A program made the translations under genes and the position numbers. The notes below the pieces were generated by a model that was given only the letters and a program-made list of their open reading frames with translations, ran no database searches and was not told the origin of the DNA. From positions 1,504,001-1,568,000 of the forward strand of contig CAVYGN010000002.1 of assembly GCA_963768055.1 (NCBI GenBank): 64,000 nucleotides of DNA, in the 5' to 3' direction. Below, piece by piece: positions 1 through 64,000 of the stretch (positions within the stretch are counted from its first letter, which is position 1; each line of letters begins with the position of its first letter). Source of the stretch: an uncultured Spirochaetota bacterium. GTDB taxonomy: Bacteria; Spirochaetota; Brevinematia; Brevinematales; JAOACQ01.

Positions 1-134
1 CCGAAACTATCATACAGTCGGGTTCAACATTCCCCTTTATTAGAATATTACCGTTATGCTTTATCGGAGGCGAACCGGAAGGAATGGTGCGGGAAATTTC
101 CAGGAGATTGGAAGACATAACTCATTCCTTAAGT

Positions 135-1664
135 TTATTCGATGAGGTTGAGCAGCGTCAGGAGGCCGTTTTTTTCATCGGAACAGTCTACGCTTGAAAT
201 TTCAGCACCTATATTGATATGGTCGGAATTAGCGAAAATTTCCCTTACTGAAAAGGTTATGGAATTTTTTAAATCGTTAATGTCATTTTCAAAGACTTCG
301 GGCAGGATGAGGAGCACTTTGGTTGTTCCATACCGCAATGCGCTTGCCGTATTCGGCAGCAGGACCGATATCTTTTCATAGAGCGACGATAATTTCTCGG
401 TTGCCGTAGAATCGCCGAATTTCTTTATATACTTTGAAATATTTGTAAGTTTGACCATGATAAGGTGGATGGCTACTCCGAATTTGCGGGCCTTAACGAT
501 CTCTTTCTGTATAAGCTCCTGGACCGCCTCGAAAGGCTTAATGCTTATTTCCCTGTTTATTCCAAGCTGCTTGGTCAGAGCCAGGGGCGGCGCGATCTGG
601 GAGGCGATTATAGAAAATAGGTTTATCAGTTCCATGTTGTCCGGATTGATGGAATAATTTTCAAAACTGAAAACAAATATGGCTCCGATTTTAGTTCCGC
701 TTGACACTAGCGGCATGAAGAGGTAACTGTCCTCAATAACGCCGGAGTCAGGCAGCCTTGCAGGGATGTTCAATATTCCGGCGCAATTTGAAAAAAATAA
801 ATTTTCTTCCCCTGCAATCAATTCGAGAGGACGGTTTAAAAGGTTTTCCGGCAATCCGATAACTTTTCTAACGACAGGGCCGTCGGCTTCGAAAGAAAGC
901 AGAATAGCCCTGCGCGCGCCGAAACCTGTAGTGATAGTCTCGGTTATCAAACCCAGGACAGACTGGTAGTCGTCGCTTGAATTAATTACTTTGCTTATTT
1001 CATACAGAGAGGAAAGCTCTCCGAGTTTTTTTTCCAGAGCGCCGTAAAGCCTTGCGTTTTCTATAGCTATTCCGGATAGGGAAGCAACGGTGTAAATGAA
1101 AGAGCTTTCATCGGAGGTATATGCTCCCCCCTCTTTTTGTCCGAGAACTATGAGTCCGGTTAAATTTTCCCTATTTTTTACAGGTACAATCAGCCCTGCC
1201 CTGGTAAACTTTAATAGCTGGTATTGGTCGGGAAATTCCTGGATTTTATCAATAGATACTGTGCCGTTCAGCTTAGTTAAAAAAAGCCTGAAATCATTCC
1301 CGGATGGTATTAAATTTAGATCCTCAAACCCTTTCTTCTCTATGAGACGGGCACCTTTTTCCGATAAGGCAAATATTGCCACATCGGAAATCCTGAATTG
1401 ACCCATAATAGTGAATATTATGATCTGCATCAATTCCTGAAGATGCAATGTAGAGTTTATCTCTTTGCCGATATCTAAAAGGGTCTGCATATCGAGGAGT
1501 TTACGGTCAAGCTCCCCTTTCACGGATTTCAGGTAATCTTCTATCTTGCTTTTAAGGATTTGAATTTGCCCGGGATCACCGGAATAATTGTTGAAAATTA
1601 CTCCGATATCATCAAGTTCTTGACCCTTCTCTCTGTATCGGAGGGCCCTGTTTCTCAGACCCAT
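135..1664 (-). CDS. Tandem GAF-domain protein with degenerate C-terminal GGDEF-like domain
   Basis: Two GAF-type segments (LIVPVK..GLIVLG..SGIAIENARLY; FMPLV..GAIFV..IASQIA). The C-terminus has a cyclase-like pattern (KYIKKFG..LRYGTTKV) without GGDEF. Confidence 0.75.
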   Translation of the reverse strand: MGLRNRALRYREKGQELDDIGVIFNNYSGDPGQIQILKSKIEDYLKSVKGELDRKLLDMQTLLDIGKEINSTLHLQELMQIIIFTIMGQFRISDVAIFALSEKGARLIEKKGFEDLNLIPSGNDFRLFLTKLNGTVSIDKIQEFPDQYQLLKFTRAGLIVPVKNRENLTGLIVLGQKEGGAYTSDESSFIYTVASLSGIAIENARLYGALEKKLGELSSLYEISKVINSSDDYQSVLGLITETITTGFGARRAILLSFEADGPVVRKVIGLPENLLNRPLELIAGEENLFFSNCAGILNIPARLPDSGVIEDSYLFMPLVSSGTKIGAIFVFSFENYSINPDNMELINLFSIIASQIAPPLALTKQLGINREISIKPFEAVQELIQKEIVKARKFGVAIHLIMVKLTNISKYIKKFGDSTATEKLSSLYEKISVLLPNTASALRYGTTKVLLILPEVFENDINDLKNSITFSVREIFANSDHINIGAEISSVDCSDEKNGLLTLLNLIE

Positions 1665-1679
1665 TTAAGCGATTTCCCC

Positions 1680-2789
1680 TTATATCCCTAATTTGCTTAA
1701 AATTTTCACATATAGATCGTAATACTCTGATTTCGCGAATTCCTTGATTTTATCTTCCGGAAGATTTTCAAGGAGATTGTCCAGATAACCGAGGACCTTC
1801 CTGAGTTCTTCTTTGGAAGAATCGCTTAATACGTCTATTTTAGACTCTATAACCTGTTCTTTAATCTCTTTATTCTCATCACTTTCAAACATGTAAGCGC
1901 CAGGTGATATCTTTTCCGCTTCCGGCATTCCTTCTTCGATCCTGTTTAACTCGTCCAGAGAAATTTCAACATTTTCCTCTTCAATCGGCGGGAAGGATTC
2001 CTGTACTACGGGTACCTCCGGGGCTGTCGGTGTTTCATAATCAACCACATTTTCTTCGGAAATATCGATTTTATTAAGTTCATCGAGTGAAAGCGCTATC
2101 GGTTCATCCTCTTCCACTTCGGAAACATCCGGTATGGCTGATAAATCGAAATTAAAATCTGTTTCGGCAGGCTCTTCTTTAACAGGAGGCATTTCTTCTC
2201 TCTGCAGGTCTATAGGCGGAATAAAGTTTTCTTCTTTTACGGGTTGTTCCATCGCAGCCGGTATTTCCTCTTCTATCTTTGATTCTTCGATAATGGGAAT
2301 GTCGCCAATATCCGTCGGGCGGGAAGCCATTTCTTCAGTCGTAAAGCCGCTGTATATAAGCCTGTCTAGCTCGTTCCCTTCAATCGATATAATATCATCC
2401 TCCGAAGTAAATGACTGATCCAATGGAACCTTTTCATTTGACATTTCAATTGTTTCGGATGGTTCTATTGGTCCAGGCATTTCCTCCGCCATAAAAGCGG
2501 GGGCTACGGGTATTTCAGGTTCGGGAATGTTTTGAATTGAATCAAGATTAGGCATCTGCATGTTTTCGTTTTGGTCTTCCAATGGCATCTGGAGAGGTTC
2601 AAAAGATATTTCTTCTATCGGGGGGGAAATATCTTCATGCTTTCCGGTTCCCGGGGATTTCTCTTTTTCTCCAGGTACAGCATTTTCAAATTCATTCACA
2701 TCACTCAGTTCCACATCATCAAGGGTAATGGTCTCGATATTCATATCAGTAATTATATCGTCTAAAATTTCAATCTTGTCATCCGGCAT
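1680..2789 (-). CDS. Acidic, low-complexity protein with conserved-looking C-terminal helical domain
   Basis: 369-aa ORF, very D/E/P-rich, with recurring I/LSLDELN.I motifs; ends LGYLDNLLENLPEDKIKEFAKSEYYDLY; GAGG RBS upstream. Confidence 0.7.
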   Translation of the reverse strand: MPDDKIEILDDIITDMNIETITLDDVELSDVNEFENAVPGEKEKSPGTGKHEDISPPIEEISFEPLQMPLEDQNENMQMPNLDSIQNIPEPEIPVAPAFMAEEMPGPIEPSETIEMSNEKVPLDQSFTSEDDIISIEGNELDRLIYSGFTTEEMASRPTDIGDIPIIEESKIEEEIPAAMEQPVKEENFIPPIDLQREEMPPVKEEPAETDFNFDLSAIPDVSEVEEDEPIALSLDELNKIDISEENVVDYETPTAPEVPVVQESFPPIEEENVEISLDELNRIEEGMPEAEKISPGAYMFESDENKEIKEQVIESKIDVLSDSSKEELRKVLGYLDNLLENLPEDKIKEFAKSEYYDLYVKILSKLGI

Positions 2790-2806
2790 AGACTGACCTC
2801 GCTTTT

Positions 2807-3217
2807 TTATCCTGATATATTCAGGCTGCTGGTTTTTAGAGGGCTATCGACATTTTTTTCTTTCTTTAACAATTCTTCCCAAGCGCCTTTCAAAGTGCTG
2901 AGAAGATGGTTTATCTCATTTATTATTTCGGAATTTTTCTCAATATTCGCCTCAAGCAGGCGCCTGTTTATATAAATATAAAGGCTGTACAGATTATGTG
3001 CTATTTCACCGGCTTCAAAATTTAGTGAAGTCATCAACTCCGAAACTATATCCTGGGCTTTAATGATATTGTTATTTGCAATATCAAGTTTTTTATTCTT
3101 AATTCCTTCCTTGGCAATATTCAGAAATTTAATAGCACCTGCATAGAGCATAACAACAAGCCTCAAACCGCTGGCAGTCTCTATTTCAACTTCACGGTAA
3201 TTTTTATATCCCTCCAT
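2807..3217 (-). CDS. fliS: Flagellar export chaperone FliS
   Basis: Y.EVEIETAS..LVVMLYAGAIKFL..KAQDIVSELMTSLNFEAG.EIAHNLYSLYIY..AW pattern. ATG at 3217 chosen over the upstream TTG. Confidence 0.93.
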   Translation of the reverse strand: MEGYKNYREVEIETASGLRLVVMLYAGAIKFLNIAKEGIKNKKLDIANNNIIKAQDIVSELMTSLNFEAGEIAHNLYSLYIYINRRLLEANIEKNSEIINEINHLLSTLKGAWEELLKKEKNVDSPLKTSSLNISG

Positions 3218-3293
3218 GCAGACCCGCCTTACCAAAATTCCTATTTATAAATCGGTTACTTATATGTTAAATCGGCATGAAAAGAGCATTTCT

Positions 3294-3514
3294 TTAAGGA
3301 CAGTTCTAAAAACCCCCGGACAAGCCGGGATAAACGCCTTTTCAATGCGGCAAGGTAGTGCTTGCGTTTATACGCAAGTATAAATGCACCTGTCCTGGGG
3401 ACTGGCACCAGTCCAGGCACCAGGGCCCATAGGGTTTATGCCCGTAGGGTACGGTTTCATTGCTATTAGAACTTCATTTATTAAAAATAACTTCATTTTT
3501 GGAACCGCCCTTAA
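3294..3514. mobile_element. MITE-like element with TTAA-bounded imperfect terminal inverted repeats
   Basis: Left TTAAGGACAGTTCTAAAAA, right TTTTTGGAACCGCCCTTAA; no ORF; a related copy lies at 15164-15283. Confidence 0.65.
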
Positions 3515-3568
3515 GTCGTTCCCTCTTTAATGGCATAATATATTATTTACGGAAAAAACTTACTAAAT

Positions 3569-4315
3569 TTATCCTTTCTTTTGAAAGGCTTCGAAAAGGT
3601 CCATTGGCAGAGGGAAAACTATAGTAGTAGCGTTTTCATTGGATATTTCTATCAATGTCTGTAAATACCTGAGCTGGATCGTTATTTTTTCCTGGCTCAT
3701 TGTCCTGGCCGCTTCGAGGAGTTTCTGAGAGGCCTGCAATTCGCCATCCGCTTTTATAATCTTGGCCCTTCTTTCCCTGTCGGCCTCTGCCTGCATGGCC
3801 ATTGCCCTTTTCATTTCCTGGGGCAGGACCACGTCCTTGACCTCGACGTTGGAAACTTTTATACCCCAGGGATCTGTTGCTAGATCAATGATCTCCTGGA
3901 GCCTTTCGTTAATCTTTTCCCTTTGAGCGAGAAGGTCGTCAAGTTCAGACTGTCCGAGCACGCTGCGGAGGGTGGTCTGAGATATCTGTGAAGTTGCGAA
4001 CATATAATCCTCAACTTCGATTATCGCTTTTTCAGGGTGGATTATTCGAAAATAAACAACAGCGTTCACGCTGATCGATACATTATCCTTGGTTATTACA
4101 TCCTGCGGGGGCACATCGAGTGTAACTGTCCTTAATCCTACCTTTACCGGGCGGTCTATGCCCGGAATGATTACGACAAGCCCCGGACCCTTGACTTTAA
4201 AGAATTTTCCGAGCCTGAAAACCACCAGCCTTTCATACTCGGTTACAATTTTCAGGACGAGAAAAAGAAGTATTATAACGAATATAGCTACGTAAACATA
4301 AGCGATATTGAACAT
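3569..4315 (-). CDS. SPFH/stomatin (slipin) family protein
   Basis: N-terminal [50 protein letters not shown]. Confidence 0.93.
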
Positions 4316-4487
4316 GAAAGGGCCTCCAATCGATTATTTTATTTAAATTTAAATAAATTAGCCTGCCGGCGGCAAGGCTTATTATATGTTAAATTTCCCC
4401 TTATTTAATGTCAAGGATTTTCTTTTTCGGCATCTGTGAAGCCGTAAAAACTGGTGAAGGGGTCCTCCAAAATCCCTGTTCTTTCCC

Positions 4488-4759
4488 GGCTGATTCAAAA
4501 CAATATACAATTTGGTATGAAACAAATTTTATTGCGCATAATGAAGTAAGCGCTAGAGTTGCCGTTGAAAAACGGCGAAAGCAAGCGTTTATCAAAGACC
4601 GATCATTTAATTTAGATTCATAAATATATTAAAAAATTTCTTTATTAAATAAGCATTCAATCAACGCTTGCCGCCGTTTTGAAACGCTGCAACTCTAGCT
4701 TACAAATCCAGCGTAATAAAATTTGATTTTATAAACATTGATATGTTGTTTGAACAGCC
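4488..4759. repeat. Long (about 100-bp arm) imperfect inverted repeat, probable non-autonomous element
   Basis: 4488-4590 aligns with the reverse complement of 4663-4759 (shared blocks CAAATTTTATT, GTAAG, GCTAGAGTTGC, AAAACGGCG, GCAAGCGTT) around an AT-rich core. Confidence 0.7.
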
Positions 4760-4910
4760 CCAATGGTTAATCACTATGCAAAATTCATATTAACTGATTA
4801 ATAATTAATCATATGGTGATATATTACGCAAATTATAAATTTTATTTATAAATATATAATTTCAATTCTGTTAATTAGTTATAAATTATTAGTTCAAATA
4901 TTAAGCATGC

Positions 4911-4926
4911 TGGCATCCTATTTGCA
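4911..4926 (+). promoter_or_regulatory. Sigma-54 (-24/-12) promoter of amtB
   Basis: TGGCAT-CCTAT-TTGCA matches TGGCAC-N5-TTGCW. It ends 36 bp before the amtB ATG and follows an AT-rich tract. Confidence 0.8.
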
Positions 4927-4962
4927 TTGAGTTAATGATGTGTTAAGCGAAAAGGAGGTAAT

Positions 4963-6366
4963 ATGAAAAGATTAACACTGAAATTCTGGATAGGACTGGC
5001 CATGGTCCTTCTGCCGGCGGCCGGGCTTTTCGCGGATAACGCCAAACCCGGGCCGATCATCAATTCGGGAGATACTGCGTGGCTTTTAACATCATCGGCC
5101 CTGGTACTGCTTATGACCATCCCCGCACTGGCTCTTTTTTATGGCGGTCTCGTCAGAAAAAAGAACATTTTATCCGTCATTTATTACAGCTTTGCCTGCG
5201 CGATTGTAATCAGCATACTCTGGGTAATCTGCGAGTACAGCTTGATCTTTAATGTTTCGACTCCGCTGGAGTTCAACCCGGACGGGTCCCTGGCCAAGAA
5301 AACAACTGACGCGGCGGCGGCTGTACATGGCCTGCTGCAGTGGGTCGGCACGCTGAAATCAGCCTTTTTCAACGGGATCGGGGTTAATACCGTTAATTTT
5401 AACGGGCCGACCGTTCCTGAAAATGCTTACTCGATGTTCCAGCTCATGTTTGCAATCATAACAGTGGCTTTGATCTCGGGAGCTATAGCCGAGCGCATGA
5501 GTTTTATAGGGTGGTTCGTGTTTTTAATCCTCTGGTCTTTCCTGGTTTACACTCCGATCGCCCATTTAGTGTGGAACCCGGAAGGATTTTTGGCTCAAAA
5601 AGGAGCTCTTGATTTTGCAGGCGGCCTGGTTGTTCATGCGTCTTCCGGCGTATCGGCCTTAGTGGCATGTATTGTCCTCGGACCGAGGGCGGGATTCCGG
5701 AAAAATCCGATTTCACCCCCTGCAAACATAGGATATGTATTTATCGGGGCCGTTTTACTATGGGTCGGATGGTTCGGGTTTAACGCGGGAAGCGCTGTGG
5801 CTGCAAACGGCCTGGCTTCGAGCGCGTTCATGGTAACCCATACCGCTGCCGCAATGGCCGCCCTGACCTGGCTTATCCTTGAATGGATCATTATGAAAAA
5901 GCCAAGCGTCGTAGGCGCTTGCACCGGAGCCGTAGCCGGACTTGTCGCCATTACGCCCGCTTCAGGATTCGTTAACCTCGGCGGCGCACTTGTAATCGGA
6001 ATCGTGGTAAGCCTGATTTCCTTTACATTTATGGCTGTATTCCGTAAGATATTCAAATATGATGACGCTCTCGATGTCTTCAGTGTTCATGGGCTCGGCG
6101 GAACCTGGGGTGCTCTTGCAACCGGCATATTCGCAGTCTCAGCGGTCAATTCTGCCGGCAAAGGCCTCGTGGACGGAAATCCCGGCCAGGTATTGATACA
6201 GCTTATGTCAATAGGAATAGCCTGGGGTATCGCTGTTGCCGGGACGCTGATTTGCCTGTTCCTTACTAACCTGATCACCGGCGGCAGATTGCGCGTTACT
6301 GTAAAGGAAGAAGCTGAAGGGCTCGATATATCTCAGCACGGCGAACAAATTGAATCTGCCAATTAA
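4963..6366 (+). CDS. amtB: Ammonium transporter
   Basis: Signal peptide, GDTAWLL, FYGGLVR, FQLMFAIIT, DFAGGLVVH, GWFGFNAGS, DDALDVFSVHG; AGGAGG RBS. Confidence 0.97.
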   Translation: MKRLTLKFWIGLAMVLLPAAGLFADNAKPGPIINSGDTAWLLTSSALVLLMTIPALALFYGGLVRKKNILSVIYYSFACAIVISILWVICEYSLIFNVSTPLEFNPDGSLAKKTTDAAAAVHGLLQWVGTLKSAFFNGIGVNTVNFNGPTVPENAYSMFQLMFAIITVALISGAIAERMSFIGWFVFLILWSFLVYTPIAHLVWNPEGFLAQKGALDFAGGLVVHASSGVSALVACIVLGPRAGFRKNPISPPANIGYVFIGAVLLWVGWFGFNAGSAVAANGLASSAFMVTHTAAAMAALTWLILEWIIMKKPSVVGACTGAVAGLVAITPASGFVNLGGALVIGIVVSLISFTFMAVFRKIFKYDDALDVFSVHGLGGTWGALATGIFAVSAVNSAGKGLVDGNPGQVLIQLMSIGIAWGIAVAGTLICLFLTNLITGGRLRVTVKEEAEGLDISQHGEQIESAN

Positions 6367-6381
6367 AGATCGGAGGAATAT

Positions 6382-6720
6382 ATGAAAAAAATCGAAGCTA
6401 TAATAAGGCCTGATAAACTGGAAGCGGTTGTTGAAAAGCTTTCCGAACTAGGATACTCCGGTTTGAATTATACTGAAGTACAGGGCCATGGAAGACAGAA
6501 AGGTATGAAAGAGCTTTTCAGGGGAAGGGAATATGAAATTAAATTCATTCCCAAGATTAAAATAGAAATTGTCACAAATGACAATACCGCAGAGAAGATC
6601 ATTGACGCTATAGTTGAAACAGCGGCTACCGGCCAGATCGGCGACGGGAAGATCTTTATTTCTAAAATTGAAGATGTCGTCAGGGTAAGGACCAAGGAAA
6701 GGGGCGAAGTAGCCATATAA
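6382..6720 (+). CDS. glnK: P-II nitrogen regulatory protein (GlnK/GlnB)
   Basis: 112 aa; GHGRQKG, T-loop with Tyr51 (RGREY), TGQIGDGKIF; directly downstream of amtB. Confidence 0.93.
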   Translation: MKKIEAIIRPDKLEAVVEKLSELGYSGLNYTEVQGHGRQKGMKELFRGREYEIKFIPKIKIEIVTNDNTAEKIIDAIVETAATGQIGDGKIFISKIEDVVRVRTKERGEVAI

Positions 6721-6738
6721 TTAAAAATAGATCATTAT

Positions 6739-6772
6739 AGCCCCGCCCCTTTAAAAGGCGGGGCTGTTTTTT
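6739..6772 (+). terminator. Rho-independent terminator
   Basis: AGCCCCGCC-ccttTAaaa-GGCGGGGCT hairpin followed by a T tract, between glnK and glnD. Confidence 0.75.
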
Positions 6773-6791
6773 CGTCCCATAGGAAGGCAGA

Positions 6792-9413
6792 ATGAACGAT
6801 AAAGAAATCTTAGGCGAGATTACAGGAATCCCCGTAACCGGGGACAGGAAAAATTTTATAGAATCGATAAAAAAAATCGAAAAGTTCATCTTCGATTACT
6901 TAAAATTGGAAGTGACCGCCGGCTGGTCATTCGGCAAAGGAATAAAGACCTCTAATGAGCTCTCATTATTCAGGGACTGCATCATTGAAAGAGTGATAGA
7001 GTTTTCGGGCGGAATACCTGAAGGGATAGCGCTAATGGCCGTAGGCGGATACGGAAGGAGCGAACTTTCTCCCTATTCGGATATAGATCTTCTTATCCTT
7101 CATACCGAAAGGGCGCCCGTCGAAAAATTTGTGCATGAATTCGTTACTATTTTATGGGATTGCGGCTATCATATGAGCTACAGCGTCAGGACCCTTGACA
7201 ATATGTCTCTTCACGCCAGGGAAGACATAGAGTTCCTTACAAGTCTTTTCGAGGCCAGATTTCTTAAAGGTGACAATAATCTTTACAGGGGGATGGAGAA
7301 AGCCCTTAAAAAGCTGATCGTTTCATTCAGGGTGAGCTACCTTAAATCTCAAATGGAACAGTTGAATTCTCTGATCGGGGATCCTGCCAATGAGATTCTT
7401 TTAAAGGAGCCCGATATAAAAAAAGGCATCGGCGGTTTAAGGAGCGTGCACCTCATGGAATGGCTGAATTTCGCTTTCACCCTTCATAAAGGGCTGGCAG
7501 GTTTAAAAGTTACCCTCCCGTTGTTGTATTACAAAAAAACGTTTGCCGCTTATGATTTCCTTTTATTCATCCGCTGCGTTCTTCATCTTGAGAGCAGGCG
7601 CAAAAACGATCGTTTCCAGATGGGCGACCAGTTTTCAATTTCCGGCCTGTTTTTTCCTTCCAGTGAAGAAGAGGCAAGGGCCTCTAAATTGATGAAAAAG
7701 TATTACGGCAAATCCGAAGACATATTTTTGTCTCTGCTGTTCGTTATCGACGAATTCCATCTAAAATATATAAAAGGTGTAAAAAACCTGAAAGGGGAAC
7801 ATGGGAATACCATCGAAGGCCATTATGCGATTTTCAACAAGCGTTTCTATATAAGGGAAGGGACGGATTTTTCGGCTCAAAACGCTTTTCAGGCTGTATA
7901 TATCTACTGTAAAAAGGAGTGTGTTTTTACCTTCAGCATGGTTCATTATTTAAAGGAATGCGCAAGAAGGATGGACGACGGCGACAGAAAATCCAGGGAT
8001 ATTTTTTACCTGTTCAGGAAGATACTTTCCCTCGATAATGCGGCCGCCGCGCTTATCGTAATGAAATATTCGGGACTTCTTTACGAATATCTGTACCCTT
8101 TTAAAAAAATCAGGCACCTGATCGTATACAACCCCTATCATCAATTTACAGTTGACGAACATGCCCTTGAATCTGTTCATGCTTTGGGAATATTGAACTC
8201 AAAAGCGAACGATCAAAAAAACAAGTATAAATACCCCCATTTTACGGAGATCAGCGCTTTTTATAAGAAAAATATATGGCTTATCAGGCTGTCGCTTCTG
8301 CTTCATGATATCGGCAAGGCTTACGGCGGCGATCATCCGAAAAACGGTGTTGAAATGGCAGCCGATCTTTTTAAGCTTCTTCCTGTTAAAACCATGGAAC
8401 GGGAGCTTGTCCTCTTCCTTATAGACAACCATCTTCTGCTTTCCAATATTATAAGAAGAAGCAATATCACCGATCCGGCTCTTCTCAGGGACCTGGCTGC
8501 AAGATTTATAATGACGCCGTTTCCAGGCGAATATTTCGATTACCTTTATATTATTACTTATTGCGATATCTATGCCACAAAACCCACAAATTTCAAAAGC
8601 TACCTGGCGGAACTCATGTCATTATTATACAGAAATGTAATTCCATATTTAGGGCTGAATAAAAACCTTTCCGCCCAGGTTTATGAAAGCCCGGACCCAT
8701 CCGGGGAAATAGGGCAATTCATCAGGGAAATGGGATTATCTTATTCAGTACAGAACCAGGAAAATGAAATTCGAGACGATTATATTGTTTTAGGTTCTTT
8801 AAATGAAACGGAAATACAGATTAAAGTCAGGAGTTATAATGATTATTTCAAGGTGAAAATGTTCGCTTTCGATAAAAAAGGGCTTTTTTCCTTTTTCTGC
8901 GGCGTACTTACCCTTAACGGGGCTGATATCGTAAGAGCGGAAGTAAATACATACAAAGGGACCGCGATCGACGAATTTACCGTCACGAGAATTTTCGGTA
9001 TAGATTTTATGGAAAAAATGAAAGATGAACTCGACCTGTGGTCAAGGGACCTCGAGAGGCTGATAAAGACTTATCAATTCGATGAAGCCGGCCTTAAGTT
9101 TGCTATTGAGGCGATGAAAAAAAAGATCAAAAACCCCCCTGCGGTCTTTTTCAGAAAATCGGAAATCCATATTGAAATAAAAGGCGGCAGAGCATTTATG
9201 ATGGAGATTTCGGGCATGGACAGGCCGGCCCTTTTATTCGATGCTGCCGGTTTTATTTCGAAAAAGGGCATCGAAATTCAGAGCGCCCATATCGATACTA
9301 TGGGCTGGTATGTTCATGATATATTCGAACTTAACTCAAGCGCCGGCCTGGATGAAAATGAGAGGAAGAGGATAATTGAGGGGCTTGCTGAGATACTGAA
9401 TCAAGATAAATAG
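6792..9413 (+). CDS. glnD: [Protein-PII] uridylyltransferase/uridylyl-removing enzyme
   Basis: NTase motif AVGGYGRSELSPYSDIDLL, EPDIKKGIGGLR, HD domain (YHQFTVDEH..LLHDIGK), two C-terminal ACT-like domains (DKKGLF, DRPALL). Confidence 0.9.
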   Translation: MNDKEILGEITGIPVTGDRKNFIESIKKIEKFIFDYLKLEVTAGWSFGKGIKTSNELSLFRDCIIERVIEFSGGIPEGIALMAVGGYGRSELSPYSDIDLLILHTERAPVEKFVHEFVTILWDCGYHMSYSVRTLDNMSLHAREDIEFLTSLFEARFLKGDNNLYRGMEKALKKLIVSFRVSYLKSQMEQLNSLIGDPANEILLKEPDIKKGIGGLRSVHLMEWLNFAFTLHKGLAGLKVTLPLLYYKKTFAAYDFLLFIRCVLHLESRRKNDRFQMGDQFSISGLFFPSSEEEARASKLMKKYYGKSEDIFLSLLFVIDEFHLKYIKGVKNLKGEHGNTIEGHYAIFNKRFYIREGTDFSAQNAFQAVYIYCKKECVFTFSMVHYLKECARRMDDGDRKSRDIFYLFRKILSLDNAAAALIVMKYSGLLYEYLYPFKKIRHLIVYNPYHQFTVDEHALESVHALGILNSKANDQKNKYKYPHFTEISAFYKKNIWLIRLSLLLHDIGKAYGGDHPKNGVEMAADLFKLLPVKTMERELVLFLIDNHLLLSNIIRRSNITDPALLRDLAARFIMTPFPGEYFDYLYIITYCDIYATKPTNFKSYLAELMSLLYRNVIPYLGLNKNLSAQVYESPDPSGEIGQFIREMGLSYSVQNQENEIRDDYIVLGSLNETEIQIKVRSYNDYFKVKMFAFDKKGLFSFFCGVLTLNGADIVRAEVNTYKGTAIDEFTVTRIFGIDFMEKMKDELDLWSRDLERLIKTYQFDEAGLKFAIEAMKKKIKNPPAVFFRKSEIHIEIKGGRAFMMEISGMDRPALLFDAAGFISKKGIEIQSAHIDTMGWYVHDIFELNSSAGLDENERKRIIEGLAEILNQDK

Positions 9414-9691
9414 ATTACAAATTTAAACCACAGATTCCACTGATGAAAAATCCTCTTTCGTGGGTAATGACAAAGAAGTTAATCGGGAATTAACCGCAAA
9501 GCCGCCAGAGGGATTGTCCTGTAAGGACGCAATGTGGTTTGCTATTACTATATCATAACTATCTGGTTCCCATCGGCTAATTTGACAAGAACCGGGGCGT
9601 GAAATAAAATTTCTCCGGAATGTAAATATCTCTTATTGATAGAATTTCGATAATAATACACGGCACAACTATCTTGTTTAGGGAGGTTTTT

Positions 9692-10528
9692 TTGAGTATT
9701 AATATTTATTATTTTTCTGGTACAGGTAATTCATATTTTGTTGCAAGGGATATAGCAAAAAATACTGGCGGAAAACTTATTTCGATAGCTTCTGTTTCGG
9801 ATAAAGAAAACATCACCGCAGAATCAGGCATAATTGGAATAATATTTCCCCGTTATTATGGTTATGAGATCGGAATGCCTCTAATGGTAAGAAATTTCAT
9901 ATTAAAACTAGAGAATATTGAATCCAAATATATTTTTGCGATGTGCATTTATGGGGCCGGATTTGGCGATATTTTTATTATAATAGATAAACTGATTAAA
10001 TCGCGCGGAGGTAAACTGTCAGCCGGTTACGGAGTGCCTATGCCTCAAAATGCGTTTAATAAGCCGTGGGTAAAAAATATGAGGTTATTTCAAAAATGGG
10101 ATGAGAGGAAGGAAATAATTTGTAATAATATTAAATCAAAGAAAATTAAAAAATTCGACAAAACCGGTTTTTTATTGAGGCTGCTTACTGTGGTTTTATC
10201 ACCGGTATTAAAGCCAACGGTTAAGCAAAGTATGGCCAAATGTGCAAATTTAACTGAGGATCAACCTTTTGAAAGAATAATACATTTTGCGGACAATAGT
10301 TTCAAATTAGACGAACAGTGCAACGGCTGCGGCATCTGCTTAAAAGTATGCCCGGCAGGCAATATTAAAATAATCGCTAACAAACCTTTATGGCAGCACC
10401 ATTGTGAAAATTGCCTGGCTTGTTTTAACTGGTGTCCAAATAACGCTATTCATAGCACTATAACCTTGAATAATTATCATTATCACCATCCTGAAGTAAA
10501 GGCATCTGATATGTTCATATTGAAATAA
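9692..10528 (+). CDS. EFR1-family flavodoxin-like/4Fe-4S ferredoxin fusion
   Basis: YYFSGTGNS N-terminus; CNGCGICLKVCP and CENCLACFNWCP; TTG start after GGGAGG. Confidence 0.88.
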   Translation: MSINIYYFSGTGNSYFVARDIAKNTGGKLISIASVSDKENITAESGIIGIIFPRYYGYEIGMPLMVRNFILKLENIESKYIFAMCIYGAGFGDIFIIIDKLIKSRGGKLSAGYGVPMPQNAFNKPWVKNMRLFQKWDERKEIICNNIKSKKIKKFDKTGFLLRLLTVVLSPVLKPTVKQSMAKCANLTEDQPFERIIHFADNSFKLDEQCNGCGICLKVCPAGNIKIIANKPLWQHHCENCLACFNWCPNNAIHSTITLNNYHYHHPEVKASDMFILK

Positions 10529-10571
10529 ACATAAAATAAATAAAGATGGTACTTCTTTGTTAAAATGCGAA

Positions 10572-12272
10572 TTGCCTGTCGTTTAATACAATTTAAAAAA
10601 ACAGGGATTCTCTTACGATATCATGCTTAAATTTTTGAAAAAGTTTGGTCAGCCCTCGGATAAATTCCAAAGATTGAAACAGCTTTTTTATAATGGTTGA
10701 AATCCTACCAAATTCCCTCCTATTTCCTCATATAGTTGATATAACGACACATATTCTGTGCCAGAACCGCCCAGCAGAGGTCCATCCTGACATTTGACTT
10801 TCCCCGGTAATAAGTCTGTTGAAAGTTACGCTGGTTTTTTATGTTTGCATGAACATGTTCTTTACCTATTCGTTTCGAGTATATTTTTTGACCTTCCTCG
10901 CTTCGGAATTTATTCATGTATTTTTCTATCTTATCCCAATTTTCAACCTCGAATCTATAATACGAAACTGTCTTATGTAAAGTCGTTTCCTTCGTCTTAC
11001 TATAACATTCTGGCATGAAAGGACAACCCTTACACTTTTTGCGGTCAAACAGGAATGAGAAACTATTGGTTCTCTTATTCCAATATCCCTTTGTTTCCTT
11101 ATTATTACGACATTTGAGTTTATATTGTCCCTCTGTATTTATTAACTTAAAATTTTTCCGCTTTTCGGATTTATCGCAGAAATCCCTTTCCCTGACATCA
11201 ATATACATATCAAGCCCTTTATCCTCGAGCTTGAGTGTTTTTTCCATGTTTTGAAATCCCCAATCAAATAAATATTTGCTTTCTTCTTCAGCTCCAAAAT
11301 CCTTCTTAAGCTCTTCAACCCCATTGACCAATTCTTCTGTATAATTACATTCCTTTTCATAAGTGATTACATCAAAATCAAGAACAACATCATTATTGCT
11401 TAACATAAGCAGCGCATTATACCCCTGGATATATCCATCTTTCGAACCTGACACTGTCAAACCACTATCCGGATCTGTTAGATTAACCCGTTTCTTTTCA
11501 GATTTTTTGTTCGTTTCATCATCTTCGATGCATTTATTCATCTTGGAAATAGCCTTTTCAATTTTTCGCTTCTGTCTGATAATGCGCATCTTTTTCGCAT
11601 CATGCTCTTTAGGGTCGATTTTACCCTCTTCGAAATCTTTTTCAAGTTCAATATCCCGTTCAACTATCTTGTCAGCCGTCTCGTGATATGCTTCAAGAAG
11701 TTTTTGTATGAATCCCCTGCCTATGTTCTGGCCTTTACTCGCATAAGCCTTAATCTTAGTTCCGTCGCCTGCAACAATGCTCCAGTCTATCATTTCAATT
11801 TCATTCATTACATAAAGCATTTTGCTGAAAACATTTTTAATCTGTTCCCGAAATTTAATCTTGAAATTACAAATGATCGAATGATCAATCTTAAGACAAT
11901 TAGAGATATACATGAACCCGATGTGAGTTTTCAGGAGTTCTTCGATCTTGCGGCTTGAACGGTTTCCTGTAATGTAACCGTAAAGGATTGCCGCGACGAC
12001 ATCTTGAGGATTTTTGATTTTACGGCCAGTATGATCGTTCTTGTATTCTTCTTCAAAATCTTCAATTTTTACATTTTTCTGAATAAACTCTTTTATAATA
12101 TATTCACGGCTATCCGGATCAAACTGATCTTCAAGTTGGATAGATAAAAACAATCCCTGGCTGCTTGTATTATGCTCGAAGTTTGCCATAGATTACTCCC
12201 GTTTTTCTTACATTTATTATAACGGGATGAGGTCTCAATGTACATGGGTTATTGATAAAAAACGACAGGCAA
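10572..12272. mobile_element. IS1182-family insertion sequence
   Basis: 13-bp perfect IRs TTGCCTGTCGTTT (10572-10584) and AAACGACAGGCAA (12260-12272) around a transposase; flanks CGAA/CGTA. Confidence 0.8.
10720..12189 (-). CDS. IS1182-family DDE transposase
   Basis: LYGY..GNRSSRKIE, DHSIICNF, GDGTKIKAYAS, NLTDPDS, GYNA, C-terminal CxxC and Y.KR..KEH. Confidence 0.88.
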   Translation of the reverse strand: MANFEHNTSSQGLFLSIQLEDQFDPDSREYIIKEFIQKNVKIEDFEEEYKNDHTGRKIKNPQDVVAAILYGYITGNRSSRKIEELLKTHIGFMYISNCLKIDHSIICNFKIKFREQIKNVFSKMLYVMNEIEMIDWSIVAGDGTKIKAYASKGQNIGRGFIQKLLEAYHETADKIVERDIELEKDFEEGKIDPKEHDAKKMRIIRQKRKIEKAISKMNKCIEDDETNKKSEKKRVNLTDPDSGLTVSGSKDGYIQGYNALLMLSNNDVVLDFDVITYEKECNYTEELVNGVEELKKDFGAEEESKYLFDWGFQNMEKTLKLEDKGLDMYIDVRERDFCDKSEKRKNFKLINTEGQYKLKCRNNKETKGYWNKRTNSFSFLFDRKKCKGCPFMPECYSKTKETTLHKTVSYYRFEVENWDKIEKYMNKFRSEEGQKIYSKRIGKEHVHANIKNQRNFQQTYYRGKSNVRMDLCWAVLAQNMCRYINYMRK

Positions 12273-12531
12273 CGTATGTTTTAACAAGCAGGTCACTTTG
12301 AACAGGGCATTTATAAAAAAAGTGAAAATCCGGATAACTACACCATAGGAAAGTAAGAGAAAATTATCTTGGCTTAAAATCGATAAAATCTTGGCTGGCG
12401 ACAGAGTTTAAAAAAAACATCTTTTATAGGAGTTAAATAAATGGATGATACACTCTCCGTGCCTCTGTGTGAAAATTACCTGCGAAAGCATCTGATTAAA
12501 TAAAGGATGAGGCTGATGTCATTATGGATCG

Positions 12532-13008
12532 TTATTTAATTTTCAGGTACATATGCTGAACGTATGGAATAAAACCCATTTTTTTCCAGAAGTTCATCGA
12601 TTTATCATTCTTTATCGATGTAAACAGCTCTATCTGTTTTATACTTTTCGATTTAAACCAGCGAACAGCTTCGGCGAAAAGAAGTTCGCCCGCGCCCATC
12701 CGCTGGTATTTTTCCAGAATGCCCATATTATCTATATAACCGTATTCCGGATCGGGATAAACCGGCGGTTTCTGCTTGAGCATTCCAAGGCAATAGCCGA
12801 TGACTTCGGACCGGTATTCCGCCACAAGAACTATCGAGGAATCCGAATCCAAGTTATCTTTAATATATTTTTCGAATAATAAATCATGGTTTTCAACCCG
12901 GATAAATTGCGGATCGAGGTTGTAATGGTATTCTGCAAATTCCCTGAATATCATCCTGATCCCGGTTAAATCGGATGATCTGCACTTTCGAATAATAATA
13001 TCTTTCGT
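12532..13008 (-). CDS. GNAT family N-acetyltransferase (apparent ACG start; first ATG at 12954)
   Basis: IDNMGILEKYQRMGAG motif A and FWKKMGF. The frame stays open upstream to ACG-KDIIIRKC..D, 7 nt after AGGAG. Confidence 0.82.
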   Translation of the reverse strand, partial: TKDIIIRKCRSSDLTGIRMIFREFAEYHYNLDPQFIRVENHDLLFEKYIKDNLDSDSSIVLVAEYRSEVIGYCLGMLKQKPPVYPDPEYGYIDNMGILEKYQRMGAGELLFAEAVRWFKSKSIKQIELFTSIKNDKSMNFWKKMGFIPYVQHMYLKIK

Positions 13009-13020
13009 AAAAATGCTCCT

Positions 13021-13374
13021 TTAAGACGCCGCGAAGGACGAAGTTTCCACCGGAATATAACCCGCGCTTTCCATCAGGCGGTCTATCTGGTAAAAACTCC
13101 GTCTTTCTTCGAGAAATACATGTATTATTATGTCGCCGAAATCCAGCAGGCACCAGCCTCCATGCCATTCTTCCATGCCGTTTTTTAAGCCGATTCCGTT
13201 GTTTTTCATCTGCCTTATGAGATTATTCCTGACCGCTTCAAGCTGGATTATGCTCTCTGCCGTCGAGATGAAAAAATAATTGGCCAGGATGGAGTTGCCG
13301 TTCGAATTGAATATTTTAATATCAAGTAATTTCAACCGGTTCATTTCTTTCAATATTTCCAGGATAAGGTCCAT
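13021..13374 (-). CDS. rsfS: Ribosome silencing factor
   Basis: LANYFFISTA, GWCLLDFGDIIIHVF..RSFYQIDRL (Iojap/RsfS signature). Confidence 0.88.
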   Translation of the reverse strand: MDLILEILKEMNRLKLLDIKIFNSNGNSILANYFFISTAESIIQLEAVRNNLIRQMKNNGIGLKNGMEEWHGGWCLLDFGDIIIHVFLEERRSFYQIDRLMESAGYIPVETSSFAAS

Positions 13375-13386
13375 CAATTGCCCCGA

Positions 13387-14175
13387 TTAAAATTTCGCCA
13401 GGGTATGCGATAAAGCGTAAGGATCCATTTCTTTCATTACAACTCCGTTATAGATCTGGAGGAGGTCCGGCACCGACAGACCGGATAATCCGCTCGTCTT
13501 TCCGATTGTTTCAAGTTCCTGGGCGGAAGCGGGGTTATTCCGGATATCTGCGGACAGTTTTTGAGCCGCGGCTGCAATGTTTCCCGCTTTAAAATCGGCA
13601 AGGGCGCCGCAGCCTTTTAATAATTTGAGAAGGTAATAAACAAGCTCCTTTTGGGTGGCTTCCGGGAATATTGTGTGCCTGAGGAATGAATAAACCTGTT
13701 CATCTGAAAATCCGTACATGCGGTATTCGGTTTTAAGAGAATCCACGAGCCTTTTGAAGGAATCGTTTTTTTTGTACATCAGGCTGTAAGAAACCATAAA
13801 ATTAGTATTTAAGGCAAATCCCTTTTGGGTATCGGGATCGAGCATTTTCATAAATATATAATAATTGTCCCTGTTCAGTTCTTTTAATATTACTTCCCTG
13901 AAAAAATGAGAAGTCTGAAACGCATCGAATGTAGATATAGCCTCGTAATACTGGATATCTTTCCACTTGGCGTATAGATTTTTATCGCTTATTAGGCGAG
14001 GATTTAGCGAAGCTGCCAGTTTATCAAGTTCCCCGGAGGCAAAATACACCTTTTCCTGACTGTCAAGCAAAAAATAAAATCTGTCGAACCTTAATTTGTA
14101 TCTGTATTTTTCAGTTGTAATGGAACATCCGAGAAATAGACCCGAGATGATCAGGACGGTTATTATTTTAGCCAT
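13387..14175 (-). CDS. Hypothetical lipoprotein
   Basis: Signal peptide ending LFLGC; lies in an operon between lolA and rsfS. Confidence 0.65.
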   Translation of the reverse strand: MAKIITVLIISGLFLGCSITTEKYRYKLRFDRFYFLLDSQEKVYFASGELDKLAASLNPRLISDKNLYAKWKDIQYYEAISTFDAFQTSHFFREVILKELNRDNYYIFMKMLDPDTQKGFALNTNFMVSYSLMYKKNDSFKRLVDSLKTEYRMYGFSDEQVYSFLRHTIFPEATQKELVYYLLKLLKGCGALADFKAGNIAAAAQKLSADIRNNPASAQELETIGKTSGLSGLSVPDLLQIYNGVVMKEMDPYALSHTLAKF

Positions 14176-14208
14176 TTAGCGCTCCTTCCACGGCCTTATA
14201 AACAGGCA

Positions 14209-14931
14209 TTATTCATTTTGTTCAGGCTGTTCATTATTCGGCAGGAGAATATTTTCATATTGCTGGGTATTTTCATCGGGTTTATAATCGAAATTATCAT
14301 CGGATACAGGCTGATTGATGCTGGAAGCATTATAACTTATGCCCATTTCTACCGTATTTCCCAATTGATTCTGGGCTTCAACCTTTAATATATCTCCTTC
14401 AAGGCCGGCTATCATATTTATATATTTGAAACCTGCAGTATTGCTTTTAGGTATGAAAATGATCTTGTAGCATTCCGTGTTCTTATAACTTACCATATAA
14501 TTTGTTTTCGGTAATGTCGGAACGTATTCTTTTAACAGCCTGTCGATATTCCAGCCGACAAGAGGGCTTTTTTTATCCTTTTCCAGCGTTTCATTGATAG
14601 CTATGTTCTGGTCCTTGAAAACGAGCCACAGGTTTTTGCCGTCGGATATGAATTTTTGACCGGTTTCCACACTGGCACCTGTAGACGACTTTCCGTAAAA
14701 AGACATGATAAATTTGTCGGGAGCCTTATATTCTATAACGCCTCCGAATGTTTTATTATTAAATGAGTAAGTAAAAGAGCCTGAAAAGGTCCTCGTCTGC
14801 ACTATTTTTTCTTTTATGATCCGGATGATGTCCATTGGGGCTGCAACCGCAATTTTCTTTGCCGAAACAGGCACGATGGAACCTATGACCAGCACAAGGG
14901 CGGTAAAGAACACCGTTCGGTATCTGAACAT
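14209..14931 (-). CDS. lolA: Outer-membrane lipoprotein carrier LolA-like protein
   Basis: Signal peptide, G.IEYKAPDKF, FISDGKNLWL, C-terminal NQPVSDDNFDYKP. Confidence 0.72.
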   Translation of the reverse strand: MFRYRTVFFTALVLVIGSIVPVSAKKIAVAAPMDIIRIIKEKIVQTRTFSGSFTYSFNNKTFGGVIEYKAPDKFIMSFYGKSSTGASVETGQKFISDGKNLWLVFKDQNIAINETLEKDKKSPLVGWNIDRLLKEYVPTLPKTNYMVSYKNTECYKIIFIPKSNTAGFKYINMIAGLEGDILKVEAQNQLGNTVEMGISYNASSINQPVSDDNFDYKPDENTQQYENILLPNNEQPEQNE

Positions 14932-14949
14932 GCTTTTCTCCTAAAAATG

Positions 14950-15033
14950 TGCCGGGGACGGGACTTGAACCCACACAGGCGTGAACCTACTAGAACCTGA
15001 ATCTAGCGCGTCTGCCAATTCCGCCACCCCGGC
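14950..15033 (-). tRNA. tRNA-Leu (CAG)
   Basis: GCCGGGGTGGCGGAATTGGCAGACGCGCTAGA-TT-CAG-GT-TCTAG..long variable arm..GGGTTCAAGTCCC GTCCCCGGCA; CCA not encoded. Confidence 0.97.
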
Positions 15034-15100
15034 ATTTTGAACCGGAACCATTTTAAATTAAATTTGAAGATTTATCAATATTTGGGAATCGATTCGAATT

Positions 15101-15164
15101 AGTCGCCAGTCTGCAGTCTGCAGTCTATAGTGCACTGTTGACTATCGACTATTGACTTTCGACT
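15101..15164. repeat. Inverted array of 7-nt repeats (AGTCnnn x4 / nnnGACT x4)
   Basis: agtcgcc agtctgc agtctgc agtctat agt..gact atcgact attgact ttcgact. Confidence 0.6.
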
Positions 15165-15283
15165 TAAGGGCAGTTCTAATAACTAGCATTATTAATAACA
15201 ATTATAATGCTGGTTAATATATAATCTGCCCTATGGGCACTACCTTACCGACGCGAAGCGGAGGTTTTTAGAAGTGCCCTTAA
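15164..15283. mobile_element. MITE-like element, same family as 3294-3514
   Basis: TTAAGGGCAGTTCTAATAAC ... GTTTTTAGAAGTGCCCTTAA; internal AAGGTAGTGC and CCCATAGGG are shared with the first copy in opposite orientation. Confidence 0.7.
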
Positions 15284-15287
15284 CATG

Positions 15288-15881
15288 CTACCGGATAAAA
15301 ATAGCGTTTATAACCAGCGATGGCAGCGACGAAATAAAGAAAACCATAGCGCTGCAGAGAGGATCCATTTTATAGGCCTTAATGAGGACTATAATGGATA
15401 ATAGCATTGCCCATAATTCGGGTAATATAAAAAGGCTGAGGACTTCGGCAAACCATGGCAGCCGGAAGAAAAAAAGTTTCGGCGCCAGTGTTAAAATGAA
15501 GGACGGAGTCAGAAGCGCGAATACCTGAGCCGGGAAAGCCTTTTCGAAGTTTCCCTTTCCTCCCATGATTCTTGCAAGGATCGCCGAAAGCGCGGAGTAT
15601 GAAAGGACGCCTGCGGATATTGCCGGAAACGCGCTAAAAGCCTGCAGGAGATAAAGGTTACCCGGATTTACGGCAAGGAACGGTTTCAGGGGCGTTTTCA
15701 TGCCTGTGAAAAAATACAACAGGGAAATGATTGAAAGGCACAAGCAGTATATGAGCATGAAGGAAAAACCGGGTAAAAGGCCTCCCCTGTCGCACAATAA
15801 TTCATCCGCAAAAACCCGGGGTTTTATGGCAAAACCGATGAAAAAATGCAGAGTCTTTAATAATATATTTTTTATTGTCAT
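15288..15881 (-). CDS. YIP1-like integral membrane protein
   Basis: KPRVFADE N-terminus, about 5 TM segments, ARIMGGKGNF motif. Confidence 0.7.
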   Translation of the reverse strand: MTIKNILLKTLHFFIGFAIKPRVFADELLCDRGGLLPGFSFMLIYCLCLSIISLLYFFTGMKTPLKPFLAVNPGNLYLLQAFSAFPAISAGVLSYSALSAILARIMGGKGNFEKAFPAQVFALLTPSFILTLAPKLFFFRLPWFAEVLSLFILPELWAMLLSIIVLIKAYKMDPLCSAMVFFISSLPSLVINAIFIR

Positions 15882-16273
15882 TTTCTTTTATGGGGCCTGT
15901 CAGGTTTGCTCCAGATCTTAGCCAGGGTTTTCAGCATAAGATCGGCTTCTTCAATTTCCTGAGCAAAGCTTGTGTGAGGGGTCAATGTTTTTTTATATTT
16001 TTCGATTGCCGTTCTTACATTGTCAATGACCGCCAGATCTTCCTGAGTGATGATCCTTCCGCCCTTTGTAGCGTCCTCGATCCATTGAATCAGTATCCCG
16101 GCTTCCAATAGGGACAATTCGATCGACTTTCCTGAATTCCCGATCATAATAGCGAGGTTCTGGTGTTCCGGGATCGTAACCTCGGCATCGCCCCAATGAC
16201 CCTGGTGAAGGTCGGCTTCTGCATATTTGAGGAGCCTGTTCTTTATAATATCGTTGATCAAAATGTTAATCAT
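15878..16273 (-). CDS. Hypothetical protein
   Basis: ATG at 16273 after GGGGAG; its stop overlaps the next start (ATGA). Confidence 0.6.
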   Translation of the reverse strand: MINILINDIIKNRLLKYAEADLHQGHWGDAEVTIPEHQNLAIMIGNSGKSIELSLLEAGILIQWIEDATKGGRIITQEDLAVIDNVRTAIEKYKKTLTPHTSFAQEIEEADLMLKTLAKIWSKPDRPHKRK

Positions 16274-16428
16274 TGTTCTCCCCATACCTTCATCATCATA
16301 AGTTTTTTGCGAACAGATTCTTAAATATATTTTATATCGTGCAATCAGTTTTAGCAAAATTTTGAAAAAAAACTGTATTCCGATTATATTATTCGACGGG
16401 GGAGTCGATATGCCTTGCGTGCCTTTTT

Positions 16429-17145
16429 ATGATTGAAATGAATAATTTTTACAACATTGGGGCCCTTGAGTTATTAGAACAGATAAAGGATAATACTATT
16501 GACCTGGTTTTAACAGATCCGCCCTATATTATATCCAGAAACACGGGTTTTAATGCATGCGGCCCCAAAGGGATTGAACGCTTCAGGATCAGTATGGATT
16601 TCGGGCTCTGGGACAATCTTCCTATTATAAAACATGCAGAACTGATGAAAGCGGCTATAAAGGAATATTACAGAGTATTGAAGAAAAGCGGAACCTGTAT
16701 TATCTGGTACGATTTATTTAAAATAGGCTTTTTAAGGGACTCTCTGGAATCAGAGGGATTTAAGCAGGTTCGATTTATCGAATGGATAAAAACAAACCCC
16801 GTGCCTATTAACAGTAAAACAAATTATCTCACAAACAGCAGAGAAACCGCCTTATCCGCAGTTAAGAAAGGGAAACCTGTTTTCAATAGCGAATATGATA
16901 ACGGCGTTTATTCGGCTCCAATTCACAGGGACGGGGGGAAACGCCTTCATCCCACGCAAAAACCGCTTGGAATAACCAGAGACCTTATTCTAAAACATTC
17001 TCCGGAAGGCGGTATTGTCCTGGACACCTTCTGCGGAAGCGCAACAACGCTCGTAGCAGCTATCCAGACCGGAAGAAACTATATAGGCTGCGAAATAGAT
17101 GAAAATTACTTCAATTCGGGATTAAAACGAATACTCTCCCTTTGA
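16429..17145 (+). CDS. Solitary N4/N6 DNA methyltransferase (beta class)
   Basis: LTDPPY, HPTQKP, VLDTFCGSATT..GRNYIGCEID. Confidence 0.9.
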   Translation: MIEMNNFYNIGALELLEQIKDNTIDLVLTDPPYIISRNTGFNACGPKGIERFRISMDFGLWDNLPIIKHAELMKAAIKEYYRVLKKSGTCIIWYDLFKIGFLRDSLESEGFKQVRFIEWIKTNPVPINSKTNYLTNSRETALSAVKKGKPVFNSEYDNGVYSAPIHRDGGKRLHPTQKPLGITRDLILKHSPEGGIVLDTFCGSATTLVAAIQTGRNYIGCEIDENYFNSGLKRILSL

Positions 17146-17215
17146 CCATTCTTTTAAAAATGCCGAATAGATGGTATAATATCAGGTATATGCGCTTATA
17201 AATAAGGGGATTGCC

Positions 17216-18220
17216 ATGAAGTTATCCAAGATAGCCGGGATTATAAAAGGTACCCTGAACGGGGGAGATATCGAGATTACAGGTGTTTCGGATCTTGAAT
17301 TTCAAATTCCGGGTACTATCGCTTTCGCAGCCGACAGAAAAAATTTTGAAAAACTCGAATCATCGGAAGCGTCCGCGCTTATCCTGCCGCCGGGCCTTTC
17401 CAGCTCAAAACCTTTCATTATTTCGAAAAACCCGAAAATAGCCTTTTCGAAAGTCCTGGAGTTATTCAATCCTTATAAACCATATAAAAGAGAGATTTAT
17501 CCCGAGGTTTATATTGAAAAGGGGGCGAGGATAGGTTTAAATGTTACTATATTGCCCTTTACAGCAGTTATGGATAACTCGTCAATCGGCGACAATACTG
17601 TTATATATTCCCAGGTTTTTATAGGAAAAAATGTCAGGATAGGAAAAAACTGCATCATCAAGGCTGGTGTGAAAATCGATGATGAAACAGTCATCGGCGA
17701 TAACGTTGTCGTCTACCACAATACGGTTATCGGGGGAGAAGGGTTCGGGTTTATACAGAAAGACGGTGAAAACATCAAGATGCCTCAGATCGGAAGAATT
17801 GTCATAGGAGACGACGTTGAGATCGGTGCAGGCGTGACCATAGACCGGGCCACGGTCAGCGAGACCGTGATCGGGAAAGGAGTTAAAATCGACAATCTTG
17901 TCCAGATCGCCCATAATGTAAAGATCGGCGAAGGGACTGTCATAGCGGCTCAGACGGGGATATCGGGGAGCAGTACCATCGGTTCTCATTGCGTCATTGC
18001 CGGCCAGGCAGGCATTGCCGACCATGCTGTTATCGGGGATAATGTGATTGTTTTAGCCCAGTCCGGTGTCTTACCGGGAAGGACCGAGTCGAACAGTGTT
18101 TTATTCGGTTCTCCGGCAAGGGACGCTATGGAAGAAAAGCGCATACATTTATCGCTTTCCAGGCTGCCGGAGCTGATCAAGACAATAAGATTAATAAAAA
18201 AGAAACTGCAGCTGAATTGA
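17216..18220 (+). CDS. lpxD: UDP-3-O-acylglucosamine N-acyltransferase
   Basis: Hexapeptide repeats, [43 protein letters not shown]. Confidence 0.95.
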
Positions 18221-18275
18221 CGAAACAAAAAACTCCAATTGATATGCATATTTCCCAATATTATAAGGGGGTTGT

Positions 18276-19844
18276 ATGTGTAATATAATTTCCATGTCCA
18301 GGCTATTATTCCCTGTATTTCTTCTGGCAATGTTTTACTCCTGCGGGAAGGAAGCAAAAAACACCGAAACCGTAATGAATACTAATTTTATAGATGAAAA
18401 TACAAGTACCCAGACAAACAAAGTGGTATATATCCTGCCCCTGGAAAACAAGGCCAATTCAAAATTTTATCACAATACTGCGCTTATCCAGGAGATATTA
18501 TTCAACTCTTTTTATTCTTTTATTCCTTACCTCCCGAGGGTAGATGTACCTGAAAAATCCGTTCTTCTCGGATTAAAAGCGGGGGACGCTGCAACGGTTT
18601 CAAACGAATATAAACCGGATTATATAGTTTACGGAAGCTATATACTCAAGGGAAGTAAATCAAACCCAAATGCCATAATAAGCATTCAGGTTATGAGCAG
18701 GACATCGGGGGAGTCTTTTTCGAATACATACATCGCGCCAACGGACATCGATCTATTCGACTCCGTCGACAGGATTATCGGGGAAATCGGCAGTTTTATT
18801 ATAAAAGAAAAAGCTCTTGTCGCTCATATCAATTTTGGTGATTTTAAAACGGGCTCTTCCGAGTATGAATTGAGGATAAACAACCGCTTGGTAGCACGGA
18901 TAACAAACAACGATTTTAAACTCGGTCTTAACGTACTGGCCGGGAAAAAATATCATGTGGAACTGGAAAGGCTGCGGGATTATCTAAAACTGATTGATGA
19001 TGATGTGATTTTAACCCCGGGCGATAGCACGAATTATTCTTACGCCAGTTTCTATTACATTTCGCCTGACATCGGTACATTGAAGTATGTTCCCGCCGGG
19101 ACCTTTCAGCGTGATTACGGGGTTAGCAACAAAAGCATGGTATCAGACTTCCATATAGGCGAATACGATATCACACGGGCTCAATTTTCTAATGTGATGG
19201 GGTTTGATCCAAGTGATGAAGATTATTCTACAGGGACCAATGATCCGGTACAAATGGTCAACTGGTACATGGCCCTTTCATTCTGCAACAAGCTGAGTAT
19301 GTTGGAAGGCCTGACTCCTGTGTATTCCATCAGAGGCAGTACCGATCCTTCCAAATGGGGAGCATTTTCATTGAAGAATAATACTTATATTGCCGCGAAC
19401 CGGTCTGCTAACGGATATCGTCTGCCTACGGAAATGGAATGGATGTGGGCGGCCATGGGGGCCGATACAGCAAATCCGGGGCGGGTTAATTACACAGGCT
19501 ATCAAAAGGCTTTTACAGGCAGCACGGGGGCTAATAATATTGACGGCTATGCCTGGACTACAAACAATAGTGGAAATAAAACTCATCCTGTAGGCACTAA
19601 ATTGCCTAACGAACTCGGACTGTACGACATAAATGGAAACGTGTGGCAGTGGTGCTGGGACTGGTATGCGGATTATCCCGGGGGCGCGGTGACTGACTAT
19701 GCCGGTGCAGCTTCGGGCTATTACCGCGTATTGCGCGGCGGCAGTTGGTTCGAGAATGTGTCCTGCGCCGCGGTTGCCTATCGCTACAGTAACAGCCCGT
19801 ACCTCAGTAGCTACGATCTCGGGTTCCGTGTCGTACGCCCCTGA
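18276..19844 (+). CDS. Lipoprotein with C-terminal FGE-sulfatase (SUMF1/CLec-fold) domain
   Basis: Signal peptide with FYSC; PVQMVNW, GYRLPTEMEW, PNELGLYDINGNVWQWCWDWY, RVLRGGSW..GFRVVRP. Confidence 0.9.
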   Translation: MCNIISMSRLLFPVFLLAMFYSCGKEAKNTETVMNTNFIDENTSTQTNKVVYILPLENKANSKFYHNTALIQEILFNSFYSFIPYLPRVDVPEKSVLLGLKAGDAATVSNEYKPDYIVYGSYILKGSKSNPNAIISIQVMSRTSGESFSNTYIAPTDIDLFDSVDRIIGEIGSFIIKEKALVAHINFGDFKTGSSEYELRINNRLVARITNNDFKLGLNVLAGKKYHVELERLRDYLKLIDDDVILTPGDSTNYSYASFYYISPDIGTLKYVPAGTFQRDYGVSNKSMVSDFHIGEYDITRAQFSNVMGFDPSDEDYSTGTNDPVQMVNWYMALSFCNKLSMLEGLTPVYSIRGSTDPSKWGAFSLKNNTYIAANRSANGYRLPTEMEWMWAAMGADTANPGRVNYTGYQKAFTGSTGANNIDGYAWTTNNSGNKTHPVGTKLPNELGLYDINGNVWQWCWDWYADYPGGAVTDYAGAASGYYRVLRGGSWFENVSCAAVAYRYSNSPYLSSYDLGFRVVRP

Positions 19845-20049
19845 GTTTATCTGCGGTTTCAGCTTCCGGCCATAAAGTTGTGTTTCTATCGCTTTTGCTT
19901 TATAATTGATCAACCTTATGACTTATCGGTTGTTTTTTTTAGCCATTCCCACAAGAATAGCAAACATCGCATTTATTGTAAAATTATTTTGTTTCAAGCT
20001 AAAATATCCTTTAATTCATGCTTAAAGCGTGAAAAACTATGGAGGTCAA

Positions 20050-20262
20050 ATGGGTTTTTATATAGAGATCGACGGCGAAATCTGCAAGGGCTGTTCAATC
20101 TGTATACCGGAGTGTCCGAAAAACGTCATAGGTATCGGAGATAATTTCAACGTAAAGGGATGGCGTTACGCCGTACCTTTTAAAAATGAGGATTGCATCG
20201 GCTGCAAAAAATGCGCGATAGTCTGCCCGGATGCGGCTATTAAAGTCTGGAAAGAGGATTAA
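20050..20262 (+). CDS. 2x[4Fe-4S] ferredoxin, oxidoreductase delta subunit
   Basis: CKGCSICIPECP and CIGCKKCAIVCPD; GGAGG RBS before ATG 20050. Confidence 0.9.
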   Translation: MGFYIEIDGEICKGCSICIPECPKNVIGIGDNFNVKGWRYAVPFKNEDCIGCKKCAIVCPDAAIKVWKED

Positions 20263-20264
20263 AT

Positions 20265-21353
20265 ATGAAAAAAGGGGAAATATTGCTGATGAAAGGCAAC
20301 TGCGCGATGGCCGAGGGCGCCATTATCGCGGGATGCCGTTATTATTTCGGCTATCCGATAACACCGCAAAACGAAGTTCCGGAATATATGTCCGAAAGGA
20401 TGCCCCAGGTCGGAGGAGTTTTTATCCAGGCTGAAAGCGAGCTTGCCTCCATAAACATGGTGTTCGGGGCGGCAGCAGCCGGGGCCAGGGTAATGACGAG
20501 CACTTCTTCGCCGGGTTTCAGCCTCATGCAGGAGGGAATTTCCTACCTGGCCGGCGCCAGGCTGCCATGCGTCGCTGCGAATGTGCAGAGATGCGGCCCC
20601 GGGCTGGGCAACGTCTGGACCGGTCAATGCGATTACTTTCAGGCGGTTAAAGGCGGCGGAAACGGGGATTACCAAATAATCGTTCTTGCCCCCGCCTCAC
20701 CCCAGGAAATGATGGACCTGACCATTCTGGCCTTTGAGCTTTCCGACAAATACAGGGTTCCCGCGCTTATTTTAAGCGATGCGATTATAGGCCAGATGAT
20801 GGAAAAGGTCGTGATCAGGGAAAATGTTACAAAAATAAATGATAAACCATGGGCTTTGACCGGTGCGAAAAACAGGGCAAAGAACGTAATCCGCTCGTTA
20901 TACGGAAGCGAGGACGCAATAGAACAAAACAATATTACTTTGCAGGAAACCTATTCATTGATAAAGAAAAACGAGGTCCGTTTTGAAAGTTTCGACACCG
21001 ATGACGCCCAATTAACCGTTGTCGCCTACGGAACATCCGCCAGGATCGCAAGGAACGCTGTCCGCAGGCTCAGGGAGGAGGGCCGCAAGGTCGGGTTCTT
21101 CCGGCCGGTTACTCTATATCCCTTTCCTTATGGTGAAATAGAAAAAATGGCTTTAAAAGGAACGAAATATTTCCTGACTGTAGAAATGAGCGCCGGACAG
21201 ATGGTGGAGGACGTTTACCTTGCGGCTGGCAGTAAAGCGGAAACCTGCTTTTATGGAAGGACCGGGGGAAATATAGTGGAAGAGAACGAGATATGCGGCA
21301 GGGCCGTATCCCTTCTAAACGGTAAAGGGAGGGACTATATATGGCACATTTAA
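20265..21353 (+). CDS. vorB: 2-oxoacid (ketoisovalerate-type):ferredoxin oxidoreductase alpha subunit (VorB-like)
   Basis: GYPITPQNE, QAESELASINMVFGA, TSSPGFSLMQEGISY, GGGNGDY. Confidence 0.85.
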   Translation: MKKGEILLMKGNCAMAEGAIIAGCRYYFGYPITPQNEVPEYMSERMPQVGGVFIQAESELASINMVFGAAAAGARVMTSTSSPGFSLMQEGISYLAGARLPCVAANVQRCGPGLGNVWTGQCDYFQAVKGGGNGDYQIIVLAPASPQEMMDLTILAFELSDKYRVPALILSDAIIGQMMEKVVIRENVTKINDKPWALTGAKNRAKNVIRSLYGSEDAIEQNNITLQETYSLIKKNEVRFESFDTDDAQLTVVAYGTSARIARNAVRRLREEGRKVGFFRPVTLYPFPYGEIEKMALKGTKYFLTVEMSAGQMVEDVYLAAGSKAETCFYGRTGGNIVEENEICGRAVSLLNGKGRDYIWHI

Positions 21354-22096
21354 TTTACAATAAACCGTCAAGCATGACAGGAAAACCTATGCACTACTGC
21401 CCCGGATGCGGGCATGGCGTAGTTCACCGCCTGATCTGCGAGGTCATAGACGAACTTGGCGTAAGAGAGAGTACAATCGGCGTCGCCCCGGTCGGCTGCG
21501 CTGTTTTTGCTTATGATTACTGGGATTTCGATGTCAGCGAAGCGGCCCATGGAAGGGCTTCGTCGGTCGCGACGGCTATAAAAAGGGTTCACAATGACAA
21601 GCTCGTCATATGCTACCAGGGCGATGGAGACCTTGCCTCAATCGGCATGGCTGAAACCATACATACCGCGAACAGGGGCGAGAATATTACCGTGGTTTTT
21701 ATAAATAACGCGAATTACGGCATGACCGGCGGCCAGATGGCCCCTACCACTCTTATAGGGCAGAAGACCTCTACGACGCCTGCCGGAAGAAAGGCTTCGT
21801 CCGAAGGTTATCCCCTTAAAATGGCTGAAATGATATCGGCTTTGCCTTCAGTCGTTTATTCTGTGAGGACGACAGTCGCAGATTTCAAGGGGGTCGTTAT
21901 GACAAAAAATGCCATAAAAAAGGCTTTTAAACTTCAACTCGGCAGCGGCGGTTATTCTTTCATAGAGGTCCTTTCGAACTGTAATACAAACTGGAGAATG
22001 AGCCCTCTTGACGCCAATAAATGGATACTGGGCGAAATGGTCAAAACATTCCCCCTCGGGACATATAAGGATCTGCCGGAAGGAGAAAAATTATGA
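21341..22096 (+). CDS. 2-oxoacid:ferredoxin oxidoreductase beta (TPP-binding) subunit
   Basis: HYCPGCGHG, YQGDGDLASIG, NNANYGMTGGQMAPTT. Confidence 0.9.
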   Translation: MAHLIYNKPSSMTGKPMHYCPGCGHGVVHRLICEVIDELGVRESTIGVAPVGCAVFAYDYWDFDVSEAAHGRASSVATAIKRVHNDKLVICYQGDGDLASIGMAETIHTANRGENITVVFINNANYGMTGGQMAPTTLIGQKTSTTPAGRKASSEGYPLKMAEMISALPSVVYSVRTTVADFKGVVMTKNAIKKAFKLQLGSGGYSFIEVLSNCNTNWRMSPLDANKWILGEMVKTFPLGTYKDLPEGEKL

Positions 22097-22629
22097 ATCT
22101 GGATATTATTCTTTCCGGGTTCGGAGGCCAGGGTGTCCTGTCGGCAGGGTTGATACTCTCGGAATCCGCTATCCTTGAAGGCCTTAATACGACATACTTT
22201 CCTTCTTACGGGGCTGAGATGAGGGGAGGAACGGCGAATTGCCATATAAGAATATCCGATAAAGAGATCGCGTCCCCAATAGTTTTAGCTCCCGATATAT
22301 TGATCGCCATGTCTATGCCGGCTCTGAACAAGTTTCTTCACAGGGTAAAAAAGGGAGGTAAGGTCCTCTTCAATTCCGATACAAAAGATGACGGCTTCGA
22401 TTCTGAACACAGATCCATCATAAAGGTTGGCTGCGAAAAGATAGCGGTGGAAAAGCTCGGTTCGGCTAAAACGGCCAATATGATAATGATCGGAGCTTTT
22501 ATAAAGATTTCATCAGCCCTTTCTCTCGATAATATCAGAAAAGCCATAGAGGGCAAGTTTGGTAAAAAGGGCGGGAAAATAGTTGAAATGAATTTTCAGG
22601 CACTCTCGATCGGCTATGACGCCGTTTGA
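22093..22629 (+). CDS. 2-oxoacid:ferredoxin oxidoreductase gamma subunit
   Basis: GFGGQGVL, PSYGAEMRGGTANC, ANMIMIGA. Confidence 0.92.
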   Translation: MNLDIILSGFGGQGVLSAGLILSESAILEGLNTTYFPSYGAEMRGGTANCHIRISDKEIASPIVLAPDILIAMSMPALNKFLHRVKKGGKVLFNSDTKDDGFDSEHRSIIKVGCEKIAVEKLGSAKTANMIMIGAFIKISSALSLDNIRKAIEGKFGKKGGKIVEMNFQALSIGYDAV

Positions 22630-22643
22630 CGGAGGAATAAGTC

Positions 22644-25157
22644 ATGAGTTTTAAACGCTTTTTACATGAAGCCAGGCTCAAGCTGCCTCTCACTTCAATG
22701 CAGAGAATATTCTTTTCATGCCTTATCGCTCTGGGAGCTGTGATAGGCATATTTATAGCGTATATAATAATCACCTTTTCCGAATTAAAAGATATAAAAC
22801 CTCTGGAAAATTACTCATCATACGATGTCCCTACCAAGGTCTATGATATCAACAATAAACTGATAACCGAATATTACAGGGAAAAGAGGGAACTTGTCTC
22901 CTTCAAGGCCCTGCCGGATTCCCTTATAAAAGCTATTATAGCCGCTGAAGATAATGATTTTTATAATCACCACGGCTTCAATCCGATGGCGTTCTTTCGT
23001 GCGATAATTGTGGATATAATAAAGGGGAAGCGGGCGCAGGGAGCCTCGACTATAACCCAGCAGCTTGCCAAAAACCTTTTTACCGGCGGAGAAAAAAGCT
23101 ATTTCAGAAAGATCATCGAGCTCTGGTACGCCTTTCAGATAGAAAAGAAATATTCAAAGGAAGAGATCCTGGAGTTATACTTCAACAAGGTTTACTTCGG
23201 GCATGGCTGTAACGGGGTCCAGGCCGCGTCTCATTATTTTTTCGACAAGGATGTCAAGGACCTGACAATAGGGGAGGCGAGCCTTTTAGCCGGGCTTGTC
23301 CAGTCGCCTGAATCGGATTCGCCTGTGCTCAACCCTTATAAGGCGCAGTCGAGACATAGGGAAGTTTTGAATTCGATGGTGAAGATGAACTTTTTAACGA
23401 AGGATGAAGCAGACGATATTTTCGATCAATTCTGGAACAACTATGCAACGATTATGAAGGTCAAAGCGATTAACGTGCAGAAAACTCAATCGAACCCGGC
23501 GCCCTTTTTTACCGAATTTATCCGCCAGATCCTTACTCAGAGATACGGCGAGGATAAACTTTATTCGGGGGGCCTCCAGATTTATACAACCCTTGATATC
23601 GATAAGCAGAACGTTGCGAACGATGAAATGGATAAACAGATCTCCAACGAACAGATCAATTACGACCATGATACCCGCTTAAATACCCAGCGTTTTAAAG
23701 AGAACTATCAGGACATTATCGACCTGGTAAGCCTTTATTTCGGTATAAACACGATAAAGGTCGGAAAGGGAAGGGTGAGGGAACATCTTGAGAATATGTA
23801 TAAAAATTACAACGATATGATCTACCTTTCATCATTTGTTTTAGGCCTCAACGGTTTGAACGATAAGATTAAAGGACAGTACCGCCTGCCTGCCCTTGTA
23901 CAGCAGAAACAGGACCAGGTGGAAGGTGCGATGATCTCGATAAACCCTAAAAACGGGTACATAGAGGCCCTTGTCGGAGGAAGCGAATTTAACTACGCAA
24001 ATCAGTACAACAGGGCAATGCTGGCCCAGAGACAGATGGGTTCGCTTTTTAAGGTCGTATATTACACGGATGCTATAGACAGGGGCATTATAACCCCTGC
24101 TTCGGTCTATATGGATATGCCAATGATTTACGATGATCCATCGGGAAAGCCCTACGAACCGAGGAATTATGAAGGTACTTTCAGGGGCAAGATAAGAGTC
24201 AGGGATGCGCTTCGTTATTCAGTCAATGTTGTAGCCGTCCAGATCTGGGACCATATGCTCAGGACCCTAGGTTATAACTCAATCATAGATAAGATGTCGC
24301 AATACTTCAGTATTCCTTCCGATGAATTAAGGAACAGGGTCAAACCTTCGCTTTCTTACGCTCTGGGCGTAGGAGCTTTTACCCCGTTTGAGGTCGCAAA
24401 ATTTTTCGCGTGCATAGCGAATGACGGGGTTGCCGTCAAACCTCTCGCTATATTGAAGGTGAAAGACAGGTTCGGAAGGGTAATTGACGATTTCGAGATG
24501 GAAAGGGACCTTGACAGGGACAGCAGGAAGCAGGTTATGAGCCCCGGAGCCGCCTTTATCATGCAGAGCATGCTCAACACCGTGCTTTATGAAGGTACAG
24601 GGTTTGAAGCGGTAAGCGAAACCGGATTTCCTACAATGGCCGCCGGCGGTAAAACAGGTACGGCGGAAAACTGGAAGGACGCCTGGTTCGCCGGCTTTAC
24701 AAAAGATCTGACAACAATAGTCTGGATGGGCTTCGATGATCCGAGAAAATCATTCGGTAAAGACAGAACGGCCGCCCTCGTTGCAGCGCCTGTCTGGATG
24801 AGATATATGAAACAGGTGCTTGAAAACGCACCTGATATTCCATTTCAGCAGCCGTCGGACGTTGTCGAATTACAGGTATGCGCAAATTCAGGCCTTCTCA
24901 CAACAACGTTTTGTCCGCGTGTAATTAACGAGTATTTCTTAAAGGATAACGCTCCGGTAAAGAAGTGTGATATTCATACTTCTGAAGCAACTTCAAGAGA
25001 AGACGAGGATAAAGAGATATACAAACTGACTAATTCGCTCAATCTTAAGGACATAGAAAACAGCGACGATGCCTCCAACACAAACTATAACGAACTCGAG
25101 GATATGAAACAGTCGATAAAGTCTGAAAAACTGAATATAAAATCGGGAATTGAATGA
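22644..25157 (+). CDS. Class A penicillin-binding protein (PBP1A family)
   Basis: TM anchor, EDNDFYNHHG, GASTITQQLAKN, transpeptidase GSLFK, SVN and KTGT. Confidence 0.93.
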   Translation: MSFKRFLHEARLKLPLTSMQRIFFSCLIALGAVIGIFIAYIIITFSELKDIKPLENYSSYDVPTKVYDINNKLITEYYREKRELVSFKALPDSLIKAIIAAEDNDFYNHHGFNPMAFFRAIIVDIIKGKRAQGASTITQQLAKNLFTGGEKSYFRKIIELWYAFQIEKKYSKEEILELYFNKVYFGHGCNGVQAASHYFFDKDVKDLTIGEASLLAGLVQSPESDSPVLNPYKAQSRHREVLNSMVKMNFLTKDEADDIFDQFWNNYATIMKVKAINVQKTQSNPAPFFTEFIRQILTQRYGEDKLYSGGLQIYTTLDIDKQNVANDEMDKQISNEQINYDHDTRLNTQRFKENYQDIIDLVSLYFGINTIKVGKGRVREHLENMYKNYNDMIYLSSFVLGLNGLNDKIKGQYRLPALVQQKQDQVEGAMISINPKNGYIEALVGGSEFNYANQYNRAMLAQRQMGSLFKVVYYTDAIDRGIITPASVYMDMPMIYDDPSGKPYEPRNYEGTFRGKIRVRDALRYSVNVVAVQIWDHMLRTLGYNSIIDKMSQYFSIPSDELRNRVKPSLSYALGVGAFTPFEVAKFFACIANDGVAVKPLAILKVKDRFGRVIDDFEMERDLDRDSRKQVMSPGAAFIMQSMLNTVLYEGTGFEAVSETGFPTMAAGGKTGTAENWKDAWFAGFTKDLTTIVWMGFDDPRKSFGKDRTAALVAAPVWMRYMKQVLENAPDIPFQQPSDVVELQVCANSGLLTTTFCPRVINEYFLKDNAPVKKCDIHTSEATSREDEDKEIYKLTNSLNLKDIENSDDASNTNYNELEDMKQSIKSEKLNIKSGIE

Positions 25158-26776
25158 AATTCATCGTCATTGATGGATTTGTCGACGAGCCTACCTGCCT
25201 TGGAGTTCCTCCTTATGTATCCACATATATCAGATATGCCGCCGGCGCCGCGAAGTCTGCAGGCGCTTCCTTCATCGGCTATAAAACTATCGACGATCTC
25301 AGGGAATCCGATTATCTCCTGAAAAGCGGAGAAGAGGGTTTCGATGCAGCAGCGATAATTACCGGCAACCCTGTCCCTGGGAAATACCTGGGAGGATTAC
25401 CGGTAAAGCAAAACGAAATAGGAAAGATTGTCGAAAGAAATAATAAAACAAGCTTTTTCATCGGCGGGCCGATAAGATTTTCCTCTTTTCTTCCGGAATA
25501 TCCGAATGCAGTTAATGTCAGGCTGGATATCGAGTCATATATTTATCAGTATATTAAGGGAAATAAACCTGCCGAAAGGTACAGAACTCCCGAAGAGCTC
25601 GAGCTATTTTCAATTAAAGGCGCTTTTATAATGCGTCACCACCCGCGGTATCCGGATATTATCGCCGAAATTGAAACTGGCAGAGGCTGCCCAAGAAAAA
25701 CACATTGTTCATTCTGTGTCGAGGGATCCTATAAAGTCGAATTCAGGGCCCCGGAAGGGGTGATACGGGAAATTACCGAACTCAGAAAAGAGGGAATCCT
25801 GCATTTCAGGCTGGGTAAACAGGCGGATCTTTATGCTTTCGGATCTGAATTAAATGAGTGGAAAAACGGCTTTCCTCGGCCTGACATCGACTCTATCTCC
25901 AGGCTTTACGAGGGCATCAGAAACTCGGTCCCCGACCTCAAAACTCTCCACCTCGACAATGTGAATCCCGGAACAATCGCGAATTACCCTGATGAATCAG
26001 CCAGGATAAGTGAAATTATATCTAAGTTTAACACGCCCGGCGATGTAGCGGCTCTTGGCATGGAAAGCGCCGACCCCTCTGTGATAAAAAGGAACTGCCT
26101 CAAGGCGAATCCCGGAGAAGTCATGAAGGCCGTCGAAATAATAAATGCCGCGGGCGGATGGAGGGAAAATATGCTTCCGAAGCTTCTGCCCGGCCTGAAT
26201 TTTATCAGGGGATTGCCAGGCGAAACTAAGGAGACTTTTAAAATGAATTACGAGTTTCTTTTAAGCGTCCTGGATTCGGGTCTTCTTCTTCGGAGGATCA
26301 ATATCCGGCAGTTGAAATTGCCGGCAGGAACCTTACTCCGCTCCTTTACAGGTAAAAATGAAAAGGTTCTGGATGCAGTTTTCAGGAATTATCGTGAAAA
26401 AATCAGAAGGGATGTAGATATTCCGATGATAAAAAAGGTTTTTCCGGCCGGCACTTTAATCCGGGACGCTATAGTAGAAACAGTCAGGGGTTCATGGAGC
26501 ATCGCGCGTCCGATCGGAACTTATCCCATAGCGGTTAATATTCCCAGACAGCTTGAAATTTTCAAAAAGATTTCGGTTTTAATCATCGGGTACCGTGAAA
26601 GGTCCCTTGTGGGGCTTCCCTGTCCTTTCGTCATTGAAAAAGCCACATTGCAAGAACTCCGGCAGATTCCGGGTTTTTCAAGGAAAGCGGGAGAGATAAT
26701 GGCGAAAAAAAAGATATTGAAAACCGACCTGGACTCTTCTCCGATCTATGAGAGTATAAAGGATTATATCTTATAA
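25154..26776 (+). CDS. Radical SAM protein with C-terminal helix-hairpin-helix (COG1031-like)
   Basis: IDGFVDEPTCLGVPPYVS, ETGRGC..HCSFC, LHLDNVNP, LRRINIRQ, RPIGTYP, ELRQIPGF. Confidence 0.8.
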   Translation: MKFIVIDGFVDEPTCLGVPPYVSTYIRYAAGAAKSAGASFIGYKTIDDLRESDYLLKSGEEGFDAAAIITGNPVPGKYLGGLPVKQNEIGKIVERNNKTSFFIGGPIRFSSFLPEYPNAVNVRLDIESYIYQYIKGNKPAERYRTPEELELFSIKGAFIMRHHPRYPDIIAEIETGRGCPRKTHCSFCVEGSYKVEFRAPEGVIREITELRKEGILHFRLGKQADLYAFGSELNEWKNGFPRPDIDSISRLYEGIRNSVPDLKTLHLDNVNPGTIANYPDESARISEIISKFNTPGDVAALGMESADPSVIKRNCLKANPGEVMKAVEIINAAGGWRENMLPKLLPGLNFIRGLPGETKETFKMNYEFLLSVLDSGLLLRRINIRQLKLPAGTLLRSFTGKNEKVLDAVFRNYREKIRRDVDIPMIKKVFPAGTLIRDAIVETVRGSWSIARPIGTYPIAVNIPRQLEIFKKISVLIIGYRERSLVGLPCPFVIEKATLQELRQIPGFSRKAGEIMAKKKILKTDLDSSPIYESIKDYIL

Positions 26777-26782
26777 TAAGGA

Positions 26783-26831
26783 AGATTTCTCGTCATACAG
26801 CCCCTTTAGGGGCTGTTATCCTCGAAATGAC
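26783..26831. repeat. REP-like palindromic element / possible terminator
   Basis: AGATTTCTCG..ACAGCCCCT-TT-AGGGGCTGT..CTCGAAATGAC; CTCGAAATGAC recurs at 31350-31360. Confidence 0.55.
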
Positions 26832-26932
26832 GGATGTTGGACATTTCGACCCGGAAACCAATCAATTTGTTTGTACATAATTATCAAACATGATTATAAT
26901 ATAGCTAATCAGGTTTAAGGGGACTTGGGGCG

Positions 26933-27802
26933 ATGGACTTTCCTGAAAAAATTACGAGAAAATTTGAAGAAGCTATCGGTTCCGGTGCACTTCAATTCTT
27001 TGCCACCGAAGAGAGGATAGTCAGGGACGAAATCGATTTTATGGTATTCGTTCTTAAATATCTGAGCGTGAAGGACAAGAAGTCCTGGAATAAACGTAAA
27101 AACTCACAGGATCAAGAGAATGCTAACGATCCTTTCCTTCCGTATGAAAAGGACCTTTTTATAGACAATATTACCGATACGCATATATGCCTTCTCAATA
27201 AATATAATGTAATGAAAAATCATATTTTGATAGTAACCCGCGAGTTTGAGGATCAGGAATCCGCTTTATCAGAGCCGGATTTTGAGGCTTTATGGCTATG
27301 CATGGAAAAGATCGAAGGTCTCGCTTTCTATAATAGCGGAGAGAAAGCCGGAGCGAGCCAGCGCCATAAGCATATGCAAATAGTCGAACTTCCCCTGGCG
27401 GGGCAAATGGACAAACTGCCGATAGTTCATCTCATTTCCGGTCTCTCAAGCAGTTCAGCCCCATTATTGGTTCCCCGATTCGAATTCAGGCATGGGCTTT
27501 ATTTTTTAACTCCCGAAAAATTACTTGGGAAAAAAAGAGCGGGTTTTTATCTTATGGAAAAATATCTTTCGCTTCTTGAATATACGGGACTTGCTGAAAA
27601 TTGGGGGCCTTACAACCTCCTTATTACTAAAGACTGGATGCTTCTTATCCCTAGAATTCTTGAATGTTATAAAGGAATATCGGTAAATTCTCTTGGATTT
27701 GCCGGTACCTTCCTTGTTAAAGACGCTAAAGATTTCCGGGAAATAGAACGGGCGGGCCTGTTAAAAATACTGGGCTCCGTGGCCAGTCCGTTTGCAGGAT
27801 AA
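26933..27802 (+). CDS. ATP adenylyltransferase / Ap4A phosphorylase II
   Basis: DPFLPYEKDL, LLNKYNV..HILIVT, FYNSG..AGASQRHKHMQ, SVNSLGFAG. Confidence 0.9.
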   Translation: MDFPEKITRKFEEAIGSGALQFFATEERIVRDEIDFMVFVLKYLSVKDKKSWNKRKNSQDQENANDPFLPYEKDLFIDNITDTHICLLNKYNVMKNHILIVTREFEDQESALSEPDFEALWLCMEKIEGLAFYNSGEKAGASQRHKHMQIVELPLAGQMDKLPIVHLISGLSSSSAPLLVPRFEFRHGLYFLTPEKLLGKKRAGFYLMEKYLSLLEYTGLAENWGPYNLLITKDWMLLIPRILECYKGISVNSLGFAGTFLVKDAKDFREIERAGLLKILGSVASPFAG

Positions 27803-27915
27803 AAAATTAGCTTGCATTTATAATAAAAATTTATTAAAATTATGGGCACTTCTAATAACCGCCTTTTTAAGGCCTTATGACCGCTGTGGCTTAAATATTC
27901 AGATGCGGGGTGAAT

Positions 27916-29649
27916 ATGGAACTAAAAACAGTAAGGGACCTGATCGAATATATCGGTATATTCGGGACCAAACCGGCTACAAGGATAAAAGAAAAGGACG
28001 ATTCATACAGGGAATGTTCTTTCGACGATTACAAAAGAAACTCGAAATATATTGCCGCATACCTGAGTAAAAAGAAACATATGGAGAAGGGGGATATGGC
28101 CGCCATATATTCCGAAAATAAACCGGAATGGCTGATGGCTTATTTCGGCATAGTATATAACGGACTCTGGGCGGTTCCTCTGGATGCAAGGCTTACCGAT
28201 ATTGAAGTTAAGAACCTGCTTCTTGATTGCGGCGCGAAAATATTATTTTTGTCTAAAAATCTTTATGATAATTTGAGCTCTTCCCCGGAGATTTTACGCC
28301 ATGTTAAAGAATTTATCATATTTGATGATTCCGGGGACGGTTTTAAATATACGAAGAAATTAAAAAAGTTTTCAGAGGTTTTAGACGAGGGTAAAATTCT
28401 TGCAGGAGATATGGCCCCGGTTGAAATTTTTGAAAAAGATACCGCATCGCTGATATACACCTCAGGCACAATGGGGAGCCCGAAGGGGGTTATTCTTTCA
28501 CATGGCAATTTCGCCCATCAATTCAACGCAATACCCAAATCATTACCGTTAAACCAGGAGGATACGCTTCTCTCGGTCCTGCCTCTTCACCATACATTCG
28601 AGTTCTCATGCGAACTTGCCGTTCTGTATATAGGGATATCGATCACTTACGCCGAAAGTTTAAAACCTAATAAAATCTTAGCCAATATTAAGGAAACCAA
28701 TGTGACTTTCATGGCCGGGGTGCCTCTTCTGTATGAAAAAATATACGAGGGTATAATGAGGCAGGTCAGGAATCTCCCCCCCGGGCTCAGGCAGCTGATG
28801 ATGGGTCTTTACTATCTCACATCCGGACTCAACAAGTTGACTAATAATAAAACCGGGAAAACTGTATTCAAATTTTTGAGAAAAAAAGCAAACCTCGTCA
28901 AGATCAGGTTTGTAGTGTCCGGAGCGGCTCCCCTTAATTACAAGGTTGCGAAGGGTTTTGAAACGCTCGGCCTGACAATATTGAACGGGTACGGCCTCAC
29001 CGAGGCTTCCCCGGTAGTAGCGGTAAACCGGGTGGAAAGAAAGATAAAGAACCAATCGGTAGGAATCCCGATCCCCGGCGTGGAGGTCAGGATCGGAGAC
29101 CTGGATGATCAGGGCAACGGTGAAATATTTTTACGAGGCCCCAATATAATGCAGGGTTATTACAAGAATAAAAAGATCGATACTGAACTTATTGATGAAG
29201 ACGGATGGCTTGCAACAGGCGACATAGGCAAATTGGATGATGAGGGTTATCTTTATATAACCGGACGGAAGAAAAGCATTATTGTGACACCGGGCGGTAA
29301 AAATGTCTATCCTGAAGAGATCGAGGAAATCCTGAATTCAAGCCCTTTCATACTGGAATCTCTGATTATAGGGATCCCGCAATCGGAAGACAGCAAGGGC
29401 GAGAATATCTACGCACTTGTGGTCCCCGACTATGAGTATTTCGACACGTTCGGAACTTTGAATTCTTTCAAGATAACGGATGAATTTATTGAGAATACGA
29501 TCGTCAAGCATGTAAGGGAAGTATCAAGCCGTCTGGCGGATTATAAAAAGATCAAAGGCTGGAGGATCAGGAACGAAGAGTTTCCGAAAACATCGACCAG
29601 GAAGATCAAGCGCTATTTATTTTCCGGCAGGGATTTTTTGAGCAGCTAG
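27916..29649 (+). CDS. Long-chain fatty acid-CoA ligase (AMP-binding)
   Basis: YTSGTMGSPKGV, LPLHH, SGAAPL, GYGLTE, GWLATGDIG, GRKK..GGKNVYPEEIE. Confidence 0.92.
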   Translation: MELKTVRDLIEYIGIFGTKPATRIKEKDDSYRECSFDDYKRNSKYIAAYLSKKKHMEKGDMAAIYSENKPEWLMAYFGIVYNGLWAVPLDARLTDIEVKNLLLDCGAKILFLSKNLYDNLSSSPEILRHVKEFIIFDDSGDGFKYTKKLKKFSEVLDEGKILAGDMAPVEIFEKDTASLIYTSGTMGSPKGVILSHGNFAHQFNAIPKSLPLNQEDTLLSVLPLHHTFEFSCELAVLYIGISITYAESLKPNKILANIKETNVTFMAGVPLLYEKIYEGIMRQVRNLPPGLRQLMMGLYYLTSGLNKLTNNKTGKTVFKFLRKKANLVKIRFVVSGAAPLNYKVAKGFETLGLTILNGYGLTEASPVVAVNRVERKIKNQSVGIPIPGVEVRIGDLDDQGNGEIFLRGPNIMQGYYKNKKIDTELIDEDGWLATGDIGKLDDEGYLYITGRKKSIIVTPGGKNVYPEEIEEILNSSPFILESLIIGIPQSEDSKGENIYALVVPDYEYFDTFGTLNSFKITDEFIENTIVKHVREVSSRLADYKKIKGWRIRNEEFPKTSTRKIKRYLFSGRDFLSS

Positions 29650-29656
29650 AAATCGA

Positions 29657-31237
29657 TCAAAGCGCCAGGAATGAGATGGTGAATTTTGTCCCCTTTCCAT
29701 AGGTGCTTTCGATCTTAATATCGCCCCCATAGTAGGAGAGGGCGTTTTTTACCATGAAAAGACCGAGACCCGCCCCGCTTTCGTTACACTTGACCCCGTC
29801 AGTACCGCGGTAAAACTGCTGAAAAACCTTTCCCTTTTCATCGTCCTTTATGCCTACCCCTGAATCGGCAATATCGATTGTATAATAGTTATCCTTTACA
29901 CAGCCCTGAACGCAGATCGTCCCGTTAGGTTTATTGTATAAAATTGCGTTAGATAACAGCTCGTCAAATATAACCCTCAGTATCGAAGAATTTACAATGA
30001 AATTGTTAAATTCTCCGGGCATAATTATATCGATTTTCAGCTTTTTTTCCATTATCGGGATCTGATAGCCGGGAAGGACCGTTTTTTCAATAAAATCCTT
30101 AACATTGACGGTGTCTTTAAAAAGTTCGTTTACTGAAGATTCCAGTTCCCCGAATGAAAGGGTTTTTTGCACGATGTTCCCGATCCTTTCGATCCTGGTG
30201 CCGAGCTTTTCCAGGATGAGGCTGTTTTCCCCGCCTCCCGCTTTTCCGGATTTGATCTTTTCAAGTTCATCCTTCGCATCCATCACCGGCTTAATAAGGT
30301 GATCGGAAAATCCGTTGATAAACTCATTCTTAAAATTTACAAGCTTAAGGAGTTCCCGGTTTTTATTTTTTATTTTTTCGTAAAGAAGCGAATTATTAAT
30401 AGAAATCGCGGCCTGTCCGGCAAAGATTTCTGCGCTTGACAGGTCTGATGATTTTAGGGCCCCGTCTTTGGATATCGTATCGGCATATAGAACTCCGAGA
30501 AGATCGCCCTTGTACATCAGGGGTACGGCAAGACTTGATATGGAGATTTCACTTTTCTCCAGATTAAGCTTATTATTCACGGATAAAAAACTTTTTCTCG
30601 AGGTCGCACTGTCCAGGATAATCTTCTGGCAGAAGTCAAAATACATCCTGCCGAGTTTGCTGTTTTTTTCATTTATGAATATCTTGGGCGAAAGCTTGCT
30701 CTGCTCGCGAATAAAAAGCATGCCATGGTCGGCCTTTATCGTATCGGTCAGGCTTTTTACGATTTTATTTAGAAGGCAGTCGAGATCCAGGATCGAACCT
30801 ATGTCTTTATTTATCAGCAGTATTTTCCGGATAATTTCGTCTTTCTCGATAAGCTCTTTCATCGACAGCTGGCTTACATTATCCTGTGCTTCGAGAAGCT
30901 GAACCGCGTCCTTTTTTTCCATGATAGTCAGTTCCTGAAGGTTTTCATGGGCCTGGATCATCCTGTCCGCTTCGATCTTTTCCTCCCGCATCATATCCTG
31001 GACGATTTCCTGGGCCTGGATCACCCTGTCCGCCTCAACCCTTTCAACCCGCATTATATCCTGCACTATTTCCTGCGCCTGGAGCATGCGGTCCGCCTCG
31101 ATCAGTTCCTTATTGTACATATCCGACAGGTTCTTATAAGCATTTACCATTTTTTCGAGCCGGTTTATCTGCTCTTCTTTATCTTTTATTAAATCCGCCA
31201 GTTCTTTGATGTTTTTATCGTTAACCGAAGACGGCAT
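29657..31237 (-). CDS. Cytoplasmic GAF + histidine kinase-like protein with N-terminal 21-aa repeats
   Basis: Repeats EADR.IQAQE; GAF (LAVPL..GVLYAD..QAAISINN); ELLSNAILYN, DSGVGI, FQQFYRG, GAGLGL. Confidence 0.85.
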   Translation of the reverse strand: MPSSVNDKNIKELADLIKDKEEQINRLEKMVNAYKNLSDMYNKELIEADRMLQAQEIVQDIMRVERVEADRVIQAQEIVQDMMREEKIEADRMIQAHENLQELTIMEKKDAVQLLEAQDNVSQLSMKELIEKDEIIRKILLINKDIGSILDLDCLLNKIVKSLTDTIKADHGMLFIREQSKLSPKIFINEKNSKLGRMYFDFCQKIILDSATSRKSFLSVNNKLNLEKSEISISSLAVPLMYKGDLLGVLYADTISKDGALKSSDLSSAEIFAGQAAISINNSLLYEKIKNKNRELLKLVNFKNEFINGFSDHLIKPVMDAKDELEKIKSGKAGGGENSLILEKLGTRIERIGNIVQKTLSFGELESSVNELFKDTVNVKDFIEKTVLPGYQIPIMEKKLKIDIIMPGEFNNFIVNSSILRVIFDELLSNAILYNKPNGTICVQGCVKDNYYTIDIADSGVGIKDDEKGKVFQQFYRGTDGVKCNESGAGLGLFMVKNALSYYGGDIKIESTYGKGTKFTISFLAL

Positions 31238-31400
31238 ATTCCACCTCTTAATTTATACGTGATTTAATACGTATATTTATTATATCATCGATTATAACTT
31301 ATTCAAGTAAATGACCATTGATGAGCGATGAATTACTTCGTACACTGCTCTCGAAATGACAATCCTTTGCAGAGTGCTGCAATTTCTGCTATAATTTTAT

Positions 31401-32264
31401 ATGAAAGTATATCTCCCGGTCCATACCGGGTTCTGCCCGGGCGTGAAACTTGCCGAAAAAAAACTGCTGGATTTGAAGATCAAAAATAAAGGCAGGGAAA
31501 TTTACGTCCTCGGCAAACTTATACATAACAACTCGTATATTGAATATCTTAAATCCATAGGAATAAACACCTCCGGGAGCGACGCCGATATCCCCGCGGG
31601 CTCATTTACTATGATAAGGACCCATGGCATCGACCGGAAGATAGAGGACAGGATCCGCAAAAAGCTCGAGGTGGTGGACCTGACCTGTTCGAAGGTCAAG
31701 GCGCTTCAAAAGTACATTCATAAGCTTTCCCTCGAGGGTTTTTTTACGGTTATTACCGGTAAAAAGGACCATCCCGAGATGCTTGGGCTTGTAAGCTATG
31801 CCGCTGGATTTTACGTGATTGAAAACGAGGCCGACCTGGAAGCCTTTATCGGGGGTTTTGATAAAAATATCAGGAAAATACTCGTGATATCGCAGACAAC
31901 CGGAAAACGCACCCTATTCGAGAGCGTGTCGGGGAAGATCATCGAAAAATTTTCCAGAGGACGCGAAATCAGGGTCCATGATTCGATCTGCTCGATCACA
32001 AGCCTCCGGGAACAGGAATCGGTCAGGCTCCAGGAAAGATCCGATGTCACTTTCGTTATAGGCGACCATATCTCTGCAAACGCCAATAAGTTGTTTCAAA
32101 AGCTCAAGATTAAAAGGAAGGAAACGTATTTTATCGAAAACCTGGAAGGATTAAAGATGTTAAATCTTCCCCTTGCGGAATACAGGTCCGCGCTCGTCGT
32201 TTCCTCTTCGTCCACGCCGCCGTTTATCGAGCGGGAAACAGTCGATTATCTGCTGGCTATATAG
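31401..32264 (+). CDS. ispH: 4-hydroxy-3-methylbut-2-enyl diphosphate reductase
   Basis: GFCPGV, LIHN, RTHG, DLTC..V, DHPE, SQTT, SIC. Confidence 0.9.
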   Translation: MKVYLPVHTGFCPGVKLAEKKLLDLKIKNKGREIYVLGKLIHNNSYIEYLKSIGINTSGSDADIPAGSFTMIRTHGIDRKIEDRIRKKLEVVDLTCSKVKALQKYIHKLSLEGFFTVITGKKDHPEMLGLVSYAAGFYVIENEADLEAFIGGFDKNIRKILVISQTTGKRTLFESVSGKIIEKFSRGREIRVHDSICSITSLREQESVRLQERSDVTFVIGDHISANANKLFQKLKIKRKETYFIENLEGLKMLNLPLAEYRSALVVSSSSTPPFIERETVDYLLAI

Positions 32265-33429
32265 GATCGGCAGAATAAACGCGCAATCCCGTTTCTTTAT
32301 TAAACAGATACATTTTTTTAAATTTTAAAAAAATCGTGGAATCTATTTTCAATTCCATCCCTATTGGCGCTTTAATGTAGATTTCTTCATTGCCGATTCT
32401 AAGAGTAAGTACCGAAATATTTTTTATCGGCACCTGACGAACCATAGTGACCGCCGCCTGAAATCCCCCCGGGGTCGATTCATCAATTATCTCAATGTCT
32501 TCCGGGTGCAAACCGACTTTATATCCGGATAATTCCGGAGAAACGGATTTACCATCAAGCATGTTGATCGCCGGGGTTTCGGTGTTCGGATTAAGAAATT
32601 CTGCGACAAAAACAGATGACGGATTTTTATATAATTCTTCAAACGTGCCGACCTGGGCAATTTTCCCGATATCCATTACGGCGATAATATCGGCAAGAAT
32701 TAAAGCTTCCTGCTGGTCGTGGGTTACATAGACCGTCGTTACTTTCAGCTGGGACAGCAGCTTGCGAAGCTCGATCCTGTATTTACCGCGAAGTTTTGCG
32801 TCCAGGTTTGAGAAAGGTTCATCAAGGAGAAATACCGCAGGGTCGCGTGTAATGCATCGCGCTATTGCAATGCGCTGCTTCTCGCCACCGGAAAGATTGG
32901 GGATTTTACGGTCCAGGAGATATTCTATATCGATCCCCATCAGTTCGCTGGTTTTTTTATATTTTTCAGTTTTCAATAATTCCATATCCTTGGTCTTCTT
33001 ATGAAATAAAAAAAATGTAAGTATATTTGTCCTTGCTTTCATATGAGGATATAGCGCGTAATTCTGGAAAACCATGCCGATTTTCCTGCTTTCAGCCGGA
33101 AGTGAGGTAACATCCATGCCGGCAAAAATAATCTGTCCGGAATCCGGCTGTTCGAGCCCTGCTATCATCCTCAGAAGTGTGGTTTTACCGCAGCCGCTGG
33201 GACCAAGGATCACCAGTGTTTTCCCGTCCGGTATTGATAAATTAATTTCATTTATCTTGAATCCATAAGTCTGATTATTCTTTAAGTTACCTTCCATTAT
33301 TTGCCCCGGGACAGCAGACTTCATAGCGGCATTTGTAATAAAAGCATATTCGATGGTTTTACCTATGGCGGTATCCTCGAAATTCCGGCGGAATGCTTTA
33401 ACAATATCCTTTAATTCAACCGACGCCAT
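32257..33429 (-). CDS. MalK-like ABC transporter ATP-binding protein
   Basis: GPSGCGKTT, VFQNYALYPHM, LSGGEKQR, LLDEPFSNLDAKLR, YVTHDQ, C-terminal TOBE-like domain. Confidence 0.92.
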   Translation of the reverse strand: MASVELKDIVKAFRRNFEDTAIGKTIEYAFITNAAMKSAVPGQIMEGNLKNNQTYGFKINEINLSIPDGKTLVILGPSGCGKTTLLRMIAGLEQPDSGQIIFAGMDVTSLPAESRKIGMVFQNYALYPHMKARTNILTFFLFHKKTKDMELLKTEKYKKTSELMGIDIEYLLDRKIPNLSGGEKQRIAIARCITRDPAVFLLDEPFSNLDAKLRGKYRIELRKLLSQLKVTTVYVTHDQQEALILADIIAVMDIGKIAQVGTFEELYKNPSSVFVAEFLNPNTETPAINMLDGKSVSPELSGYKVGLHPEDIEIIDESTPGGFQAAVTMVRQVPIKNISVLTLRIGNEEIYIKAPIGMELKIDSTIFLKFKKMYLFNKETGLRVYSADPI

Positions 33430-33566
33430 AACTTCTCCTCTCAATAAAGATTAACTCTGTCAAAGAGTTTAATTAAAATCATTAATATTGTAAATAATTT
33501 CTAACAACCTTCTGCGGACTTGCAATTGTTCTGTCGAAGAGCCCGGCAGGTAATCTCCTTTCGCCT

Positions 33567-34628
33567 TCAGCTTTTCCTTTCTATACTGTAATCGAGGAGC
33601 TCCCTCAATACCGCGATACCGGAGGGGTCTGCGTTTTTAATATCACCTATCAAATCGCCGGCACATTTTCTCAATTCGGTCATCTTTCGATTAATAATTT
33701 TATCAACTCCAATTCTTAAGATCTGTTCCCTGATATAATCGATATCTTTATCCGAAATCCGGCCGGAGCCGAATATTTTTAAAAGTCTTTCTCTTTCCAT
33801 GGGGCCGCTGTCCCTTAAAAGATAATAATGATAAAGATTTTTTTTATTTTCCTTCAGGTCGGACCCCACTGGCTTGCCGGTCTCCCGTTCGTTTCCGAAC
33901 AACCCGATTTCATCGTCCTTAATCTGGAATATCAGGCCTAAATCCTCGCCTATATCGCTTAAAAGGCCCAGGGCCGCTCTGTCCGTATCGGCGAGGATCG
34001 CGCCTGTCATGAGCGGAAGGGAGAATGTATAACGCCCTGTTTTATAAGTATAAAGGTTTAAAATTGAAGCTTCGTCCGGACTATCTTTTATATTGCTGAA
34101 AAATACGTCCTGCATCTGGGCAAGGCCGACAGAGACGAATTCAGCGGATACCAGCTTGTTGATATTCATTTCAGCCGCGGCACCGCCATTGAGACCGGAC
34201 AATATCTCGAATGAAAGAAAAAACGCTATATCGCCGGCGCAGATGCCCATCGATTCTCCGAAATGATAGGAATCATTGAAACCTTTCCTGTCTCCCAGCA
34301 CTTTGTACTGATAAAAAAGGCTTTCTTTACCCCGCCTCAAAAGATCCCTGTCCATAATATCGTCATGAATGAGAAATCCCGATTGGAACAATTCCATTGC
34401 AGCCGCGGCCCTGAGCGCGCTATCGGTTCTCCTGCCGCTAAAAAGGCTATGGGAAAGCAGAACAAGTCCGCCCCTTATCATCTTGCCTGAAACGGTGAAA
34501 TCGATAAGCCTTTCCTGTATATCGCCGCCCCATTCGTTTATTCCTGAAAGGGATTTTTCTTTGGAATTAAAAAATTCCCGAAGAAAACGCTCGATTTTCG
34601 GTTTTTGCACATTAAAGAATTCCAGCAT
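33567..34628 (-). CDS. Polyprenyl synthetase (GGPP synthase-like)
   Basis: GKMIRG, LIHDDIMDRDLLRRG, YKTGRY, FQIKDD, GKPVGSDL. Confidence 0.93.
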   Translation of the reverse strand: MLEFFNVQKPKIERFLREFFNSKEKSLSGINEWGGDIQERLIDFTVSGKMIRGGLVLLSHSLFSGRRTDSALRAAAAMELFQSGFLIHDDIMDRDLLRRGKESLFYQYKVLGDRKGFNDSYHFGESMGICAGDIAFFLSFEILSGLNGGAAAEMNINKLVSAEFVSVGLAQMQDVFFSNIKDSPDEASILNLYTYKTGRYTFSLPLMTGAILADTDRAALGLLSDIGEDLGLIFQIKDDEIGLFGNERETGKPVGSDLKENKKNLYHYYLLRDSGPMERERLLKIFGSGRISDKDIDYIREQILRIGVDKIINRKMTELRKCAGDLIGDIKNADPSGIAVLRELLDYSIERKS

Positions 34629-34698
34629 TTATCGTGCTCCCGAGTTTAGTTTAATTCATTTTTACAATTTCCTCAATAAAAAAAACACGGGCGTGATT

Positions 34699-34727
34699 TT
34701 GACAAAAAACACGATGTTTCTTACAAT
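34699..34727 (+). promoter_or_regulatory. Sigma-70 promoter for fabK-like/etf operon
   Basis: TTGACA-17 nt-TACAAT about 80 bp before the ATG; AAAAACAC repeated three times around it. Confidence 0.7.
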
Positions 34728-34808
34728 TATTATCTAAAAAAACACTATAAGCTTAATCGAGTCGATAATTATCATCGAATTAAATTAATAAATAACAGGA
34801 GTAAAAAA

Positions 34809-35831
34809 ATGAGCATATCTGAAAAACTATGGAAGAGGGGAAGCGATTTCCTCGGCGTTAAATATCCGATAATGGCCGGCGCAATGACGTGGATCAGCAA
34901 TTACGAGCTGGCAAAAGCCGTCAGCATAAACGGGGCTTTTCCGGTTCTTGCCGGCGGGAACATGGAACCGGACCTTTTTGAAAAAGAGGTGGATAAACTC
35001 ATCGGCGGCCTGAACGGCCCTTTTGCGGTCAACATGATAACTATAGCGCCTAATTTTAAAGCACAGTATGAGATCGTTCGTGAGAAAAAAGTTCCGATCG
35101 CGATATTCGCAGGGAACTTCCCGAAAAAAAATGACGTCGAAGGCCTGAAACAGAAGGGCATAAAAACAATGGCCTTTGCCTCCAGCGGCCAGATATCCGA
35201 CCAGATGATACGCTTCGGCATAGACGCGCTTATCCTCGAGGGAAGCGAAGCCGGGGGGCACATAGGTTATGTGTCGATAATGATCCTGCTCCAGCAGATC
35301 CTTTTCAAAACGTCCGAAGTGCCGGTTTTTGTCGCAGGTGGCATAGGAACGGGGAGGATGATCGCGCATATGCTTCTTATGGGGGCTTCGGGGGTACAGC
35401 TGGGAACCCGTTTCGTCGTTAGCGAGGAATGCACGGCCCATCCGAAATTCAAGGAAGCGTTTATAAAAGCCAAGGCAAGACATGCCATAGCCACTCCTCA
35501 GTACGATTCCAGGCTGCCGGTCGTATCGGTCAGGGCATTGAAGAACAAGGGGACCGAGAATTTCGGCAAACTTCAACTTGAACTAATAGGCAAACTTGAA
35601 AGGGGAGAAATTACCAGAGAAGAAGCCCAATTCGAGGTTGAACGGTACTGGGTCGGAGGTCTCCGCAAGGGGGTTGTCGATGGTGATATCGAGAACGGTT
35701 CGTTAATGGCCGGGCAAAGCGTCGGGCTTCTGGAAAAGATACAGCCGATTTGCGAAATAATAAAGGAGCTTATCGACGATACCGAGAAGGAGCTTCGGAC
35801 GGTAAAAAACCTTTTGGATAAAATTAATTGA
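34809..35831 (+). CDS. FabK-like enoyl-ACP reductase / nitronate monooxygenase family flavoprotein
   Basis: KYPIMAGAMTWIS, EGSEAGGHIG, VAGGIGTG, GVQLGTRF, GSLMAGQSVG. Confidence 0.85.
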   Translation: MSISEKLWKRGSDFLGVKYPIMAGAMTWISNYELAKAVSINGAFPVLAGGNMEPDLFEKEVDKLIGGLNGPFAVNMITIAPNFKAQYEIVREKKVPIAIFAGNFPKKNDVEGLKQKGIKTMAFASSGQISDQMIRFGIDALILEGSEAGGHIGYVSIMILLQQILFKTSEVPVFVAGGIGTGRMIAHMLLMGASGVQLGTRFVVSEECTAHPKFKEAFIKAKARHAIATPQYDSRLPVVSVRALKNKGTENFGKLQLELIGKLERGEITREEAQFEVERYWVGGLRKGVVDGDIENGSLMAGQSVGLLEKIQPICEIIKELIDDTEKELRTVKNLLDKIN

Positions 35832-35856
35832 ATAACCGAATATTAAGGAGGAATCT

Positions 35857-36729
35857 GTGGGTTATCATATCGCTGTACTTGTAAAACAAGTCCCTGACAC
35901 GCATAATATAACGGGAAAGGCCATGAAGGACGACGGCACCGTAAACCGCCAGGCACTTCCGGCAATTTTTAATCCCGAAGATCTTAATGCGCTTGAAGAA
36001 GCTCTTAAAATTAAAGAAAATTACGGAGCGAAGATCACTGTCATATCCATGGGGCCGCCGAACGCGGCGCAGGTCCTGCGGGAAAGCCTTTACAGGGGCG
36101 CTGATGACGTAATTCTGATAACAGACAGGGCTTTTGCCGGGGCAGACACCCTGGCTACCTCCTACGTTCTCGCTCTTGCGGTAAAAAAACTTGGAAAGGT
36201 CGATATCGTAATGTGCGGCAGGCAGGCCATAGACGGCGATACCGCCCAGGTAGGCCCCCAGACAGCCGAAAAGCTCAAAATAAACCAGCTTACCTGCGTC
36301 AATAAGATCGTTTCCCTTAAAAAGGACTCTATAACGGTTGAAAGATCGATAGAAGGGGGGTACGAAACCCTTGCGGCTAAACTGCCGGTGCTTCTGACCG
36401 TTACAGGAGAAGCCAATACCCCGAGACCCCCTGCCGCAAAAAAAATCCTCGCTTATAAGCATGCGATGACCCCTATCGAACTTGAAAATCTTGATGAAGC
36501 CTATATCAATGCCAATGAAATAACAGATTCTCATGCCCTTATCAAACTTTGGGACCACAAAGAGATCGGTGCAAGCCCGGAACAGTGCGGCCTTTCCGGT
36601 TCGCCGACAAAGGTCAAACAGATAGAAAGCATTGTGCTGGGCGCTCAGGAATTCCGGAAAATCGATAACACTAAGTCCGGGATCGAGGGCCTGATCTCCG
36701 AATTGTTAGATGAACATATTTTAGGTTAA
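35857..36729 (+). CDS. etfB: Electron transfer flavoprotein beta subunit
   Basis: VKQVPDT, NPEDLNALE, DRAFAGADTLATS, GRQAIDGDTAQVGP; GTG start after AGGAGG. Confidence 0.95.
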   Translation: MGYHIAVLVKQVPDTHNITGKAMKDDGTVNRQALPAIFNPEDLNALEEALKIKENYGAKITVISMGPPNAAQVLRESLYRGADDVILITDRAFAGADTLATSYVLALAVKKLGKVDIVMCGRQAIDGDTAQVGPQTAEKLKINQLTCVNKIVSLKKDSITVERSIEGGYETLAAKLPVLLTVTGEANTPRPPAAKKILAYKHAMTPIELENLDEAYINANEITDSHALIKLWDHKEIGASPEQCGLSGSPTKVKQIESIVLGAQEFRKIDNTKSGIEGLISELLDEHILG

Positions 36730-36741
36730 AGGGGAAACGTA

Positions 36742-37770
36742 ATGAAAACGAATGAAGTATGGGTTTTTATAGAACAAAACAACGGAAAAGTCGCGGATGT
36801 AAGCCTCGAACTCCTGGGAAAGGGGAGCGAACTTGCAAAAAGGCTGAATGTGAAAACCGGGGCCGTTATAATAGGAGACGGGGTGAAGGGCCTCGCCTTA
36901 ACTCTAATAAAGCAGGGCGCAGAAAGGGTTTATCCTGTCGAAGCCGCCGAATTGAAAAATTATACTACCCTGCCTTACTCTCATATTATGTCAGGCCTTA
37001 TCAAAGAATATGAACCCCAGATAGTGCTGTACGGGGCGACCACGACCGGGAGGGACATAGCGCCCCGAATAGCATCGGAATTAAAAGTCGGCCTGACAGC
37101 CGACTGCACAAATCTCCAGATAGGGGATTACACCAAGCCTTCCTCAAAAGAAGGCGATACTCTTTATAAGGATATCCTGTACCAGATACGTCCCGCGTTC
37201 GGAGGAAATATTATAGCGACTATAGTCAGCCCCGATCACAGGCCGCAGATGGCTACCGTCCGCGAAGGCGTTATGAAGATGAACGTACCCGACCCCTCAA
37301 AAAAGGGAGAAATAATTGAAACGAAGATCAGCCTTCCGCAGGAACTTTTTATTACGGATATAGTTAAAAAGGTGCAAAAAGAGAAGGCGGTTGACCTTAA
37401 ATCCGCAGCTGTTATTGTTTCAGGCGGAATGGGTGTGGGTTCCAGGGATAATTTCAAGCTTGTCCACGACCTCGCACATGTACTGGGAGCCCAGGTAGGC
37501 GGGTCCCGGGCTGCGGTGGATGCGGGATTTATCGGCCATGACCACCAGGTTGGGCAGACAGGTACGACTGTCAGGCCTAAACTTTATATCGCCGTGGGAA
37601 TATCGGGCCAGATACAGCATATGGCTGGTATGAAGGAATCGAACAGGATCATTGCAATCAACAGCGATCCTAACGCGCCTATCTTTCAGATAGCCCATTA
37701 CGGAATTGTCGGCGACCTGAATGACATTCTGCCGAAGTTTATTGACGTTTATAAATCTTTAATGAAATAA
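36742..37770 (+). CDS. etfA: Electron transfer flavoprotein alpha subunit
   Basis: GLTADCT, RPAFGGNI, QVGQTGTTVRPKLYIAVGISGQIQH. Confidence 0.95.
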   Translation: MKTNEVWVFIEQNNGKVADVSLELLGKGSELAKRLNVKTGAVIIGDGVKGLALTLIKQGAERVYPVEAAELKNYTTLPYSHIMSGLIKEYEPQIVLYGATTTGRDIAPRIASELKVGLTADCTNLQIGDYTKPSSKEGDTLYKDILYQIRPAFGGNIIATIVSPDHRPQMATVREGVMKMNVPDPSKKGEIIETKISLPQELFITDIVKKVQKEKAVDLKSAAVIVSGGMGVGSRDNFKLVHDLAHVLGAQVGGSRAAVDAGFIGHDHQVGQTGTTVRPKLYIAVGISGQIQHMAGMKESNRIIAINSDPNAPIFQIAHYGIVGDLNDILPKFIDVYKSLMK

Positions 37771-37780
37771 GGAGTTTTCC

Positions 37781-39502
37781 ATGCCTAATTTTTATACAGA
37801 CAACGACGATATCCAGTTTCATATCAAGCACCTGGACCTTGACAGGATAATCGAGCTCAAGGAAAACTATTTTAAAGACAAAAATGAATACGATTACGCA
37901 CCGGTAAATATCAAAGACGCTAAAGACTCATACGATAAAATACTGAATATTACAGGCGATATAGCGGGTAATTTTATAGATCCGCGCTCGCAGGCGGTGG
38001 ACGAAGAGGGTGCCCGCTTTGAAAACGGCGAGGTAAGTTACGCCACCGGAACGAAAGAGGAACTTGAAGTTTTAAAAAAAGCCGACCTCATGGGATTTAC
38101 CCTTCCCAGGAAATACGGCGGGCTTAATTGTCCTGTGACAATTTATTCGATAGCCACAGAAATGGTTTCAAGGGCCGATGCCTCCCTGATGAATCTCTTC
38201 GGGCTGCAGGACATAGCTGAAACAATCAACCTCTTTGCCGATGAGGACCAGAAGATGAGATACCTGCCCCGTTTTGCGGCAGGAGAAGTTACCGGCTCTA
38301 TGGCTCTTACCGAACCTGATGCGGGAAGCGATCTGCAGGCCGTACAGTTAAAAGCATGGCAGGATGAAAAGGGCCAGTGGCGCTTAAAGGGTGTAAAACG
38401 CTTTATAACTAACGGATGCGGCCATATTTCCCTTGTCCTTGCCCGAAGCGAAGAGGGCACGAACGACGGAAGAGGCCTATCCATGTTCATCTATGAAAGG
38501 GACGATAAAATGAAAATCCGCAGGATCGAGAACAAGCTTGGAATCCATGGCTCGCCTACCTGCGAACTCCAGTTTAACGACGCACCGGCTGAGCTTTGCG
38601 GCAAAAGGAGAATGGGCCTTATAAAATATGTTATGTCGCTGATGAACGGCGCGAGACTCGCGATCGCGGCTCAGGGACTTGGCATCGCCGAAGCCGCTTA
38701 CGCCGAGGCTGACCAATACGCAAAGGACAGGGTCCAGTTCAAAAAGGCAATCCGCGACATGATCCCGGTAAGCGAGCTTCTTGTCAATATGCGTGTGAAA
38801 ATCGAAGCTGCGAGGACGCTGCTTTACGAGACGGCATTGATAGTCGATATGAAGGCCTGCCTGGAACATGAGAGCGGGCAGAATGAAGATAAGGCCAAGG
38901 CTTTGAGGGATGAACTTAAGAAATATTCGGCCCTTGCGGCGCTTTTCACGCCGATGGTCAAGGGTTATAACACGGAAATAGCCAACCAGGTAGCATACGA
39001 AACCATCCAGATACATGGCGGTACAGGTTTTATGAAGGAATTCAATGCTGAAAGGCATTACAGGGACGCCAGGATCACGAATATATACGAAGGAACGACA
39101 CAGCTTCAGGTGGTCGCGGCCATCGGCGGGATCGTTAAAGGGGTGGCGGTAGAAAAAATCGCAGAATACGACGGAAAGGCGAACTTTACAGGACTTGAAT
39201 TTTTGAAAAAGCCCCTGAGGCAAATGAAGGAGCAGACAGAAAAAGCGATAGAATATGTCAGAGCCAAGAACGACAGCCTTTACCAGGAATATCATTCGCG
39301 AAGGCTCGTTGAAATGGTGACCGACACGGTAATAGGATACCTTATGCTTCGCGATGCCGGCCGTTCTGAAAGAAAAAAGGATGTGGCGAAGTATTTTATA
39401 GAAATGGCCCTTCCAGAAGTAAATATCCGCCATGATATTATAGTGAATAATATCCAGCATTTCCTGGAAAAAAAGCAGGAAATCCTGGATGGGAAAAACT
39501 GA
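37781..39502 (+). CDS. Acyl-CoA dehydrogenase (long form)
   Basis: MALTEPDAGSDL, GVKRFITNG, KLGIHGSPTCEL, QIHGGTGF, RDARITNIYEGTTQLQ. Confidence 0.95.
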   Translation: MPNFYTDNDDIQFHIKHLDLDRIIELKENYFKDKNEYDYAPVNIKDAKDSYDKILNITGDIAGNFIDPRSQAVDEEGARFENGEVSYATGTKEELEVLKKADLMGFTLPRKYGGLNCPVTIYSIATEMVSRADASLMNLFGLQDIAETINLFADEDQKMRYLPRFAAGEVTGSMALTEPDAGSDLQAVQLKAWQDEKGQWRLKGVKRFITNGCGHISLVLARSEEGTNDGRGLSMFIYERDDKMKIRRIENKLGIHGSPTCELQFNDAPAELCGKRRMGLIKYVMSLMNGARLAIAAQGLGIAEAAYAEADQYAKDRVQFKKAIRDMIPVSELLVNMRVKIEAARTLLYETALIVDMKACLEHESGQNEDKAKALRDELKKYSALAALFTPMVKGYNTEIANQVAYETIQIHGGTGFMKEFNAERHYRDARITNIYEGTTQLQVVAAIGGIVKGVAVEKIAEYDGKANFTGLEFLKKPLRQMKEQTEKAIEYVRAKNDSLYQEYHSRRLVEMVTDTVIGYLMLRDAGRSERKKDVAKYFIEMALPEVNIRHDIIVNNIQHFLEKKQEILDGKN

Positions 39503-39626
39503 TCGTTAAGGTTAAAACTCCGCCGGCTTCTATGCATAACCGGATCCCGGATTTCAATTGTTTGATATGTTTATTGATAACGCTTATAATATTATTTTAA
39601 CTGCAGAACATAAAGGAGGATTCGAA

Positions 39627-40193
39627 ATGTTAGAAGAATTTATCCAGGTTAAAAGAGAAGCAAACGAAAGAATGGACAGATCGATCCAGCACCTCAAAGA
39701 CGAATTTAAAAAAATGAGGACCGGAAGGGCCAATATAGCTATGGTAGAAGATATCCGTTTCGATTATTACGGCAATTTAACCCCGCTAAAGCAGGCTGCT
39801 TCTCTCTCTACTCCGGATCCGCACACGATAACCATAGATCCCTGGGATAAAAGCGCGCTCAAAGCAATTGAAAAAGGAATTTCTGAATCCGGTCTCGGTT
39901 TTACAGCGATGAACGATGGAAAAATCATCCGCGTGGCTATCCCCCCGCTTACCGAGGAAACAAAAAAAGATTTCGTTAAGAAAATCAAGGAGATCGCGGA
40001 AGAGATCAAAGTTGCCATTAGAAACGAGAGAAGGGATATTAACGCCCATGTAAAAAAAATGACAAAAGACGGCCATATAAGCGAGGATGACGAAAGAAAA
40101 GAGCTTGACGAGATCCAGAAGGTGACTGACAATCATATTAAGACAATCGACGATCTTATCATGAAAAAAGAAAAAGAGATAATGGAAGTTTAG
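39627..40193 (+). CDS. frr: Ribosome recycling factor
   Basis: RTGRAN, YYG..TPL, PPLTEE, KVAIRNERRD, KEKEIMEV; ATG 39627 after AGGAGG. Confidence 0.96.
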   Translation: MLEEFIQVKREANERMDRSIQHLKDEFKKMRTGRANIAMVEDIRFDYYGNLTPLKQAASLSTPDPHTITIDPWDKSALKAIEKGISESGLGFTAMNDGKIIRVAIPPLTEETKKDFVKKIKEIAEEIKVAIRNERRDINAHVKKMTKDGHISEDDERKELDEIQKVTDNHIKTIDDLIMKKEKEIMEV

Positions 40194-40205
40194 CCCTGGA
40201 GGAAT

Positions 40206-40934
40206 ATGCGTCTTTATACTTTCGATATCGATGAAAACGCACTGCCCTCGCATGTCGGGATAATAATGGACGGCAACGGCAGATGGGCCGGGAGAAAGGG
40301 CCTTCCAAGAGTCCGGGGCCATGTTAAAGGGTACGAGGTCCTGAAGAAAATCATCGAATTCAATAAAAAAATCGGGATCAGGTATATTTCAGTTTACGCT
40401 TTTTCAACCGAAAACTGGCGCAGGCCGAAGGATGAAGTGAATTTTCTCATGGAACTGGCAAGGAACCTTATCGCTGAATATACCGAAACACTTTTCAGGA
40501 ACGATATCAGGCTTCTTGTTACAGGCGTAAAAGACCACCTTGACGAGCCTCTTATCAGACTTCTCGAGGAATCGGTATCGAAAACAAGCAAATGCTCTTC
40601 ATATGTTCTCAATGTAGTTTTCAATTACGGGGGAAGGAGGGAGATCCTGGATGCCTCGAAGAAACTGGCCTCTGAATACGGATGCGGAAAAGCGGACCTT
40701 GATAAAATTGACGAAAAGGCTTTCGGGAATTACCTTTACGAGCCTGAATTGCCGGATGTCGATCTTGTAATACGGACAAGCGGGGAATACAGATTATCTA
40801 ATTTTCTGCTCTGGCAGTCAAATTATGCCGAACTGTATTTTACCAAGAAATTATGGCCGGATTTCAGGGAGAGGGATTTCTGCAGGGCTATATACAATTA
40901 CCAGGCAAGAAAGAGAAGATTCGGCGATATTTGA
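40206..40934 (+). CDS. uppS: Undecaprenyl diphosphate synthase
   Basis: HVGIIMDGNGRWA, YAFSTENWRRP, NYGGR, IRTSGEYRLSNFLLWQ. Confidence 0.96.
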   Translation: MRLYTFDIDENALPSHVGIIMDGNGRWAGRKGLPRVRGHVKGYEVLKKIIEFNKKIGIRYISVYAFSTENWRRPKDEVNFLMELARNLIAEYTETLFRNDIRLLVTGVKDHLDEPLIRLLEESVSKTSKCSSYVLNVVFNYGGRREILDASKKLASEYGCGKADLDKIDEKAFGNYLYEPELPDVDLVIRTSGEYRLSNFLLWQSNYAELYFTKKLWPDFRERDFCRAIYNYQARKRRFGDI

Positions 40935-40949
40935 AAAAAGGAGGGCATA

Positions 40950-41795
40950 ATGTTTTGGAAAAGGCTTTCCACCGTGATTTTACTGCTTCCGGTCTGCGCT
41001 TTTTTAGTATTTACCAGGTACTTCAACGGTTTGCCTGTTTTTGTAGTTGTGCTGGTCATCGCGATTATAATCGCTAATGAAATATATGCCCTTTTCGAAA
41101 AAAAGGGTTATTCCTTTAACCTCTGGCTGCATTCCCTGGCGCTTACGGCAAGTTATATAAGTTTTTATCTCTATGGAATGGGAAGTTACGATATAGGTTA
41201 CCTGTTCATCGTCCAGATCGGTATAATTTCTGTATACATTATCATCATTATGGGTATTGAATCGATCTCGGGCAGGTTTGAGAATTCCATGGAAAACATG
41301 ACGCTCCCGGTATTCAGCTATATAATTCTCGGCATCTTCATGCCCCTCCTGGGTCTTTTAAAGACAATGGATCTATCGGGCTGGCTGCTTGCAATACTCC
41401 TTGTGATAATATACCTTACGGACACAGGGGGGTGGATTTTCGGGAAGCTTTTCGGCCAGCATAAAATTAAATTCATATCGAGTCCTAATAAGACCCTTGA
41501 AGGTTTCATAGGGGCTGTTTTATTGGGCGTTGTCGGGGGATTAGGAATTTATATAGCTGAAATAATTTTTCCTCTCCCCTCGAAATTCACTCTTTCCGAA
41601 TTGATAATAATAACATTCGCCGTTATCTTTTCAGGCATAGTCGGCGACCTGGGCGAGTCCAGCATAAAACGATGGGCCCATTTGAAGGATTCCGGAGACC
41701 TTCTGCCGGGGCATGGCGGTTTTTTTGACCGTTTCGACAGCCTGATATTCGCAACGCCGGTATTTTATGTGCTCATCAAACTGATGGGGCACTAG
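40950..41795 (+). CDS. cdsA: Phosphatidate cytidylyltransferase
   Basis: TDTGG, SPNKTLEG, GDLGESSIKR..KDSG.LLPGHGGFFDRFDS. Confidence 0.94.
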   Translation: MFWKRLSTVILLLPVCAFLVFTRYFNGLPVFVVVLVIAIIIANEIYALFEKKGYSFNLWLHSLALTASYISFYLYGMGSYDIGYLFIVQIGIISVYIIIIMGIESISGRFENSMENMTLPVFSYIILGIFMPLLGLLKTMDLSGWLLAILLVIIYLTDTGGWIFGKLFGQHKIKFISSPNKTLEGFIGAVLLGVVGGLGIYIAEIIFPLPSKFTLSELIIITFAVIFSGIVGDLGESSIKRWAHLKDSGDLLPGHGGFFDRFDSLIFATPVFYVLIKLMGH

Positions 41796-41865
41796 GGAAC
41801 GGAACCACAGATGGGCACGGACTACAGACCTTCGGCATAGATCGGGTTTAATAACCCGGGGCAGG

Positions 41866-41985
41866 ATGATGCGGGCGGCTGAAGCGTTAAAAAATGACAT
41901 GATTGAAGCCATAGAGGCGGAGTCAGATGTAAATATTGTGGATAAAGAGGGAAAAACGGTATTGTTTAACAATATGTCTCTATAA
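41866..41985 (+). pseudogene. Single ankyrin-repeat remnant
   Basis: Own translation: MMRAAEALKNDMIEAIEAESDVNIVDKEGKTVLFNNMSL*; compare NVNIADKDGKTAL in 50214-50921. Confidence 0.5.
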
Positions 41986-42012
41986 AAACCAAATTGTGGA
42001 GGAATTGCAAAT

Positions 42013-43350
42013 ATGAAATCAATAAGCTCCCTTTTCGTTTTACTATTTATCAGCTTCGTTCTTGTTTCCTGTGCCGAACAGAACGCATTGACAAAAGAAA
42101 ATCAGGACAAGGAATCGGATACAAATGTAAATGCATCTTTCCTTGAAAAGCAGGAAACAGAAGCGGATATTACCGTCAAGCATAAGATACTTATAACGCC
42201 TTTTGAATATGTATCCACAAACTCGAAATACTCAAATCCCGAGATTTACAAAACGATTATTTTCTCTTCATTCTATAATCTGTTTTCAGTGCTTCCAACA
42301 ATCGACCTTCCTGATAAAAGCGAACTTTTAAGTTTGAATCCTTCCGATGATACTATTTCAAACCTGGCAAATAAGTATCAGTGCGATTTCATCGTATTCG
42401 GGGATTATGGCCTCAAAGGCGACAAATCAAAACCGAACGCAGTCATAAACCTTAAAATATGGAATAAATTATCGGGTGCTATTATGACAGACAGCATAAC
42501 CACACCCACCGACATCGACCTTTTCGATGCCATCGATTCCCTTATGTCAAAGATGGTCAGGACAATGCTGAATGAAGAAATGAAGATAGCATATCTTAAT
42601 TTCAATAATTTCGACACAGGCAACGAAAACATCGGTATATTTATCAATCACAAACTTGTTGCCGAGCCGATTTCAAATAATTTCAAACTCAGCATGAAAA
42701 TATTATCAGGTAAAAAATATAATGTCAGCATCAGAAGAATGTTCGACGGTAAACTTCTTTCGGGCGCTTTCACCAACTTGAAGCCCGGGGAAACGATGAA
42801 TTTCAGCGCCACGAATTACAGGGTGAATCTTATAAAAAATGGTGAATTTGATAAAGTAAGTGAAGCCTTATATCTCAAAAATACCGGCGACGCATTTGAT
42901 ATTATTCAAAAATTATTTGAGCCTGAAGATATAGGTAAATGGCATTTAATAACAATGGATAGTGCTGAAGCCGAGGTAAAAATTGAAAGCGGGAACTGTT
43001 ATATCAAGATAAAGAATTGCGGCCTTTATTGGAATTCCATGGTCTTTGATATTGCCTCTGTTAAAATTGAATATGGTAAAAATTATCGTCTTTCTTTTAT
43101 GGCAAAATCTACTGATATCCGAGAAATTGGATTAAAAATTGGCAGGCATGGGAACGGTTGGTATAATTATATTGGTATTAATTATCGAGATCGGCCTAAA
43201 TATTTTCCCATAAATACAGAAATGAAGGAATACAATTGTATATTCAAGATGAATTATTTAACAGATGAAAAAGGATATTTAGAAATTTTCCTTCATGATT
43301 CCACAAATGATGTTTGGATAAAAAATGTAATGGTCGAAGAACTGGATTAA
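42013..43350 (+). CDS. Lipoprotein with C-terminal CBM4/9-like carbohydrate-binding domain; paralog of 18276-19844
   Basis: Lipobox LVSC; N-terminal half aligns with the 18276 ORF (PTDIDLFD, GKKY.V); C-terminus NLIKNGEF..GKNYRLSFMAKS..DVWIKNV. Confidence 0.78.
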   Translation: MKSISSLFVLLFISFVLVSCAEQNALTKENQDKESDTNVNASFLEKQETEADITVKHKILITPFEYVSTNSKYSNPEIYKTIIFSSFYNLFSVLPTIDLPDKSELLSLNPSDDTISNLANKYQCDFIVFGDYGLKGDKSKPNAVINLKIWNKLSGAIMTDSITTPTDIDLFDAIDSLMSKMVRTMLNEEMKIAYLNFNNFDTGNENIGIFINHKLVAEPISNNFKLSMKILSGKKYNVSIRRMFDGKLLSGAFTNLKPGETMNFSATNYRVNLIKNGEFDKVSEALYLKNTGDAFDIIQKLFEPEDIGKWHLITMDSAEAEVKIESGNCYIKIKNCGLYWNSMVFDIASVKIEYGKNYRLSFMAKSTDIREIGLKIGRHGNGWYNYIGINYRDRPKYFPINTEMKEYNCIFKMNYLTDEKGYLEIFLHDSTNDVWIKNVMVEELD

Positions 43351-43550
43351 AGAAATCTTAAAAAAAATTCCTTTTTCTCCATCTTAGCCAATTCGCATAT
43401 AATATCGATTCATTTCGCCAATATTGGTCAAAATAGCATTACGCTTACACCTTCAAAATGTAAAATCGGCTGACAGTAAAGCATTTTTTCAAGGCCGCCC
43501 CCCACGGGGGCAAGTGTTTAAATGTGCCGAAGGATCTGCGGTTTCAATTC

Positions 43551-44321
43551 CTAGTAGTATCCCCTTTTAAATATTAGTCCGCATGCCGGGACCGGAGATC
43601 TGTATTCAACAGGGAAAACGATTTTATCATTTAAGGCGTCCCTGACCATTTCAAGGCTTATATAGCCGTATGAGTAATTCAGGCAGGTTGAAACGATCGA
43701 CCTTATCATGCCGTTCAGAAAACCGCTTCCCTTTATGAAAAAAACGCACCTCACGCCTATCTCGGCAACCCTTAAATAATTTATACGCCTTTTAAAATTA
43801 ATATCGCTTTTGTAACCGTAACTGAAATTCTTGAATGAATGTTCGCCTGTGAAAACCCTGCAGATTTCCCGCAGCCTGGATATATCTATTTCATCCTGAA
43901 CAACATAAGAATAGCGGGAATAAAAAGGCAGCCATCTGGAAGACAATTTATCCAGCCTCGGAATTACAATTATAGAATATATATATTCCCTTGCCACGGC
44001 GGAAAACCTCGAATGAAAGTCATCCGGAGCCGGGATGGCGCTGTGTATGCGGATATCCCCAGGCAGCCTGCGGTTGAGTATGTATGAGAGTTTTTCTGCC
44101 GGAAGGGATGTATTATTAATCCTGAAATTGGCGGTATAGTAGACGGCATGAGCTCCGGCATCAGTCCTGCCTATGCCGGCAACTTTTACATGTTCCCTGA
44201 AAATTCCGCTAAGAGCTTTTTCGATTTCACCCTGGATGGATTTTGCGTTTTTCTGCTTCTGCCAGCCTGAATAAGAACTGCCGTCGAAGCTTAATGTAAT
44301 TTTTAGATTGATCTCTTCCAT
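43551..44321 (-). CDS. truA: tRNA pseudouridine(38-40) synthase
   Basis: FDGSSYSGWQKQ, GRTDAGAHA, FHSRFSA..REY.Y, GFLNGMIR. Confidence 0.93.
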   Translation of the reverse strand: MEEINLKITLSFDGSSYSGWQKQKNAKSIQGEIEKALSGIFREHVKVAGIGRTDAGAHAVYYTANFRINNTSLPAEKLSYILNRRLPGDIRIHSAIPAPDDFHSRFSAVAREYIYSIIVIPRLDKLSSRWLPFYSRYSYVVQDEIDISRLREICRVFTGEHSFKNFSYGYKSDINFKRRINYLRVAEIGVRCVFFIKGSGFLNGMIRSIVSTCLNYSYGYISLEMVRDALNDKIVFPVEYRSPVPACGLIFKRGYY

Positions 44322-44328
44322 GATGCGG

Positions 44329-44691
44329 TCAAAATGAATTAACTAATCGTGTTATCAGCTTATCGAAAATATTCAAATCCGGAACACTTGACGAGACTTC
44401 TTCTTTTTGCACTTTTTGATTTTCTACAGGGACGATTATAACATCCTGCATCGTTATAGGTTTTCCCATGGAGGAATAATCGTATGAAGAAAGCCTTTGA
44501 AGCTGTGCATCTATGCCGAGGCTGAGTTCCATTTTTTGGGCATTGAGGTTTTCAATTTCTTTCTGGATATCCCTGACCTTGAAATCATATTCCCTGGATT
44601 CAAGACGCTGTTCTACAAGTACGAATAAAAAACCGGTAAATAAAATAAAAATAACTGCGATCTTAAGTCCGGAAAAGCCGGATTTATTCAT
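44329..44691 (-). CDS. FtsL-like bitopic coiled-coil protein
   Basis: One TM segment then a coiled coil; sits immediately after rsmH, the usual ftsL position. Confidence 0.5.
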   Translation of the reverse strand: MNKSGFSGLKIAVIFILFTGFLFVLVEQRLESREYDFKVRDIQKEIENLNAQKMELSLGIDAQLQRLSSYDYSSMGKPITMQDVIIVPVENQKVQKEEVSSSVPDLNIFDKLITRLVNSF

Positions 44692-45586
44692 TAGTTATCC
44701 CTCTTTTTTCAATGACCCTCAACTTTGCGCTTCGCGACGCCCTGTTCGTCTTCAATTCTTCCATCCCAGGAACAACAGGTTTTTTAGTCAGTATCGAAAA
44801 CCCTCCTTTTTTTTCAAGTTCCTTGAAAGAGTTTTTTACGATCCTGTCTTCAAGCGAATGATAGCTTAGAATAACAAGTCTCCCGCTGTCCAATAGATTA
44901 TCGACAAACCCTGGTATAAAACTTTCGAGAATTTGCAATTCTTTATTAACATAAATTCTAAGGGCCTGAAAACTTTTTGCGGCAGGATGAGTTTTTCCGC
45001 CGATCCTAGGCTTTTTAGCCCTCATAATAACGCCGGCGAGTTCCGCCGCGCTTTTATAAGGGCGGTTCCTGACGATTGCTGCGGCAATTTTCCTGCTCTC
45101 ATATTCCTCGCCATAGATATATAATATATCGGCTATTTCTTTTTCACTGAATTTGTTTACGACATCCCTGGCGTCAAAGCCTGTTTCCAACCTATTGTCA
45201 AGCCTCATCGAGAGTCCTTTCGGATCTGTATAGCTGAAACCCATGCTGTTTTCTCCAGTCAGGTGAAAAAGTGAAATTCCAAGGTCCGCTAATATTCCAT
45301 CGACCTTTGATATTTTTTCTAAAGACATAATGTCTGAAATTTTATCGAATGTGTCTTCGTAAAAAGTAATGTTTCCGTATCCTGCCAGTCTTTCCCTAGC
45401 CCTTGCAAGAATAGGCGCGTTCCTGTCGATGCATATAAGCCTGCCTGCAGGGATAAGGGGGGCTATGAGAGCCGAATGGCCTCCTTCGCCGCAGGTTGAG
45501 TCAATGATTATACTGTCCTCATGGAGATTCAGATATCCGATCACTTCATTCGGCATTACCGGCGTGTGATAAATTTTATCAGGCAT
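44684..45586 (-). CDS. rsmH: 16S rRNA m4C1402 methyltransferase
   Basis: HTPVM, DSTCGEGGHS, DLGIS, FQALRIYVNKEL, YHSLEDRIVK, SRSAKLR. Confidence 0.96.
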   Translation of the reverse strand: MPDKIYHTPVMPNEVIGYLNLHEDSIIIDSTCGEGGHSALIAPLIPAGRLICIDRNAPILARARERLAGYGNITFYEDTFDKISDIMSLEKISKVDGILADLGISLFHLTGENSMGFSYTDPKGLSMRLDNRLETGFDARDVVNKFSEKEIADILYIYGEEYESRKIAAAIVRNRPYKSAAELAGVIMRAKKPRIGGKTHPAAKSFQALRIYVNKELQILESFIPGFVDNLLDSGRLVILSYHSLEDRIVKNSFKELEKKGGFSILTKKPVVPGMEELKTNRASRSAKLRVIEKRGITNE

Positions 45587-45590
45587 CTGG

Positions 45591-48056
45591 TTATTTATCC
45601 TTTCTTACAGTGTTCTGAAGTTTAAGGAACATTGTAATTTCATTTCCGGTGATGTTATATCTGACTTTATCCATCACCTTTTTGACTATATAAACCCCTC
45701 GCCCGGATGGTTTTAGAAGATTATCGTCTTCCAGAGGGCTCGGTATGTTCCTGAAATCAAAACCTATTCCTTCGTCCTTGACCTTTATCACTATCCAGTT
45801 AATAAAAATCCGATAAATTATCGTAACCCTTTTCTGTGAACCGGACTTGTTCCCATGTTCCACCGCATTGATCATCGTTTCATAAAGTGCCGTATAGATT
45901 TTCCAGTTTTCTTCTTCGTCCAGGGGTACAATCTTATTTATACTTTCAGAGATCTTGAGTATGGCGTTATCTATTTCGAGAATATTGCTGGGTATGGAAA
46001 GAAATTTTTTATACCTCAATTCTTTATTAAGAATAATCAAAAGCATACTTATATCGTCGTCGGCGAATTGAGTAGAAGTCTTCAGCATTGTCATATATAT
46101 ATTATTAAGGATATACCTGGTACGGAGCTGAAGACTCTCATCGAAGATACCCATTAGATCTTCTATACGCGTCATCCGGTTGCCCTTCCTGAATGAGAGA
46201 ATTCCATCAGTAAAAAGAAGGATCTTGCAGTTTTCAGGAAGGCTTATCTTTATCCTCGCGTTATCGAACGGAACATTTTTCCTTACTCCGAGGGGGTATG
46301 TTATCCCCTGAAGAGTGGATATTTCTCTGGTTTTATCGTTATAAAGAACCGGGAAGGGATGTCCGCAATTTATATATTCAAGAGTACAATCCGACAAATT
46401 GACGATTCCGTAAAATAGGGTGATGAATTGATCCTCCGGCAGTATTTTTAGAAGGGCGAGGTTCAGATATTTTACAATATCTTCGATCTGCTGGCCCTCT
46501 TTCCGGGAATATTCGACCAGCATTTTCAGCATCGAGGTAAGCAGAGACGCCGATACTCCGTGCCCTGAAACATCGGCCATTATAATGCCTATGTGATAAT
46601 CGTCAATCTGCAGGATATCGCAAAAATCCCCGCCGAGCTGGGTCGAGGGCTTAAAGAAAGTTTCGAAGCGGATGAGAGAGGAGTAGACAGGGGGGATCGT
46701 CAGGACATGGTTCCATATCCTTTTGGCAGTTGCGAGTTCCTCCTCTATCAGATTCGTTTTTTCAGCAAGCTGGGCGTAAAGCTTATTTTCAAGGCTGATA
46801 TCCTGGAATGTCGCCTCGATAAGTTCTGCGTCTCCAAGGATTATTTTTTGAAGGTGGGCTGAAAAGACCCGTTTCCCCTGGTCGTTTCTGAGGCTGAATT
46901 TCAGGAGCAGGAAGTCCTGTTCAGGTATTTTGTTGGCCATTTCCCTGAAATTGTTATCAGGAATATTGAAATAATTCTGCAATAACTCCCCCTGGAGCTT
47001 ATCGGCCTCAGAAAATCCCAGAGAAGCTATAAAATTGTCGTTTACGAAATAAATGATCCCTTCCTGATTTATAATAGCCAGTCCGATAGGAAGTTCCTTT
47101 AAAAACTTTTTATATCTCTCCTCGGAAGCCTCGAGTTTTTTAAGAAGAAGATATTGAAGGGATTCGTCCAGGAGTATAAATATACCCCCCTTAATAATTC
47201 CTGTGTGGCTGTGAAGCGGCATTCCGTATATCTTAAGATTTTTATTGCCGTATAATGAGTCTTTCTCAAGCGTATGTCCCCCTATAATCTTGGCAAACAC
47301 GGACTTGTCGATTATCTGGTTAATTTCTTTTAGGCTGCCGGATGAAAAGGTTTTAAAACTATCGTTAGACTGGATAATATTTCCTTCCCGGTCCGTAACG
47401 CAAAGCGATACCGGATTTTTAATGAAAAGCCTGTTGAGAAATTCCTTCATTTCATTAAATTCAGAGTGAAATTCCCTTAAAAATAAAAGAATATTGAAAT
47501 GACGGCTTAAAATGCCCAGGCGGTCCCGAAGTCCTGAACTATTACAGTCTTCCCTGATGAAAAAAATAACGAAATATTTTACGTTATTTATGCCCGAAGT
47601 AAAGGGGTATATCGAGGCCTGACGGAAATGATTTTTTTTATCGTGTATTTCAAGCAATTTAATAAGCGAGTGTTTTTTTAAAACCCCGGAACGGTCAAAT
47701 TCCTGAACTGTGCTGTTATCTGTATTCATGCTTAGAAGATAATCCCTGATTTCCATGTCATTAACAATTACATTACTTTTAATATTAGTAATAAAAGAAC
47801 CGTCAAAACGCAATATTACACCGCTGATAATGCCTTCGGATGCAAGAATGCCAAGCATTTGAAACAGGGATTTTTCCACATTCTGGGAAGCGGCATGGTT
47901 TTTAAAAAGAAGAATTGCCGTTTCTTCAGCTTTTTTAAGTATTTTGTCCAATTTTGTAGAATTTCGGGCCGACCTGGAACCGAATGCATAACCGGCGATA
48001 AAAGCGGACGACGAAAAGATTACGGCTATAGAAATGTATATAAGTAAATTTTCCAT
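45591..48056 (-). CDS. PAS-containing SpoIIE/PP2C phosphatase fused to an RsbW-like ATPase/kinase
   Basis: N-terminal TM, two PAS-like segments, GGDFCD, ADVSGHG, FTDGI, DDIS, then ETMINAVEHGN..DEGIGFD..GRGVY. Confidence 0.88.
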   Translation of the reverse strand: MENLLIYISIAVIFSSSAFIAGYAFGSRSARNSTKLDKILKKAEETAILLFKNHAASQNVEKSLFQMLGILASEGIISGVILRFDGSFITNIKSNVIVNDMEIRDYLLSMNTDNSTVQEFDRSGVLKKHSLIKLLEIHDKKNHFRQASIYPFTSGINNVKYFVIFFIREDCNSSGLRDRLGILSRHFNILLFLREFHSEFNEMKEFLNRLFIKNPVSLCVTDREGNIIQSNDSFKTFSSGSLKEINQIIDKSVFAKIIGGHTLEKDSLYGNKNLKIYGMPLHSHTGIIKGGIFILLDESLQYLLLKKLEASEERYKKFLKELPIGLAIINQEGIIYFVNDNFIASLGFSEADKLQGELLQNYFNIPDNNFREMANKIPEQDFLLLKFSLRNDQGKRVFSAHLQKIILGDAELIEATFQDISLENKLYAQLAEKTNLIEEELATAKRIWNHVLTIPPVYSSLIRFETFFKPSTQLGGDFCDILQIDDYHIGIIMADVSGHGVSASLLTSMLKMLVEYSRKEGQQIEDIVKYLNLALLKILPEDQFITLFYGIVNLSDCTLEYINCGHPFPVLYNDKTREISTLQGITYPLGVRKNVPFDNARIKISLPENCKILLFTDGILSFRKGNRMTRIEDLMGIFDESLQLRTRYILNNIYMTMLKTSTQFADDDISMLLIILNKELRYKKFLSIPSNILEIDNAILKISESINKIVPLDEEENWKIYTALYETMINAVEHGNKSGSQKRVTIIYRIFINWIVIKVKDEGIGFDFRNIPSPLEDDNLLKPSGRGVYIVKKVMDKVRYNITGNEITMFLKLQNTVRKDK

Positions 48057-48202
48057 TTTATTATTAAAAGTTTTGAAATTTTATTCTAAAATACCGTCTT
48101 TGATTAATCAACTTTTTCTATTGAGAGAGGGAATATCGAGGCAGGTTTGTTTTTTTTTCTTTTTTAATTATATTTTATAAAAAAGGTAAGGAGGGGGCTG
48201 GT

Positions 48203-49069
48203 ATGCGCAAAATAAGAAAGGTCGTTAAATCCTCGAGAAGCGTGCCGACTATCGAGGGCGCAGGGGTCCATTTGAAACGGGCTTTCGGTTTTTTCCAGGA
48301 AAAAGAATTCGATCCCTTCCTTTTACTTGATGATTTTCATTCGGATAATCCTAGCGATTACACGGCAGGTTTTCCCAGGCATCCTCATAGAGGTATTGAG
48401 ACCGTGACTTATATTCTCCATGGTGAAGTGAAGCACGAGGACAGCCTTGGTAACAGGGGCACTATCGGTCCCGGGGGAGTCCAGTGGATGACCGCTGGAA
48501 GCGGAATTATCCATTCGGAAATGCCGCAGGAACAGCCGGATTATCTTCAAGGCCTCCAGCTCTGGATAAATCTGCCCGGATCGCTGAAAATGACCCAGCC
48601 GCGTTACAGGAACATCGAAAAGGAACAGATACCGGAAATATGTTCGGATAGCGGTATAATAATAAAGGTTATTTGCGGTAAGTATAACGGCATACCGGGC
48701 CCCGTCATCAATCCGTATGTCAATGTCGAATATCTGGATGTATGGATGCCGGTCAATGGAATGTTTATAAATATTATACCTGGAGATTATAACGTTTTCG
48801 CATACATTGTCAGCGGAGAGGGATTTTTTGACGAAGATGAAAAGGAGAAATACGGGCCCGAAAGCCTGGTAACATTCGGGAAAGGTGAAGAAGTCAGGAT
48901 CGAGGCCCGCAGCATAATGGAGTTTATGCTTATTTCGGGCAAGCCTTTGAAGGAGAAGGTAGCCTGGCGGGGACCTATCGTCATGAATACCCGGGAGGAA
49001 TTGGACACCGCTTTCAATGAATTGCGGGAAGGAACATTTGTGAAAACGGAGAAGATCATCGGGGTGTGA
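48203..49069 (+). CDS. Pirin family protein
   Basis: DPFLLLD, GFPRHPHRGIETVTY, QWMTAGSGIIHSE, QLWINLP, GPIVMNT. Confidence 0.95.
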   Translation: MRKIRKVVKSSRSVPTIEGAGVHLKRAFGFFQEKEFDPFLLLDDFHSDNPSDYTAGFPRHPHRGIETVTYILHGEVKHEDSLGNRGTIGPGGVQWMTAGSGIIHSEMPQEQPDYLQGLQLWINLPGSLKMTQPRYRNIEKEQIPEICSDSGIIIKVICGKYNGIPGPVINPYVNVEYLDVWMPVNGMFINIIPGDYNVFAYIVSGEGFFDEDEKEKYGPESLVTFGKGEEVRIEARSIMEFMLISGKPLKEKVAWRGPIVMNTREELDTAFNELREGTFVKTEKIIGV

Positions 49070-49100
49070 GGAGGCCGTTCAAACCGCCGGGCGATCGCGA

Positions 49101-49508
49101 TTATTGGACGAAAACAGAATATGCAATGCATACCCCGGAAGAATCAAGAACCTGCTCCGTCGTCCCGTTCCAGTAACAGGCTTTGACGTTATGATCACAT
49201 CCCGCCGTATACACATTGCCGTTATAGACAAAAATAGATTGTGCGGACCCTCCTGAAGAATCGAGGACCTGCTCAGTCGTCCCGTTCCAGTAACAGGCCT
49301 TGCTGTTATGATCGTAACCCGCCGTATATATACTGCCGTTATAGACAAAAATGGATTGCGCCTTGCCCCCGGACGCATCAAGGACATGCTCGGTCGTCCC
49401 GATCCAGTAGCAGGCGCTGTTGTTATGATCGTAACCCGCCGTATATATACTGCCGTTATAGACAAAAATAGATTGTGCGTATCCTCCTGAAGAATCGAGG
49501 ACCTGCTC
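49101..49508 (-). pseudogene. Headless 3' fragment of a beta-propeller repeat protein (117-bp / 39-aa tandem repeats)
   Basis: Period is exactly 117 bp (49138, 49255, 49372, 49489). The minus frame reads EQVLDSSGGYAQSIFVYNGSIYTAGYDHNNSACYWIGTT-like x3 then SVFVQ*; no start codon upstream. Confidence 0.8.
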
Positions 49509-49515
49509 TGATGAT

Positions 49516-49866
49516 TTATAAATGTACTTTCAAGGGCCTTATTTCTCTTTTGAGGGGGTCTAAAATAAAGCCCATTTCTTCAAGCGTTATTGCCCCTAAT
49601 AACGGTTCATCTTCGTCGCTTTCACCTAAAATAACAGGAGTATGCCCTTTACCTTCCGGAAGAACTATATAACATTCTGATATTCCCCGTGTTATGACTG
49701 TACCATCAGCTAAAATAAGCTCGGTTTCTCTTTCAGATTTTAAACCTAATTTTTCCCATACAGATTTTGGGAGCATTGAATAAGTTGAACCGCTATCAAC
49801 AAGGAATTTTATTTTCTCCTGTTTATTATTATTTGATACTACACCATCAACATATGTTATACCCAT
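49516..49866 (-). CDS. Clan AA (retroviral-like) aspartyl protease
   Basis: FLVDSGSTYSMLP, LADG, PLLGAITLEEMG. Confidence 0.85.
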   Translation of the reverse strand: MGITYVDGVVSNNNKQEKIKFLVDSGSTYSMLPKSVWEKLGLKSERETELILADGTVITRGISECYIVLPEGKGHTPVILGESDEDEPLLGAITLEEMGFILDPLKREIRPLKVHL

Positions 49867-50213
49867 AATTTTACCTCTTTGAAATTATCGGATATATAAA
49901 ATCGTTTGTCAAGCGGTGCCGTAGATCAGCGCGCCGGAGAAAATTTTAACCGGAAATACCCCGAAAAACCCGCAAATTTCTAAATCTCCGGCCTTGTATA
50001 CATCCCGGCGGGAAAACTACATGCAGGGGCATTTTAGGGCTGTAAAAAAGGGCAATTTTGAGTATATACCCCTTAAAAACGGTCAATATAAGGCTTTAAA
50101 ATTATACGGGTTAAGGAGAAATATACGAACGGCGCATAAAAGAGGTCCCCACGTTGACCTTTTTGAGGCGTTTTTTGATAAAACCTTGCCGAAGCTCCCG
50201 GTTCAGAAGTTGT

Positions 50214-50921
50214 CTATTTTGCTCCGGCTTTTTTCAAAAGTTTTATGACAGTCGGGTCTGTTGCTAACATCAAAGCCGTCTTACCATCTTTATTTATATT
50301 TACATCGGCCCCCGCACCAATCAGTGCTTTGACTGTATATGCGCTCAAGCCTTCTTCGGCTGAGTACATTAAAGCCGTCTTACCATCTTTATCCGCTATA
50401 TTGACATTAGCTCCAGCCTTGATCAATGATTTAATAACGTTCTTATTGACCTTGGAACTTGCTATTATTAAAGCTGTCCTGCCATATTCATCAATTATGT
50501 TTAAATCAGCCCCTGCTTCGATCAATTCTTTAACTATTTATTTATAATTAGACCATTTACAGGCGGCCGCCTTCATTAAAGCAGTTTCGCCGTGTTCATT
50601 CACCACATTGACATTGAAACCGCAACTTATCATAGCATAAACCGCAGTCTCATTACCTGTGCTGGCCTCATACACCAAATCCGTAGTCCATCCAGCTTGT
50701 TTTAGCATCAGGGCACATTCAGCCATAATTTTACGATCTTTAAGAGAAAGCAATTGGTTATTTAAATTTGTGGAAGTTTCAATTTTAATATCATTGGATC
50801 CACATATAGAACATTTTGATATCATAAAGCTTGTTTTAGTTCCCGGTGAATACCCGAGTGATTTTGCAGCCTCTTCAGTATCCATAACAGTTCCACAAGA
50901 ATTACACTTATAGATTGCCAT
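50214..50921 (-). pseudogene. Zn-ribbon + ankyrin-repeat gene split by one in-frame TAA (50538-50540)
   Basis: CNSC..CSIC, then ankyrin repeats; reads ..KWSNYK*IVKELIEAGADLN.. in the same frame. Confidence 0.8.
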
Positions 50922-50962
50922 CTTATTACCCCCAAAATTTATTTTTATTTATCACCCTATCC

Positions 50963-51221
50963 CTAAAACAGCCCCTCCCCCTTCTCCATCTTCTCCCTGG
51001 CCTCCCTCAGCGACCTTTCCGCCTCTTCCCTGACCGCCATGCGCTCCGGGGAATCCGGCGGCAGGTTCAAAAGCCGCTTCTGCTTCTCTATCTCCTCTTT
51101 CTCCTGGGCCGAGGGATTATGATTGATCTTGAAATATATAAACTCAACCTTTTTCCCCTTTTTTCCCATATCGTAAGTGAACCGGATATCGGTTTTTTCC
51201 TCCAGCTCCCACTGGGCTACA
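50963..51221 (-). pseudogene. Remnant of Rep_3-like replication initiator C-terminus
   Basis: AQWELEEKTDIRFTYDMGKKGKKVEFIYFKI resembles the Rep_3 A..EI.EKTDI...Y...K.GRKV..I.F.I motif; N-terminal domain absent. Confidence 0.5.
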
Positions 51222-51227
51222 TTTGTT

Positions 51228-51406
51228 TTAAAATTCCTGATCCCATTCAACTTTATATTTATCAGAAAATGGACACCAATCTCTATGCCATCCCAATTCT
51301 TTACCATATCTGGCCGTTTCTTTAATATCAATTATCGTGTAGATATTACAGACATATTCAGGTATTACAATTTTATTTTCCGATAAGCGTTGAGAAAATG
51401 CTTCTA
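51228..51406 (-). pseudogene. 3' half of a 133-aa hypothetical gene interrupted by the Tn3 element
   Basis: Joining 56465-56243 to 51406-51228 gives one open frame ending ..DKYKVEWDQEF*. Confidence 0.75.
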
Positions 51407-51485
51407 TAGTAGGGGTACTATCGGCATTTCCGACAAAAGTACCGCTAAGCCTGTTTTCTCACAAAATTTCCTGAATTTTGTAGCG

Positions 51486-54461
51486 CTAAACAATATTCCC
51501 AAAATTTAAAGGCCTCAAATCGTCGGCTTCGGTTTCTTTTTGAACGTTGAAGTTGTAATCTCCGAGAAAATTAATATGCTCCCAACCAAGTGGGCTTATA
51601 TTCTGTAAGAGATCTTCCATCAGAGTGCCATTAGCTTTAAGATGATTGGCGGCTTTTTGCAAGTATTTGGTATTCCATACGCTGATCGCGTTTATAATGA
51701 TGCTCAAAGCGCTTGCCCGCTGCAGTTGGTCCTGAAGTTCCCTTTCCCTGAACACACCATGCTTTCCGATAAATATGCCTTCCCTTGCAAGGGCATTGAC
51801 GGCCTCACCCTTATTCAGGCCCTTCTGTATACGTCTCCGAAAACGCTTATCAGTGATAAAGTCCAGAATAAAGATGGTTTTCTCGATCCGTCCCATTTCC
51901 CTCAGGGCTGCCGCGAGGGTATTCTGCCTTGAATATGAGCCAAGCTTGGACATTATCGAAGAACCGGTCACCTTGCCTGTTCTTATGGAATGAGCAAGGC
52001 GTAGCACGTCATCGTAATTTTCCCGTATCAGTTTGAGGTTTATTTTTCCCTTAATGATATGCTGTATATTTCGGTAGTTGACCGGATCTTCCAGCGAGTA
52101 CAGAACAAGTTCCGATATGCCCCTGATTCTCGGTGCGAATCTCAGGCCAAGCAGATGGCATAAACCGAACACTTGGTCAGTATATCCGGCTGTGTCCGTG
52201 TAATGCTCGCAAATATTAAGGTCAGTCTCATGAAAGAAAGCCCCGTCAATGACATAAAGGGCGTCCCTGGAGTTTGTGGGGATAACAGTGGAATAATATG
52301 AGGAATACTGATCGCTGATGAAGCGGTACATGGTTGTTCCTTTTTGTGATCCATAATGCGGGTTATGTTCGGCATTCAACGCCGATACTCCGACCTGGAC
52401 CCTCATTCCATCGGAAGACGACGTGGTACCGTCACCCCAATAAGCAGATAAGGCCTGTTTATGCTGATAATTCACAAGAACGGCCTGGGCTTTTATCATT
52501 GCTTCGTCATACATTCGCCATTGTGCCATGTTGGCCATCTGCCAGTAAGAGATACCCGGTGTAGATTCCGCCATCTTGTACAAACCGATATTGGTCCCCA
52601 TGGCCATCAGGGTAGCCATTAGAACAGGTATTTCTTCATTCCTTGCAAGATTTCCCGTGGAAGCGTGAATGAATTTCCTGTCGAAGTTAGTCCAGCCCGC
52701 GACTTCTTGCAGCAGCTCTGGCAATTTTATATGGGGCAGCATGCCGTAAAGCCTTTGGCTCAATACTTCGGCCTCTTCCGGAGTGTCTTTGTCAAGCTTT
52801 TCAACATGAATACCGTCCGTGTCGATGTTAACGCCTTCCAGGCTGCCAAGATTTCTTGAAAGCCGTTCCAGGCGGTTATTCAATGATTCCGACCTTTCCC
52901 TTAAATAGTAGTTATAATCGGTGCTGACCGCCAATTGGGTATTGGAGGTCTCTTTTGCTTTTATCCAACCCTCTTTTGATACAAGGTATTCATCAAAGTT
53001 CCTGTAATTTCTGCTTCCCTTCACGGCAATGTCCCCGGCCCTGGTCCTGTTCCTCAATTCAGTCAAAACAGCCATCTCGTAATAATGCCTGTTTATCTGA
53101 CCTCCCGGTTCAAAAATGAATTTGTCCCACCTGTTGGTAATAAAGCCCATGGGAGCGTTTGGAGGCATTTTTCGTGCCCCGGTCTCGTTCATTTCTTTAA
53201 TGAGCTTCAGGGCGTCAAGCAACGGCTTCATGGAGGTATTGGTTGAAGAAAATTCAAGGCACTTGACCAAAACCGGCGTGTATTTCCGGAGATGGTTGTA
53301 CCAGACGTCAAGTAAATCCAGGTAGTCATAGTTCAACGGCCTGACAAGCTTTCTGGCTTCCTCCACAGACTCGACAATCATCTCCCAGGGCATAACGGAT
53401 TCTATGGTATCATAGGGGTCAAGACCTTCATTCCTGGCCTTGATCAATGCGGCGCCCAGGTCAGCAAACTGAATAATCTTCTCATTCAGGGATTTGCCAT
53501 TCTGTTTCTGGATTTCATCCTGTTCCTTTCTGCCTTTGGAAAACAAAGTGTTGATCTGCCTGTCATGGATCTCGACCGCGAGGTCAACAAGGCTTTGACT
53601 TAAACCATGAAGGTATACCCCAAGAATAGCATGCCGTTTGTCTGCATCGAAACGACGGAATGAACGAGGTTCATATTTTGACCCCAGCCTTGTCAATTGC
53701 CGCAATCTGTTGGGGTGTATCCCGGCAATATCAATATTGAGGTCCAGTTCTCGTATTTTTTCAAGCCTTTCGACAACCTCAAGAAAGGCTTTCGGGGACG
53801 ATTTTCCGGGATCCTCTTTAAGCCAGCCAAGAACCGTCTTGGCTGCTTCATCTGGCGATTCAATCAGTTTATCCATTTTCTGTTTTTGTAGAGGGGTGAG
53901 AGCATCATTTATACTCTTGATAACTTGCTCATCAGCCATTATGCGGACCTCGTTGACTATTCTTTCTATTGTGGTGATCCCGGGAAGAATGACCAGGTTC
54001 CTCTTTAATTTATTGATGGATTCCCGTATAAGATGAATGATGTTGTCGTTTTCCATAGCGAAAGGAAGGAGATGTATTGAAAGCATCTCACCGTCTTCTT
54101 CGGAATATTGCCTGTATCCATATGTTGTCTGCAATTCTTCAAGATGTTCGTATTTTGTCATCCTTCTCTGGAAATACTTGGAAAAAATTTCTGGGTTAAC
54201 ATGAAGCTGTTCCGCTATATAAGAAAGTACCATATCAGGAATCTCATTGTGAGATCCAAGTGGCCATCCGGGATTCCTAAGCATGCAAAGCTGAACGGCA
54301 AAACCAAGACGGTTATAGTCTCTTCTGTGAAGGCTGATGATCCCGATGTCCTTATCAGTCAGAGTATAATGCCTGGCTATCTCAAAATCGCTTATATCTT
54401 CAGGAACATTGGTAAATTCAAGCCTTTGTTCTTCAGTCAGCAATATCTCAGGAACCGCCAT
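51486..54461 (-). CDS. tnpA: Tn3 family transposase
   Basis: 991 aa; NRLGFAVQL, SSSDG, HYTDTAGYTD, LNKGEAVNALAR, ISPLGWEHINFLGDY. Confidence 0.97.
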   Translation of the reverse strand: MAVPEILLTEEQRLEFTNVPEDISDFEIARHYTLTDKDIGIISLHRRDYNRLGFAVQLCMLRNPGWPLGSHNEIPDMVLSYIAEQLHVNPEIFSKYFQRRMTKYEHLEELQTTYGYRQYSEEDGEMLSIHLLPFAMENDNIIHLIRESINKLKRNLVILPGITTIERIVNEVRIMADEQVIKSINDALTPLQKQKMDKLIESPDEAAKTVLGWLKEDPGKSSPKAFLEVVERLEKIRELDLNIDIAGIHPNRLRQLTRLGSKYEPRSFRRFDADKRHAILGVYLHGLSQSLVDLAVEIHDRQINTLFSKGRKEQDEIQKQNGKSLNEKIIQFADLGAALIKARNEGLDPYDTIESVMPWEMIVESVEEARKLVRPLNYDYLDLLDVWYNHLRKYTPVLVKCLEFSSTNTSMKPLLDALKLIKEMNETGARKMPPNAPMGFITNRWDKFIFEPGGQINRHYYEMAVLTELRNRTRAGDIAVKGSRNYRNFDEYLVSKEGWIKAKETSNTQLAVSTDYNYYLRERSESLNNRLERLSRNLGSLEGVNIDTDGIHVEKLDKDTPEEAEVLSQRLYGMLPHIKLPELLQEVAGWTNFDRKFIHASTGNLARNEEIPVLMATLMAMGTNIGLYKMAESTPGISYWQMANMAQWRMYDEAMIKAQAVLVNYQHKQALSAYWGDGTTSSSDGMRVQVGVSALNAEHNPHYGSQKGTTMYRFISDQYSSYYSTVIPTNSRDALYVIDGAFFHETDLNICEHYTDTAGYTDQVFGLCHLLGLRFAPRIRGISELVLYSLEDPVNYRNIQHIIKGKINLKLIRENYDDVLRLAHSIRTGKVTGSSIMSKLGSYSRQNTLAAALREMGRIEKTIFILDFITDKRFRRRIQKGLNKGEAVNALAREGIFIGKHGVFRERELQDQLQRASALSIIINAISVWNTKYLQKAANHLKANGTLMEDLLQNISPLGWEHINFLGDYNFNVQKETEADDLRPLNFGNIV

Positions 54462-54468
54462 TTTTACC

Positions 54469-55032
54469 TCATATTTTTGATCTTTGATTTTTTATATATC
54501 GGTATAAACTAGTTTTGCTGATCCCGGTTGCTTTCCTGATTTCGGAAACGGAATACTCTTTGCTATCATACATTTTTATTGCCAAATCCACTTCTTTGGA
54601 AGGTTTAAACGGGCGGCCACCTTTTCTTCCTCTTGCCCGTGCGCTTGCAAGTCCCTCCCTGGTCCTCTGACTGACCAGGTCTCTTTCAAATTGGCTTATT
54701 CCTGCAAACATGGTAAACATTAATTTTCCTTGGGGAGTAGTTGTGTCCATCCACGATTCTTTTAGGCTTTTAATATTCGCTCCCTTTCTTTCTATTAATT
54801 CAACAAGATGGAACAGGTCTTTTGTCGATCTGCTCAATCTGGTCAAATCGCTTATTATAATGACATCTCCCTTCCTGACATGGTCCAGCAGTTTTTCCAA
54901 TTCAGGCCTTTCTTTTTTAGTTCCTGTTATTTTCTCCTGGTAAACCTTTTCACATCCGGATGATTTCAGTTGATCCAGTTGTCTGTCCAGATTCTGGGAG
55001 TCGGTTGACACCCTTGCATATCCTAAAATCAT
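54469..55032 (-). CDS. tnpR: Serine resolvase
   Basis: GYARVST..QNLDRQ, DLTRLSRS, ARGRKGGRP, C-terminal HTH. Confidence 0.95.
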   Translation of the reverse strand: MILGYARVSTDSQNLDRQLDQLKSSGCEKVYQEKITGTKKERPELEKLLDHVRKGDVIIISDLTRLSRSTKDLFHLVELIERKGANIKSLKESWMDTTTPQGKLMFTMFAGISQFERDLVSQRTREGLASARARGRKGGRPFKPSKEVDLAIKMYDSKEYSVSEIRKATGISKTSLYRYIKNQRSKI

Positions 55033-55044
55033 ATTTGCTCCTCA

Positions 55045-55200
55045 AAATGTTTTTGAATATTGTACCATATAGGTTCATAATTCTCAATAACCGGAACATT
55101 GTTTATGGGAATAGTTATGGTACAGGAAAAATGTTCAATTTATGCTGAATTTCATTAGAACAATATTCTTCCCAAATACGTTCGTTTATGGAACAGATAT
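55045..55200. promoter_or_regulatory. Probable res site
   Basis: Non-coding gap between tnpR and the cargo, with related half-sites TGTACCATA, TATGGTACA, TTTATGGGAA and TTTATGGAAC. Confidence 0.5.
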
Positions 55201-55204
55201 TTAC

Positions 55205-55233
55205 TTGACAATATAACCATCTGGTTATATAAT
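55205..55233 (+). promoter_or_regulatory. Consensus sigma-70 promoter with overlapping palindromic operator
   Basis: TTGACA-17-TATAAT; the spacer carries the palindrome ATATAACCA-TC-TGGTTATAT. Confidence 0.85.
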
Positions 55234-55250
55234 TCATTCGAGGTTTGGAA

Positions 55251-55598
55251 ATGAAAATTGAATTTTATGAAACTACGACAGGGAAAAGTCCTGTCTTGGA
55301 TTCCATTAATGAACTTAGCAATGAGGACCAGACGAAGATACTCGGATGCTTAGAGAATATCCAGCAGTTAGGCTTTGATTGCCCAAGGGTCGAGTTTCGA
55401 CAGATTGAAGGCAAGTTATGGGAAATAAAGATCAGGGCAAATTCTGGCGGATTCCGGTTTTTTTATGTTTCTGTCAGCAAGAAGTTACTTGTAATCCTGC
55501 ATATGATAAAGAAAAAGACTCAGAAAACGCCGCCCAAGGATATAAATGTAGCAATGAACCGGCTAAAGGAGGTTATAGCAAATGAAGACATTAGATAA
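55251..55598 (+). CDS. RelE/ParE-superfamily (Gp49/HigB-like) toxin
   Basis: IEFYETTTGKSPV, KLWEIKIR..FRFFY..LHMIKKKTQKTP..DI..A..R. Confidence 0.88.
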   Translation: MKIEFYETTTGKSPVLDSINELSNEDQTKILGCLENIQQLGFDCPRVEFRQIEGKLWEIKIRANSGGFRFFYVSVSKKLLVILHMIKKKTQKTPPKDINVAMNRLKEVIANEDIR

Positions 55599-55875
55599 AG
55601 TTATAGCGGAGAAGATGAAAGATGAAGAATTCGCCGTTCTCTATGTGAAGGAAATGATTATAAACAAGATTGCCTGTGCTGTTATTGATATGCGGCAAAG
55701 ACAGGGTTTGACTCAGACAGAACTCGCAGAAAAAGCCCATACTTCACAACCGGTCATAGCCAGGTTGGAACGGGGATCTGATTCCCGGATTCCTTCACTG
55801 GAACTTCTTGGCCGAATTGCTCGTGCACTTGGAAAAGAAATTACTATTGACTTTAAGCCGGTTCATCACAATTGA
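55582..55875 (+). CDS. XRE/HigA-like HTH antitoxin
   Basis: RQRQGLTQTELAEKAHTSQPVIARLE..PSLELLGRIARAL; overlaps the toxin end. Confidence 0.88.
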   Translation: MKTLDKVIAEKMKDEEFAVLYVKEMIINKIACAVIDMRQRQGLTQTELAEKAHTSQPVIARLERGSDSRIPSLELLGRIARALGKEITIDFKPVHHN

Positions 55876-55888
55876 AAGAGGACAGTCT

Positions 55889-56197
55889 ATGACGATCAAC
55901 CTACGTGAGGTTTATCCTATAAAATATTACAAAAAAGAAGGTTTTGTAGAACGAAAGCTGGAGATTAACGAAGAAGATCTTCAAAATATCATAGAGGATT
56001 ATTTGTTGAATAATGCAGAGTTTGATTTTGATGAAATTGATATTGTCAACAATCGTCCCATAAATGTCTGGCTACATGTAAAGTGCCGCAAATACACTGA
56101 TCCCGAAGATGAAGATTACGAAGATGTGTTGAATGAAGCCGAGGTGGTAATCGCGGGGGACTATGATGGCAATCCAACACCAGGCTTGATAGTTTAA
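55889..56197 (+). CDS. Small acidic hypothetical protein (transposon cargo)
   Basis: GAGGA RBS, ATG 55889, 102 aa; ends 7 bp before the IR. Confidence 0.65.
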   Translation: MTINLREVYPIKYYKKEGFVERKLEINEEDLQNIIEDYLLNNAEFDFDEIDIVNNRPINVWLHVKCRKYTDPEDEDYEDVLNEAEVVIAGDYDGNPTPGLIV

Positions 56198-56242
56198 AAA
56201 TTGTCTTAGCGGTACTTTTGTCGGAAATGCCGATAGTACCCC

Positions 56243-56465
56243 TAGTAGTATTGCTGCAGTAAGTAGAGATAACTCGTCCTGCTATCATTATGCTCTCGTT
56301 ATTATTACATTTTTCATAAACCAGAGATCCCATTAATAACCCGAGTTTCTTATCAAATTCTACCCTGTTGTTATTCCTTTTAAGATTGATCTTTTCGGTT
56401 AAATGAGCTCCCGCAGTAACGAGAAGCTGAATCGTTGAAGTAACTGTTAAATTATTAGCATTCAT
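56243..56465 (-). pseudogene. 5' half of the gene interrupted by the Tn3 element
   Basis: GGAGAGG RBS plus ATG 56465; the frame runs into the IR at the TAGTA duplication. Confidence 0.75.
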
Positions 56466-56498
56466 ATTATTTAACCTCTCCCAAGTCTTAAGTCTGTA

Positions 56499-56744
56499 TT
56501 ATTTAGGTAAATTAAACTTTGCACCTGGTTTGTAGAATTTAACCCTTTCCCTTTTGCTAAAATCATAATCTTTATTATTCCAAATTGTTAAAACTTTTTT
56601 ATCTTCGTCGATGAAGGCATCCAGTGTGCAATCTTTGTTCTTGTCAATCCCCATTATTTTTGCGGCTTCCGCAGGTATCGTAATTCTCGCGGATAAACCA
56701 AGAATACCTTTTCTTGATTGCACTTTAATTTTGTATGCCGGCAT
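56499..56744 (-). CDS. Small AbrB/MazE-like DNA-binding protein
   Basis: GAGGAG RBS, MPAYKIKVQ..SARITIPAEAAKIMGI pattern. Confidence 0.5.
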   Translation of the reverse strand: MPAYKIKVQSRKGILGLSARITIPAEAAKIMGIDKNKDCTLDAFIDEDKKVLTIWNNKDYDFSKRERVKFYKPGAKFNLPK

Positions 56745-57192
56745 TTCAGACTCCTCATTTTCTATATTATAAGGCTTGAAATATTGAGTGACGGGGATAA
56801 ACTCGGCTACACCAATTCTCAGTTGCAATACGCTTCGCTTATGTTTGATATACCTACCAATGAGGGCATACCGGATTCTATATTGAAATGAATATCTCCT
56901 TCTTTCCAAAATACAATGATATCAAACAAATTCTATTGACTAATTTTTCCGATAATGTATAATAGTTGTAAGGATAAAAGGGATTTCATAAATGCCTTTA
57001 AAAAACCTCGAAAACATTTCCCCGGAACAGGCCGGATTTATCCGCGCAGAGTAGTCAGCAGATAAGATCAACGGATTTTATGTTTATTAACAACAATCTT
57101 ATTAATAGCGCTAAAGCTTTAAATGGATCTGAAAAATCTGGGAATGCAGGTCATTTTTTGTCTATCTGTTTTGGTTTACAATACGGCCTACT

Positions 57193-58744
57193 TTATCTTT
57201 CTCTTACTTGTCCGAACACCACCCCCTGTCTCACTATTTTATAGATAAGGCGCCCATTAGTAATACCGTTTTGTAATATGAATTTTGCGGATTCTTCATT
57301 CGTAACAACAAAATTCCATGGCGGCAAATATGGCCAAATACTATCTGCGGGGGAAAACGAAGTTTGAAGGCAGACTGTATGAACCTTATTCGTATGTTCA
57401 AGCCCTTCCTCCTCTATAAGATGCTTTTTTAATGCCGTAAACAATTCCTTATTCCCAAATTCATAATAATCCCCCCCCCTGATAATGCTTCATTGCTTCA
57501 GCCAGGTTATTCCCTGCAAAACGATTGAAATAGCTGTAATGATATGGATATAAGGAAACGATCTCATAAATATACAAGGCTGAACTAGCGATGAATAATC
57601 CTAAAAATATTATTTTTAACCAGGTAATCTTATAGATTTTCTCTAATATAAGAGCTGTTACAATGCCGCATATTATTATCAAAGGTACCATAGCAAATAT
57701 CATCTGACGTATTTCATTGTAAAGATGGGATTTTTGAATTATTGGATATAAACTTGTAAATAAAAAACTCAAAATTAGTACTACCCAGGCGGTAAATTTA
57801 CAAATATCTATCGATAAAGTCTTTGCTTTAAATTTCCCCGTTATCCAAAATGAAAATATAATAAGACTTATAATGGAAATAACAAATATCCATTCAGGAA
57901 ATTTGACTAGATAATATGACGGAATATACATAGGATCACCCAAGCCTCTGATATGTATAAAATATTGAAGGGATTCTGGTATAGCGCTTATAGGATATTT
58001 TTGTAGCCATGGCCAGAATAGCGCCATAACTATAAAAGCACTGATAATTAAAACAGGAATTCGCTTAATAATATTTACCTGCCATTTAAAGACCGTATGA
58101 AATTGAATATTTTCAAAAACGAGGCGATAAACCGAATAAAATACCCATGCAATAATGAAATAAAAAAACAGTATAAGTCCTCCGATCCTTATGCCGGCGG
58201 TTATGCCACAATAAAGCCCGACCTGTAGAGCGTCTTTAAAGCGGAAATCCGGAAACTTGAAAATTGTTTTTATAATACTGTAAATCCCCCATATAAATGT
58301 AGCTGCAAATGGAATATCTTTAGAATTATTGAACATATGGCCCAGATAAGTAGGGAAAAGAAATAACAGCAATGCTGAAAAAAAGCCCCCGGCATTACCA
58401 GCAAATTTTTTACCGATCATAAAAGCGCCTATTATTCCCCATAAACCGAAAAGGGCATTGATAAGATGCCGTGATTCATAAGTACCGAAAGGCAGGACCG
58501 ATACGCCAATTTCAGCGATAGCTTCAAAAAAACCGCCATAATAGTACAAATCATAAAAATGCTGGGATGAATGATCCTGGAAAAAACTTGTGTAAAAACT
58601 TACGATTTGTTGTCCGTACTTATGTTGAAATCCCTCATCCCAATTAGTCCCGTATATCTGGAATGTAAATAATATCCATGCCAGAATGAGCGCGAATAAT
58701 AATAACGAGAGATATAAATAGAATTTATCAAAATGTTTCATCAT
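57193..58744 (-). pseudogene. GT-C (ArnT/PMT-like) membrane glycosyltransferase frameshifted at a G9 tract
   Basis: NWDE, YYGGFFE, GHMFNNSKDIPFA, RIGG, LYNEIRQ, YPYHYSYFN; removing one G at 57471-57479 joins the two ORFs (..HYQGGDYYEFGNKEL..). Confidence 0.8.
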
Positions 58745-59153
58745 TTCCTCAGAATTAATACTTGGAATATTATTTTACCTGTTACTCATTGAAAATGCCA
58801 TTATTATATTAAAAAGGATAGCAGGGCGGCGCATGGGTATGATGCTACGCGCTGGCCGGATTACCTCCGGCGGGGCAATATTAATAAAGCTTATTGTAGG
58901 CCCCATGGGAGCATTCGTGTTATGTACTGAAAAGTAACAAGCCGTTTGGCTGTCAATTAATCAGAAATATCAATGCTTTCAACATACATAAAGTAATTAA
59001 AGTATTATAAAAGTAAAGAAGCTCCCTTATTTTTTTAATTGGGGTTCTAACCATAAACCCCCGAAATATTTGATACCTATTATATTGTCGACAGCCAGGG
59101 AGATTCCCAACCTTTTCCTGAAAATTACCATTTAAGATTTTAGATAGAAATCA

Positions 59154-59658
<505 letters not shown>

Positions 59659-59946
59659 TTACACTAATATTAAACCTTCCGGGTCAAAAGTCTTTTTTGT
59701 TCCAATATGTTCTACTCTATTTTTCCAGTTTGCTCCAAGATAATAAAATCGAAGGCTATCGTATTTTTCATTGATTTCTTTTTCAAGTTTATGCCGTAAT
59801 TCTTTCCATTGTGCAGGATCTACAAGGCATTCAAAAACAGAGTACTGAACGCGCTGGCCGTAATCTTCACAAATTTTTGCAACACGTCGGAGCCTTTTTT
59901 TACCTCTTTCATCCTCAGCTACATCATAACTCACAAGTACCAGCAT
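59659..59946 (-). CDS. cas2: CRISPR-associated endonuclease Cas2
   Basis: LVSYDV, RLRRVAKIC..YGQRVQYSVFEC, DSLRFYYLG. Confidence 0.96.
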   Translation of the reverse strand: MLVLVSYDVAEDERGKKRLRRVAKICEDYGQRVQYSVFECLVDPAQWKELRHKLEKEINEKYDSLRFYYLGANWKNRVEHIGTKKTFDPEGLILV

Positions 59947-59949
59947 GCA

Positions 59950-60981
59950 TTACCTCCAGATAAAAGGGGGATATTCATCTAGATCACCCCTGATATAACG
60001 GGCTAATAAAAGCGCCTGTGTATGAAACAACAACCCTATATGCATAGTTTCCCCGATAAATGGGTGTTCAAGGCACTCCTGTTTTCTTTTTTGATATGTT
60101 TCGAGAACTGTTTTTCTGGCTTTTTCATTCATCAGTACCGTACCGGAATCGGAAATTTCAAAATCTTTTGACTCAATCTGTCTGAGATTGATAAGAGAAA
60201 GCATTAATCTATCGGCAATTACAGGACGGAATTCTTCCATTAAATCAAGAGAGAGCGACAAACGTCCCGGCCTGTCCCGGTGCAAAAAACCTACAGCCGG
60301 GTCTAATCCAGTAGTTTCCAGCGCTGAACGCATATCATGGTAAAGTAATGTATACAAGAATGAAAGAATGCAATTAACCCGATCCATCGGGGGTCTTCTA
60401 TTACGGTCTTTCATAAAAAAGTCCTCTTTTTGGTTTAAAATCAAATGATCGAGCACCCCAAAATAGATCTTCGCTGTGTCACCCTCGATTCCTCGCATCA
60501 ATTCAAGGTCATTACATTTCATAACCTTATTAACAGATCTTTCTATCTGCTTCGATGCTTCTTCTAATGCTTTCTGATCAACCCTTTCAGAATGGTCCCG
60601 GAGGGCGCGTTCCACAACTGTACGGCAATTCATAAACTTTCCGATCAGAACATTACGTGCAATTAAGACTGAAAATTCCATAGAGTCGGACATCCTGTAT
60701 TGCGCTTTTCTCAGAAGCACATTGCCAGCAACCGGTCCCTGAACTCGGCAGAGAAATTTTCCATATTCTGTCATAAAACTAATGCTTATTCCTTTATTTG
60801 CGCAATGCCCAAGAAGGAAAGGGCTGACACGCACATTTCCGAAACAAACAATGCTGTTCAGATTTATAGCCGGGATTTTTAACAGTTCTTTTTTATTCAG
60901 TGAAACGACTATAGTTTCCCGTTCTTTATGTACATAGACTTTTTGTGTAGTTATATAAAGGGTATTCAATATGCGTTTCAT
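59950..60981 (-). CDS. cas1: Type I-C Cas1
   Basis: LNTLYITTQ, GNVLLRKAQY, RGIEG, RRPP.D..N..LSFLY, GFLHRDRPGR.SLSLDLMEEFR. Confidence 0.97.
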   Translation of the reverse strand: MKRILNTLYITTQKVYVHKERETIVVSLNKKELLKIPAINLNSIVCFGNVRVSPFLLGHCANKGISISFMTEYGKFLCRVQGPVAGNVLLRKAQYRMSDSMEFSVLIARNVLIGKFMNCRTVVERALRDHSERVDQKALEEASKQIERSVNKVMKCNDLELMRGIEGDTAKIYFGVLDHLILNQKEDFFMKDRNRRPPMDRVNCILSFLYTLLYHDMRSALETTGLDPAVGFLHRDRPGRLSLSLDLMEEFRPVIADRLMLSLINLRQIESKDFEISDSGTVLMNEKARKTVLETYQKRKQECLEHPFIGETMHIGLLFHTQALLLARYIRGDLDEYPPFIWR

Positions 60982-61628
60982 TATAGTTCCCCGAGTGGAG
61001 ATGAAGAGGAACCCTGTAATATCATCTTCTCAATATAATTTTTGACCCGCTGTTTTTTCCCGGTTATTTTCGGCTGACACTCATCGTAAAGCGAACAGGA
61101 ATCACATTTCTTAGAATACTCCGGCGGTGGAGTCTTTCCAGATTCCAGCATTTTCCGTACTTTTTGTGCGATCTCTTCCGTTCGATTACGTAAGGTTGGG
61201 GTTAATTCCACTTTCAAACGCTTTCTTGTTTTAAAATAGTAGATAAATCCTTCCGGTATCGAAATAGACAGCATTTCTTCCAGACAAAGCGCTTGAGCGC
61301 AAAGTTGTATGGTGTCCATCTCCTTCATTTTGGGCCTGCCTCGCTTATATTCTATGATACGGGAAATACCCGGAGAAAGCGTTTCAAGGACATCAACCTT
61401 GCCGGTAAGCCCCAGCCGGGATGAGTACAGCGGCAGTCCGAACGTAAGTTTTTTGTCTTTCCGGCTTTCGCTTTTACCGCTATGCGCCCTTTCATGTAAA
61501 ATTCTGCCTTCAGCCGTCAGGCCGTTTTCTTGCCATAGCTGTTCGATATGGATCAGCGCACACTGACGGGGACAGAAAACATAGTGCTGGAGAGCTGAAA
61601 TGAAGATGTAGTCAGATTCAGGGTACAT
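60981..61628 (-). CDS. cas4: Cas4 nuclease
   Basis: ISALQHYVFCPRQCALIHIE, GKVD, EYKRG, QLCAQALCLEEM, CDSCSL..C. Confidence 0.96.
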   Translation of the reverse strand: MYPESDYIFISALQHYVFCPRQCALIHIEQLWQENGLTAEGRILHERAHSGKSESRKDKKLTFGLPLYSSRLGLTGKVDVLETLSPGISRIIEYKRGRPKMKEMDTIQLCAQALCLEEMLSISIPEGFIYYFKTRKRLKVELTPTLRNRTEEIAQKVRKMLESGKTPPPEYSKKCDSCSLYDECQPKITGKKQRVKNYIEKMILQGSSSSPLGEL

Positions 61629-61633
61629 AAGAG

Positions 61634-62497
61634 TTATAACATTTCTGTTATTTTAACCCCTAAGGGTATTCCATCTTTCTTGATTGAAACGGAGTAATCT
61701 TTCCAATCACGCGGTAAATCTGCTTTCTTTTCAATCAAAACTCGTTCAAATAATTCTCCTGAACGAGCATTCCCGAGATGATTCGAATGTATAAAAACAA
61801 TCAGTTTTCTGGGGTTCATTTCACCACGTGCAGCAGCTCGGTCATGCTCAAAAGCGTTAAGCAGCGATTCCCAGAGCAGTGCAAGATCGTCCTCTGAAAA
61901 CCCTGTTTTAACAGCATCAACGGCAGAGACAAAGCCATGCATCCTGTAAAGAGCATAAGGAACAGTTGACTTTCTGCCGAAAGTTGATGCATGTTCCCTG
62001 TGCTCCTGAGCTTTTGCTTCTTTTTCTGTTGTAACAGCACAGCGAGTAATTGAATGTTCGGCTTGGTAAATTCTGTCTTCTGATCGGGAAAAAGTAAACT
62101 GGATCGGTCCGCGTAGTGTTCCTGATGGTTTATCGCCAACTGCTAAAACTGCACCAAACGCTCGAATATCATAATATTTTTCACAAAGTTTTTTCTGGCG
62201 ATCTTTAATAACATCTTGTTTCTCTTTTTTTTCTTCATTTTCAACTTCGGTATCTGCTATATCTTTACCTAGAATATTTCCTTGTCTAATAAATATATCA
62301 TAAGGTGATTTCTGTTCATGTTTCAATGCAACATAATTTCTGACCTTACGTTTTATGCAAACATCCGTTACCAGCCCCTCCTGATTTTCGGCGTCAGCGC
62401 GCGGCAGATTGGCCTGATCAGGGTCTCCGTTCGGATTGCCGTCTTTTACATCATAAAGATAAACAAAATCATACCGGTTTTTTATAATCTCACTCAT
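61634..62497 (-). CDS. cas7: Type I-C Cas7 (Csd2)
   Basis: DVKDGNPNGDPD..NLPR, TDVCIKRKVRNY, DIRAFGAV, GRK..VPYALY, HDRAAARG. Confidence 0.96.
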   Translation of the reverse strand: MSEIIKNRYDFVYLYDVKDGNPNGDPDQANLPRADAENQEGLVTDVCIKRKVRNYVALKHEQKSPYDIFIRQGNILGKDIADTEVENEEKKEKQDVIKDRQKKLCEKYYDIRAFGAVLAVGDKPSGTLRGPIQFTFSRSEDRIYQAEHSITRCAVTTEKEAKAQEHREHASTFGRKSTVPYALYRMHGFVSAVDAVKTGFSEDDLALLWESLLNAFEHDRAAARGEMNPRKLIVFIHSNHLGNARSGELFERVLIEKKADLPRDWKDYSVSIKKDGIPLGVKITEML

Positions 62498-62907
62498 TTT
62501 ATTTCCTCCTCAATGGCTTCTTTTAATTCCTTCTTTTCTTTGGCTTTTTCAAAAATTGCCTGTCTCTGGTGGTAATATCCGATGGCAAAAAAACCCTGAT
62601 CTTCTAAACTGAATATTGTCGGTAATTCATTAAGCTTTGCAACCAACTCGCATAATTCCTGATCAAAAATTACTGCAAGTCCGGCTTTTTCACCCTTAAG
62701 CTTGGTCAAATGATTCTGTGTTTGTTTCATAATTCTTCCAAATGTCGAAGAAGGGGTTGTGGATGCCGATGAAAAATATCGTTCCCTGATTCCTGCATTA
62801 ATCTCTTTACCTAACGCCGCACGCTGAATGCTTTCCATTACTGAAAATATTTGTCCCCAAACATAAGCTGTTTTAGTGTTTCCCGGGTCTAACTTTACCT
62901 GAATCAT
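62494..62907 (-). CDS. cas11: Probable internally translated Cas11c small subunit
   Basis: In-frame ATG at 62907 preceded at 7 nt by AGGAGG (62915-62920); 137-aa product. Confidence 0.75.
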   Translation of the reverse strand: MIQVKLDPGNTKTAYVWGQIFSVMESIQRAALGKEINAGIRERYFSSASTTPSSTFGRIMKQTQNHLTKLKGEKAGLAVIFDQELCELVAKLNELPTIFSLEDQGFFAIGYYHQRQAIFEKAKEKKELKEAIEEEIK

Positions 62908-64000
62908 AGGATAACCTCCTTTATTATTTCTATTTAATATCAATTTGATTAAAGCCGCGCGTTCCGGTGTTATGCCTTTATCATCTACCTGCGTCCGCTT
63001 TATTACTTCAGTCATAATCCAAAGGGGCGGAACGGAGTTTTTAAGTGCTGTATTCCAAAGATGAGAAGCAATTCTGGGAAGTGATGTATCATTATCAGCC
63101 TTATCGTTTTGACCACTTCTGGCCATTTCATAGAGACGAGAATAATGCACGACTGTATTCTTTAATTCCCAATCATATCTTACTATTTCAATATCTTTAA
63201 ACCATGAAGCAATTGACTTTTGGAAATCCTGCAAGCTTACCTCTATCCAGTCACGAACGGCAATCCTGGCCGCTGCACCAGAAAGGGTACAGGAATAAAA
63301 CCGGTCATCAGTTTCCAGATATTTACCAATACCAATCTCACCGGATGCTACAGAATTTATTAGGTTGGCGACTTCTCCTGTATTAGGCCGGTCAAGCAAA
63401 TCCATTTCGGATAGTTCTACATTATCTCTAGTCCAGAAAATCATCACGGTATCAAATCCTAATTTCTTGCGATTAGTATAACGAAAATCCTCTTTTACTT
63501 TCCTTTTTTTATCTTCAGTCTTAATTTTTTTTCCATTCGCCAATAAATAATTTAAACCTTCAACGTAAGTCCTGGCACAATTTGAACATATCGATGAGTT
63601 GTTATTTCCTTCTAATTCATAAGACTCAAAAGCATTAGCATTGTAAGATACAAGAGCACAGCCAGCTTTTTGGCCATCTGTAACATTTTTAATCATACCA
63701 TGTGGTTCATCTTCGACCGGATAATTTGACTTCCCACATAAGGAACAAACTTTTAAAGATGCGGACATTTTTTTGTTTTGATCATTTTCATAATTTTCAA
63801 TGATTTTTTTATAAACCGTAGGCTCTTCATGTACCCTGTTTCCCTTATTAATTAATCTAAAAGCAATATTCTCTGAGCGTTGTTTTTCTTCAATCTGTTT
63901 TTCATATAGTGATAAAGCTTTATCCAAACCGTTTGCCCGGTTTTCATTATAGAATGACAGAACAGATTTCAATTCAATTAACTCTTTGTAATCATTTATC
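62494..64000 (-). CDS. cas8c: Type I-C Cas8c (Csd1), 5' end beyond the window
   Basis: CSLCG, LVSYNANAFESY, AARIAVR, AY..G.IF..ME.IQ, QG.FAIGYYHQ; frame open to the window edge. Confidence 0.92.
   Translation of the reverse strand, partial: INDYKELIELKSVLSFYNENRANGLDKALSLYEKQIEEKQRSENIAFRLINKGNRVHEEPTVYKKIIENYENDQNKKMSASLKVCSLCGKSNYPVEDEPHGMIKNVTDGQKAGCALVSYNANAFESYELEGNNNSSICSNCARTYVEGLNYLLANGKKIKTEDKKRKVKEDFRYTNRKKLGFDTVMIFWTRDNVELSEMDLLDRPNTGEVANLINSVASGEIGIGKYLETDDRFYSCTLSGAAARIAVRDWIEVSLQDFQKSIASWFKDIEIVRYDWELKNTVVHYSRLYEMARSGQNDKADNDTSLPRIASHLWNTALKNSVPPLWIMTEVIKRTQVDDKGITPERAALIKLILNRNNKGGYPMIQVKLDPGNTKTAYVWGQIFSVMESIQRAALGKEINAGIRERYFSSASTTPSSTFGRIMKQTQNHLTKLKGEKAGLAVIFDQELCELVAKLNELPTIFSLEDQGFFAIGYYHQRQAIFEKAKEKKELKEAIEEEIK

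What the first reader, a model, noticed from the sequence alone, without database searches (positions are those of the whole stretch)
19719..19861. FGE/CLec lipoprotein whose 3' end looks like a DGR variable region, with no template or RT in the window
Seen: the last 41 codons (YYRVLRGGSWFENVSCAAVAYRYSNSPYLSSYDLGFRVVRP) are GC-rich and only two end in A. Non-scaffold positions are mostly NNC/NNT codons (TAT, TAC, TTC, TCC, TGC, AAC, AGC, CTC, GAT), the products expected from adenine mutagenesis of AAC/AAT. Known: RGGSW..GFRV CLec-fold C-termini are classic diversity-generating retroelement targets, including the Treponema denticola lipoprotein TvpA. Inference: this is a remote target diversified in trans by a DGR elsewhere in the genome. 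GAG and GTG codons fit less well.
Basis: partly seen in the sequence, partly recalled or inferred. Interest (0 to 1): 0.8.

Follow-up and report, generated by a model that had tools for sequence, protein, structure and literature searches.

The report
Orphaned, frozen DGR-type lectin tip
The GC-rich end of this spirochaete surface-lipoprotein gene looks exactly like a target of a retroelement hypermutation system, but the genome has no such retroelement or template and the segment is unchanged between strains, so it is a frozen leftover of a kind already described in Treponema.

Summary
ORF 18276-19844 (+) encodes a 522-aa lipoprotein. Its last 41 codons have GC 0.59 against a genome GC of 0.415, and only 2 end in A. 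Its C-domain is most like Treponema denticola TvpA (PDB 2y3c, E 4.6e-43).

The claim of trans diversification by a DGR elsewhere in the genome is not supported.
- The 3.69-Mb, two-contig assembly has no RVT_1 hit, no DGR-RT hit and no bAvd hit.
- It has no template-like copy by BLASTN or by an adenine-tolerant scan.
- In the 11 other genomes of its family, the segment matches only coding paralogues. No RT there has the DGR motif.
- Contigs of a roughly 98%-identical strain differ from the last 54 codons by four synonymous changes only.

The segment still carries a DGR imprint. It is in exact register with a true template found in a homologous locus, and 12 of the 13 template-AAY positions hold NNY codons. 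Its family shares this imprint.

Best reading: an orphaned, frozen DGR-written binding tip on a species-specific domain fusion. This class is known from T. denticola (PMC4891356), and earlier reports of this scan describe it on other DNA. Interest is low.

The parts
18276..19844 (+). Whole gene: 522-aa lipoprotein made of an N-terminal anchor/scaffold module plus a C-terminal TvpA-like FGE/CLec domain. It is inserted between lpxD and the fdx-korABC genes.
   Evidence: ORF. Pfam FGE-sulfatase, aa 276-521, E 1.5e-37. Neighbours identified. In 4 of 4 sister-species genomes lpxD is followed directly by fdx-korA, with no such gene between.
18276..18350 (+). Signal peptide with a lipobox-like ...FYSC; the Cys is residue 23 (18342-18344).
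   Evidence: Read from the translation. The Cys column is shared by the paralogues that reach the N-terminus in alignment A3. No lipoprotein predictor was run.
18351..19079 (+). N-module: an alpha/beta domain followed by a beta-sandwich. It is shared with many paralogues that carry other C-terminal domains.
   Evidence: Paralogue hits to residues ~1-260, at least 11 further places in the own genome. Alignment A3. AlphaFold model with mean pLDDT 82.8. Foldseek hits to FlgT, TolB N-domain, PelC, GNA1162 and LpoB at E 8e-6 to 1e-3, but with low TM of 0.2-0.48. No Pfam family at E<=1.
19101..19838 (+). FGE-sulfatase / C-type-lectin-fold domain of the TvpA type. It is not a catalytic FGE.
   Evidence: Pfam PF03781. 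Best solved relative is 2y3c_A, T. denticola variable protein 1, E 4.6e-43, whereas true FGEs score E ~1e-13. Only one of the two Cys positions of the aligned FGE is Cys here.
19734..19841 (+). VR-like segment of 36 codons, RGGSW...GFRVVRP. It is in exact register with true DGR templates and holds 13 putative formerly mutable codons.
   Evidence: Same 36-codon register as the L135 TR. 12 of the 13 AAY positions of that TR are NNY here. This is the most variable part of the paralogue alignment A1. Mismatch profile against non-cognate TRs equals that of true VRs.
19629..19844 (+). GC-rich, A-poor block: GC 0.59, A 0.16-0.17.

Best explanation
The last 36 codons are a DGR-type variable region by descent. 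The binding face of a TvpA-like C-type-lectin-fold domain was written by adenine mutagenesis of AAY template codons at some time in this domain's ancestry. It is now orphaned and frozen, because this genome has neither the reverse transcriptase, nor the accessory gene, nor the template.

The domain has been fused to a lineage-specific lipoprotein anchor module and inserted between lpxD and the kor operon in this species only. The protein most likely works as a fixed-specificity ligand-binding lipoprotein of the cell envelope, and its tip is now under purifying selection.

Shown: the domain identity; the absence of RT, TR and Avd in the assembly; conservation between strains; the species-specific position; and the codon imprint.

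Inferred: that the imprint was made by a DGR; surface exposure; and ligand binding.
For: (1) Best solved homologue is the DGR variable protein TvpA (2y3c, E 4.6e-43), far ahead of true FGEs at ~1e-13.

(2) The pipeline finds real DGRs among the homologues. In L123, 24 of 24 VR/TR mismatches fall at TR adenines, with bAvd and an RT alongside. In L135, 19 of 21 fall at TR adenines.

(3) This segment has the same 36-codon register as the L135 TR, and 12 of 13 AAY positions are NNY codons. Against the two non-cognate TRs it mismatches at 15/29 and 25/39 of the adenines. At non-adenines it mismatches at 22/73 and 21/63, and 15 and 16 of those are third codon positions. True VRs compared with each other's TRs give 27/39 with 18/63 and 16/29 with 26/73.

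(4) Family imprint. 54 other loci are in register and have no adenine-type TR within the flank held. In them, codons for residues with a free third base end in C/T in 301 of 354 cases (0.85) at the 13 positions. The share is 266/448 (0.59) at scaffold positions and 0.54 in the rest of the ORFs. K, E, Q, M and W make up 38 of 702 residues (5.4%). Over these 54 loci plus the 5 family paralogues, Ser at the 13 positions is AGY in 81 of 108 cases, against 44% elsewhere in those ORFs.

(5) No machinery is found. RVT_1 gives 0 hits. The L123 DGR-RT gives 0 hits at E<=10. bAvd gives 0 hits. BLASTN of 19640-19860 finds only itself, with the next hit at E 2.47 and <=25 nt. In the adenine-tolerant ungapped scan the listed best non-self places have at most 43 exact matches in a 126-nt window and 41 in a 101-nt window; the best tolerant score, 99 of 126, had 40 exact.

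(6) The segment is frozen. Contigs of a roughly 98%-identical strain in two runs show 14 synonymous and 12 non-synonymous differences over the gene, but 4 and 0 in the last 54 codons. A contig from another study is identical over 19675-19846.

(7) Precedent. T. denticola isolates without RT or TR keep 'target genes' whose VRs differ from TRs mostly at adenines (PMC4891356, passages read).
Against: The one-gene imprint is statistically thin. Most NNY codons here are forced by Tyr, Asn, Asp, Phe and Cys, and only 4 codons have a free third base. GAG (Glu) at a template-AAY position cannot come from AAY. Binding sites rich in Tyr, Ser, Asn and Asp could also arise by ordinary selection.

No cognate TR was found anywhere: not in the own genome, not in the family, and not as an exact 3' scaffold in metagenome or viral contigs. 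DGR authorship is therefore inferred, not shown.

The family imprint was measured only on the 62 of 89 sequences that fit a fixed 24-residue register, and the positions were taken from one TR.

Some of the 54 'TR-less' loci may be live remote targets rather than fossils.

The assembly is 94.75% complete by marker count. The bAvd control rang above its cut-off in none of the 14 control genomes, so that null is weak.
Confidence: 0.62

Rival explanations
1. This is an ordinary CLec/FGE-family ligand-binding loop that no DGR ever wrote. The GC-rich, NNY-rich composition would reflect conserved scaffold motifs (RGGSW, GFRVVRP), a Tyr/Ser/Asn/Asp-rich binding site favoured by selection, and possibly a higher-GC donor of the domain.
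For: The C-domain as a whole is GC-richer than the N-module: 0.41-0.61 against 0.34-0.46 per ~120 nt. The nearest homologues outside the family include several from MAGs labelled Myxococcota or Deltaproteobacteria. The other three FGE paralogues of this genome also rise in GC towards the 3' end, to 0.46-0.60. True FGEs share the RGGS...GFR frame. Most NNY codons here are forced by amino-acid identity.
Against: Selection on amino acids does not explain the third-base bias at residues with a free third base. That bias is 0.85 at the 13 positions against 0.59 at adjacent scaffold positions in 54 loci. Nor does it explain AGY over TCN for Ser, 81 of 108 against 44%. The positions showing the bias are exactly the AAY codons of a real TR in the same register. 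The best solved relative is a DGR variable protein, not an enzyme.
Confidence: 0.22
2. This is a live remote target. A DGR on a plasmid, prophage or other part missing from the assembly, or on a co-resident phage, still rewrites this segment in trans at low frequency.
For: Remote targets more than 100 kb from the RT are documented for the Treponema DGR (PMC5758913, passages). The assembly is rated 94.75% complete. Contigs drop rare variants. Locus L135 shows a TR with no RT on its 5.9-kb contig, so the parts can lie apart.
Against: No RT, Avd or TR is found in 3.69 Mb on two contigs. No DGR-type RT is found in the 4 other genomes of the genus, where all RTs carry a group II maturase domain. 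There are zero non-synonymous differences in the last 54 codons between strains that differ by 12 non-synonymous changes elsewhere in the gene. The segment is identical in a second study. The exact 3' scaffold is absent from viral and metagenome contig collections. No hairpin follows the stop codon (z -0.7).
Confidence: 0.06
3. It is a catalytic formylglycine-generating enzyme or an EgtB/PvdO-type enzyme, as automatic annotation of the family suggests.
For: Pfam FGE-sulfatase hit. Database relatives are named 'SUMF1/EgtB/PvdO family nonheme iron enzyme' or 'formylglycine-generating enzyme'.
Against: In the alignment to FGE 6muj/2q17, only one of the two Cys of the ...C-x4-C... stretch is Cys here; the other is Glu. 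All NCBIfam enzyme models score far below their cut-offs, for example EgtB 44 against 360 bits and PvdO 33 against 500. The protein is a lipoprotein with an envelope anchor module.
Confidence: 0.03

Closest known systems
[quoted passage not shown] 2016, PMC4891356; passages read)
   Same: A TvpA-type FGE/CLec lipoprotein gene whose 3' end has VR anatomy, in a genome with neither RT nor TR. Those authors read such genes as remnants of DGR gain and loss.
   Different: There, the cognate TR is known from sister isolates and the VRs differ from it mostly at adenines. Here, no cognate TR exists in any genome searched and no genome of the genus has a DGR-type RT. The domain also sits on a different, lineage-specific N-terminal module at a species-specific position.
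TvpA, Treponema denticola variable protein 1 (PDB 2y3c)
   Same: Best solved homologue (E 4.6e-43 over residues 22-266 of the C-domain). It has the same RVLRGGSW...DLGFR frame around the variable stretch.
   Different: From recall, TvpA is served by an adjacent TR and RT and is hypervariable. This gene has neither, and it is invariant between strains.
Complete DGR cassettes with homologous targets found here: L123 (Cytophagia MAG) and L135 (Spirochaetia MAG)
   Same: Homologous CLec domain at 42-46% identity and the same 36-codon VR register.
   Different: Both have a TR with adenine-specific mismatches, 24/24 and 19/21. L123 also has bAvd and an RT with the GNLTSQ motif. The window's genome has none of these.
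Formylglycine-generating enzyme (SUMF1; e.g. 6muj, 2q17, 1y1e)
   Same: Same Pfam family and fold frame.
   Different: Similarity is much weaker, E ~1e-13 to 1e-9. The Cys pair is not kept. The protein is a lipoprotein with a binding-type architecture.

Membership tests
Active DGR target (variable protein served by a DGR) | C-terminal CLec/FGE-type domain with the variable stretch at its 3' end | tested here: met
   PF03781, aa 276-521. TvpA is the best solved hit. The register is identical to true TRs.
Active DGR target (variable protein served by a DGR) | Cognate template repeat: a near-copy differing almost only at its adenines | tested here: not met
   Own genome: BLASTN at E<=10 finds only itself, and the adenine-tolerant scan finds nothing. 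Family of 12 genomes: all 20 non-self DNA matches lie inside FGE-paralogue coding regions. The exact 3' scaffold is absent from metagenome and viral contigs.
Active DGR target (variable protein served by a DGR) | DGR-type reverse transcriptase in the genome | tested here: not met
   RVT_1: 0 hits at E<=0.01, with controls ringing in 3 of 14 genomes. L123 DGR-RT query: 0 hits at E<=10. The assembly is 94.75% complete.
Active DGR target (variable protein served by a DGR) | Accessory gene (Avd or other) | tested here: inconclusive
   bAvd PF22296 gives 0 hits at E<=1. The control genomes gave no hit above the cut-off, so the null is weak. HRDC-type accessories were not searched.
Active DGR target (variable protein served by a DGR) | Hypervariation of the VR within or between populations | tested here: not met
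   4 synonymous and 0 non-synonymous differences in the last 54 codons against a roughly 98%-identical strain. The segment is identical in a second study. These were contigs only, so rare variants would not be seen.
Active DGR target (variable protein served by a DGR) | IMH-type 3' end, or a hairpin downstream of the VR | tested here: inconclusive
   No stable hairpin in 19815-19935 (DNA fold z -0.70). An IMH cannot be defined without a TR.
Orphan / remnant DGR target (as in DGR-less T. denticola isolates) | VR anatomy with an AAY-mutagenesis imprint, in a genome lacking RT and TR | tested here: met
   12 of 13 NNY codons at TR-AAY positions. The cross-TR profile matches that of true VRs. RT and TR are absent. 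The published class is described in PMC4891356.
Orphan / remnant DGR target (as in DGR-less T. denticola isolates) | A cognate TR known from close relatives, so that the VR can be shown to differ from it at adenines | tested here: not met
   No TR is found in the 11 other genomes of the family. Only one of the 35 genomes of the order has a DGR-like RT, in another family.
Catalytic FGE / EgtB / PvdO enzymes | Catalytic Cys pair (FGE), or scores above the equivalog cut-offs | tested here: not met
   One of the two Cys positions is Glu. NCBIfam EgtB, SenA, PvdO, OvoA and GldK all score far below their cut-offs.

The most novel reading that the evidence does not exclude
DGRs may act as transient generators of permanent binding repertoires.

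This genus keeps 1-8 TvpA-like lectin domains per genome without any DGR-type RT.

The same adenine-mutagenesis codon imprint is seen in 54 loci from MAGs of several phyla that have no adenine-type TR within the flank held.

Here one such frozen tip has been redeployed by fusion to an anchor module. In paralogues that module carries a CBM_4_9 domain or what look like ankyrin repeats.

If this is general, much of this family of more than 3,000 members would be DGR fossils, recognisable by codon signature alone.
Probability: 0.35. Interest if true: 0.5.

Novelty: new member of a known kind. Interest (0 to 1): 0.25.

Why it matters
For this locus the result is mainly a correction. A strong DGR-like signature is not evidence of a working DGR, and annotation pipelines or readers that flag VR-like tails should check for an RT and a TR before calling a target.

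There is modest wider value in three points.
- A codon-level imprint marks DGR-written tips even when the element is gone. It consists of NNY and AGY-Ser at template-AAY positions and depletion of K, E, Q, M and W.
- The imprint is common in this large family.
- Such tips can be fixed, kept under purifying selection and shuffled onto new anchor modules.

This bears on how DGRs contribute to long-term evolution of surface-protein repertoires.

Tried and rejected
- TR search by BLASTN in the own genome and by an adenine-tolerant ungapped scan of four sub-windows on both strands. Only A-rich low-complexity places scored.

- Exact 3' scaffold (24 nt and 20 nt) in metagenome contigs and viral contigs: 0 hits each.

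- I considered a long degenerate IUPAC version of the segment for collection scans and did not send it, because it would be an altered sequence.

- Four of the six loci with a second VR-like copy (L065, L116, L120, L125) are not adenine-type TRs. L116, L120 and L125 have mismatches spread over all bases, so I read them as duplicated paralogues; L065 aligned only with gaps at 68% and was not tallied.

- Hairpin downstream of the stop codon: none.

- Mixed N-domain and C-domain alignment A2: the N-domain rows were misaligned (13-19% identity against 26-70% in A3), so it was discarded and not folded.

- Rows dropped before the syn/nonsyn count: 19427, 19430 (two alleles) and 19454 come from short contigs with 6-11 other letters in 62-80 nt, which I take to be other paralogues or organisms. 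19853, 19862, 19863 and 19908 lie after the stop codon.

- Joints at 19268/19398 and 19671/19723 and the loose ends around 19634-19748 come from low-identity contigs. I read them as other FGE genes in the metagenomes, not as variants of this gene. This was not proven.

- Cluster look-up: the protein is alone in its 90% cluster, so no natural variants could be compared that way.

- Runs X3 and X4 may be the source sample of the assembly, so their identity is weak support.
Full report
**What is there**

The finding lies at the 3' end of ORF 18276-19844 (+), which encodes 522 aa. The window is G000:C2:1504001-1568000 of a 3.69-Mb assembly in two contigs, with GC 0.414-0.416 and marker completeness 94.75%.

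The protein begins with a signal peptide ending ...FYSC. This Cys aligns with a Cys in the paralogues that reach the N-terminus. Pfam finds one family, FGE-sulfatase, at residues 276-521 with E 1.5e-37.

**The observation**

The last 41 codons have GC 0.593 and A 0.154. Their third letters are C23, T9, G7 and A2. Of 89,970 sampled 123-nt windows of this genome, 664 (0.74%) are as GC-rich. Only 189 (0.21%) are also as poor in A or T. So the compositional anomaly is real. It extends from about 19629 to the stop codon.

**Identity of the domain**

Against all solved structures, the C-domain is most like Treponema denticola variable protein 1 (TvpA, 2y3c). The E-value is 4.6e-43 over residues 22-266, with the same RVLRGGSW...DLGFR frame. 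True formylglycine-generating enzymes follow at E ~1e-13 to 1e-9.

In the alignment to FGE, one of the two Cys of its C-x4-C stretch is Glu here. NCBIfam enzyme models (EgtB, SenA, PvdO, OvoA) score far below their cut-offs. This is a TvpA-type binding domain, not an FGE enzyme.

**Is there a DGR?**

No part of one was found in the own genome.
- BLASTN of 19640-19860 at E<=10 returns only the segment itself. The next hits are <=25 nt at E 2.47.
- An ungapped scan counted any genomic A as a match, for four sub-windows on both strands. The listed best non-self places have at most 43 exact matches in a 126-nt window and 41 in a 101-nt window.
- RVT_1 gives no hit at E<=0.01, while it rings in 3 of 14 control genomes.
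- A bona fide DGR RT taken from locus L123 gives no hit at E<=10.
- bAvd gives no hit at E<=1, but its control is weak.

The relatives give the same answer.
- In the 12 genomes of the family, RVT_1 hits occur in 3.
- Of 8 distinct RT ORFs, 5 carry the group II intron maturase domain. These include all four from the window's genus.
- The other 3, all in genome G005, carry RVT_1 only. None of the 8 has the GxxxSQ motif. That motif is a recalled DGR hallmark, and it is present here in the controls L123 and L136.
- A DNA search of 19600-19860 over the family gives 20 non-self matches. All lie inside coding FGE paralogues listed.
- In the order (35 genomes), only one genome, in another family, has a DGR-like RT.

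**Population evidence**

Eight public runs from two studies (peat and freshwater sediment) hold parts of the gene. Contigs of four runs were laid on it.

Two peat runs carry a strain about 98% identical. I dropped rows from low-identity contigs and rows after the stop codon; these are listed under Tried and rejected. The remaining 26 differences within the gene are 14 synonymous and 12 non-synonymous. In the last 54 codons there are 4 differences, all synonymous third-position changes: 19682, 19742, 19769 and 19802.

A contig from the other study is identical over 19675-19846, though it may come from the source sample. The VR-like tip is therefore the best conserved part of the protein, the opposite of DGR hypervariation. 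Contigs cannot show rare variants.

**Why it still looks like a VR**

I aligned 11 C-domains from the family (A1). I then fetched 78 related loci from species-representative genomes. They are 42-61% identical and their records are labelled Myxococcota, Riflebacteria, Spirochaetes, Cloacimonadota and others.

I scanned each locus for a second copy of its own 3' end and found six. Two are true TR/VR pairs.
- L123: 24 of 24 mismatches fall at TR adenines. bAvd, an RT and the TR lie 6 kb upstream of the target.
- L135: 19 of 21 mismatches fall at TR adenines. The TR lies right after the stop codon, and no RT is on the 5.9-kb contig.

Three of the other four (L116, L120, L125) have mismatches spread over all bases, so I read them as duplicated paralogues. 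L065 aligned only with gaps at 68% and was not tallied.

The window's segment has exactly the 36-codon register of the L135 TR. At that TR's 13 AAY codons it has TTC GAG AAT TGC TAC AGT AAC AGC TAC CTC AGC TAC GAT, which is 12 of 13 NNY. All of these but Glu are residues reachable from AAY.

Compared with the two non-cognate TRs, the segment mismatches as follows.

| Comparison | Mismatches at TR adenines | Mismatches at other bases |
|---|---|---|
| Window segment vs L135 TR | 15/29 | 22/73 (15 at third codon positions) |
| Window segment vs L123 TR | 25/39 | 21/63 (16 at third codon positions) |
| L135 VR vs L123 TR | 27/39 | 18/63 |
| L123 VR vs L135 TR | 16/29 | 26/73 |

The window's segment behaves just as the two true VRs do against each other's TRs.

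**Family-wide imprint**

62 of 89 sequences fit the same 24-residue register. 54 of them are loci without an adenine-type TR in the flank held. In these 54 loci:
- Codons of residues with a free third base end in C/T in 301 of 354 cases (0.85) at the 13 positions.
- The share is 266 of 448 (0.59) at scaffold positions and 0.54 in the rest of the ORFs.
- K, E, Q, M and W make up 38 of 702 residues at the 13 positions.

Counted over these 54 loci plus the 5 family paralogues, Ser at the 13 positions is AGY in 81 of 108 cases, against 44% elsewhere in those ORFs. The five family paralogues in register give 25 of 30 (0.83) C/T-ending codons at the 13 positions.

Amino-acid selection alone does not predict a third-base bias at just these positions, whereas adenine mutagenesis of AAY does. 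For the window's gene alone the free-third-base count is only 4 of 4. The argument therefore rests on the family and on the register.

**Architecture and origin of the gene**

Residues ~1-260 form a module with at least 11 further copies in this genome.
- Its model has mean pLDDT 82.8 and shows an alpha/beta domain followed by a beta-sandwich.
- It resembles FlgT, the TolB N-domain, PelC, GNA1162 and LpoB at E 8e-6 to 1e-3, with low TM-scores.
- A paralogue in the window (42013-43350) joins this module to a CBM_4_9 domain.
- The closest copy in a sister species (68% identity) continues into what look by eye like ankyrin repeats.
- Others end in a region that ends in Phe.

No full-length homologue of the module-plus-CLec fusion was seen in the family. 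The protein is alone in its 90% cluster. The nearest C-domain in a 5.8-billion-protein collection is 64% identical, within a family of at least 3,492 members at E<=1e-30.

The gene lies between lpxD and a ferredoxin/2-oxoacid:ferredoxin oxidoreductase operon, with a DNA methylase and a PBP1 further out. In 4 of 4 sister-species genomes lpxD is followed directly by fdx-korA, and no homologue of this gene lies between. It is thus a species-specific fusion and insertion in a housekeeping context, with no phage or mobile genes beside it.

**Mechanism proposed**

This is an envelope lipoprotein whose CLec domain presents a binding face. That face was once randomised by a DGR in the domain's ancestry, then fixed, and is now kept by purifying selection.
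- Shown: domain identity, absence of the DGR parts in the assembly, conservation between strains, the codon imprint, and the species-specific position.
- Inferred: DGR authorship, surface exposure and ligand binding.

I put 0.62 on this reading. I put 0.22 on 'never DGR-written', 0.06 on a live trans target served by an unassembled element, and 0.03 on an enzyme.

**Comparison with what is known**

Nimkulrat et al. 2016 (PMC4891356; passages read) describe T. denticola isolates with neither RT nor TR. These still hold lipoprotein 'target genes' whose VRs differ from the TRs of sister isolates mostly at adenines, and the authors read them as remnants.

Wu et al. 2018 (PMC5758913; passages read) document remote targets of the Treponema DGR.

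The present case belongs to the remnant class. It differs in that no cognate TR is known from any relative, in the new anchor module, and in the lineage. Earlier reports of this scan describe orphaned DGR tips on other genomes several times. Hence it is a new member of a known kind, and interest is low.

Noticed in passing
window 42013-43350 (+), and G000 places listed: A family of at least 11 further exported or lipoprotein paralogues in this genome shares the ~230-aa N-module, which has no Pfam family and a TolB-N/PelC/FlgT-like model. The module is joined to different C-terminal parts: CBM_4_9, the TvpA-like CLec domain, an ankyrin-looking region in a sister species, or a region ending in Phe that may be a beta-barrel. 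It looks like a modular anchor for swapped binding domains.
   Followed up: partly
window 59185-59480 and 59950-63999 (-): CRISPR array of 5 identical 32-nt repeats at 66-nt spacing. Beside it lie cas1, cas4, cas7 and csd1/cas8c, a type I-C-like set. The last gene runs off the window.
   Followed up: partly
window 51486-54461 (-): A 991-aa Tn3-family transposase, with DDE_Tnp_Tn3 at E 1.4e-145. Direct-repeat families lie nearby at 49133-49508 (117-nt period) and 50258-50615.
   Followed up: no
window 30928-31116: Three tandem 63-nt direct repeats at 67-79% identity to the first copy. These were not examined.
   Followed up: no
L135:2693-3056: In a Spirochaetia MAG contig, a true adenine-type TR lies directly after the target's stop codon, with 19 of 21 mismatches at TR adenines. 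No RT is on the 5.9-kb contig, and the next gene is unrelated and on the other strand. This may be a TR kept beside its target with the RT elsewhere.
   Followed up: partly
L136 (G019:C354:11571-15275): This is the only DGR-like RT found in the 35 genomes of the order: 344 aa, with the GSVLSQ motif and RVT_1 at E 1.9e-17. It lies in another family of small genomes, next to an ORF with a Tyr-rich C-terminus. No TR search was done.
   Followed up: no
G000:C1:1466013-1466738 and G000:C1:666199-666906: Two N-module paralogue copies, each with 1 TGA and 1 TAA inside the match. They are probably pseudogenes.
   Followed up: no
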